The notes under the pieces were generated by a model that saw nothing but the letters and a program-made list of their open reading frames with translations, ran no database searches and was not told where the DNA came from. A DNA stretch of 43,977 nt from Prasinococcaceae sp. CCMP 1430 (Eukaryota > Plantae > Prasinodermophyta): positions 86,029-130,005 of the forward strand of contig RQSC01000018.1 in assembly GCA_013416795.1 (NCBI GenBank), given 5' to 3'. Both the position numbers and the translations under genes were made by a program. Positions 1-43,977 of the stretch are shown in pieces. How positions within the stretch are numbered: position 1 is the stretch's first letter; each line of letters starts with the position of its first letter.

Positions 1-483
1 CCCCCGCGGCGTTCGAACTTCGAAGCCGGCCGGCCGGCCCCCAACCGACCACCTCGAACCGGATCAGCGCGAGCCGGATCGCCCAACCACTGCACGTAAT
101 AACGACACCCTTCGGGTCTCTCCCTCGCTCGAACCCGCAATGCACCCGGATCACCCGGGGAGCACGAGCCGGATCCGGATCACGAGCCGGGGGATCGGGA
201 TCACCCCCTGGCTGGCTGGCACGCTCGCCGGCTGGTGACGCCAGGCTCAGTCCGGCTGGCTGGTCAGGGGCGGGCTGGGATGGGTCCTCCGACCGATGCC
301 TCGACTCGGATTCTGGCTCCCATCTCATCGGGTCTGACTGACCATACCGTTGCACGCGTTGGTTGCGCCGACATCCGAGAACCGCCTCGGCGGCACACCG
401 GAAATGGATGGAGAAGCGACGTCGATCGATCGACCGTCGTCGATCGGCCCACCAACGACGACCCGCAGACTCCATCCAAAAAA

Positions 484-529
484 CCAACCAACCAACCAAC
501 CAATCCAATCCAACCAATCCAATCCAATC
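484..529. repeat. (CCAA)n/(CCAAT)n microsatellite
   Basis: Direct reading: ccaaccaaccaaccaaccaatccaatccaaccaatccaatccaat. Confidence 0.9.
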
Positions 530-594
530 TAACAACAACCGTCCATCGTGGGCGGGTTTGGCTCGCGGGCGGGCGGTTGCGCGGAGCGCGCGCG

Positions 595-792
595 CGCGCG
601 GTCCCAGCCCGATCCGCCCGATCCGCGGCCTGCGGGCGCGCCGCCCGCCGCGGCCGCCGTGGCAGCCGCATCCCCTGCCGGGACGGCGGGCGCCGGCGCC
701 AGCAGCAGCTCCCTGGGCTCCGGCACCTCGCCATCCTCGTCGCCGAGGCCAAGGCCGAGGTCAAACGAAGTGTACTCGATCTCGGCGGCCAT
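595..792 (-). other. Possible orphan 5' coding fragment (MAAEIEYTSFDLGLGLGDEDGEVPEPRELLL...)
   Basis: ATG at 792 in gcgcgATGgcc context, G/C-ending codons and protein-like sequence until a (GC)n tract near 600, after which the sequence looks non-coding. No family recognised. Confidence 0.25.
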
Positions 793-961
793 CGCGCGCC
801 GCCGCAGGCTGGGCTCTCTCCCACCCCGTCTGCACCGCGCCTCCCCGCGCGCGGGAGCGCGCAGTGTGGTATGGCGCGCAGCCGCCACGTCGCGATGCTG
901 CCGCCGGCCGCTTTTTTTTTTTTTTTTTTTTTGCCGGCACCGCGAAGTGTGGACTTTTGAG

Positions 962-997
<36 letters not shown>

Positions 998-1244
998 TTC
1001 TGCACCAGCTCGATGACCTTCACGCGGCGGTGTCCAGGGTGGGGCGGCTTCTGCGCCACTGGCGGGCGCGGCGGCGCTGCCTGCGGCAAGCGCAGCGGCG
1101 TCGGGGGGCGGACAGGCTGGAGATCCAGGGGAGGAGAGAGGAGGGAGGGGGAAGGAGGACGCGCGGCGCCGCGCAGGTGCGCAGCGCCCACGAAACCGTT
1201 CGCCGCGATCTCCGCCCGCCCTGAGCACGCCGCCCACCTCTGCG

Positions 1245-2132
1245 ATGCAGGCGGGCACGCCGTCGCCTGCGGGCGGAACGGGCAGCACACGCAAGCGCTC
1301 AGGCAAGCGCCCACGCAAGGTTTCCAACGCGGCGTCCGGCACGGCCGCGGCTGCGACTGCTGGCGCGGGTGGCGGCGCGCATGCTCTCGCAGAGCCGCCG
1401 GCGGAGGAAAAGAGGCGGGCGCCGGCTCCCGACCTGTCCTCGGTGGATCCGCTGCTAGAAGTCATGCGTGCCGCCGCACTGGAGGAACTCACTGCGGCAC
1501 CTGCGCGTCAGCGGCCAGAGCTCGCGCGCAGGCACGTCTCTGCCTGGAGGGAGTTGCAGCGGCGCGAGCACACGGCGCATCTCGAGCGCATTCGCGACAG
1601 CGTCGCGGCGGACAGGGAGGACAGACATGCCGCCGTGCAGAGATACCTGCGCAACGAGGACCTCATGGCGCAGATCATGACCACCACCGTTCCGCAGCGG
1701 CTGCTTGAGGGAGCGTCCAGCCCCCGCGCCGGCAGCGCGCCGGCAAGTGCGAACGGCGCGCCGGCGAGCGCCAACGGTGGGACTACTCCGAGCTTGAATG
1801 GTGGGAAGGTGCCTGTCGCGTTAGGCGATGGTGTGGGGAAGGTGCCGCCGGAAGTCTCCGGCCCGTCAGCCGCCGCGATCGCATCGCTAGACGCCGCTCT
1901 AGACCTAAGGCGCAAGAGGTCGAGCTGGCAGTCGGCGAGCGAGCTCGTGCAGACGTTCGCCGCGACGTACGGCACCGGTGGCATGGAGCCGCGCGCAAAA
2001 CGGCACTGCGAGGCACGCGACGCGAAGGGGGCCTTCCAGGGCGCCACGCGCGCGACGTGCGTGCGTGTCCCTGAACCGGACATCACAGCGGCTGAGGCGG
2101 TCGCCGCAACCTCGCGAGTGGTGCGCCTGTAA
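1245..2132 (+). CDS. Hypothetical protein (295 aa, basic N-terminal NLS-like stretch, helical core)
   Basis: ATG-initiated ORF, RKRSGKRPRK motif, plausible helical segment; convergent with the proteasome gene. No family recognised. Confidence 0.5.
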   Translation: MQAGTPSPAGGTGSTRKRSGKRPRKVSNAASGTAAAATAGAGGGAHALAEPPAEEKRRAPAPDLSSVDPLLEVMRAAALEELTAAPARQRPELARRHVSAWRELQRREHTAHLERIRDSVAADREDRHAAVQRYLRNEDLMAQIMTTTVPQRLLEGASSPRAGSAPASANGAPASANGGTTPSLNGGKVPVALGDGVGKVPPEVSGPSAAAIASLDAALDLRRKRSSWQSASELVQTFAATYGTGGMEPRAKRHCEARDAKGAFQGATRATCVRVPEPDITAAEAVAATSRVVRL

Positions 2133-2390
2133 ATACCGTGAAGATCTCAGCGTGGAGGGCGGCCTCAGCCCAAGCGTCGCCCCCTGTGCTACGCCGCCAC
2201 GATAGCTCGCGCGCGCGCAGCGTGCCTGCACCAAACGCGCGACAATTACAAGAGGGTGGGACGCACACGCATGCTGGTGTGGCACATGGGGCAGGGCCTG
2301 CAGCAGCGCCCCTCGAGGGCCGGCGCCACGGTCCCTGCGGCCGACCAGCACGCACGCTCGCGATGGCGTGTAAGCGAGCGGGCAGGGAAT

Positions 2391-3406
2391 TCAAGCGGTA
2401 CTATTGCCGCCACCCTTCTTCTCCTTGTCCGCCTCTGCCTCTGCCTCGACCTCCTTGACGATGGTTTCCAGCTTCTCCGCCTCCACGAAGTTCAAGCCCT
2501 CCTTGGTCATCACCGCCACCTCGATATTCTTGCCGCCCGCCTCCACGACTTCGAGCAGCGCCTTCACCGCCAGCGTCACTGCCGCGTCGCCCTCAACTTC
2601 CTCGTAGTTCTTCTCCAGCCACTCGCGCACTGTCTTTGAGTTGCGACCTGTCGCGTTGGCCTTCCATGCGCTGAACGTTCCGCTGGGGTCCGTCTGGAAG
2701 AGCTTGGGCTCCCCCGCGCTGTCGAAGCCGACGATGAGCGTGGAGATGCCGAAGGGACGGACGCCACCACTCTGCGTGTACTTTTGTTGCACCCCCGCCA
2801 CGTAACGCGTAATGTACTCCACTGAAGCGGCCTCGTCGAGCGTCAGCCTGTAGCTCTGGCACTCCAGGCGCGCCTTGTTGACGAGCACGCGCGCGTCCGC
2901 TGTCAGGCCGGCGAACGCGAGGCAGATGTGCTCGTCGAGCATATGGATCTTGCGCACGGTGCGTGGATCCTGCAGCTTAGCCGTCGCTTTCTTTTCCACG
3001 CCCAGCACGACGCAGTCCTTGCCGCGGACGCCCACGGCGAGCGTTCCCTTGCGCACGGCCTCGAGGGCATACTCCACTTGGAACAGGTGTCCTGCACAGA
3101 CCGCACCAAAGCGCCGATCGCACGCGGGCATGCAACAGGTCAGGGCACGCTCGGCGGCGATGAAGATCGCAATATGCGCGCGCGGAAAGGGGACGTGTGT
3201 GTGTGGACGTGGGTGGGTGGGTGGGGGGTGGGGCGGGGAGGCAGCAGATGGGATACTCTCTGTCCATCTCGCACGCCAGGATCTACCCGCGCGCGCGCGC
3301 GCCGATTCGTGCGCGCGCGCACCACGCCTCGCGCTGCTGCGTGCGGGCGCGGGGTGGCCGTACCGTCGGGACTGAAGACGGTGATGGCACGATCGTAGCG
3401 CGCCAT
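2391..3406 (-). CDS. PSMA7: 20S proteasome subunit alpha type-7 (alpha4); exons 3406-3364, 3091-2391
   Basis: Spliced product [30 protein letters not shown]...[13 protein letters not shown]...[19 protein letters not shown] matches the alpha4 signature; GT..AG intron 3363-3092 restores the frame. Confidence 0.97.
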
Positions 3407-3735
3407 GGCGCGCCGCGCCGCTTCTGGCTGCCGCGCCGCTGCTGCGCCCCGCCGCGCTGCGCGGGTGTGGCAGGTGCGCGCGCAACGCGCACTGCACAGG
3501 CGCGCTCGAAACACGTCCCCCGAAAAAGCGCCCGGAAAAACGTCCATATTTTCACAGCGGCTTGTCGCCACTCCACGCGCGCCGGCACGGAGCAGGCCAG
3601 CGCGCCGGCGGTGGGCAGGGGCGACGGCCGCGCCGCGGCCGTGGTGGGCCGATCTGGACGTGCGGCTGCGCGGGTGAAAGGCCCGGGGAGAGAGGGCTGC
3701 GGTGAGAGCGCGCACGGCCGGACGAGCGGGCCGCG

Positions 3736-4998
3736 ATGCCTGACTTTGCGCCGACGCAGTTCAAGTGCACGTGGACGCTCGACGCGAACGCCGAGGGGCA
3801 CAAGAAGCCCGTCTCCAGCGTCAAGTTCTCGCCCGATGGGGCCAAGCTCGCGTCAGTCTCAGGTGCGCGCACACGCGCGCGTGCGCGCGCGCGCTCATGT
3901 AAGTAGGCGCTCGCGGCCGCCGATCGCGCGAGCCCGGGCGCTGATGCGTGCACGCCTGCGCCATAGCCGACAAGACGTGCAGGATATGGGACCCACACAC
4001 CGGCAAGCTGCTCGCGACGCTTGAGGGCCACACAAAGGGCGTCTGTGACGTCGCATGGGCCGCGATGCAGAACAAGTTCCTATGCACGGGCTCGGACGAC
4101 AAATCGGTGCGCGTGTGGGATGTTGAGACCAGCGAATGTGTGAAGGTGCTCGCAGCTGGCACCGGGGACCAGGACAGGGGGCACACGAACTACGTGATGG
4201 CCGTGGCGTTCCGGGCGGGGGCGGACATCATCGCGAGCGCGTCGTTCGACGAGACGGCCAAGCTCTGGAATGTGCAGGACGCGCGGTGCGTCATCGATGG
4301 CTTACTTGCGAGGCGTGCGCGTGAGCGCGCGCGTTGGTCGAGCGCGCCCAGACTCTGTGACAATCGCGCAATGTATGAGCTGACGCGCGCGGCACACGCC
4401 CACACCCCATCTCTCGCTCGGCGCCGCTCGTGCGGGGGCGCGGTGCGTGTTTTCCGTGCCCTGCAGCGTGATCCGCACCCTGCCCGCGCACTCGGACCCC
4501 GTTACCAGCCTCGATTTCACGGGTGACGGCCAGCGCCTCGTGACATGCTCCTTCGACGGCCTAGTGCGCATCTGGCAGGTGGACAATGGCGAGTGCGTCA
4601 AGACTATCACACAGCAGTCCCCGCCCCCGGTGACGTCTGTGCGCTTCTCCCCCAACAACATGTACGCGCTGGTGAGCACAATGGACAGCAAGGTACGGCT
4701 GTGGAAGTACGCTACCGATCAGGTGATGAAGGTGTACGAAGGCCACCGCAACGACGACTACTGCATTAACTCATGCTTTTCGCTCTCGAACGGTGGCAAG
4801 TACATCGTTAGCGGCTCGGAGGACCACGCTGTCTACGTGTGGAACCTGGCAGACAAACAGATTGTACAGAAGCTCACTGGGCACGAGGACAGTGTACTCG
4901 GCGTCGACGCGTCCGGCGACCTGCTCGCGACTTGCTCGCTCGACAAAACCATCAAGATATGGCACGACGATCGTGGTGTGGCCGACATGGAAATCTGA
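3736..4998 (+). CDS. WDR5: WD40-repeat protein, WDR5/Swd3-like (COMPASS); exons 3736-3862, 3967-4285, 4467-4998
   Basis: Repeats GHKKPVSSVKFSPDG, SADKTCRIWD, TLPAHSDPVTS, GKYIVSGSEDHAVYVWNL typical of WDR5; two GT-AG introns join in frame. Confidence 0.88.
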
Positions 4999-5249
4999 GG
5001 AGGTCGCGCTGAGAAACATGCGAAGCACGCACGGCGGGAGGCGCGTATACAGCGCGCAGGCACGAAAGGCCGAGCGCCAGCTCGTACGCGGAGGTGTAGC
5101 TGCTCTTTTCGCACGCGTCCCGCAGCCCAGCCCTGCAAAGAGTTACTGTAACAATTGACCGACTTGTGAGCTCACCCCCACGAGCTTGCTACCTGATGCA
5201 CCGACTTTGGCCCGCTCGCCCGCCGCTGCCCCCGAGCGGCACGCTCGCT

Positions 5250-7207
<1,958 letters not shown>

Positions 7208-7279
7208 CTATGCCCCTCTCCACTCACCGCCTGGGCACGGCACGCAGCGCACGGCACACGTGCAGACCGCAGTGTGCCG

Positions 7280-7330
7280 CCCCCCCCCCCCCCCCCCCCC
7301 CCCCCGGGGGGGGGGGGGGGGGGGGGGGGG
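7280..7330. repeat. C26 immediately followed by G25 (homopolymer inverted repeat)
   Basis: Direct reading; lies between the divergent PAT and FAHD starts. Confidence 0.85.
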
Positions 7331-7598
7331 TCTCGTCCCACCTTCCAGCGCCGCCGGTGGACCTCCCTTATCCTCCTGATGCGATCAGATCCCAGTCTTC
7401 GAATGTGGATTTTTTTGGACTTCAGTATCGCATCGCTCGGCCAGTGTTGCCGCGTTGAAGAATGATGAAAGACACTCAAAAACATTTTTGGGAAGGGGCA
7501 AACACACTCGACAGACTACTTGCTCGCATGTCGTCGCGTTGGCGGGCGGGCGGTGCGCGCAGCACAGGCCGCGCCCCGCGCGCGCCGCCAGGGCCGTG

Positions 7599-8387
7599 AT
7601 GGCGGCCACGGCGGCGCTCGAGGCGCTGGTGCGCTCGGGCAGCAAGTGCGTCGCCGTCGGGCGGAACTACGCGGCGCACGCGCGCGAGCTGGGCAACGCG
7701 CCTCCGGCAGCGCCGTTCTTCTTCTTCAAGGTGAGGGCCGCAGCGAGCGCAGCGAGCGCGCGGGCAGCGGCGCACGCGCTCGCTCGCTCGCTGACGCTGA
7801 GCGGCGCGCCTCGCGCAAAGCCGCGCTCCTCGTACACGTGGGACAGGATAGAAGTCCCGCCGGACGTCGAGGAGCTCCACCACGAGGTTGAGCTCGGCGT
7901 GATCATCGGGAGCACGATGCGCGACGTGCCCGCTCCGGCCGCGATGGGCCACGTCGCCGGTTATTTCGCGGCCGTCGACGTGACCGCGCGCTGCATCCAG
8001 GCCAAGGCCAAGGCCAAGGGTCTGCCGTGGTCCGCGGCCAAGGGCTACGACACGTTTTGTGCGCTAAGCGCATGCGTGCCGCGGCTGGCCACCGGAGAGC
8101 AGGGCCGGGGCGTCGCCGACGGCGACATCGATGCGCTCGAGCTACACCTCTCCGTCGATGGCGAGGAGCGCCAGCGCGGCACGTGCGAGCAGATGACGTG
8201 GAAGGTGCCCGAGCTGCTCGCGCACATCTCGACGGTGTGCACGCTCGAAGCAGGGGACACGGTGCTCACGGGCACGCCCGAGGGGGTCGGGCCAATGCGG
8301 CCCGGCCAGCGCGTGGCGATGGGCATCACCGGACTCCTCGACGCCGAGTTCCACGTCGTCAGGAGGGAGTCGCCGCCAAGCGCGTGA
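7599..8387 (+). CDS. FAHD1: Fumarylacetoacetate-hydrolase-family protein (FAHD1/acylpyruvase-like); exons 7599-7730, 7821-8387
   Basis: KCVAVGRNYAAHAREL, HHEVELGVIIG, DVTAR, AKGYDTF, GDTVLTGTPEGVG; a 90-nt GT-AG intron (Ala-rich if read through) separates FFFK from PRSS. Confidence 0.92.
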   Translation: MAATAALEALVRSGSKCVAVGRNYAAHARELGNAPPAAPFFFFKVRAAASAASARAAAHALARSLTLSGAPRAKPRSSYTWDRIEVPPDVEELHHEVELGVIIGSTMRDVPAPAAMGHVAGYFAAVDVTARCIQAKAKAKGLPWSAAKGYDTFCALSACVPRLATGEQGRGVADGDIDALELHLSVDGEERQRGTCEQMTWKVPELLAHISTVCTLEAGDTVLTGTPEGVGPMRPGQRVAMGITGLLDAEFHVVRRESPPSA

Positions 8388-8501
8388 AAGCGCGAGTGCG
8401 AGCTTCGCCCGCGCGGCCCCGCGCGACCGCGCGCAACAGAAGGCGACCGCAATATTAGTGGCGCGTTCTTATCGACGACGAGCGGTGGCCGCGGGGCGCG
8501 A

Positions 8502-10537
8502 CTACGGCGCGTGATTCATGCTCTTCATGTTCTTGACGCTCGTATCGATCTTGAGCAGCTCGCGGAGGCACATAGTGGCGTAGCACGACGGCGGCAGCGT
8601 GAAGCTCACGCGAAGCGCCTGGTATCGGCTGCCCTCCGCGCTGGCAGCGCCGCTCGTCTGCCGCTGCTGGCCATTCTCACCCCCTGGCTCCTCCTCCTCG
8701 TCCTCCCGCTTCTGCCCCTCTTCCGCCGTGTTTTCCTGGTTCACCCCATCGAGCGCGAGGGACGGCTGCTGCGTCTGCCCGGCCCCCCCGTCCGCGCCCC
8801 TACCTTGCCGCCCCTGCTCCTGCGTCCGCGCCCCCTCGCCGCCGGCGTCGAGCGACTGCCCGAGCGTGTCGAAGTTAGTGGGCGTGATGTCGGCCTTGGG
8901 GTCATCGTAGCCCACGATCTCGAAGCTGAAGTCCGCGGGGCGCACGAGCAGCTTGCGATAGGCGCCTGGATTGCCGTGCACGGAGTACTCGCGCACGGCG
9001 TGCGGCGCAGGCTTGCTGACGTCCAGCTCGACGCCCGCCTCGGCCGCCAGCGCCTTGTACACCTGCGCGACCTCGTTGGCCGGGAGGCGCGTGGCCGCGC
9101 CCGCCAGAGGCAGCACAACGCGGCTGGCGGGCACGCTGCCCGCCGCGGCCTCCTCGGCGGTCACCAGGCGCACCTCGGGGATGCCCGTGAGCGGCGGCTT
9201 GCCGCCGCCGTCCTCGGCCGCGAGCACCAGGTCGCCCTCGGCTGCCAGCTCGAGGCCGTACAGCTCGGCGCGCCGCGAGGCGGCCGCGTTCCACAGGTAC
9301 GACTGAAATGCGTGCACGTACATTGAGCGCAGCGTGCGCGGCAGCGCGGCGAGCGCCCCCACGAAGTCGTTGGAGCGCGCGCCGCCGCACTTCTGCAGTC
9401 CGCGCAGCAGCGAGCGCTCCGCGAGCATCCAGCGCGGCATCGCCTCTATGGCGGCCGCCAGGCACGCGTCGCTGCCGTCGCCGTCGGCGTACACGCGGCG
9501 CGCGGCGGTGGCCTCGGGGTGCTCCCCCTCGCGCGGCCTCAGGATGAGGTCGGCGGCGCCCGCCCAGTCGCCCTTCAGCAGCGCGGCGCCGACAGTGTGC
9601 GTGGCCACCGCGCCCGTGCCGAAGCGCTGCAGCCCGAAGTAGTTCACGAAGCCGCTCGCGGCGAGCGCGCGCGACGCCTCGTCGACGCGCGCGCGCACGG
9701 CGGCCGCGTCGGCGGCGCCCGGCGCAGCGAGGCTGCGCAGCGTGATGGTGAAGCGGTTGCCGCTGAGCGCGCCCAGCGGCAGCGCGCGCTTGGCCTCGCT
9801 GAAGTTGCCCAGCCGCACGCCGCGCAGCCGGCTGTTGAGCCCCGCGAGCGCGCGCGCGTCGACGCGCTCGGCCGTCACCCACTGGCAGGTGACCGCGCGC
9901 TTGTCTTTGGTGCCCGCGAAGGCGAAGGCGGCGGGCGGCTTGTGCACGTAGCGCGCGATGAGCGCGATGGTCTCCTGCGTGTCCATGTTGCGCTTGAGCA
10001 GCGCGAAGCGCGTGTAGCGCGCCCCGCGGGGGCCGCCGGCGCCGCGCTTGCGCTTGCGGTTGCCGTTCGCGCCGGCCACGCCGCGGAAGACCTCGAGCTC
10101 GTGGTCGGCGGCAGACGAGTCCAGGAACGGCAGGCGCTCTCGGATGACGCCGTGCACGCGCCCGCGCGTCTGCTTGTCCGCGACCTTGCCCAGCGACACG
10201 CGCCGGTCCGCCGCGGCGTCCGGGGCGCGCAGCTCGAGCACGAGCGCGCGCACGCGCGCGGCGGCGTCGGAGCCGACGAGGGCGTCGAGCTCGNNNNNNN
10301 NNNNNNNNNNNNNNNNNNNNNNNNNNNNNNNNNNNNNNNNNNNNNNNNNNNNNNNNNNNNNNNNNNNNNNNNNNNNNNNNNNNNNNNNNNNNNNNNNNNN
10401 NNNNNNNNNNNNNNNNNNNNNNNNNNNNNNNNNNNNNNNNNNNNNNNNNNNNNNNNNNNNNNNNNNNNNNNNNNNNNNNNNNNNNNNNNNNNNNNNNNNN
10501 NNNNCACGCCCGCGACGCCCGCCGCCGCCGCCGCCAT
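8502..10537 (-). CDS. PUS7: TruD-family pseudouridine synthase PUS7 (interrupted by the N gap; probable start MAAAAAGVAGV at 10537)
   Basis: Catalytic FAGTKDKRAVT, GNRFTITLR, GFVNYFGLQRFG, YVHAFQSYLWN, FTLPPSCYATMCLRE. The ORF runs into the gap; the start beyond the gap is inferred. Confidence 0.92.
10294..10504. other. Assembly gap (211 N)
   Basis: Run of N. Further single-N joins at 10952, 39903 and 43126. Confidence 0.99.
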
Positions 10538-10703
10538 GCGCGCGCGCTCTGGACCGCCCGCGGCGCCATCGAAATCAATGCCGGCTGCGCACGCCCCTTC
10601 GGTTTGACGTGTCTCGAAGTCGAAGCACCGCCCAGCGAGCGTGGGTGGGAGTCCGTTGCTGTTGTTGTGGTCGTTGGACGCTCCGCTCCGTCCCCGCCGC
10701 TTC

Positions 10704-10929
10704 CCGGGTCGTTTTCGTGGCGCGCGCGGCGCGCGTTTCGGCCGCCTTCCGCGGCGCCGTCCTCCCCTCGACCGGGTCGTTCTCTGGGATTCGGGCGGTT
10801 AGCGGCCTCGTCGACCTCGTCGGCCTCGTCGGCGCTCCGTCCGCCCCTTTCCGGGTCGTTTTCGTGGCGCGCGCGGCGCGCGTTTCGGCCGCCTTCCGCG
10901 GCGCCGTCCTCCCCTCGGCCGGGTCGTTC
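10704..10929. repeat. 79-bp direct repeat (10704-10782 and 10851-10929, one mismatch)
   Basis: Both copies read ccgggtcgttttcgtggcgcgcgcggcgcgcgtttcggccgccttccgcggcgccgtcctcccctcg(a/g)ccgggtcgttc. Confidence 0.9.
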
Positions 10930-10952
10930 CGTGGGGGCGCGCGCGCGCGTCN

Positions 10953-11280
10953 CGCTGCCGGCGCCGGCACGAGCGCGAATGTGAGCGCGACGCTTTACGG
11001 CTCGGACGGCGACACCGGCGCCCAGCCGCTCGAGTCGGCGATCGGGCCGCGAGCTTTTGCGCTCGGCGCGACGAGCGCGTTCACATTCGATGCCGCGACG
11101 GTAGGGCAGATACAGATGCTGCGCATGAGCCACGACAGCGCGGGCGACTCTCCGGGTTGGAAGCTCGAGGACGTGGAGGTGTCGGATCTGACGAGTGGTG
11201 ACGTGTGCTCCTTCTACTGCGGACGGTGGCTCGACAAGGACAGGGAGGACAGCGCGACCTCGCGCTTGCTCACGTGTGAC
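10953..11280 (+). other. PLAT/LH2 domain coding fragment (first strand missing, begins at a single-N join)
   Basis: GAGTSANVSATLYGSDGDTG...LRMSHDSAGDSPGWKLEDVEVSDLTSGDVCSFYCGRWLDKD matches the PLAT consensus (GT.ANV...LYG; HD..G..PGW.L..V.V; F.C.RWL). Confidence 0.8.
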
Positions 11281-11325
11281 GTGCGCGGAGCGCGCCCGGA
11301 GGAAGCAACGCGCGCGCGCGTGCAG

Positions 11326-13241
11326 GTCGCGCGACGGCCAGCGGCGACGCGGAAACCGCCGTCGTCGAGGGGGCACAGCAGGGGCAGCGGGGCGAGCAGC
11401 GCAAGCAGGGGAAGAAGCAGCAGGGCAGCAAGGGCGGCAAGGGCGGCAAGGCGGCCGCCGAGGCGGAGGCGAAGCCGGTGGTGCCCGTGGAGCTGCCCAC
11501 CAACGAGTCGAGCGACCGCCTGCTGAGGCTGCGCCACACGAGCTCGCACGTGATGGCCATGGCCGTGCAGAAGCTCTACCCCGGCGCGCAGGTGACCATC
11601 GGCCCGTGGATCGACAACGGCTTCTACTACGACTTCGACGTGCCCGAGGGCACCGAGCTCAACCTCAAGAAGATCAAGAAGCGGATGGACCGCATCATCG
11701 CGCAGAAGCTGCCGCTCGTGCGCGAGGAGGTCAGCCGCGAGGAGGCGCGCGCGCGCATCACCGCGCTGGGCGAGCCCTACAAGCTCGAGATCCTCGACTC
11801 CATCGAGTCGGAGCCCATCACCATCTACCACTGCGGCGACGAGTGGTGGGACCTGTGCGCCGGGCCGCACGTTGAGCACACGGGCGAGCTCAACAAGCAC
11901 ACCATCGCCCTGGAGAGCACGGCGGGCGCCTACTGGCGCGGCGACGCCGACAAGGCCATGCTGACGCGCATCTACGGCACGGCGTGGGAGACGCCCGAGC
12001 AGCTGGCGTACGCCGCGCACCTGCGCGAGGAGGCCGCGCGCCGCGACCACCGCGCGCTGGGCAAGGCGCTCGACCTGTTCTCCATCCAGCAGGAGAGCGC
12101 CGGCGGCGGCCTGGTCTTCTGGCACCCCAAGGGCGCGCTCATGCGCCACCAGATCGAGGACTACTGGAAGCAGATGCACTTCGCCGACGGCTACGAGCTG
12201 GTGTACACGCCGCACGTGGCCAAGCTCGACATGTGGAAGACGAGCGGCCACTTTGACTTCTACGCGGAGAACATGTTCGACCAGATGGCCATCGAGGACG
12301 AGACCTACCAGCTGCGCCCCATGAACTGCCCCTTCCACGTGGCCATCTACAAGTCGGCGCCGCGCTCCTACCGCCAGCTGCCGCTGCGCTGGGCGGAGCT
12401 GGGCACCGTGTACCGCTACGAGAAGAGCGGCACCATGCACGGCCTCTTCCGCGTGCGCGGCTTCACGCAGGACGACGCGCACATCTTCTGCCTGCCCGAG
12501 CAGATCGAGGGGGAGATCCTGCGCGTGCTCAACCTCACCGAGGCCATCCTCTCCAACTTCGGCTTCGAGAAGTACGAGATCAACCTCAGCACGCGGCCCG
12601 AGAAGAGCGTGGGCGAGGACGCCATCTGGGAGAAGGCCACCGCGGGCCTGGTGGCCGCGCTGGAGGCCAAGGGGTGGGACTACGTGGTGGACGAGGGCGG
12701 CGGCGCCTTCTACGGCCCCAAGATCGACCTCAAGATCCAGGACGCCATCGGGCGCAAGTGGCAGTGCTCGACCATCCAGCTTGACTTCAACCTGCCGGAG
12801 CGCTTCGACATGAGCTACGTCGACAGCACCGGCGCCAAGGAGCGCCCCATCATGATCCACCGCGCCATCTTCGGCTCGCTGGAGCGCTTCTTCGGCATCC
12901 TGGTCGAGAACTACGCCGGCGACTTCCCCATCTGGATGGCGCCCGAGCAGTGCCGGCTGCTGCCCGTCTCGGACGCCGCCGCGGCGTACGCCGAGGCGGT
13001 GGCCGCCAAGCTGCGCGCGCGGGGGGTGCGCGTGAGCGTCGGCGGCGGCGAGCGGCTCGCCAAGCTCATCCGCAACGCCGAGATTGCCAAGGTGCCCGTG
13101 GTGGGCGTCGTCGGCGCGCGCGACGAGGAGGCGGGCGAGGTCAGCGTGCGCACACGCGCGGACGGCGAGCTCGGCGCGCTCAAGGTGGACGAGCTCGTCG
13201 AGCGACTGGCGGCGGCGGCGACGAGCAAGGGCGCGTTCTGA
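11326..13241 (+). CDS. thrS: Threonyl-tRNA synthetase, organellar (cyanobacterial/plant EMB2761-like); 5' exon not identified
   Basis: RHTSSHVMAMAVQKL, TIGPWIDNGFYYDF, DLCAGPHV, RDHRALGK, LRPMNCPFH, RVRGFTQDDAHIF, GAFYGPKID, IHRAIFGSLERF. The frame is open back to a tgcag acceptor at 11325. Confidence 0.95.
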
Positions 13242-14552
13242 GCCGCCCGGGTGGGGGGGGGGCGAAAGGCGCCGCAGGCGAGGCGGGGCGAGGCGAGGCC
13301 AGCTGGAGCGCGCGCGCGGCCTGCGGTCGCGCGGTGGGGAGCGCCCGGCGCGCACCCACAGTACCATAACCATATCCTGTTTGTTTTCTCCCTCGTCGAG
13401 CGCCTGCGCCTGCGCGCCGGTGGCTTGGCGCGGGCGGGCGCCGCGCGGGCGAACCGAACCCCAGCCGAATCCATACAGAGCCTCTGCAGCAGGAAACTGA
13501 CGAAAAGGGGCCGCCCGGTTTCGATGCGGGGTGCCTCATCAGATCAGCGGACGCGCCGCCCCGCAGCGGGCACCGCGGCGCATCATGGATGGGGGCCGCG
13601 CGCTCGGTCGGGGAACGCGCGCATGCAATTCCATATCAAAAAAAAAAAGAGCGCGGACGGTCGCGCGCGCGGCCGCAAAAAAATAAGGACAGCAAAAAAC
13701 CAGCCTCACGCGGTCTTCCAGTGTAGTCACGCAACACAGTACTAACCGCGCCGAATCAGGCTTAACTAGCAGGGATCGGACGTGTCCTGGTGCTTTCCTG
13801 ATCGTATGAAGGCTGGATGGCAGCGGAGCGAAAATGTCGGTATATGAATGTGTCGTTTCAGTACTTCCGATTGATACGAGCGTGGGGAGCGACTCGTCGC
13901 GGGGCGAGCATCTGGCTTACTGCTGTACCTCCCCGAGTCTGCGCGTCCCGGCGATGGCGGGCGGCTGGCCCCTTCCGCCCGCCTTGGGATGCCGTCGGGC
14001 CGGCCAGCGGCCGCGCCCCGGCCGCGGCCGACGGTCGGGGAACGCCCCGGGCGGACGTCGCCCCCCCCCCCGCCCCCCCTTCCCCCTGTGCGCGCTCGCG
14101 CTCGCTCGTGCACGTCTGGCGCCCCCGGGGAAGGCGGGCCGCTCGCTCGCTCGCGCCGTACGAACACGAGCGCGAACGCGCGCTCGCCCGCGCCCCCCCC
14201 TCCCCCCCTCCCATCTCTTTGAACGAGGACTCATCTCCGATGGAAAAAAAGAATGGCCGTGTCGACTCGAATCATCTCAGACACGCGCTTGTGCCCACGG
14301 GCGACGCAGACACAGCTGAACGTCCCCCGACGCGACGTTTTTTTTTGAAAATACAACACACACAGGGTCACACACACGCCATCCTTTTTCTGTCGGCGTG
14401 CAGAGGCAGGGCCTGCGCGCGCGCCGCCGCCGGCAGGCAGCTTCGCAGGCCGAGTTTTTTTTATTTTTATTTTTTTATTTTTTTGGGCGATGAAAAGGGC
14501 GTCCAGCAATGCGGTTTGACGTCGGTTTTGGCGTGCGCGGAAAAAAAAACGC

Positions 14553-14557
14553 AAAAA
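14553..14557 (-). terminator. RNA polymerase III T-tract terminator for the tRNA
   Basis: TTTTT on the minus strand 8 nt downstream of the discriminator base. Confidence 0.7.
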
Positions 14558-14565
14558 GGAAGGCC

Positions 14566-14708
14566 TGTCCCACGCGGGGCTCGAACCCGCGGCTTGGAGC
14601 TTTTTCGAACGAATCGCAAAGATTTCGGGGTCATAAGGCTCCCAGTGAAGGACCCGGATGCGGCGAGAAAACGATCGGGGTCGCTCTGACCAACTGAGTT
14701 AGTGGGAC
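14566..14708 (-). tRNA. trnI-UAU: tRNA-Ile(UAU) with two introns (about 14681-14643 at position 25/26-26/27; about 14631-14602 at 37/38)
   Basis: Removing 39 and 30 nt gives a 74-nt cloverleaf: GTCCCAC/GTGGGAC acceptor, D-loop AGTTGGTCA, GGAGC-CTTATGA-GCTCC anticodon arm, GCGGG-TTCGAGC-CCCGC T-arm, discriminator A. Confidence 0.85.
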
Positions 14709-15639
14709 GCGGACGGCGGCGGCGTAAAGGCCGCGAAACATCCGGGACCTGGAAAACTCAGCGCCCAGACCGCGCGCGGCAGCGACGCCGCAGCTTTCCA
14801 ATGGACAAGAGAGTTTAGGTTTGGGAAACTTATGGGGATACAAACGTGCTCACTTTTCATGTCAAAGTGAACGCACGCGGACGTCCTAACCCTTCCATGA
14901 ACCCCAACTTGCCGCGATGCGGCGCGCCTGTCGGGGTGCTCGCCCGTGGGTAAAAATTATATGGATTTAACAGGAGCGTGTTCTTGTGGTGTGCGGCGCG
15001 CCGTGCTGCGCGCGGCGCGCGATCCGCGCGCGCGGGGATCTCCATCGGGGGGCAGGGAGAGGCCCACGCGCGCCGATCGGCTGCGAAAAACGGCGCCGCG
15101 CGGCGGGGGAGGGCCCAGCGGGCGCGGCGCCCGCTTCGTCCGCGCGAGGGCCCGCGGAGCGCACGAGCGAAACGGCGCGCCACCCGCGAGGTAGCGTGGT
15201 CCGGCGCAAGGCGCCGGGGGGGCGTTGCACGGGACGCGCGGGCATGAAAGTCATCCGTTTCCCGTTCCGTTCCGGCGGGCGACGGCCGGCGGCGACGGCG
15301 GCGGTGCTGCTGCAGATGCCGCGGCGGCGGCTCGCAGTGGCGCGCCGCCGCGCGCGTATGGCGTCGTTTGGCGCCATCAGGACGCACCGGCACGTCGCGG
15401 AGCCGCGCGGGGAAACGCACGTTGACCGCGGGACCCGCGCCGCCCCGCGACGGTGTGTGGGTGTGGGTGCGGGTGTGGGTGTGGGGCGGGCCGGTTGGGG
15501 GAGGGGAGGGGGGCTTGGGGGCTTGGGGGGGGGGGGAGGGCGTGTTCCGGATGGCAGGGGTCGCGGCTGACAGGCCAAGCGCTGCTCGGCTCTTGGCGCC
15601 ACTCTGCCGCTGGGTTCCGTCCCTGCGCAGATCGCGGCC

Positions 15640-17574
15640 ATGCCCGCGATGTCGCGCACCGCGCTCATCGGCGCCGTGTGCGCCGCAGGCGTCGCGTGCG
15701 CGTCCGCCGAGTACTACGCGTACAACACCACCGCCCCTACGGACGGCGTCGATGTGTGGGCGCTCCTCGCCTCTTTCGATCCGGCCTGCCCGCGGGACTG
15801 CGCCAACAGCAACCGGGACGCCAGGACTTACGGGGTCCCGCGGTGCGAAGACGACCAGGAGGAGTTCGGCATCGCGTGCCGCACGCACTTTTGCTACGAC
15901 TTGCTTACAGTCGTTGCGGAGATGGACCCCGCCCCCTTCCGTGAGGCCGGCCATGGCGAGTTGATTGATGCTCTCCCCTGGTTCATGAATGCGTGCGATC
16001 CGGAGGGTGCGGGTGAGCTCGGCGAGTGCCCCAAGGGGAAGCAGCTCGACATGATGGCCGACAACGTCTTCGACAGCTGCCAGAAGGACTGCTCGTTCGA
16101 CAAGAAGGAGGCCAAGCAGCTTGGCATCCCGAAGTGCTCCAAGGGGGACGAGGAGTACGGCGACAAGTGCTTCCTCGACCCTGCGTGCGGCTTCGCCTTC
16201 GCCGAGATCCTGCCCCACGTCCATTGCCTGGACCAGGAAGTTTCCGAGGCCGGCGAAGCGGTCTTGAATGCGTGCGGCTTCGGAGACGCCGATTATTATG
16301 AGGACGACGAGGACTACGTGGCAAGCGGCGAGAGCTACTGCGAGGAGTCGGACTTCAACAAGAAGGATTGCAAGTCGCAGCCGATATGCTCGTGGCATGA
16401 CGGCGAGTGCTGGTTCAGCGGCAGCGATGAGCACCACCCCTACGAAGACCACTACCCGCACTACCCGGAGGACGACCACTACCCGCACTACCCGGAGTAC
16501 CCGCAGGACGACCACTACCCGCACTACCCGCAGGACGACCACTACCCTCACTACCCGGAGTACCCGGAGGACGACCACTACCCGCACTACCCGGAGTACC
16601 CGCAGGACGACCACTACCCGCACTACCCGGAGGACGACCACTACCCGCACTACCCGCACTACCCGGAGGACGACCACTACCCGTACAACAACTACACTGG
16701 GTACGACGACCACTACCCGTACGACGACCACTACCCGTACAGCAACTACACTGGGTACGACATCCCCTACCCGTACTACCCGGATGAGGACCACCACGAC
16801 GACCACCACGACGACCACCACGACGCCCCGTGCCCCAAGAACAAGCATATCGAGCCGCTCGTCGACGCCTTCTTTGAGAGCTGCATGCCTGACTGCGCCG
16901 CGAGCAAGAGCGAGGCCAAGGAGCTGGGCATCCCTAAGTGCTCGAAGGGCGAGGAGCAGTACGGCGGCGGGTGCTACCAGGACCCCGATTGCTTCGCCGC
17001 CATCTACGAGATTCTGCCCGTTGCGCACTGCCTTCCCGAGGAATTTGGTGACATCGCCGAGCCCATCGCGATCGCGTGCGGGTTCGTTCCCCCCGAGGAG
17101 GACCATGATGACCACCACGACGACCACGACGACCACTACCCCCACGACGACCACTACCCCCACGACGACCACTACCCGCACTACCCGGAGGACGACCACT
17201 ACCCGTACTACTCCCACTGCGACGGCCTCTCGAAGAAGAAGTGCGGCAAGGAGGATGGCTGCGTCTACGAGAACAAGATGTGCATGGAGGAGCCGCACGA
17301 CGACCACTACCCGCACTACTCCCACTGCGACGGCCTCTCGAAGAAGAAGTGCGGCAAGGAGGATGGCTGCGTCTACAAGAACAAGATGTGCATGGAGGAG
17401 CCGCCGATGCCGGTGAAGGAGTCCAAGAAGGAGTCCAAGAAGGAGTCCAAGAAGGAGTCCAAGAAGGAGTCCAAGAAGAAGGAGTCCAAGAAGAAGTCCA
17501 AGAAGGAGAAGTCCAAGAAGAAGGACAAGTCCAAGAAGAAGGACAAGAAGAAGAAGTCCAAGAAGAAGAACTAA
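15640..17574 (+). CDS. Secreted His/Tyr/Asp/Pro-repeat, Cys-rich protein with poly-Lys tail (644 aa, intronless)
   Basis: Signal-peptide-like TALIGAVCAAGVACASA; strong G/C third-position bias in this frame; internal domain triplication, DDHYPHYPE repeats and KESK repeats. Confidence 0.88.
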   Translation: MPAMSRTALIGAVCAAGVACASAEYYAYNTTAPTDGVDVWALLASFDPACPRDCANSNRDARTYGVPRCEDDQEEFGIACRTHFCYDLLTVVAEMDPAPFREAGHGELIDALPWFMNACDPEGAGELGECPKGKQLDMMADNVFDSCQKDCSFDKKEAKQLGIPKCSKGDEEYGDKCFLDPACGFAFAEILPHVHCLDQEVSEAGEAVLNACGFGDADYYEDDEDYVASGESYCEESDFNKKDCKSQPICSWHDGECWFSGSDEHHPYEDHYPHYPEDDHYPHYPEYPQDDHYPHYPQDDHYPHYPEYPEDDHYPHYPEYPQDDHYPHYPEDDHYPHYPHYPEDDHYPYNNYTGYDDHYPYDDHYPYSNYTGYDIPYPYYPDEDHHDDHHDDHHDAPCPKNKHIEPLVDAFFESCMPDCAASKSEAKELGIPKCSKGEEQYGGGCYQDPDCFAAIYEILPVAHCLPEEFGDIAEPIAIACGFVPPEEDHDDHHDDHDDHYPHDDHYPHDDHYPHYPEDDHYPYYSHCDGLSKKKCGKEDGCVYENKMCMEEPHDDHYPHYSHCDGLSKKKCGKEDGCVYKNKMCMEEPPMPVKESKKESKKESKKESKKESKKKESKKKSKKEKSKKKDKSKKKDKKKKSKKKN

Positions 17575-17792
17575 GCTTGAGACCAGTCATCCAACCCTCT
17601 AGAGAATGGTCGCGTCCTAGCCTGCCTCGCCAAGTAACAGGACACGCATGCGGCCGCGCGTGTTTATTCGATCCGCGCGTCCAGATGCGCGCGCGCGGGC
17701 CGCGTCCGCCCCTGTGATGACACGGGAATTACTACCAAGGCGCGCCCGCCGCGCGCCCGCGCGCGCAGACGCGGCACGTCACTTGCCTCGCC

Positions 17793-19168
17793 CTACGGCC
17801 GCGTGTCGCCCCTGATGATCGAGCACACCGAGTTGCCCACGCCCGTAGCGCTCACGGCCAGGCCGACGAGGAGCATGAGGGCGGCCGTGCGCGAGCGCGC
17901 GGGCGCCGAGCGCAGTGCGCACAGGGCCGGCATGAGGAAGCCGATGACAACCGACACGGTCGAGCCCACGAAGGAGAAGGCGATCCATATGTTTGGGATC
18001 GCCAGCGAGGCGCCCAGCGCGAGCGCCACCAGCGCCACCGACAGCGCTAGCCGCGGCGCCGCGGCGAGGTCGGCCGCGCCTTTGCGGCCGCGCCACACGC
18101 TCGCGACGACCGCCTCGCGTACCTCCCAATTTATGGCCGTGTACGTGCACACCAAGCTGCAGCTGTAGCCGATCTTCACCGCACACGCCAGCTCCTTGGC
18201 GAAGGGCACCAGCGCGGTGAGCCGGGCGTCCGACAGGTTGGAGAGCGCGTCGTCCATCGTGTCCTCCCCGAAGACCAGGTACGCCGCGGCCGCGGTGAGC
18301 ACGTACACGGCGCACGCCGCGAGGAGCGCCCGGCGCACGGCGGCGCCGACGCGGCCGCGCTCGTCCGGTGCGAGCGCCGCGCGCAGCGCGTGCACGTTGT
18401 AGTGGCACACGTACGAGTTCATCATCACCGCGAACACCGTGAGCTCGCCGACGACGTCCCCCGCCACCGAGGAGCCTTTGGCGAACTCGGGGAAGAGGCG
18501 CACGCCCTTGGACAGTGGCGAGTCGGCCCCGAGGGCGAGGCTCCGGGCGCAAAGCGCCACCATGGTGGCCACGAAGAGCGCCATGAGCGCCGCGCTGGCG
18601 TACGAGGCGAAGCGCAGCGTTTCGATCCTTTTGACGGAGGTGAGGGGCACCACGAGGGCGAAGGCGACCGCCGACACCACCAGCGGGCGGCTGTTGGACC
18701 ACGCGGGGGCGCCCAGAGCGGCGAGCGCGCCCTCCGCGCCGCGCGCGCCCGCCAGGCAGTCGCCAACGATAATGAGGTACACTACGCACAGCCCCAGGTT
18801 GTTGACGACCACGCAGGCACGCAGCACCGACGCCGCGGCGGGGCCCAGCGCGCGCCGTACCGTCTCGGCGTACGTCCGACCCCCGTTGGCCTCGGTGGCA
18901 CTCAGCAGCAGGCCGACCGTCACGTCGGCGACGAGCGCCACCAAAACAATGGCCAGCACGCCCGGGACGACGCCCAGCACTTTGAGCACCGCGGGCAGCG
19001 ACATTATGCCCGCGCCGAGTACCGTGTTGAGCAGCACGAAGACGGTCGCGCCGAACGTCGAGTGCTTCGACGGCGACGGCGACGACGCGAGCAGCGGCAG
19101 CCGCTCGCCGCCGCCCGCGGCCACGGAGGGGGCGGCCGAGCCGGCGCGCTGCCGCCAGGCGGCGCCAT
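17793..19168 (-). CDS. Amino-acid/auxin permease family transporter (Aa_trans, AVT6/SLC38-like); start unresolved
   Basis: STFGATVFVLLNTVLGAGIMSLP, NNLGLCVVYLIIVGD, MNSYVCHYNV, FSFVGSTVSVVIGFLMP; about 11 hydrophobic segments. The nearest ATG (19168) is out of frame with the ORF. Confidence 0.88.
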
Positions 19169-19910
19169 ATCGCGCGCCACCCGCAGGGCGCGCGCGCGCG
19201 CGCGCGTCGGTCCGCGCTAGTGTGTGCGTGTGCGGTGGTGGCACTTCGGTGTGGTGTGGTGTGGTGTGGTGTGTGGTGTGGTGTGTGGTGTGTGTGTGTG
19301 TGGGGCGCAGTGTGTGTGTTGTTGGCTTCTTGCTGGGGCTGCCTGCGGCGGACTGCTGCCTGCGGCGGGCTGCCTGCTGAGGCTGCCTGCGAGGGCGCGC
19401 CGCGCAGCCCGCGAGCGCGGCAGGTGCGCGTGCAGTGTGGTGCCCCAGGCCCTCGAGGGTGTCTACGCATGCATGCACCCTCACGCGTGTGCCCCCCTCC
19501 GTTACACCCTCCCCGCCGCGCTGGTGTTTGTCAATGTTTAGTGTGTGTGTGTGTGAGCGCCGCCCTCCCCCCCCCCCCCGGCCCGTCGCCGGGTCATGCG
19601 TCCCGCGTACCGTCCCATGATGCATATCGCAGTGACCGCACATGGTATCGTCGAGCCGCTGGCGAGCTGCGGCGTAAAAAAAAAAAAGCACGTCAAATCG
19701 AACGCGCGCTTTAGCAGGCCACTTCGGAGCGCGCTCGGGCGCCGCCGCTTCCCTGCGGCCCGGGGGAACGCGAACGCGACGCAGCGCCGCGGCGAGAGGA
19801 CGCGGGCGCCCGCGCTGGCGCGGGCGCGCGCGCAGGCGTGCTCGCGTGGCTCGCAGGAGCGCTCTCCGTATCGATACATCGAGCGCGGCTGCGCGCGCCG
19901 GCGTCGTCGC

Positions 19911-22298
19911 TCACTGGAACGTAGAGTCGTCGTCGCCAGCGTCGGCCGCCCCGCGCGAGCCGTCGCACTTGGGCGCGGGTAGCTCGAAGCACGCGATCTG
20001 CGTGGAGCCACCGCGACTGGCACGCACGCGCGCGAGCGACAGCGTGCCCTCCGAGACGAAGCTCGCGCATTCGCCGCTGTTGTCTTCCCAGTGGCACTCA
20101 GAGCACCAGCCGCGCCACTCGAGCGGCCGGAAAGTGCCGTCGCACATCGCCTCGGGCAGCTGCGAGCCCCTCCCATCGGAATCCACCCCCCGCCCGCCGC
20201 GCAGCGCGTCGAGCAAGCGCTGCGCGTCCTCCATGCGTAGCGACAGCGAGGCGGCCGCCGCACAGCTGCCGCCTCCGCCTCCCCCGTCCGCACACCCGGC
20301 GTCAAAGAAGTCCACCGACTCGCGCGCGACGCCCTCGGCGACCTCCGGCGCGTACACGACGTCGATGCCGAACTCGGTCTTCGCCCGCTCAATGAGGGCG
20401 ACGTTGTTGAAGAGCTGGTCCGGCGGACACGACATCGGCAGGAAGTTGTCCTTCTCGGACCCCGGCACCATGCAGCCGGTGGAGAAGATGTTGTCGTGGC
20501 CAGCGTTGGACCTGTCACACGCGCACCAGAAATGCCGCGGCAGCACGAGCGTTCCGAGGCCAGCCGAGTGCGCGGCGGCGAGGCCCGCGAGCACGCCAAG
20601 ACGCTGCTCGTCGACCAGCCGCAAGTGCGCCTTCAGGCGCGCGTCGGCCGCGGGTGTCGCCTTCCGCAGGTGCTCCGGAAAGTTTCCAGGGAACTTGGCA
20701 TCCCACGCCTCGCGCGCGCCCGCCTTGGCCAGTTCAGCCTCCGAGCCGGCATCGACCGGCATGGGCAGCGACCGCAGCAGGAGCACCCTGCCGTTGCCCG
20801 TGCGGCAATCCCCGCCGCTCGCCCGGCCGACCCCCGTCCCCACGCTCAGCCTCCCACCCTCCATTTCTTCCCCGCGCCAGACGCCCATGTGCCTCATGCG
20901 GTGCGTCTTGCCGGCCATTGTGTTTCCGAGCGCGCCGAAGACGTGCGTGAAGTGGGCGGCGAGCGGCACGCGGCCGACCGCCTGCATGCTGTGCTTGATT
21001 GCCCATGCGTGGCCGTTGGCGACCAGAGGCGGCGGCAGGATGCCCATGTCCACGTCGAGCGCGCCCACGGAGTTGCGCTCGCCAAGCGCGCACAGCCGCG
21101 AGGGGGCGCCCGCGCGAGCCAGGTCCGGCGCGCTCTGTCCGCTCCGCCACGCGGCGCGCGCACGAGCAGCATCGCCGAAGGACTCCGCGTAGCACTCCGC
21201 CGCGAGTGCACCTCGAGCAGCCAAGTGGTTGTAGACCTGCTGATCGGTCTTGAGGTCCTTCACACGCACGCCGTTCACCTCCTCGAGGTCGCCGCGCATG
21301 GCTGAGAGCATCCTTTCGCCGAGCGACAGCGCACGAGGCGTGTTGCGCCAGACGACCACGCCCGTGTTAAGCTGCCCGTGCCGCGAGTATGACGACCCCT
21401 CCGCGGCCTCCACGAGCACGCTCAGGTTGTCGCTCGACACGGAGACGTCCGCCGCGGCAATGTCGGCGCACGCCGCGCCCTCGTCGAATGCGAACGACCC
21501 CGCTGCGCTGCCGGCGTCGGTGGGATCGATCCGCCGCTCGACCGCAGCGCCGTCCGGCGCGGCCTCGCCCCGCAGCAGGCACGGCGTCGGGTCGCGCAGC
21601 CAGAGTGCGTCGGCGTCGCTGACCACCGCGACGTCAACCAGTCCATTCTGGAGGGCGAGGAGCGCGTAGCGGAATTTGATGACACCGAGCTGCTTCCAGC
21701 CGCCCGTCGAGTGGCCCGTGCCCTTGAGGTCCGCGCTGTCGGTGAGCTCCGGGGTGGGGAATGCTGGCACGCCTCGCGCTCGCAAGGCGCGCAGCGTGGT
21801 CTCATCGAGCGCCCCTACCGCGTGTGGCACGCCGGCGGCCTCGGCGTGCCAGAGCCACGTGCGCCCCAACGGCAGCGCCTTGGCGTCGAAGAAGGTCAGC
21901 ACAACCGCGCGCGAGCCGTGCGAGCCATGGCGCACGGCCTCGCCGAACGCATCCTCGGCGCTCTTTCCGTCGTGCACCGACTCGGGCATGCGCTCCGCGG
22001 CGGCGGTGCGCTCCTGCTGCTGCTGGTGGTGGTGGTGGTGGTCATTTGCATCAGCTGCCCCGATCGTGGCTTTGCGCGCTCCACTGTCAAGCGCGGAAGC
22101 CAGCCTCGCTGCCATCGCCTCGCTGACGCTGTCTCCGCCCTGGACGCTCGCGCCTTCGCCGCGCACTGTCCAGCGGGCGCGTCTGCCCCCCGACACGCCG
22201 GCAAAAACGCGCAGCCGCGGACCGGCGACCACCGCCAGCGCGAGCACGGACGCGGCGAACGTCACCATGAGCAGCGCGGCCGCGTTCGGCCGCCGCAT
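19911..22298 (-). CDS. XEG113: GT77 nucleotide-diphospho-sugar transferase, XEG113-like arabinosyltransferase (type II membrane)
   Basis: N-terminal signal anchor; VGALDE, SDADALWLRDP (DxD), LNTGVVVWR, DQQVYN, VANGH, HFTH...K.HRMR..G.W and the XEG113-type C-terminal LVLPR.WCACDR...GC..PGS...LPM.CP.D. Confidence 0.78.
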   Translation of the reverse strand: MRRPNAAALLMVTFAASVLALAVVAGPRLRVFAGVSGGRRARWTVRGEGASVQGGDSVSEAMAARLASALDSGARKATIGAADANDHHHHHQQQQERTAAAERMPESVHDGKSAEDAFGEAVRHGSHGSRAVVLTFFDAKALPLGRTWLWHAEAAGVPHAVGALDETTLRALRARGVPAFPTPELTDSADLKGTGHSTGGWKQLGVIKFRYALLALQNGLVDVAVVSDADALWLRDPTPCLLRGEAAPDGAAVERRIDPTDAGSAAGSFAFDEGAACADIAAADVSVSSDNLSVLVEAAEGSSYSRHGQLNTGVVVWRNTPRALSLGERMLSAMRGDLEEVNGVRVKDLKTDQQVYNHLAARGALAAECYAESFGDAARARAAWRSGQSAPDLARAGAPSRLCALGERNSVGALDVDMGILPPPLVANGHAWAIKHSMQAVGRVPLAAHFTHVFGALGNTMAGKTHRMRHMGVWRGEEMEGGRLSVGTGVGRASGGDCRTGNGRVLLLRSLPMPVDAGSEAELAKAGAREAWDAKFPGNFPEHLRKATPAADARLKAHLRLVDEQRLGVLAGLAAAHSAGLGTLVLPRHFWCACDRSNAGHDNIFSTGCMVPGSEKDNFLPMSCPPDQLFNNVALIERAKTEFGIDVVYAPEVAEGVARESVDFFDAGCADGGGGGGSCAAAASLSLRMEDAQRLLDALRGGRGVDSDGRGSQLPEAMCDGTFRPLEWRGWCSECHWEDNSGECASFVSEGTLSLARVRASRGGSTQIACFELPAPKCDGSRGAADAGDDDSTFQ

Positions 22299-23207
22299 GG
22301 CCGCGTGGCCGCCGCTCGCCTCGCCCCTCCCCAACACGATCGTCGTCCCCGCCCACCCAACCCCCCTCGCAGCCACCGCAGCCACCGCAGTGCCTCGTTG
22401 CGCGCCCGCCGCGCGGCCTGCATGATTTGACGCGCGTCCGCGTCCCCCTTCCCCCCTCCCCCCCTTCCCGCCCCGGTCGCCCTCCAGCCCGTGCCGCTCC
22501 TCCCACCACCACCACCACCAGACACACACACACACACACACTCGCGCCACCCCCCGCCGCTTCCCCGTCCCCGGGGAACGCGTCGCTGCGCGCGTCCTGC
22601 TACAGAACCGCACAAAGGGTTGGCCCCAAACCAAGATCTGGAAGAGCGCTACTTTGGGTTAATTCGAGGGTTTGTGTCCGGCTGCCCTTTTTCACACTGG
22701 GAATGCTCGCGACCCGGGTTCGCACGATTTGACCCGCTCTTGGGGTTCTCAAGACCGGGCGTTTCCATCGGTCCGACCGGCATCATCCCGGTGTATGACC
22801 CGGGTCGAGGGTGTCAGACCGAGCGGCTTCGTACATCTGAACCCTCCATTCAACTTTCGTATCACATGTAATTCATAAATGACCTTACCTCAAACACAAC
22901 CCAAAATCGTCCCCCCTCTGCTCGGCTCGCCCCGGGCTCGGGTCAGATCTCCGCTCTGCGGGTTGCGCGCGGATCGCGACGCAATCGGGCGCCCCGGGGC
23001 GCTTTCGCGGCGAGCGCGCGCGCTCGTCCGCGGGTCGGGGTGGCGAAACGAGTCCGCGGAACGACGGTTCCGTCCGCGAAATGGGCGGAGGATGTGGCCG
23101 TCGAAGGAGATGTCACCAGGCCCCTGCAGGACTGGCTCACGCGCGCGCCGCCCACCGCCCAAGCCCCCGACACACACACCGCCCGCGCGCGCGCGCACGC
23201 ACTCTTC

Positions 23208-23838
23208 ATGGTGGCCGCCATCGCGTGCCCTGCTGTTCGCGGTGTGCGCGGTGTGGCGCGCCCCGTCGCGCCCCTCACCCCCTGCTGCAGGTCCACTCTT
23301 TCGCCCCACCCCACCGCCGCGCGCGCGCGCGCGCGCGCGCGCGCGCGCGCGCGCGCGCGAACGCGAACTCTTTCGCCCCACCCCACCGCCGCGCGCGCGC
23401 GCGCGAACGCGATCCGGTGCCGGTCGCGCCCCATTCGGGTCCAACCCCATCAGGGTTCGCCTTTGTCCGTCCGCATGATGCGATTCGACCTGGGCGTCCC
23501 GCCCCGCCTCCGGCGGGCCCGTTGAGGTTGGCGGGCGCGATTCCGGACCACACGTTTTCGCGGCGCCCGCGCGCGCCGAGCTGCCCTCGTTCCTGTTCGA
23601 CACGTTCTACGATCCCATCTTCGGCGGGCTCGCCCTCTGGCAGTACGCGGTCCTCCTCGCCATCCCCGTGATCACCATCGAACTCTACCTCAACGGCAAG
23701 TACGACAGCGAGGCCAACGACGAGGTCATGCAGGCGGCCGCGCGCATGGAGGCGAAGAAGAGGCGTGAGGCTGCCGCGGGCGTCGGCAACGGCATCGACG
23801 ACGACGACGACGACGATATCGACATGACAACGTACTGA
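23208..23838 (+). CDS. Small single-pass membrane protein, probably plastid-targeted; exon structure unresolved
   Basis: Transit-like MVAAIACPAVRGVRGVARPVAPL at 23208; GC3-biased segment AAPARAELPSFLFDTFYDPIFGGLALWQYAVLLAIPVITIELYLNGKY...TTY* ending at 23838. Confidence 0.55.
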
Positions 23839-24332
23839 GCGCTCGCTGCACCCGCCGGCGCCGCGGTGCGCGCGTGAGAGTGGAGTGTGCGAGAGTGCAA
23901 CAGACGCTCACAGTATTGTAATCGTGTGATGCGGACGCGCCGCGAGGCTGCGTCGCTTTTTGGCCTTCACGCAGGCCCATGCAGTGCGCCGCCCCTCGCC
24001 GCGTGTGCTGAGGGGAGTCATGGCGTGGCCAATGCGGCGTGGTTGGTACTATCTAGCTCGTTGCTTTGCATACAGTACCAGTCGTACTGTACTGTACGGC
24101 ATGCCTGGCGTCCTTGATGTCTTTCGATTGTTGCAGGGTTTGGTCCTTGTGGCTGCGGAAGGGCGAATGGTACAGCGTATGAGGCATGTTGCTGCTGAGC
24201 GATGGGCGTATCTGCGCCCCAATTCGAGTCCGAGTGGGCGTGGGGTGGCGCTTCCTCGGGTCGTCGGCCGGCGAATGAGGGGAAGCCAAGCACTCCGCGC
24301 CCGCGCGGCTTGCCCGGTATGGCCGCGAGTCG

Positions 24333-26003
24333 CTAGAAGAGCGTTGAGGTGGGGCCCAGCAGCGCGCGCAGCCCTGCGTGAGCAACTGCCGCGGCGCCTG
24401 CCACGACGGTGCCCCATCTGCACGCCGCAACGAGAGTGAGGCCGACGCGCCAGGCGCCCACCTTTTGCGCATAGACGGCAGCGGGGTCAATGGGCGCGCG
24501 CGGGACGGCGGGTCGCACGTGACGGGAACCAACAAGGCCACCCCCGCGAAGAGAATCCGCTGCACCAGCGCGCTGGTCGGCGTCGCCTGCCGGCGCGCGG
24601 CGCTCGGCCTCGCTCAGGCTGCGCCCGTCTCCATCAGTTCGGCGCTTCTTCGATGTGATGGTGCGCGGCTCGCTGGCGCCGTGCTCGGCCAGCAGCGACG
24701 CGTCCTCTCCCAGCAGCGGCACGCCTCCGCTCGCGTCATTGGCGCACGCTGAGGAGCCACAATTTGCCGCCAGACTTGGCGAAACCAGGAACGCTCTGGG
24801 CAAGCAGGGTGGGTTGTCCATGGTCGTCGCGGGGAATCGGCGCTTGAATGCAAAGTAGAGCACGACGCCAGCGGTGCATGCAGAGTACCCTAGCACACCC
24901 TGTGAAGAGAGAGGAGCACGGAAGGCGAACACAGATATGAGCACTGTCACGCTCGATTTGAGCACGCCGAGGATCTGCAGCGTGAGCGGTGATGTGTAAA
25001 AGTTCACCAGATTGTTCGAGAAGTTCACTGCGTAGGCCAAGCAGCCGTTCAGGGCGAAGAGGATCAGGAAGGAGCCATGCGAGGCCGCCGCCTTCGCAGC
25101 CAGCGACGCGGAAAATCCTGGCTCCAGCACGAGCGCCACGGGCAGCAACAGCGCGACGCACACTGGAGCGGCGTGCGCGAGAAGGCTCGCCGGGTCTAGC
25201 CGCTCCTCCGATTTGGCCATCAGCATTGCCGCCATCACACCCTTGAGCGCGCGCAGCAGCACTGCCACTGACGCTGCGATGAACCCAGTCACATTGAAGC
25301 TGCTCTCGAAGCTCGACGCCGCCACCACGCCCATCGCGATGGGCAAGAGCGCAGCGTACGTCCACACGCTTTCGACACGGCCCTGCAGACAAAACGCCAC
25401 CGCGGCGGTCACGGCAGGCGTGGCAGAGGCCACCACCTCAAGGTAACTGAGGGCAAGAGTCTCGAACGCGAGGTTGTTCGCAGCGATGGAGGCGGCAATG
25501 AGCGCCGCAAGCAGCACCACCTTCCACGCGTGAGCTTCGCTCGCGAGCGGCATGCGGCGGTATCCTGCTGCCGCGCATTGGCGTTGCGCGGAGTGTGCCA
25601 TGATGGCACGCCTTTTGCCGCCTTCTTCGACGTCGGGGGGCGATGTCTTCGCGCGCGCGCTGTCACCATCATCATGCCCGCCGCGGTGGCTCGCCGAGAT
25701 GGACGCCGCTATTGACAGCGCCGCGCCAAACACGTCGAAGACCACCACTGACGCCCAGCTGCACATCAGGAAGTGGAAGGCGCTCACGGAGAGCGGGTAA
25801 CGCAGCCCGGGGAGGATGAGCTTGTTCGTGGTGAGCAGCGCCAGCAGCGAGACGGTCCACAGTGCGCAAGCCCCAAGCTTCCGCGCGGCATCGAATGCCC
25901 AGCCCGCCGTCGTCTCGGGGTCCGCAGCAGCGGTCGGCAGCTGAGGAGTAGCAGACAGTAGGCGCTGTTGCGGCGGCGGGCGCGGCCGCGGAGATTCACC
26001 CAT
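24333..26003 (-). CDS. Triose-phosphate-translocator-family nucleotide-sugar transporter (TPT/UXT-like)
   Basis: NKLIL...YPLSVSAFHF, NLAF..L.LSY.EVVASATP, F.VTGF, RALKGV, LAYAVNFSNNLVNFYTSPLTLQILGVLK; about 10 TM segments. Confidence 0.85.
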   Translation of the reverse strand: MGESPRPRPPPQQRLLSATPQLPTAAADPETTAGWAFDAARKLGACALWTVSLLALLTTNKLILPGLRYPLSVSAFHFLMCSWASVVVFDVFGAALSIAASISASHRGGHDDGDSARAKTSPPDVEEGGKRRAIMAHSAQRQCAAAGYRRMPLASEAHAWKVVLLAALIAASIAANNLAFETLALSYLEVVASATPAVTAAVAFCLQGRVESVWTYAALLPIAMGVVAASSFESSFNVTGFIAASVAVLLRALKGVMAAMLMAKSEERLDPASLLAHAAPVCVALLLPVALVLEPGFSASLAAKAAASHGSFLILFALNGCLAYAVNFSNNLVNFYTSPLTLQILGVLKSSVTVLISVFAFRAPLSSQGVLGYSACTAGVVLYFAFKRRFPATTMDNPPCLPRAFLVSPSLAANCGSSACANDASGGVPLLGEDASLLAEHGASEPRTITSKKRRTDGDGRSLSEAERRAPAGDADQRAGAADSLRGGGLVGSRHVRPAVPRAPIDPAAVYAQKVGAWRVGLTLVAACRWGTVVAGAAAVAHAGLRALLGPTSTLF

Positions 26004-26473
26004 TGCTGCACGGTGGGGTGGCGGGTGGGTGAGTGGGTGGGTGGCGGTGGCGCAAGGGGCGCTCCCGCCGTGTGCACCCGTGCAGGGTACGTGATGGCCG
26101 GCGATGTCGCGCTCGCGCGGCCCGACCGAGCGCGAAAAGAAACACGCGAACAGGACGTGCGCGCGCAGGGACGGCGCGCCTTGCGCTTCGAGAGGGGGCG
26201 GGGGAGGACGCACGAGAGGAGGGCCGCGGCCCGCCTAGAGCCGAGGGGGGCGGGGCGGAGTGCGAAAGGTGCCTTGGGCGTGGGGGCGCACGTGGAAGGG
26301 GGCGAGGGGTGTGTCACGGGAAGGGCAAGGGAGGCGAGCGCGCGCGGTGTGACGCCGGCCGCGCGGCGCGGCATCGCGCCCGCCCGCATGCGAAAAGGCC
26401 CAACCGAAAACGAACGAATGTGTACAGTAGTACTGTACTGTACTACCAAAAAAAAGAGCGGAGGTGGCGCTCA

Positions 26474-29082
26474 TCAGTGTCTGCCGTACACTCCCGCCTG
26501 CGCGCCCTCGCCGTACTCGATGTCGAAGCCGCCCGCGCCAGCGTCGAGCGCGGCGCGCAGTTGTGACGCCGGCACATCCAGCGCGAGCGTGTACGGGGTG
26601 CCGCCGTCACCGAAGTCCAGCGCGAGTACCGCCTCGGGGCTGCGCGGACGGGCCGCGTACGGCGCAGAGGGCCGCTGGTCAGCAGCATGCCACCGCCTTG
26701 CACGTGCATGCGCAGGCACGCGCGAGCACGCGCGCGGACGCGCAGTGCCCGCGTCCGCGGGTCAACGCACCTGTAGTCCGCTCCGCCAACCTCCAGTTTC
26801 TCCACCTGTGCGTCCTTGGCCTCGGCAAAGCCAACCCGCACGCCCGCGCTCCCCCCTGCCGCGTGTCGCTCCTTGGGCAGAGGCACGGTGCCATGCGGCA
26901 CATGGTTGAGCCACACGTTGGCCAAGAACGTCACGCGCCGTTGGCCCTGCTGTGGCGCGCCCTCCTGACCAATGAGCAGATCGCTGGTGGCGCCGTGCAG
27001 TAAGCGGCCGTCGAAGGACAGGTGGCGAAGCTCCTGCGGGTAGCACAGCGAGGCGCGGCGGACCGCGCCCTGGATTGCACCCCCCGCGGCCTCGGGTGAC
27101 GCGCGGTCGACGACAACGGTCGGCCCGCCGTGCGATGTGAGATAGGTGACCGTGCCGAGGTGAGGGCACACGCACACGCCGCCTTCGCTCTCGAGCGTGT
27201 AGTCGCGGTCAAAATGGAACTGAATGTCGTCGCCTGCATCGAGGTCCTGCGCCAATGCACACGTGTCAGCAGCGGTGGGCGCCTCTCATGCGAGGCGCAA
27301 CGGTGGATATGCGCGCGCACTTCTGACGCCCTTCCGAGCACGTACCTGCACCCACCACTCCACCCCCGAACGATCCCGGTCGAATGTGGCTGCCGCCGTG
27401 TGCAGCTCGAAAATGTCGAGCGCGAGGCGCTCCAGATCGCACGCGGGCGCGTCGTCGGCGCCTACCCAGAAGGTCATACCCTGCGACAGGTACTCGCCGC
27501 CCTCCTCGTCGACGGCACTCGCGACTGCGCCGCCGGCGGCACCGCGCCCACCGAGATCGAGCGCGAAGGACGCGAGCTGCGCGGCGATGGCGGCCTTCGC
27601 AGCCGCGGCTTTTTCACCTTGTGACCCACTGCGGATCGCCGTCGCGTAGTCCATTGACCCTCCCACACCCGCTGTGCGCCCGTCGGCGTCGAGCACCAGC
27701 TCGAAGCCCTCGCTCTCGCTCTCGTCCTCGCAGCTGTCGTCTTCGTCCCCGCTGCCGCCACTGTCGCTCTCGCCAGCACTCTCGTTGTGATCCCCGGCAC
27801 CGCCCGCACCCGCCTCGCCCTCGTCGGCGGCCGGCTGCTGGCACGTGATGCAATGCACGTTGCCACCTCCCACGGCGATGGCCCTCCCCAAGGAAATAGG
27901 CACGACTTGCCTGCCCGGGAAAAGCTCCCCGAGCTTCGCCAGTGCGGCTTTGTCGCTGTCAGGCTGGCCGAACTGTGGGACGAGCACACCGCCCTCTCCG
28001 CGGTCCGGGTTCGAGCCACGTGCGAGGTAGAAGTTCACGTAGCTCGCGCAGAGGTCGTCGCCCGCGTGGCGTGCTGCCGCCTCGCTCGTGTTTTCGATCG
28101 CCCCCGCTTCGTCCTCGCTCAGCGTGAGCCTGCGTGGCAAGTGCAGCAGGTGCACCTCGAGCCTCCTCCCCCGTGCGTCGGTCGCCTCTTCGAGCGCCCC
28201 CCTGGCGCTCCTCACGCTGGCGTAGTCGGTGTCCGCCTCGTCGTCGGTCCACGCGAGCACGACTTTGCCAGGCGCCACAAATGCGGCGATGTTGTCGACA
28301 TGGCCATCAGTGTCCCAGTCGGACTTGAGGCCCGATGGAAGCCAGATGGCCTTCTCCACGCCGAGGTGCTCGCGCAACGCGTGCTCCAGCTGCACCCTCG
28401 TGCGTGGCTGTCCCTTGGTCGGAAGGTCGATGTTGCGGTTAGGGTTGAGTAGGCAACTCTCCGTGACGAGCGCGGTGCCCTCGCCGTCCACGTGCACGCT
28501 GCCACCCTCGAGCACGAGCTGCGGCCGCCGAACGAGCGCGCTCGGAACGCCGCCGAGCTCTGCCACAAGCCCGCCGACCGCGTCATCGAGAGCATGCGAC
28601 GAGTAGCACTTCTCGCCCCACGCGTTGAAGCGCCAGCACACGGCCCCGCGCGATGCCGCGAGGCTGCGCTTGCGTTTGGCTCCGGCGGCGGCCTGGAGCC
28701 GAAGTGGGCGAGCGAGGCGCGCGGGGCCAGCGTTAGCGTCAGGCCCGCCGCGACTACGCATGGCGCGCGCGCGGGCTGCGCGTGCGAACACACCTCAGTG
28801 CGTCGCACGACGAAGGTCGGTGCAGTGTCGCGGAACCAGGCGTCGTCCTGCGGCACCACGCGCACGCGCACGTTGTCCGGGGCGCCCGCGGCTGCCAGCG
28901 TGGCGCGCGCGTCCTCGGCCGCCGCCTCGTCCGGAGCACACACGCACACCTCGTCCTCGAAGCGCGCGGCGGCCGCGGCGACCTGCGCGAACGCCGCGAG
29001 GCATCACATAGCCCTCGGCCATCCCAGCGCAACCGCGCAGCCGCCGCGCCGCCGGCCGCGCGCACAGTGGCGCGGCCGCCAC
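26474..29082 (-). CDS. AIH: Agmatine deiminase (PAD_porph) fused to a C-terminal 2OG-Fe(II)-oxygenase-like domain; exons about 29082/29022-28794 (frame break near 28998), 28692-27346, 27246-26771, 26639-26474
   Basis: DDAWFRDTAPTF, WRFNAWG, LEGGSVHVDGEGT, NPNRN, DTDGHVDN, CASYVNFY, GGGNVHCITCQQP; the same exon continues into a second domain; three GT-AG introns join in frame. Confidence 0.85.
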
Positions 29083-29139
29083 CGCCGTGGCGGCGACAGT
29101 GGCAAATGGTAGGACAGTTGGGAGCGCAACGAGGATTCA

Positions 29140-30262
29140 TCACAAGTCGCCGGCGTGCGCACGCGCGCCGGCGGCCTCGCGCGTGTCGCCAGACTTGGCC
29201 GACCGGTGCGCGTCTTTGAGGCGCCTGTCCGCGCTCCTCTTCGTCGTCCGGGCTCGCTTGTCGCCGCTCGCGCCTACCTTGAGCTTGGACATGCCTTCGC
29301 GCAGCGCCTCGCGCACGCCCTCGCCGCCTACGCGCATGGCGCTCTTGGCGGCCATCTTGAGGGCGCTGTTGCCCGCGCGCTGCGTAACGCCTTTGAGGCT
29401 GAACAGCGAGGGCTTGTCCTCGGGCTCGGCGCCCCCGAACGTCATCTTGTCGATAGCGTCGTCGATGAACGAGTCGAGCTTCCCCCCTTCGATGAAGTCG
29501 TCAAAGAATTCCTCCGAGAACTCGCTGAACTGCCGCATGGCCTCCCTGAGGAGCTCCTCCTGACTCTTGCCCGAGCACTCGAAGACCTCGTGGGCCGTGC
29601 GCTGCGAGCGCTCATCCCACCCGCGCTGCGCTCGCGCCATGCGCTCCGCCTTGCGTTGCGGATCATTCCAGGGCCTCGAGTCGCGTTGGCCGCCGCCGCG
29701 CGCACTCCCGCCCCCACGGTGCGCTCGGCCGACCGAGCTGAAGCGCAGCTCGGTGTCATACCGCCTGCGCTTGGCGTCGTCGCTGAGCACCTCGTATGCC
29801 GCCGCCACGCGCACGAAGTCGTCCGGATCGCCGCCTCGGTCGGGGTGCGTCTCGAGCGACACCGCCCGGTATGCCGAACGCACCGCCTTGGCGTCGGCGT
29901 CTCGCTGCATGCACGCGGGGAGGGTGCAGCATGCGGGCGTGGCAGCGCGTGAGCGGGGGGAGGCGCACGCGTGCGGCCCATGAGGCGCGCACGTGCTGCT
30001 GCAGACGCCAGCGCACTCGCCGTGGACGCAGCGGCGCGGGCACGAGCGGGATAAGGGAGCGTGTGGCGCGCGCGCGCGTGTGTGATGTGTGCGTGGGTGT
30101 GGAGGGGGGATGCGCGCCCGCGCTCGAGCTCGCGCTCGCGCTTGCGCCCGCACGCACCGTAATGCCTAGCACATCGTAGTGGCTCGCCGAATCGGCGAAG
30201 CGGCCGGCTGCGGCGGGCGCTGTGAGCACGGCGAGCGCCGCCAGTGCTATCAGCGCCCTCAT
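29140..30262 (-). CDS. Signal-peptide-bearing DnaJ/J-domain protein; exons 30262-30158, 29904-29140
   Basis: MRALIALAALAVLTAPAAA signal; HYDVLGIT/RDADAKAVRSAYRAVSLETHPDRGG...AAYEVLSDDAKRRRYD J-domain with HPD; GT-AG intron in frame. Confidence 0.9.
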
Positions 30263-30644
30263 GGCGGCCGCTGCAGGCGCGCGCCTCGACCATCGCCGGG
30301 CGCCGCGCGGCAGCGGCCGCAGCCGCATCGGCGCGGGTCGGTCTTCCTCCCCTTCCACGCGGCTCCACGCGCGAGCGCTACCTTGCGGAGCGGGTGGGTG
30401 AGGAGGGGGGCTGGCGTGCGTGTGGTGGTGGCGATGGTGGTGCGTGTGTGTGTTTGTTGTTGTTGTTGTTGGGGGGGGGGGGGGGGGGGGGGGGCAGCCA
30501 CCGCGCCGGCCGCAGTGAGCGCGCGGACTGGCGCGTTCGAGAACGCAAATGCGTGCGCGCTCTCGTGTACGCACTTGCTTGATGCGCAGCCGGACGCGGC
30601 AGAGCGCGCCGCCGGCGCGCCACCCGCGTGGGGCGCCGGCGGCA

Positions 30645-31415
30645 ATGCGACTTGCGGTGGCGGTGGCTCTCGCCGTGGTGCTCGCCCGCCAGTGCAGCGC
30701 GGGCCCGGCCGCGCGGCGCCGGCGGCGCACACGCGGCAGCAGCGGCGGCGCGAATGGCGCTTCTGAGGCTGGGGCGGAGGCGTCGACAGACTCGACGCCA
30801 AAGGCTGGCGGCGGCAACGGCGGTGGGGACGCTGCCGCCGCTGCCGCGGATGCGCCGGTGTCGAAGGCGTACACGAGCACGGTGGCGATGATACCCCCCG
30901 ACGAGGCGTGGCCCGCCATCCAGGCGGCGCGCTACGCGCTGCGCGACCGCGGGCTATGGCGATGGCCACCGCACGTCAACTTGCTCTACCCGTTCGCGCC
31001 CGCGGCGGCCTCGGCGACGCCCCGACTCATCGCCGCGCTCGCCGCCGCCGCGGCGCGCGTCGAGCCCTTCGACGTGCACCTCGAGGCCTTCGAGCACTTC
31101 GAGCACAAGTACAGCGCCACGCTGTGGCTCGACCCGCGCACCGAGCCGCCGGGCGCGCTCGACGCGCTGCAGAGCGCGCTACAGTCGGCCGCGCCCGCGT
31201 ACCACGAGCAGCGCAGCGTGCACAACGGCGGCGACGCGCGCGGCCGCTTCGTGCCTCACATGAGCGTCGCGCACCTCTCCTCGGCGAGCGAGGCGCGCGA
31301 GGCGGGCGAGCGGCTCGCGCGTGACTGGAAGCCCGTGAGCTTTCGCGTCGACGAGGTGCGTGTGGTGGAGCGATCGATCGTCGCTCCACGAGCCGGACTC
31401 GTGCGCACCCGCTGA
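30645..31415 (+). CDS. 2H phosphoesterase (2'-5' RNA ligase-like superfamily) with N-terminal targeting peptide
   Basis: MIPPDEAWPAIQ...RWPPHVNLLYPF and FVPHMSVAH 2H motifs; LQSAL segment; hydrophobic N-terminus MRLAVAVALAVVLA. Confidence 0.78.
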   Translation: MRLAVAVALAVVLARQCSAGPAARRRRRTRGSSGGANGASEAGAEASTDSTPKAGGGNGGGDAAAAAADAPVSKAYTSTVAMIPPDEAWPAIQAARYALRDRGLWRWPPHVNLLYPFAPAAASATPRLIAALAAAAARVEPFDVHLEAFEHFEHKYSATLWLDPRTEPPGALDALQSALQSAAPAYHEQRSVHNGGDARGRFVPHMSVAHLSSASEAREAGERLARDWKPVSFRVDEVRVVERSIVAPRAGLVRTR

Positions 31416-31564
31416 CGCGCGCGCGCGCATGTGAACGCGTGCGCGCGCTCTCGCACACCTCCACGCGGTACATCCGAATGCGCGCACCCCTCGTCTGACT
31501 GCCCCCCTTCCCCCGCTCCCTGGCTCCAAGTGCGCCGACTCGGGAGCTCGCGACGTCCAGCGCC

Positions 31565-32643
31565 TTAGATTCCAACGACCATCTTGCATGCGAACGCGGA
31601 CACCACGCCCGTGATCATACCAAAGAAGACCTGCAGCGGCGTGTGGCCCAGAATCTCCTTGAGGTAGCGCGCGTTGAGCTCATGGCCCTGCACACACGCA
31701 CAGGCGCGCGAGCGCGTGTGTGCCATCGCTCGCGCACGTCAGCGGCCAGCGATGCGGGCAAGCGGTTGGGCAGGTGTTGGCGAGTGGATGTACGGACTGA
31801 CGGGCGCGCGCTACCTACCTTGAACAGCTCGTCGACGACCTTGTTGAGCACTTCCGCCGTGTGGCCGGCATGGCGGCGCACATTGCACGCGTCATACATC
31901 ACAATGAGCGAGAACCCGAGCGAGAGCGGAAAGAGCGCCCCCGCTGTGCCGTACTGTATCGCGATGGCGGTGGTAATGCCCACACACAGACCGCTGTGCG
32001 ACGAAGGCATCCCGCCGCTCGCCACGAACTGCCGCAGGTCAAGCACTCCCTTCGTGAACAAGTGCGTGAAGATCTTCGAAAACTGCGGAGGGCGCGCGCG
32101 GGTTCGAAGAGAGCGCGTGGGTGCAGTGGGCGAGCAGCGTGAGCGTGCGCTCGTTCACGCGGGCGCGCGCACACTGGCTCGCAGCGCACACTCGCTCACC
32201 TGCGCGACAAACCACCCCATGAAGCCGCACAGGAAGACAAAATGGTCGACGAGCGGCTCGCCCGTGGCTGGCGAGGCTCCTGCGAGCGCGAGCGGCGCGG
32301 CGGCAGCCGCGCGCAGCAGCGGCTGCGGCGGCACGCCCGGCCGATTCCGCTCGCCGCGCTGCTGCAGCAGATGCCGCTGCTGCTGCGCCAGCGGCGGCTG
32401 CCGCTGTTGCAGGTGCTGGCCGCGCCGCTGCTCAACGCGCTGCGGACGCGCCCGCCGCTTGTCGCTCCATTCCCTCCGTCCAGCCACGCGTGCTCGCGCA
32501 CTGAGCTCCGCCCCGCTCCCACCACTTGCCGCTCCTGCCATCCCCCCCGCCTCCGCCGCCGGCCGCCGCCCCGCGCTGCGGGCTCTGTCCTCCACGCACC
32601 ATCTCCTTAGCGCGGGGCGCCCGCGCGACGCGCGCCACACCAT
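31565..32643 (-). CDS. DUF212 acid-phosphatase/vanadium-haloperoxidase-related membrane protein; exons about 32643-32200, 32082-31819, 31687-31565
   Basis: ASGGMPSSHS, IVMYDACNVRRHAG, LKEILGHTPLQVFFG are DUF212 hallmarks; introns in frame; start inferred. Confidence 0.9.
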
Positions 32644-32799
32644 TGCGGTGGGCGCACCACGCGACGCGACGCGACGCGACGCGAGGCGAGGCGACGCGCG
32701 CGCGGGGGCCGGCCACCCCTCGACACCCAAGCTGGAGGCGTGCGGCGCTGAGACTCACACACACACACACGCAAAGCCCGGCTAGACGGGTGCGCGAAA

Positions 32800-34236
32800 A
32801 TGAGGCGGCCATCGGCAACGCGGCGCCGCGCACCGCTGGCCGCAGGTGCTGCGGCCGTCGCCGCGGCCTTGGCAATTTTGGGCTCGCACACCGCGATGCC
32901 CGCGCGCGCAGCCGGGCGGCGCATTCTGAGCGACAGGCCAGAAGACGTGCCCGTCGAGCCCATGCGACCCAACAAACCCGTGAGGCCCACGGATAGCCCT
33001 GCGACGCCCACCAAGTCGCCCAGCGTCGCGCCGACCAAGTCTCCCACGCGCGCCACGCCGCGGCCGTCCGCCTCGCCCACGGCGCCTTCGGACTCGTGCG
33101 TGGGCTTCTGCAACGACTTCGCGCCCTCGGGATGCTCGTGCCGCGCCAACTGCGCGGCCCCCGACCCGCCCGTGCCCATCGATCTCATCCCCGTCGAACG
33201 GCTCACTCCGTCCGAGGGCGACGAGGAGCTTCCCATCGCGATGCCGACGCGCGACTCGCCGTTCACGGTAGCGCCAACCGCGGGAGGCGAGCAGTGCTGC
33301 CTCGACGCCTGCGAGGTGCGAGCTGCGCTTTTGTGCGCATGAGTGCGGTCTTCGGTTGAGGGCCTCTCGGCGCATGTGACGCGTGCGATGCTGCATTGGG
33401 TTGTTGACTCGTAGGTACTCGCGCTGCGCTGCAACACTCGCTTCTGCAAATGCGCTCATCTGCACGACGCCGGCTCACTTGCGTAGGCGTGCGGGTACGG
33501 CACCAAGAGCGGCTTCGCCGACAGCCCGCGCTGCGTGGCCGGCCTTCCGACCAAGGCGCCGACAGCCTTTCCGGTGGTGGTGCCCGAGCCCGAGCCCGAG
33601 CCGTACTACGAGATCATCGACCCCGTTCCGAACGAGCCTCCCACGGCCGCGCCGACGGCCGCGCCAACTGTCGCTCCCGCGAGCGCACCAACCGCTACCC
33701 CCACGGTCCCTCCAACGACGACGCCAACCGATGCGCCGACCGCGTCGCCATCCTCACCCCCCACCACCGCGCCTACCTCATCCCCCACGGGGTCTCCAAC
33801 CTCATCGCCGACGTCAAGCCCCACAACACAACCGACCTCCTCGCCTACCTCATCCCCCACGGGGTCTCCAACCTCATCGCCGACGTCAAGCCCCACAACA
33901 CAACCGACCTCCTCGCCTACCTCATCCCCCACGGCCTCTCCAACCTCATCGCCGACGTCAAGCCCCACATCACAGCCGACCTCTTCGCCCACCAGCTCGC
34001 CGACGAACGCGCCGACCGTGTCTCCAACGGGCGCGCCATCTACCGCACCCACGGCTTCGCCGACCTCCGAACCCACCAGCTCGCCGACGAGCGCGCCGAC
34101 GACCCCCAGCTGCTTCACTTTCCTGGATGCAGCGAGTTGCGCCGCAGCAGCAGGATGTCTCTGGGTTGAAGTTGACATTGGAAATCCCGATGCCGGCGGT
34201 GCTTGTTTCATTATTGACCCTAGTCTATTCCAGTAG
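32800..34236 (+). CDS. Secreted or surface mucin-like Ser/Pro/Thr-repeat protein with somatomedin-B-like Cys motif; exons 32800-33315, 33487-34236
   Basis: Hydrophobic N-terminus, SCVGFCNDFAPSGCSCRANC...CCLDACEAC, long PTSSPT repeats, small C-terminal Cys module; the GT-AG intron joins in frame. Confidence 0.8.
33772..33987 (+). repeat. 3 x 72-nt tandem coding repeat (24-aa PTSSPT unit)
   Basis: Units start at 33772, 33844 and 33916; the first two are identical. Confidence 0.9.
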
Positions 34237-34595
34237 CTGGCTGGAGCGCCCCCTGCTACAGTCGTGCTACACGCCCACACGTTACACGCGTTGCAGCGTA
34301 CACTCAGCTATCGATGGCGGCGGCCGCGGTGGCGGCGGCCGCGATGGCAGTGGCACCAGATACCGGGGGTGTAGCAACCCCGATTGGACTGCCCTGATGT
34401 AAGGCCGCGGCACTTCTTTCTTTCTTGTTCATAAAGCGTGGCTTGGGCATCAGTCAAGCACGTGTGCCATAGAGAGTTTCAACTCGTGCTTACCGCGCAT
34501 GGCCCCGCACATGTCGCTCGCTCGCTCGCTCGCTCGCGCTCCCATCGCCTCGCCAGGGCGGCGGCGCCATCGCCCGGCGCGCCAAAGCGGACCAG

Positions 34596-35669
34596 TTAAG
34601 GCGGCGCAGCCGCCTTGCGCGGCGCGACGGCGAGCGGGTTCGCGACCTCGATCTCCTCCCCGACGGGGCTATCGGATCCTTCGGCGAGCTCGGGCGCACC
34701 ACTCCCGTCACCGGCAGAGGCGCCGGCCTCCCCCTCTGCGGCGCGACTCGCAACGCGGCCCTCGACGACCTGATGCGAGGACGTCGAGATGTCGCTCGCC
34801 ACCAGGTGCACCTGCGAGGGGTGACGCTCCGCAGAGGCCTCCTCCTCCTCGTCGGGCACCACGCCCTCCCCCACCAGCGCCAGCGCACGGCGAGCGGCGC
34901 GCTTGGTGCGCCAGCGCCGGAAGCGGTAGGCGACGAACTTGGCCAGCGCGCCGCCGAAGACGATCACCGCCACGATAATGCCGAAGACGTCCAGCCCGAG
35001 GTTGCTGTTGTCTGGCACAGAGCAGCTTGCGGAGCGCACAGCGCCGCCGTCGCCGGCGAAGGCGAAGCCGAGCGAGTCGGGGGCGGTGGCAGCGTCATCG
35101 TCGCCGTCCTCTCCGGCGGCCACTTCGGCGGCGGTGCTGCTGAGGTTGTTGCACGCCACCCCCTCGCCGACGCCGAAGGGCCCCCAGAGCTTCCACACGG
35201 GGTCGTTCGTCGCGAGCGGTTCCCCGCACTCGTCGTCGGTGTACCACGACAGCAGCGCGAGCGCGCCGTTGTCGTCGGCGGAGAGCTGGACGAGATAGTG
35301 CGAGCCGTTCGCGGCGGCGATCGCCGCGGCGGCGCGCGCTGCACCGCCGCGCGCGAGGGAGGGCGGCAGGTCGGAGCCGGCGTTGCAATCGAGGAGCGAC
35401 AGCGCGAAGGGCGACAGCGCGTTGGTCGTAACGCTCGGCGCGTCGTTCGCCCCCTCCTCCGGGGCGATGTCGCTGCTGTTGCTCGTGGCCCCCGCGCCGC
35501 CTGTGCCCCCACCCCCACCCGATCCTCCGGTGGCGTTGGCCACCGAGGCCGGTGGGTCGTCCACGTCGAGCGAAACCTCCGCGCAGTCGTCCACCGCGGC
35601 GTACACCGTGCACACCACTTCCTTCTGCGCGCACGCGCCGCGCGGCGCGGCCGCGGCGGCCAGCAGCAT
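34596..35669 (-). CDS. Hypothetical type I single-pass membrane protein with Cys-containing ectodomain
   Basis: Signal-like MLLAAAAAPRGACA, TM segment LGLDVFGIIVAVIVFGGALAKFVAY followed by RFRRWRTKR (positive-inside), acidic tail. Confidence 0.7.
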   Translation of the reverse strand: MLLAAAAAPRGACAQKEVVCTVYAAVDDCAEVSLDVDDPPASVANATGGSGGGGGTGGAGATSNSSDIAPEEGANDAPSVTTNALSPFALSLLDCNAGSDLPPSLARGGAARAAAAIAAANGSHYLVQLSADDNGALALLSWYTDDECGEPLATNDPVWKLWGPFGVGEGVACNNLSSTAAEVAAGEDGDDDAATAPDSLGFAFAGDGGAVRSASCSVPDNSNLGLDVFGIIVAVIVFGGALAKFVAYRFRRWRTKRAARRALALVGEGVVPDEEEEASAERHPSQVHLVASDISTSSHQVVEGRVASRAAEGEAGASAGDGSGAPELAEGSDSPVGEEIEVANPLAVAPRKAAAPP

Positions 35670-37279
35670 CGCCGCAGCGGCGGCGGCGGCTGGATGTTTT
35701 GCTGCACGTCCTGCTTTTGAGGCACCTGAGGTGCGCCCTGGTACGTCTGTTGTGGCCAAGCCGGTGCGGGGGACGTGCGAACCCTTCCCAGGTGGCCCGA
35801 CCCGGCGCGCGCGCCGCCGTGCTCCGCACGCGGTGTGCCGCCCGTCCCTCCCCAGCGCCCGCCCAAGCCCCACCTCCCGCGCGCGCGCAGATCAGGCTGC
35901 CAAATCTCGCGGAGTGCCGCAGTGTGGGGTTTGTGGGCCCCACGGATGTGGCCATCAGCCGCGCCATCTGCAGCCTACCATCATGATGGTACGACACTCT
36001 GCATTGGTGCGTTCGGTGGGAGGCGGGTATGAGCGACGCCGTCTACAGGCCTGGACCTCGCACGTACGCACTCCAGCGGGCCCAGACGCTGCGAGGGCAA
36101 GGATAAAAAGCTCGGGCGACCCAGGGCCGCGTCAGCGGCCGGCGTCGTACGGGCGCGCTCGCGTAGCCTCCAGCCTCCAGCCTCCCGCCCGGCGCCCCCA
36201 AGGGCTCCTGCGCGCCGGCCGTGCTGGGGCCCGTTGACTTGACAGCGCGCGGCGCCAGCACGGCCTGCTGGCTGCGCGGCCACAGGTTGATGAGGACCTG
36301 CTTCAAGGCGAGTGCCGCGCACCACACCTACCATCGTGATGGCACACACACGCCTCACATCCCACGGCTGAGCACGCGCCTGCATCAGGTCAGACCACGT
36401 TGGGAGTTGTGTGTGTGTTCACAGCAGCAACAACTCCTCTTTCATGCGTGTTTACTGTGCATCCCGTCCCATCCGAGTCCCCGCCCAACACTGTGCCTCT
36501 ATTGGGCGATTGCTCGGTTTGTTGGGGCCGCGGCAACTTGCTAACTCGGGGGTGGGCATTGATTGATGAGCGATGCAATGGCAAGAAAGGGTGGGACGGA
36601 GCACGGGAGATCCAAAGGGAGGCATTCTTGGTCCGAATACGCACCAAGTAATTGGCGTTGGCATTGGGTCGTTGACGCCGCTTAATTGGAAGGTGTTTTC
36701 GTTTAATTTGTTTGCGATCCGCGGGCGCCGTTGGTTCGTTTTTCTCGGGGGCTTTCGGGGCCGCCGGCGGGGCGCGCGCGCGGATGCGGATGCGGGTGCG
36801 GATGCGCACATCAGAACGCATGCGCGCGCGCGCGCGCGCGGCCGCGCACATCAGAACGCATGCGGCGGAAAATTCGCGGCGGGCGGGCCAGGGCGGGCGC
36901 CCCACGCAGCCGCGCGGGGCGTGCCGGCGGGGGCGGCAGGGGAACAAAAGGAAGAATAGCGTGCGCCAGCGCCCCTTTCACTTCAAGCAACGTTGACCGG
37001 GCCGCCGACGCAGCTCGGGCGCGGGCGCCGAGCGGCGGCGCGCGCGCCGGAGGAGGAGACGAGGCGCACAACACCCTCCACCAGTGTAGCGAGACGCGCA
37101 GCACCGACAGCAGCAGCGCGGAGGTAGAAGAAGCCCGCGTCCACACAGCCGCGCGTGGCTGCTCGACGCGCGCGGTCGTCGGCACCGGTGTCGACCGTGG
37201 TAGTCCTACAGACCGCCGGCCGCCCGGCAGCGATACAGAGCGCGTTCGCAGGCTGCTCGCGAGGCACGGCGCGTTGGTG

Positions 37280-38728
37280 ATGGCGCTCGCGGTGGCGTCA
37301 GCGACGACGGCGTGTGTCGCGAGGGCCGCGGCCGGCTGCGTGATACGGCTGGTCATCGCCCCCGCCATCGTCCAAAAAATCATCGGGGACGACGACGGCG
37401 ACGAGGAGGAGCGGGCGGGCGACGGCAGGCAACGCAAGGCGGGCGGGCAACCGGGCACGCCTGCTCAGGTGTGCGTCCACTGCCGGGAGAGGATCAGGGC
37501 GAAGCTGATCGTCGTCGACGAGGCCGGCGGCGATCAGGCGGATGACGCAGTTGGCGAGGGCAGCGGCGGACGAAGCCTCTCCGACGCCGACACGGCGGCC
37601 AGCAGCCATTCCAACAGCGCCGACGTGTCGCTCGTGTCCACGGCGGGTGTTGCCGACGCCGGCCCGGGCGCCGGAGCACGCGATGGTGCCGCCGAGCTGG
37701 CGGGCCGAGCGGAAGGCGCAGGGGGCGGGGTGGCCGTGCATGGCGCGCCTTCGAGCTCCCCCTCGTTGGACGCGGCCCTGCGGGACGCCGAGCGCGAGCG
37801 CCAGAGCTCTGCTTGGCTGGCCGAGGCGCTGGCGAGCGAGGCCAAGGCGCGGCAGGACGCGCAGAAGCGGCTCGAGGCAGCCCGCGCCGAGCTCGCGCGC
37901 GTGCGCGAGGTTCTCGAGGTTTTGGAGATGCACTCGCCGGGGCTGTCGCCGAGCCTCTCGCTGAGCAGGTACGACAACGGCGCGTTCTCGCCGCGCGACG
38001 GCGTCGACGAGAAGGTCGTGCTCTCGCCCAGCGCGGAGGAGAGCGACGAGCCCCTCGCCTCGCGCGCGACAGCGCTCTTCGACAACGCCGTGTACTCCGC
38101 GGCGGCCACGCCCCGCACCGGCCGCGGCCAAGAAGGCACGCCACGGGCGGCAGTCTCCCCCGCCCGCGAGGCGCGCGACTTCACGGTCGTCGCGGACGCC
38201 CACCACAGCAGCAGCGCCGAGGAGAGCTGCGTGCGCATCGTGCACGACACCGGCGTCTACAGCATCACGGCGCCGCTGCCGCCGCCGGCATACTACTACG
38301 ACTCGCCTCCGCGCGATTCCTCGGCGCGCGCGCCCTCGTCGCCGGCGCGCCGGGCCATGGCCAGTGTGGAGCGCAACATCGCCGCCGCGAACCTCGGCAA
38401 GAGCCCGCGCAGGCGCGTGGCCAGCCCGCGCCGCGCGGCGAAAAAAGCGACGGACAGCCCGCGCCGCCAGGGCGAGCGCCGCCAGGGCTCGCCGAGGGAG
38501 GTCCGCTCCTTCCCTGCCAGCCACCCCCTGCCTCCTCAGACAAGCTCCGGCGACTCGGCCGAGGAGCAGGGCAGCACAGGCGTGACGACGCCGCCGCAGC
38601 CGGCGGCCAAGCAGCCGACCGTGGAGGAGCAGCTGGTGCACCACCTTCAGCAGCGCTTCAGCCCCCCCTCGAGGACTCAGGCCGCACGCCACGCCCGGCA
38701 ACCGGTGCGCCGCCCGGTGCTCAACTGA
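37280..38728 (+). CDS. Hypothetical low-complexity protein with coiled-coil segment; start uncertain
   Basis: Long GC3-biased ORF with LDAALRDAERERQ...LEAARAELARVREVLEVLE heptads and an SP-rich C-terminus. No family recognised. Confidence 0.6.
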   Translation: MALAVASATTACVARAAAGCVIRLVIAPAIVQKIIGDDDGDEEERAGDGRQRKAGGQPGTPAQVCVHCRERIRAKLIVVDEAGGDQADDAVGEGSGGRSLSDADTAASSHSNSADVSLVSTAGVADAGPGAGARDGAAELAGRAEGAGGGVAVHGAPSSSPSLDAALRDAERERQSSAWLAEALASEAKARQDAQKRLEAARAELARVREVLEVLEMHSPGLSPSLSLSRYDNGAFSPRDGVDEKVVLSPSAEESDEPLASRATALFDNAVYSAAATPRTGRGQEGTPRAAVSPAREARDFTVVADAHHSSSAEESCVRIVHDTGVYSITAPLPPPAYYYDSPPRDSSARAPSSPARRAMASVERNIAAANLGKSPRRRVASPRRAAKKATDSPRRQGERRQGSPREVRSFPASHPLPPQTSSGDSAEEQGSTGVTTPPQPAAKQPTVEEQLVHHLQQRFSPPSRTQAARHARQPVRRPVLN

Positions 38729-39168
38729 ACAACAGTGCCGGGCGATGAGGGCGTGTGGGCCGCAGTCGCCGGCAGTCGATGAATGCGGGAGGAGAGCAGG
38801 GCGTCCCCAAGCCAGGCCATCCCTGCCGCGGGGCGAGCGAGGGGAGAGGAGAAGCGCAGGCATACCATTGACGCGTGGTGAGGGAGCGCGCGTCGGCCTC
38901 GGGGCCGTGGCGCGTCCACGCCTATCCCACGCACGGAGGAGAGGCTAGTATCTATTCCCGCCGAGCAGTTCGTAAGAGCGCCCGGTGCGGGTCCGCGACG
39001 GCTTAGAAGCGTCGCGAGGCGACACACCACCAACGGAGTAATTTTGGACGAGTTTCGCCCGTGGCAGGCGGGGAGCACAAGGCCGGGCCCGCTCCGCGCC
39101 GACGCGCGCGCGGCAGGCCTCGCGCTGCAGCGTTCCGTGCCCGCCGCGCGCCGCGCATCGCCCGCCGC

Positions 39169-39902
<734 letters not shown>

Positions 39903-39928
39903 NGGGGCGAGCCGGCCGCGCCGCCGCG

Positions 39929-40162
39929 ATGGAGGCGGCGCTCCTGCGGGCGATCGACGCCGCCGGCGACGGAGGCGGGGTCGACTCGCAGGCCTTCGCC
40001 GCCGCCGGCGGCTACGCGCACGGCGATGTGCTCGGCCTCGTGCGCTCGCTCGTCGCCGCGGAGATGGTGGCTGCGACGGACGTCGAGATCGTCACTTGGG
40101 GCCTCACCGCCGAGGGGCAGGAGTTCGTGGAAAAGGGCTCCGCGGTGGCGCGCGTGCACGCG
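39929..40162 (+). other. FARSA: Cytosolic phenylalanyl-tRNA synthetase alpha N-terminal winged-helix fragment
   Basis: MEAALLRAID...VDSQAFA...HGDVLGLVRSL...VAATDVEIVTWGLTAEGQEFVEKGS resembles the eukaryotic FARSA N-terminal pattern (DS..FA...H..V...VKSL...W.LT.EG......GS). No catalytic domain follows. Confidence 0.72.
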
Positions 40163-42286
40163 GGCGAGCTCTACGAGTCGCTGCACCGCGCGGCCGCGAG
40201 CGTTGACGCCAGCTCCAATCCAGCGACTGCGCGCGTGCCGCTCGCTGGGGGCGCAGCAGCGGCGGTCCTGCGTGGCGTCACCGCTCGCTCTGCAGGACTG
40301 GCCCGCGCGTTCCCTGCCGCGGTGGTCACCGACGAGGACGGGAGCGAAACTGCGATTGCGCTGCGATCGCGCTGCTTCTCTGCGCGCACAACCGCGCTGG
40401 TGGTCGACGCCTCCACCGGCGAGCACGTGGAGTGCACCCCTGGCGGTGCCGCCGAGCAAGGAGACGGAGGCGACGGCGTCGACGACGGCAGCAGCGCCTT
40501 CCTGTGCGGCACGCCGAGTTACATGCATGGGTACGTCGAGTGCGCCGGACGCCGCTTCGCGATAACCGCAGGTGGTAGCAGCTCCGCCGACGCAGGGGCG
40601 GCGGCACGCGCGGCACCGTCAGAGGCGGGCGCCCGCGACATCGGAGGGTCTCTGCGGGCGAGAGGCGTGGAGACGGTCGCAGTGGAGCTCGCCGGCACGG
40701 CCGGGGACGACCACAGCGCAGACGCCGCGACGATCGGCGGCGTCGCAGCAGCAGAGGCCACGCCCAGAGACCCCTTCCTCTCCACCAGGAGGGGCAAATC
40801 GCAGCACCCTTTCGCGCTCGAGAGCCTCGACGAGGACGAGGAGCTGGCGGAGCTGCCCGCAAGCGCCCAGGGCGCGCGCGGGGGCGGGGGCGCGAGCGCG
40901 CGCAAGCTGCTCTACATAAACGCGACCGCCTTGGCGGCCGATGCCGCTCTTGCAGCACCGCCCAAGGCGGTGGAGAACTACGAGCTGACCCGCCCGATGG
41001 TGGAGCAGCTCGTCGAGGCGGCGGACGGCGCGACGGGGTGCCTTTCCGTGGCGGTCGACACGACGCCCGAGCTCGTGTGGCAAAGCCCGTGGGACGGCGA
41101 CGCGGACGCGCTGGCGGAGTACCTCGTCTCACTGTACACGTACGCCTCGTACATCCTCTCGCGCGACGCGGGCGTTGGTATTTCGCTCGTGCACCTGCGC
41201 GTGAACAAGAACGTCAACACGTCGCCGTACGCGGGTTCGTGCGAGACGCTGGGGGCGACGGGGATGGGCGCGCTGCTCGAGCAGGTCGTGCCAGTGTGGG
41301 ATGAGCGCCGCGCCAAGGACAAGTCCCTGCCCGACGCGCACCTCGTGCAGCTTGTCACCGGGCGCATGAAGGACGGGGGCAACTGCGGCGGGCGAGCAAC
41401 CACCTACGTTGGCACGCTCGTGCCGCCCAAAGAGTCCACGCCCATGAACGCCGTGTGCATGCAGAAGCGCCGCAGCGTGGTGAGCCTGACGTCGTCGTGG
41501 GCGGGGCTGCCGCAGCTTCACGACGGGACTGGCGGCGGGGCGACGGCCACCACCGCGTTGGAGGAGGCGCGCGCGGGCACTGACGGAGATGCTAGTGAGC
41601 TTTCTGGGGAGCTCTATAGCACGGTCGGCGACTGGGACGCCATGGTGGTTGTGCACGAGCTTCTGCACAATCTCGGCTCCGCGCACACGCACGACTGCAC
41701 CTTCTACGACCCGCCGCTCGACTTGTGCGGCGCATCGTCGTCCGGGGGGGAGTGCGGCGCAAAGGAGTGCTCCACAGGCAGCATTATGAGCTACTGCCAC
41801 CTGTGCGGCCTGAACTCGGTGCGCCTCGGCCTGCACCCGCGCGTGGCGAGCGTCGTGCGGCGCGCGCTCGCTCCGGGTGGCGTGGGCTGCGCCGCATGTG
41901 TAGGGCCACCCATGGGCTCGCTGGAGCTACTGGACGCGGCCGAGCTCGACGGCGCGCATCACTCGGATGACGCATTCGTTGGCTTCACGTTGGCCGGCGA
42001 CCATCAAGCGCCCACAACAAATACAAGCGCACCTGCAAGCCCCGCGCCGGCCCCGGCCCCGGCCCCTACACCGGCGCCGCGCAGTGACGCGGCCGATCCG
42101 ACCGACACGCTCGGGTGGGAGCTGGAGGTTAGCGCCGCCGCGCCGCTGCCCGCCCCCTCTCCGCAATTGGAGTTGGAGGTGAGCGCGGCAGCAGCGCCGG
42201 TGCCTGCCCCCTCTCCGGTCGGGAGCGACGCCACCACCACCACTCACGCGGGCGTCCTCCTGGCCCGCGCGTGGCTCGTCGGCTGA
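39929..42286 (+). CDS. Reprolysin/M12B-like zinc metalloprotease ORF whose first ~78 aa resemble the PheRS alpha N-terminus
   Basis: VVVHELLHNLGSAHTHDC (HExxHxxGxxH) and Met-turn GSIMSYCHLC; PAPAP linker and hydrophobic C-terminal end. Confidence 0.8.
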   Translation: MEAALLRAIDAAGDGGGVDSQAFAAAGGYAHGDVLGLVRSLVAAEMVAATDVEIVTWGLTAEGQEFVEKGSAVARVHAGELYESLHRAAASVDASSNPATARVPLAGGAAAAVLRGVTARSAGLARAFPAAVVTDEDGSETAIALRSRCFSARTTALVVDASTGEHVECTPGGAAEQGDGGDGVDDGSSAFLCGTPSYMHGYVECAGRRFAITAGGSSSADAGAAARAAPSEAGARDIGGSLRARGVETVAVELAGTAGDDHSADAATIGGVAAAEATPRDPFLSTRRGKSQHPFALESLDEDEELAELPASAQGARGGGGASARKLLYINATALAADAALAAPPKAVENYELTRPMVEQLVEAADGATGCLSVAVDTTPELVWQSPWDGDADALAEYLVSLYTYASYILSRDAGVGISLVHLRVNKNVNTSPYAGSCETLGATGMGALLEQVVPVWDERRAKDKSLPDAHLVQLVTGRMKDGGNCGGRATTYVGTLVPPKESTPMNAVCMQKRRSVVSLTSSWAGLPQLHDGTGGGATATTALEEARAGTDGDASELSGELYSTVGDWDAMVVVHELLHNLGSAHTHDCTFYDPPLDLCGASSSGGECGAKECSTGSIMSYCHLCGLNSVRLGLHPRVASVVRRALAPGGVGCAACVGPPMGSLELLDAAELDGAHHSDDAFVGFTLAGDHQAPTTNTSAPASPAPAPAPAPTPAPRSDAADPTDTLGWELEVSAAAPLPAPSPQLELEVSAAAAPVPAPSPVGSDATTTTHAGVLLARAWLVG

Positions 42287-42535
42287 GCGCGCACGATAGG
42301 CGCGCGAGGCGGCCACAGGCGTTGGTAGGCGCGCTTGACGGCGGTGAATTCACCGCCCAGCGCGCGCTCGACGGCCGCCCCCAGCGCACACGCCGGCGGG
42401 GGCGCGCCGTTCATTGGTAACGACGACCAGCTAGGCATTCGACCGCCGACCGCACCCCTGCGCGACGAGCCGCCTCAGACTTCTGTAGGAAAAAATGTTA
42501 CACAGCCAAAGGCGGCCTCGGCGTCAGAGGCAGGG

Positions 42536-43133
42536 TCAGAATATGGGGACGCGGCTGACGACGTCAGCGCGAGCCTCGGCGCGGTTGAAGCCCTCCTCGA
42601 GGTTCTTCTCGGTCGAGATGAGCGTCTCCGCCACGGCGCGCCCCTCGCTCGCGAGCGCCGCGCGCACCCCGGCGAGGTCGGAGCGCCCCACGCTGAGGTT
42701 CTCGGGGGCCAGAGGGAACTTGCAGCGCAGCTCGCACACGCCGGCGGACCCGGGGCCCACGCGGTTGTAGCCGGCGGCGCCGCGGCAGGACGCCATGCAG
42801 GACATCGTGCGCTCGCACGTCGCGTCGCCGGCGCACGAGCCCTGCGCGCGAAAGCGCCAGCGGGCGCGCGTCAGTCAGCGCGGGGAGAGAGGGCGGGGCG
42901 AGCTCGCGGCGCGAGCCGCGCCTCGGCACGCCGGCGGGAGGGCTCCCCGTCCCACGCGCTCGCATCGCACTCCACGCACCACCAGTGCCTCCTCGACGGT
43001 GAGCTCCTCCGCCAGCGCGGGCGCGGGCGCCGCGAACACCGCGGCGGCCGCCGCCAGCGCCGCCCCCCACTGCCACGCGACGCGCGCGTGCTCGTCCGAG
43101 TCCGTGCGGCTCTGCCTCGCCGCGTNGCCACAT
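42536..43133 (-). CDS. Small Cys-rich, probably thylakoid-lumen protein; exons about 43133-42980, 42841-42536
   Basis: AALAAAAAVFAAPAPALA/EEL resembles a lumenal transfer peptide; a GT-AG intron joins EEALV to GSCAGDATCERTMSCMASC...CELRC; the start is interrupted by the N at 43126. Confidence 0.65.
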
Positions 43134-43203
43134 CGCGCGCGCGCGCCCCGCACCTCCGCGCGCGCGCGCGCGCGCGCCCCGCTTACGCGGAACCCCCACT
43201 GGC

Positions 43204-43224
43204 ATAAAATCATATAAATATATT
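43204..43224 (-). promoter_or_regulatory. AT-rich TATA-like element upstream of the 42.5-43.1 kb gene
   Basis: ataaaatcatataaatatatt, a rare AT island about 70 nt upstream of the inferred ATG. Confidence 0.35.
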
Positions 43225-43977
43225 CCAAATGGGATTCCATTAATGTAGGATTCCGCGCGATAAAACGCGCGAGGGCGGAACCCCATTACCGCGGCTGGAC
43301 CGACCTCTTCAAACCACGAACAATGTACCAACGGGCGACTTATTGAGCTCGCTGCGTCCCTGACTGAGCTCCGACTGGCTGGGCTCTGGCTGAGCTGTCT
43401 GTGGTGAAGAGCAGCCATTGCCCGAGAATTTCCCCGGGGTTTTCCCTGTCGCGCGGGCCGAGGTAGGGGCGAGGACAGCCGACATCCCGGATCGATGTCC
43501 GCACATAGTCTACGCAATGCAACTCGAACTCACTCAATCGACAATGCGAGACGAACGACGATTGGCATCATCAACCAATCGCAGCGCACGCAGGGATGCA
43601 CTTCGACCGCCGGCGTGGGGAATCGCCGAATCGGAATCCGCAGGAGATCGACCCGGTTTCCGTCAGGGCGTCACAGCACCACACACACGCCCCACCGCAC
43701 ACAGCGCCGCTTTGCGCAGCTCCAACCTCTCGCCGCACCGGCACCGGCGCCGCTGCCCCGCACCACACGCTCGGCGCACCGCCCGCTTTGCTTTGCGACA
43801 CAGACGCGCACTCTGCGGCCGCTGCCCCTGCTGCTCCTGCCGCTGCTGCTGGCTCCAACTTCAACCTGCTGCTGCTGCAACCTGCAGCTGCAACCTGCTG
43901 CTGCCTGCTGCTGCGCGCGCGGCGCGCGCGCGCGCGGCGCGCGCGCGCGGCGCTTCGCCGCGACGACGGAGCGGATC

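Follow-up and report, generated by a model that had tools for sequence, protein, structure and literature searches.

A tRNA-Ile(UAU) gene split by two introns, one ectopic and one at the canonical position, is the best reading of a 143-nt segment on the minus strand (14708 to 14566) of the DNA analysed here, a stretch of 43,977 nucleotides hereafter called the window. Its tRNA becomes visible when two inserts, of 39 and 30 nt, are removed: what is left is a clean 74-nt cloverleaf that ARAGORN calls tRNA-Ile(tat), as the first-pass annotation of this DNA had proposed. We consider it probable, at roughly 70%, that this is a genuine and functional two-intron nuclear gene of Prasinoderma coloniale. 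A functional gene is favoured because ARAGORN recognizes it once the inserts are out, with every stem and every invariant base preserved, and because its middle exon is beyond chance expectation (0.2-1.4%) and provides the only arm that joins the T arm. Two T runs (T5 and T9) stand directly downstream in a 70% GC genome, with a 5S rRNA gene nearby, and the second insert sits exactly at 37/38, in the tRNA species that has the pseudouridylation intron in yeast; both observations argue in the same direction. So do the half bulge-helix-bulge (BHB) motif found in one register of intron 1, the same register that restores the A10-U25 pair, the use of AUA codons at a low level, and the occurrence of unspliced copies in RNA libraries. 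Finally, there is a precedent in Cyanidioschyzon merolae, where introns in the D stem, at 37/38 and in the T loop are spliced in vivo.

Structure of the tRNA-Ile(UAU) gene

Excision of precursor positions 28-66 (39 nt) and 78-107 (30 nt) left 74 nt that were folded by ARAGORN as tRNA-Ile(tat), and the same call was returned for the spliced product in all four junction registers (4/4). In this product all pairs are formed in the acceptor (7/7), anticodon (5/5) and T (5/5) stems. The invariant bases U8, A14, G18, G19, U33, G53-U54-U55-C56, A58 and C61 are all kept, the variable loop has 5 nt, and the D loop conforms to the consensus. By the ARAGORN results in the four registers, the spliced form is a class I elongator tRNA. 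Its identity as an isoleucine tRNA is indicated by the UAU anticodon together with the discriminator A73; base 37 is a G in the canonical register. None of the marks of a pseudogene, i.e. disabling substitutions in stems or at invariant bases and loss of the terminator, was found in this gene, whose sole oddities are G37 and the missing anticodon-intron pair. As in the disrupted genes of the C. merolae and Chondrus crispus type, removal of the ectopic insert restores a canonical tRNA. The features of the gene are collected in Table 1.

Table 1. Coordinates, in the window, of the tRNA-Ile(UAU) gene, its predicted exons and introns, and its 3' flank.
Feature	Position	Strand	Remarks
Whole tRNA-Ile(UAU) gene	14566..14708	-	Mature 5' end G1 at 14708, A73 at 14566; ARAGORN on spliced form
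Exon 1, tRNA positions 1-24	14684..14708	-	Acceptor 5' strand, D-stem 5' strand, D-loop, G22-A23-G24
A-box-like TAACTCAGTTGG, in exon 1	14701-14690	-	
Intron 1, ectopic, 39 nt, preferred register 24/25 (D-stem 3' strand)	14645..14683	-	Helix h, bulge, 2 bp of H
Exon 2, positions 25-37	14632..14644	-	U25, G26, GGAGC stem strand, C32 U33, U34 A35 U36, G37
Intron 2, 30 nt, 43% GC, canonical 37/38	14602..14631	-	ARAGORN -i once intron 1 is removed
Exon 3, positions 38-73	14566..14601	-	A38, anticodon stem 3' strand, variable loop (G46, C48), T arm, acceptor 3' strand, A73
B box GGTTCGAGCCC, T arm of exon 3	14587-14577	-	
GACCCCGA copy 1, 5' end of intron 1	14675..14682	-	Its GACCC forms helix h
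GACCCCGA copy 2, across exon 2/intron 2 junction	14625..14632	-	G37, then ACCCCGA
Pol III terminator-like T5 (14557-14553) and T9 (14549-14541)	14541..14557	-	9-25 nt beyond gene 3' end

The predicted ectopic intron

In a BHB each 3-nt bulge is reportedly cut between its second and third bases. Every register of the first insert was checked against this geometry (cut after bulge base 2, 3-nt bulges lying a 4-bp helix H apart, helices h and h' flanking). The hBHBh' motif is defined by two 3-nt bulges, a 4-bp helix between them, and flanking helices of 2 bp or more (PMC3728597). The only register with a BHB-type geometry is 24/25, in which the cut falls after precursor position 25. Here the insert folds on itself, as had been pointed out before, through a 5-bp helix h that pairs GACCC with GGGUC (14682-14678 with 14655-14651). 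The 5' site lies in a 3-nt bulge, AGC, cut between G and C, which is followed by the H pairs G22-C and A21-U only. Beyond these 2 bp there are two pyrimidine mismatches, and the 3' site has neither a defined bulge nor a helix h'. Compared with the relaxed hBH motif, intron 1 at 24/25 thus fits except that H has 2 pairs instead of 4. A half BHB motif of this kind was obtained in 0.29% of intron shuffles, counted over the four registers. The hairpin of intron 1 is moderately stable (-13.3 kcal/mol, z -1.67).

Register 24/25 also replaces C25 by U25, which gives a Watson-Crick A10-U25 pair, and the cloverleaf is then the minimum free energy (MFE) structure. The first-pass annotation had located this insert at 25/26, 26/27 or 27/28. 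These registers all give C25 opposite A10, hence an A10.C25 mismatch, their MFE structure is not the cloverleaf, and they do not show the BHB geometry that is found at 24/25; intron 1 would be shifted to 14644-14682 with 25/26 and to 14643-14681 with 26/27, exon 1 then extending to 14682. We place intron 1 at 24/25 because the half BHB occurs there alone, and because U25 repairs the A10 pair and makes the cloverleaf the MFE fold. In our structural models this is the only supported register, and the preferred position of the intron is therefore predicted to be within the 3' strand of the D stem, as given in Table 1.

The intron at position 37/38

The second insert is located directly 3' of position 37, at the canonical position, as detected by ARAGORN -i. 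The anticodon stem acts as its helix h' (5 bp) and the 3' site lies in a bulge of three A, cut after the second one; a relaxed HBh' motif is matched through the anticodon stem only. There is no helix h, and H has 2 of 4 pairs (U33-A and U34.G), a chance level that is matched by 41% of shuffles. Intron 2 is less structured than its shuffles (z +1.6) and has no stable fold. According to the anticodon-intron rule, position 32 is said to pair with the intron base three before the 3' site, thereby closing the 3-nt bulge. In the present gene C32 faces an A at that place, three positions before the 3' junction, and the pair is missing; that an insert at 37/38 would lack the G needed by C32 had been correctly seen in the first-pass annotation. 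The anticodon-intron (A-I) pair is named in a review (PMC4090602). Canonical splicing of intron 2 would leave G37. A37 would result if the junction were moved by one nucleotide, a register that the structure does not support. Isoleucine tRNAs are expected to carry t6A37 (PMC9602550). On the whole, intron 2 resembles a standard eukaryotic intron whose cleavage would be measured from the tRNA body, which is the way the eukaryotic endonuclease cuts canonical introns (PMC4090602). It is worth noting that tRNA-Ile(UAU) is the one tRNA species whose intron serves anticodon pseudouridylation in yeast (PMC4090602).

A strict BHB is absent at both inserts: intron 1 has an h of 5 bp, a bulge of 3 nt and 2/4 pairs in H, and intron 2 has an h' of 5 bp, a bulge of 3 nt and, again, 2/4 pairs in H. 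The archaeal-like, structure-driven splicing that had been suggested for this gene is not borne out in that form, given the lack of a strict BHB, the undefined 3' site of the first insert and the chance-level H of the second. When the whole precursor was scanned for strict BHB motifs, the best matches cut at unproductive places and the true junctions did not score above background, and a strict BHB was rejected.

Terminator and RNA evidence

On the strand of the tRNA gene, runs of at least six T number 11 in the 44-kb window; besides the run behind the tRNA gene, three others directly follow a 5S rRNA gene (13699-13694, 13683-13677 and 13648-13638, minus strand). This 5S rRNA gene (13698-13817, minus strand; Rfam, 82 bits) follows the tRNA gene at a distance of 750 nt, and the two look like a small Pol III gene cluster. 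A T-rich low-complexity stretch (T8, T7 and T7 with single A between) is present on the plus strand at 14450-14490, just downstream of the terminator region of the tRNA gene.

The unspliced locus was found in two rRNA-depleted seawater metatranscriptomes, as one identical 151-nt contig in each. One contig (14560-14710) consists of the whole unspliced gene with 2 nt upstream and 6 nt downstream, and the other (14622-14772) includes intron 1 and 64 nt ahead of the mature 5' end. In both metatranscriptomes coverage is absent from 14300-14559, the 260 nt downstream of the gene, and from the upstream segment 14780-14875. No spliced or mature form and no exon joint appeared in either. These runs were chosen for containing words of the locus, and their contigs come from standard libraries, which are not expected to show a 74-nt mature tRNA. 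The unspliced contigs are weak evidence for a precursor, as carry-over of DNA or read-through transcription fits them as well. The culture transcriptome (X6) contains no sequence of the locus. In one metatranscriptome (X1), a contig corresponding to 14884-15000 is only 91% identical to the window (10 substitutions and 1 insertion in 117 nt). Present beside the identical contig of the tRNA gene, it could represent a diverged Prasinoderma relative or paralogous sequence in the sea.

A 23-mer of the 3' exon had 0 matches among the metagenome contigs. Orthologues were also sought with a pattern running from the D arm to the T loop, with inserts of 49-79 nt allowed, which had 0 matches in the viral contigs. 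Its only metagenome match (contig L001, 435-564, minus strand) was rejected, as it consists of two adjacent ordinary tRNA genes of an organism with 45% GC. No homologues of the locus were thus retrieved from the metagenome and viral contigs.

Proposed processing and the possibility of a decaying gene

In a functional gene, Pol III would transcribe a tRNA-Ile(UAU) precursor broken by two protein-spliced introns. Intron 1 would form its own hairpin, with the 5' site in the 3-nt bulge between this hairpin and a 2-bp helix, i.e. a relaxed motif of the hBH/BHL type. Intron 2 would be unstructured, with its 3' splice site in a 3-nt A-rich bulge adjoining the anticodon stem. The tRNA splicing endonuclease may take out intron 1 first, in a body-independent and motif-driven mode, and intron 2 second, in the usual distance-measuring manner of eukaryotes, after which a tRNA ligase would join the exons into a 74-nt tRNA reading the rare AUA codon. 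Transcription by Pol III, splicing as such, the sequence of the two steps, the precise junctions and the enzymes involved are all inferred in this scheme.

Alternatively, the gene could be decaying or dead: an ordinary tRNA-Ile(UAU) gene with intron 2 would have been inactivated by a 39-nt insertion in its D arm, the loss being tolerated thanks to another copy or to tRNA-Ile(IAU), which bears inosine and can read AUA. We judge this unlikely, while giving it an appreciable share of the probability. It agrees with the lack of a strict BHB at both inserts, with G37 where A37 is expected, with a C32 deprived of its anticodon-intron pair, and with RNA contigs that represent the unspliced form; AUA being rare, selection on tRNA-Ile(UAU) may moreover be weak given tRNA-Ile(IAU). 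In reviews, moreover, single tRNA genes with D-arm inserts are treated as probable pseudogenes, except where no other copy exists (PMC4090602). However, a disabling substitution is seen at 0/74 exon positions, with perfect stems, conserved invariant bases and an intact terminator. A random insertion would also have to create a half BHB in one specific register that restores A10-U25 at the same time, the chance of which is about 0.3% x 1/4.

A word shared by both introns

The first-pass annotation had observed that both inserts follow a G and start with ACCCCGA in the registers it had chosen. This is confirmed, and with the G included the common 8-mer is GACCCCGA (Table 1). In the window, this word has 4 copies in 88 kb (both strands) versus about 3.6 expected, and the two copies outside the tRNA gene are inside coding regions. 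The chance of having identical 8-mers tied to both 5' junctions, as calculated from composition, is about 2e-5 to 1e-4, and this junction-linked coincidence is real. Beyond these 8 nt, no similarity was detected between the remaining parts of introns 1 and 2 (p ~0.45). In the best registers, the cut precedes the start of GACCCCGA by one base in intron 1 and follows it by one base in intron 2. In intron 1 the word belongs to helix h; in the predicted fold of intron 2 it is divided, with a 3-bp helix and a CCC bulge sharing its bases. Intron propagation, which had been deduced from the common start, is not supported as stated: only 8 nt are shared, the remainder is unrelated, and the motif stands at different offsets from the cuts. 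A spread of the intron from one site to the other may have taken place.

The two-intron gene could also be real and have its splice sites set by GACCCCGA itself, through recognition by a factor or a guide, with cuts immediately 5' of the word that would result in C25 (A10.C25) and A37. This would explain the presence of an identical 8-mer at both 5' junctions (chance ~1e-4) and the unrelated rest of the introns, as if the word alone had been kept, and a cut just before the word in intron 2 would yield the expected A37. In intron 1, however, the register before the motif has no structural support, with an A10.C25 mismatch and a non-cloverleaf MFE. Furthermore, GACCCCGA plays different parts in the two predicted folds, there are two instances only, and we know of no tRNA intron system with a sequence-specific 5' element. 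We regard such sequence-set sites as improbable.

Detection of the gene and chance resemblance

Standard tools do not report this gene. In the uncut locus ARAGORN found no tRNA, with its intron mode on or off, and the Rfam tRNA model gave no match even at E<=10, the neighbouring 5S rRNA alone being found. When insert 1 alone is removed, ARAGORN -i calls the gene with a 30-nt canonical intron; when insert 2 alone is removed, ARAGORN still calls no tRNA. The gene is hidden from scanners because of the ectopic insert 1, the removal of which is enough to restore the ARAGORN -i call. The expectation that default scanners would miss this gene is thus justified for ARAGORN and the Rfam tRNA model, both blind to the uncut locus. 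The numbers of tRNA genes obtained with standard scanners for the P. coloniale genome are probably too low.

The middle exon was evaluated by asking how frequently an 80-nt interior yields GGAGC followed by Y-U, three bases and a purine (11 nt). Such a perfect 5' half of an anticodon arm arises by chance in 0.2-0.9% of shuffles of the interior and in 0.3-1.4% of random 80-mers of the window. The arm provided by exon 2 is the only perfect partner of GCUCC that is contiguous with the variable loop and the T arm. Two other arms, GGGUC/GACCC (anticodon UCA) and a contiguous CAC arm, were considered and rejected, as they need three inserts or a pyrimidine at position 37 and are unconnected to the variable loop. 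The B box of exon 3 is the only one in a tRNA context within the 44-kb window; one other strict B-box match, at 28008 on the plus strand, is inside an agmatine deiminase ORF. A chance cloverleaf, in which GC-rich intergenic DNA without any tRNA gene is made tRNA-like by two chosen deletions, benefits from the added degrees of freedom of these free choices and from the abundance of random BHB-like matches in the precursor, yet it is extremely improbable in view of the 7-bp acceptor, consensus D loop and perfect T arm with B box held by exons 1 and 3 alone, the sole B box in a tRNA context in the window, a middle exon with p 0.002-0.014, and the terminator directly after the gene.

Comparison with other disrupted tRNA genes

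The closest known case to the putative two-intron gene is the nuclear tRNA-Ile(UAU) gene of C. merolae, which is interrupted in the D stem, at 37/38 and in the T loop by introns with strict hBHBh' motifs, all of them spliced in vivo (Soma et al. 2013, PMC3728597). Its 37/38 intron is the last to be removed (Nagato et al. 2022, PMC9602550). Both genes are nuclear, encode the same isoacceptor, combine D-stem and 37/38 introns, and are invisible to scanners, and in both the ectopic intron folds independently. The C. merolae gene differs by its three introns (the third in the T arm) with strict motifs, whereas the Prasinoderma gene has two, intron 1 having a half motif and intron 2 no motif beyond the anticodon stem and the bulge in place of a strict hBHBh'. 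Splicing was proven by RT-PCR in C. merolae and is predicted in Prasinoderma. An intron 5' word shared within the gene has not been reported for C. merolae, in contrast to GACCCCGA in Prasinoderma. C. merolae is a red alga, whereas Prasinoderma belongs to the Prasinodermophyta (green plants).

In the nuclear genome of C. crispus, validated tRNA introns are located in the D loop (20/21) or the T loop (58/59), and tRNA-Tyr and elongator tRNA-Met have two introns (PlantRNA 2.0 preprint, 10.1101/2021.12.21.473619). The likeness lies in the combination of a canonical and an ectopic intron in nuclear genes, and tRNAscan-SE mislabels the C. crispus genes as pseudogenes. The ectopic site differs, since it is predicted in the D stem (24/25) in Prasinoderma versus the D loop or T loop in C. 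crispus. According to what reviews relate of the Guillardia theta nucleomorph, ectopic introns, many of which lack a defined BHB, occur in its D, T and anticodon arms and are removed in vivo by an unknown route (Kawach et al. 2005, via PMC3978253, PMC4090602). These are 3-24 nt inserts in nucleomorph genes, whereas the Prasinoderma insert has 39 nt and is in the nucleus of a free-living alga. Archaeal tRNA genes reportedly have several BHB introns at non-canonical sites, and in Thermoproteales related intron sequences at different sites are said to have been read as transposition. The BHB motifs of the archaeal introns are strict, or relaxed but well defined, and similarity extends over the whole intron, in contrast to the 8 common nucleotides and the partial motifs seen here.

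In the green lineage, the picoalgae Ostreococcus and Micromonas have BHB-processed permuted tRNA genes, as cited in a review (Maruyama et al. 2010, via PMC3978253). Their tRNA genes are also non-standard, but circularly permuted and without the ectopic introns considered here. For green algae as a whole, a 2014 review describes permuted tRNA genes and 'almost no' ectopic introns (PMC3978253), and a 2026 review lists only red algae and O. tauri. Ectopic or multiple introns had been thought at first to be known from some prasinophytes; these algae are known instead for permuted tRNA genes. The literature examined, including the P. coloniale genome paper and its supplements, gives no account of nuclear tRNA introns in Prasinoderma. 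The two-intron tRNA-Ile(UAU) gene is thus without earlier report in this lineage, and its arrangement, with a D-stem and a canonical intron, has so far been described chiefly from red algae and archaea.

According to the textbook rule, the eukaryotic splicing endonuclease takes its measure from the tRNA body; nuclear tRNA introns at sites other than 37/38 run counter to this rule, and the proven cases are few, being those of two red algae and of nucleomorphs. If true, the D-stem intron of Prasinoderma would take the phenomenon into the third green-plant phylum. To our knowledge, no member of the deepest green-plant phylum other than P. coloniale has been sequenced. Its gene would offer a second tRNA-Ile(UAU) for direct comparison with that of C. 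merolae. The partial motifs would form a substrate set for what the endonuclease needs, as a good bulge is present only at the 5' site in intron 1 and only at the 3' site in intron 2. A bolder and rather doubtful extension is that P. coloniale has a genome-wide set of tRNA genes with ectopic and multiple introns, together with a splicing endonuclease that accepts partial or absent BHB motifs. If this were true, disrupted tRNA genes of red-algal or archaeal style would have been present at the base of Viridiplantae, perhaps of Archaeplastida, and GACCCCGA could be the mark of recent intron movement between sites or a new element of splice-site choice. The importance of the gene would rise with confirmation of a genome-wide pattern and of splicing.

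Host genome and neighbouring sequences

The ORF at 11478-13241 (plus strand) encodes an organellar-type threonyl-tRNA synthetase (ThrRS) that is 100% identical to EukProt PRCOL_00005026-RA, and the genome is therefore that of Prasinoderma coloniale. The second-best relative of this protein, on a 1.7-kb JGI contig, is 84% identical, and streptophytes come next at about 70%. The window has about 70% GC, and the P. coloniale genome 69.8% (PMC7455551). In the ThrRS gene, GC3 is 0.99 and the isoleucine codons are ATC (32), ATT (1) and ATA (0); AUA codons are present at a low level in the genes of the window. Two genes for enzymes of tRNA-processing type are found in the surroundings of the tRNA gene, probably by coincidence. 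The one within 6 kb, at 8502-10253 (minus strand), encodes a Pus7/TruD pseudouridine synthase; the one within 16 kb, at 30549-31415 (plus strand), encodes a LigT-like 2H phosphoesterase (2',5' RNA ligase superfamily). A T21 tract stands on the plus strand at 912-932, in otherwise 70% GC sequence. Finally, 733 uninterrupted C occupy positions 39170-39902, explain the 84% GC and the GC skew of -0.45 of their bin, and are most likely an assembly artefact.

Follow-up and report, generated by a model that had tools for sequence, protein, structure and literature searches.

What is encoded by the long, repeat-rich open frame at positions 15640-17574 (+) of the 43,977-nucleotide stretch of Prasinococcaceae sp. 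CCMP 1430 DNA analyzed here (the window), and is it a gene at all? An initial annotation had taken it for a modular secreted protein, and had proposed a wall, scale or capsule scaffold, an adhesive or a biomineralization protein. Translation of the window gave a single open frame of 644 amino acids that begins with ATG. Its codon bias was strong (GC3 0.911 versus GC2 0.356), with AAG used for 61 of 61 lysines and TGC for 36 of 36 cysteines, and the adjacent amino-acid transporter gene had a similar codon signature (GC3 0.869). The GC content of the window, about 70%, is in line with the published value of 69.8% for the Prasinoderma coloniale genome. Spurious long open frames are expected from such DNA, and a fortuitous frame or a defunct gene in DNA rich in GC and repeats would be consistent with the 822-amino acid open frame on the opposite strand of the locus, and with the lack of the exact 644-amino acid protein in a collection of 15 billion sequences. 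However, the codon bias was confined to the 15640-17574 frame, every module had an even number of cysteines, homologues occur in distant taxa, and a near-identical fragment came from a Tara ocean sample. These observations already contradict a chance origin, to which we assign next to no probability, and the frame is a real gene. The remaining long open frames, on either strand, read through the repeats as runs of Val/Arg or Thr/Arg, and we attribute them to the high GC content. Since neither the exact protein nor, in our homologue searches, a full-length near-identical one was recovered, the gene may lack annotation in public records or be represented there by a different model.

The modules of the protein are listed in Table 1. 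At the N-terminus, one basic residue and a hydrophobic core of 17 residues are followed by A-S-A and then Glu24, and this core is the sole hydrophobic segment of the protein. As the initial annotation had it, this segment reads as a signal peptide, and the protein as secreted. All 34 cysteines of the mature protein were found within modules (6+8+4+8+4+4), and none in the repeats or the tail. Three copies of a Cys domain of about 85 residues had been recognized previously, and three there are, with the correction that they differ in cysteine content: D2 and D3 have eight each, including that of a CPK motif upstream, and D1 has six. D2 matches D3 with 52% identity (E 1e-31), whereas D1 could be aligned to them over its first half only (34–36% identity, 35–38 bits), and the spacing from D1 to D2 is 97 amino acids. 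The duplicated 4-Cys module described previously (108 nt, 98% identical) was recovered too, with the number of copies raised from two to three by a diverged one at residues 234-257.

Table 1. Modules of the 644-amino acid protein and their positions in the window.
Feature	Residues	Position in window	Strand	Basis
Signal-peptide-like N-terminus	1-23	15640..15708	+	translation; cleavage after A-S-A predicted
Cys domain D1, six-Cys form without C1 and C7	37-121	15748..16002	+	alignment; 49 bits, the best match to the profile from other taxa
Cys domain D2, eight-Cys form	126-214	16015..16281	+	alignment; AlphaFold2 five-helix model, pLDDT 83.9
Small 4-Cys module, first, diverged copy	230-260	16327..16419	+	alignment; 79% identical copy in P0013
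Tandem repeats of Asp/His/Tyr/Pro (DDHYPHYPE type) with a terminal DDHH tract	264-395	16429..16824	+	Tandem Repeats Finder
Cys domain D3, eight-Cys form	394-482	16819..17085	+	52% identity to D2
Second DDHH / DDHYPH block	485-526	17092..17217	+	translation, repeat parsing
Two near-identical 4-Cys modules with a short His/Tyr spacer between them	527-548 and 563-584	17218..17391	+	108-nt tandem duplication, 98% matched
Polybasic Lys/Ser/Glu tail, net +23, plus stop codon	593-644	17416..17574	+	61% Lys

The DDHYPHYPE repeats reported in the initial annotation contain 24 HYP and 14 DDHYP motifs (residues 264-383), and Tandem Repeats Finder assigned the array DNA periods of 36, 63 and 99 nt, with the 99-nt period 95% matched. 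DDHH tracts, also noted before, are found at residues 384-395 and 487-498, the latter within a second His/Tyr block that had been overlooked; in the two blocks together, the Asp/His/Tyr/Pro repeats amount to about 130 + 45 amino acids. The protein contains four YY and six Y-x-Y motifs, five of which are YPY. At the C-terminus, a lysine-rich tail of some 50 residues had been described, and 32 of its 52 residues are indeed lysine, making it the only Lys-rich stretch in all six frames of the window. The description of an acidic body joined to a basic tail also stands, with net charges of -98 and +23, respectively.

To what family do the Cys domains belong? Pfam gave no match to the 644-amino acid protein and nothing relevant on seven of its relatives. 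A profile of the three copies D1-D3, run against 1.84 billion representative proteins, gave nine matches, of which eight were true and one (P0008) was rejected, since it matched one short motif only, of a Cys-poor repeat. The true matches were a Tara Oceans fragment (P0001), proteins of the diplonemid Artemidia motanka (P0002, at least 10 domain copies), of the dinoflagellates MGD (P0004, four copies) and Polykrikos kofoidii (P0007, three copies), and of the choanoflagellate Didymoeca costata (P0005 and P0006, with six and five copies), a JGI metagenome protein (P0003, three copies), and an MMETSP transcript (P0009/P0012, two to three copies). P0002-P0007 and P0009/P0012 bear neither a name nor a Pfam assignment, and their function is unstudied. 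Because the full-database search used a profile of only three sequences, the family is probably larger than these eight clusters. Word-indexed homologue searches with region 40-260 and with long-protein alignment added nothing new, while short-protein alignment returned one further protein, P0013, from an ENA assembly. The ESM Atlas yielded no usable match, and scans of bacterial and archaeal genomes, metagenome contigs and viral contigs yielded no relative.

Iterated local searches gathered 37 distinct domain copies, spaced about 100 amino acids apart, that share the pattern C1, helix, C2-P-x-D-C3, [LI]-P-x-C4, G-x2-E-[WYF]-G-x2-C5, x4-5-C6, helices (with an optional C7), and C8. A profile built exclusively from the copies of other organisms scored D1 at 49, D2 at 38 and D3 at 35 bits, compared to 6.7 for the best of 200 shuffles, and tblastn of P0003 against the window gave E 2e-11. 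Copies within the family take one of two forms, having either eight cysteines or, as in D1, P0003 and P0009/P0012, six. C1 and C7 are missing jointly from the six-Cys copies, which suggests that the two form a disulfide (residues 130 and 196 in D2). A tree of the 37 copies was so poorly resolved that vertical descent and transfer could not be told apart by it; all it showed was the recent pairing of D2 with D3. Judged by these alignments, D1-D3 belong to an unnamed family of helical, extracellular domains with six or eight cysteines, carried by surface proteins of several unrelated marine protists. The present protein resembles the other arrays in its core (C-P-x-D-C, [LI]-P-x-C and G-x2-E-[WYF]-G-x2-C-x4,5-C, with the last cysteine after two helices), in its tandem copies and in its apparent extracellular location. 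It differs from them in having only three copies, set among His/Tyr repeats and 4-Cys modules, and in being apparently soluble, with a polybasic end in place of a membrane anchor.

Structure prediction of the repeated domain had been called for in the initial annotation. A single-sequence AlphaFold2 run on residues 30-260 reached a pLDDT of 40, and D2 modelled with an 11-row alignment gave a confident model of five helices (mean pLDDT 83.9, pTM 0.63). Sequence searches of solved structures with the 644-amino acid protein returned noise only, and Foldseek comparison of the D2 model with the PDB and BFVD returned nothing at E ≤ 0.001. An exhaustive VIA-align comparison with 48,161 chains had a best Z of 4.9, to generic helical bundles, a value below the level that the documentation of the program regards as meaningful for helical proteins; we rejected these bundles as the fold. 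Ovomucoid was the only match of the domain profile to PDB sequences (E 0.25), and the P-x-C-x6-Y-x3-C spacing of this Kazal-type inhibitor does coincide with the core of the domain. However, an E of 0.25 lacks significance, the model is helical throughout, and no Kazal domain was among the fold matches; we rejected this assignment as well. We thus treat the domain as one without a recognized structural relative, on the understanding that a missing match is no proof of a new fold. The earlier impression that the Cys domain is unrecognized is consistent with all of these searches, which matched it to no well-known family with an unrelated role.

The architectures of the relatives provide clues to where such domains operate. 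A signal peptide is present at the N-terminus of P0005 and of P0012; in P0002, P0005 and P0006, the arrays are followed by one transmembrane helix; and P0004 has a GPI-like hydrophobic C-terminal end. P0003 has, ahead of its three domain copies, an N-terminal domain that resembles an esterase (3h2g, E 5e-5), and a KKSKK-type polybasic tail, much like that of the 644-amino acid protein, forms its C-terminus. All relatives with complete ends thus look like surface proteins. The occurrence within one family of a transmembrane helix, a GPI-type end or a polybasic tail, together with fusion to an enzyme, argues that the domain may be a non-catalytic binding or spacer module and the Lys tail an anchoring device. 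We propose, with a probability of about 0.5, that the 644-amino acid protein is a secreted, non-enzymatic component of the surface or wall matrix, held in place by its poly-Lys tail and with the repeats acting as a spacer. Of the roles put forward in the initial annotation, that of a wall or surface scaffold still appears to be the best reading.

The same relatives could be taken to indicate adhesion or recognition, in which the Cys domains would bind a specific ligand such as a glycan, a neighboring cell of the loose colonies or a microbe, with the repeats serving as a stalk. Some of them appear to have the layout of adhesion receptors, in which a long tandem array and a type I membrane topology are combined with a short cytoplasmic tail, and the conserved core residues of the domain include an acidic one, the D of CPxDC, and an aromatic one, in E-[WYF]-G. 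However, no ligand is known, and our searches found no similarity to a lectin or adhesion fold. We consider adhesion or recognition unlikely.

The repeats appear to evolve rapidly, judging from a very close relative of the protein. P0001, which comes from Tara run ERR1719298 in the MERC catalogue, differs from residues 138-269 at five positions and by a four-residue insertion. Its His/Tyr array is much shorter; as a protein-level assembly, it may owe this shortness to an artefact. Because MERC is, we assume, a protein-level assembly of Tara metatranscriptomes, P0001 also suggests that a very close relative is expressed in the ocean, which is consistent with an expressed gene. P0013 contains three Notch LNR repeats (E 3e-18), between which lies the first 4-Cys module, in a copy with 79% identity, together with the beginning of the His/Tyr repeats. 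The 4-Cys + His/Tyr cassette has therefore, from its position between these LNRs, apparently been shuffled among proteins of the lineage. Pfam detected no Notch LNR (PF00066) in the 644-amino acid protein itself, and LNRs were seen only in P0013.

The composition of the repeats raises the possibility that the protein buffers or captures trace metals at the cell surface. Its 49 histidines, 8% of the mature protein, are arranged in regular DDHYPHYPE and DDHH units among Asp and Tyr, and could concentrate Zn, Cu, Ni, Co or Fe in deep, nutrient-poor water, with the Cys domains and the tail merely positioning the sponge. The linkers between the domain arrays of the diplonemid protein P0002 are likewise rich in His, Tyr and Pro, and a Prasinoderma strain was isolated from a depth of 150 m (PMC7455551). 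However, we found no known metal-uptake domain or transporter partner, and repeat number is apparently unstable between close relatives, which would be easier to reconcile with a spacer than with a tuned binding site. We therefore consider metal capture unlikely to be the main role. Metal binding and a structural role are compatible with each other.

The tail had been compared to silaffins in the initial annotation, and a mineral template of the silaffin or cingulin type would have the Lys/Ser tail nucleate silica under the control of the acidic body. Didymoeca, which bears relatives of the domain, presumably builds a silica lorica. The tail has 17 KxxK motifs, and 48 windows of 14 amino acids contain five or more lysines, all but one of them inside the C-terminal modules and the tail; most of the 14-amino acid windows of the tail have this many, and so formally reach the density of a pentalysine cluster (five Lys in 12-14 amino acids; PMC9650480). 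Diatom silaffins and cingulins are also similar to the present protein in having a signal peptide, Lys clusters, which in diatoms serve wall targeting, and, in the Y-type cingulins, Tyr-rich regions (PMC9650480). However, the present Lys tract forms a single block at the C-terminus with Glu and Ser as spacers, rather than Ser/Gly-spaced KXXK throughout, the protein has folded Cys domains, R-x-L is absent from its 644 amino acids, and silica formation by the host is not known. Homology to silaffins or cingulins at the sequence level was neither expected nor found. The literature on Prasinoderma consulted here describes no mineralization, and only a thick, multilayered organic wall with no gelatinous envelope (PMC4860620). 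The comparable tail of the esterase-like P0003 also speaks against a mineral template. Most groups in which the domain was found, including diplonemids and dinoflagellates, are not known to silicify. Because polycations of any kind precipitate silica in vitro, the silica-precipitation assay proposed in the initial annotation would not discriminate between these readings. We therefore regard biomineralization, an unsupported slant of that annotation, as very improbable.

Proteolysis might instead free cationic or His-rich antimicrobial peptides from a precursor, since the composition resembles that of histatin-like and polylysine-like peptides. However, there is no dibasic processing pattern between the units, and the His-rich region is far from cationic, being strongly acidic, so that this explanation seems very improbable too.

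Known structural proteins offer further comparisons for a secreted matrix component. Extensins and other HRGPs are also secreted, repetitive and rich in Pro and Tyr, and the six Y-x-Y motifs of the present protein could potentially cross-link. However, Ser-Pro is entirely absent, and with it any Ser-Pro(3-5), and the repeats are strongly acidic and His-rich, indicating that the extensin-type chemistry invoked in the initial annotation is at best weakly reflected here. Mussel byssus and foot proteins are secreted, with His-rich and Tyr/Pro-rich tandem repeats. The present repeats may be comparable in being secreted tandem arrays with His, Tyr and Pro, which would assemble through His-metal bonds on leaving an acidic secretory compartment for seawater of pH 8; however, the lineages are unrelated, any DOPA or metal cross-links here would be hypothetical, and the likeness is no more than an analogy. 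Diatom frustulins have an acidic Cys-rich (ACR) domain. In the scan of 1.84 billion proteins, there was no diatom among the matches with an organism on record (two had none).

How might such a matrix protein be held and assembled? The gene would be an intron-less nuclear gene of a marine green picoalga with about 70% GC, probably Prasinoderma coloniale. Its product would be directed to the secretory pathway by the signal peptide, and the 34 remaining cysteines would form disulfides within their modules. D1-D3 would be disulfide-stapled units of five helices, most likely acting as rigid binding or spacer units, because the family forms tandem arrays on protist surface proteins. The Asp/His/Tyr/Pro repeats would form an extended, fast-evolving and strongly acidic spacer that could chelate divalent metals through His and Asp, with Tyr cross-linking possible. 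The C-terminal 4-Cys modules and the poly-Lys tail would stand in for the membrane helix or GPI-like end of the relatives. The tail might bind anionic wall material electrostatically, or the acidic bodies of neighboring molecules, which would create a salt-bridged network. An anionic polymer has yet to be documented in the Prasinoderma wall.

A protein of this kind could be relevant to a puzzle in wall chemistry. The study of the Prasinoderma genome detected no enzymes for the synthesis of cellulose, mannan, xyloglucan or xylan, and its authors called for biochemical study of the wall (PMC7455551). In this earliest-diverging phylum of green plants, in which the usual polysaccharide synthases were not found, a secreted, disulfide-rich and self-complementary protein would be a concrete candidate for a wall component. 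A bolder and rather unlikely version is that the protein is a main building block of an apparently non-polysaccharide wall, assembling in seawater of pH 8 by His/Asp-metal bridges and by salt bridges between poly-Lys and acidic repeats, and that its Cys domain is an undescribed extracellular domain with a fold unseen in solved structures, either ancient or horizontally spread among green algae, diplonemids, dinoflagellates and choanoflagellates. Beyond Prasinoderma, an unnamed and, by its model, well-folding Cys module appears to recur on surface proteins of four eukaryotic supergroups. Among its members, transmembrane and GPI-type anchors and polybasic tails seem able to replace one another, which may represent a rule for the retention of secreted proteins in wall-bearing picoalgae.

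The cysteine-rich domain that occurs three times in the protein encoded by the Cys-domain gene was also found, again in three copies, in P0003, a 734-aa protein from a JGI metagenome, where it follows an esterase-like alpha/beta hydrolase (E 5e-5 against PDB 3h2g) and a stretch that we read as ShK-toxin-like from its cysteine pattern, and precedes a KKSKK-type tail. P0003 is an enzyme that bears the same putative anchoring cassette as the algal protein. In P0002, a protein of the diplonemid Artemidia motanka, two blocks of the domain are separated by tandem linkers (aa 815-985) rich in His, Tyr, Pro and Ser and containing SYPTAH and HFPAAH units, which echo the His/Tyr/Pro repeats of the algal protein.

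Examination of the surrounding window revealed an ORF with a nucleotide-diphospho-sugar transferase domain and a TPT-family transporter, both 2.5-9 kb from the Cys-domain gene. Sugar-nucleotide transporters belong to the TPT family, and members of PF03407 include the extensin-arabinosylating GT77 glycosyltransferases. The nearness of these ORFs to the gene may be due to chance. The microsatellite block likely lies in the promoter or 5' UTR of the gene. The poly-C run, located directly upstream of an ORF start, is probably an artefact of assembly or gap filling and not biology. No tRNA was found by ARAGORN in the entire window.

Features in the window around the Cys-domain gene
Feature	Position	Strand	Details
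GT-rich and G-rich microsatellite block	15455-15530		GTGTGG and GGGGAGGG units; 110-185 nt 5' of the start codon
ORF with nucleotide-diphospho-sugar transferase domain	19914-22634	-	PF03407, E 1e-12
TPT-family transporter	24336-26213	-	PF03151, E 2.5e-29
Poly-C run	39171-39903		about 730 consecutive C, unbroken; single N at its end

Another part of the protein recurs in P0013, a 164-aa protein from an ENA assembly with three Notch LNR repeats, between which we found a copy (79% identical) of the first 4-Cys module of the gene, together with the beginning of the gene's His/Tyr repeats. Such an arrangement indicates that modules are shuffled between secreted proteins in Prasinoderma-like algae.
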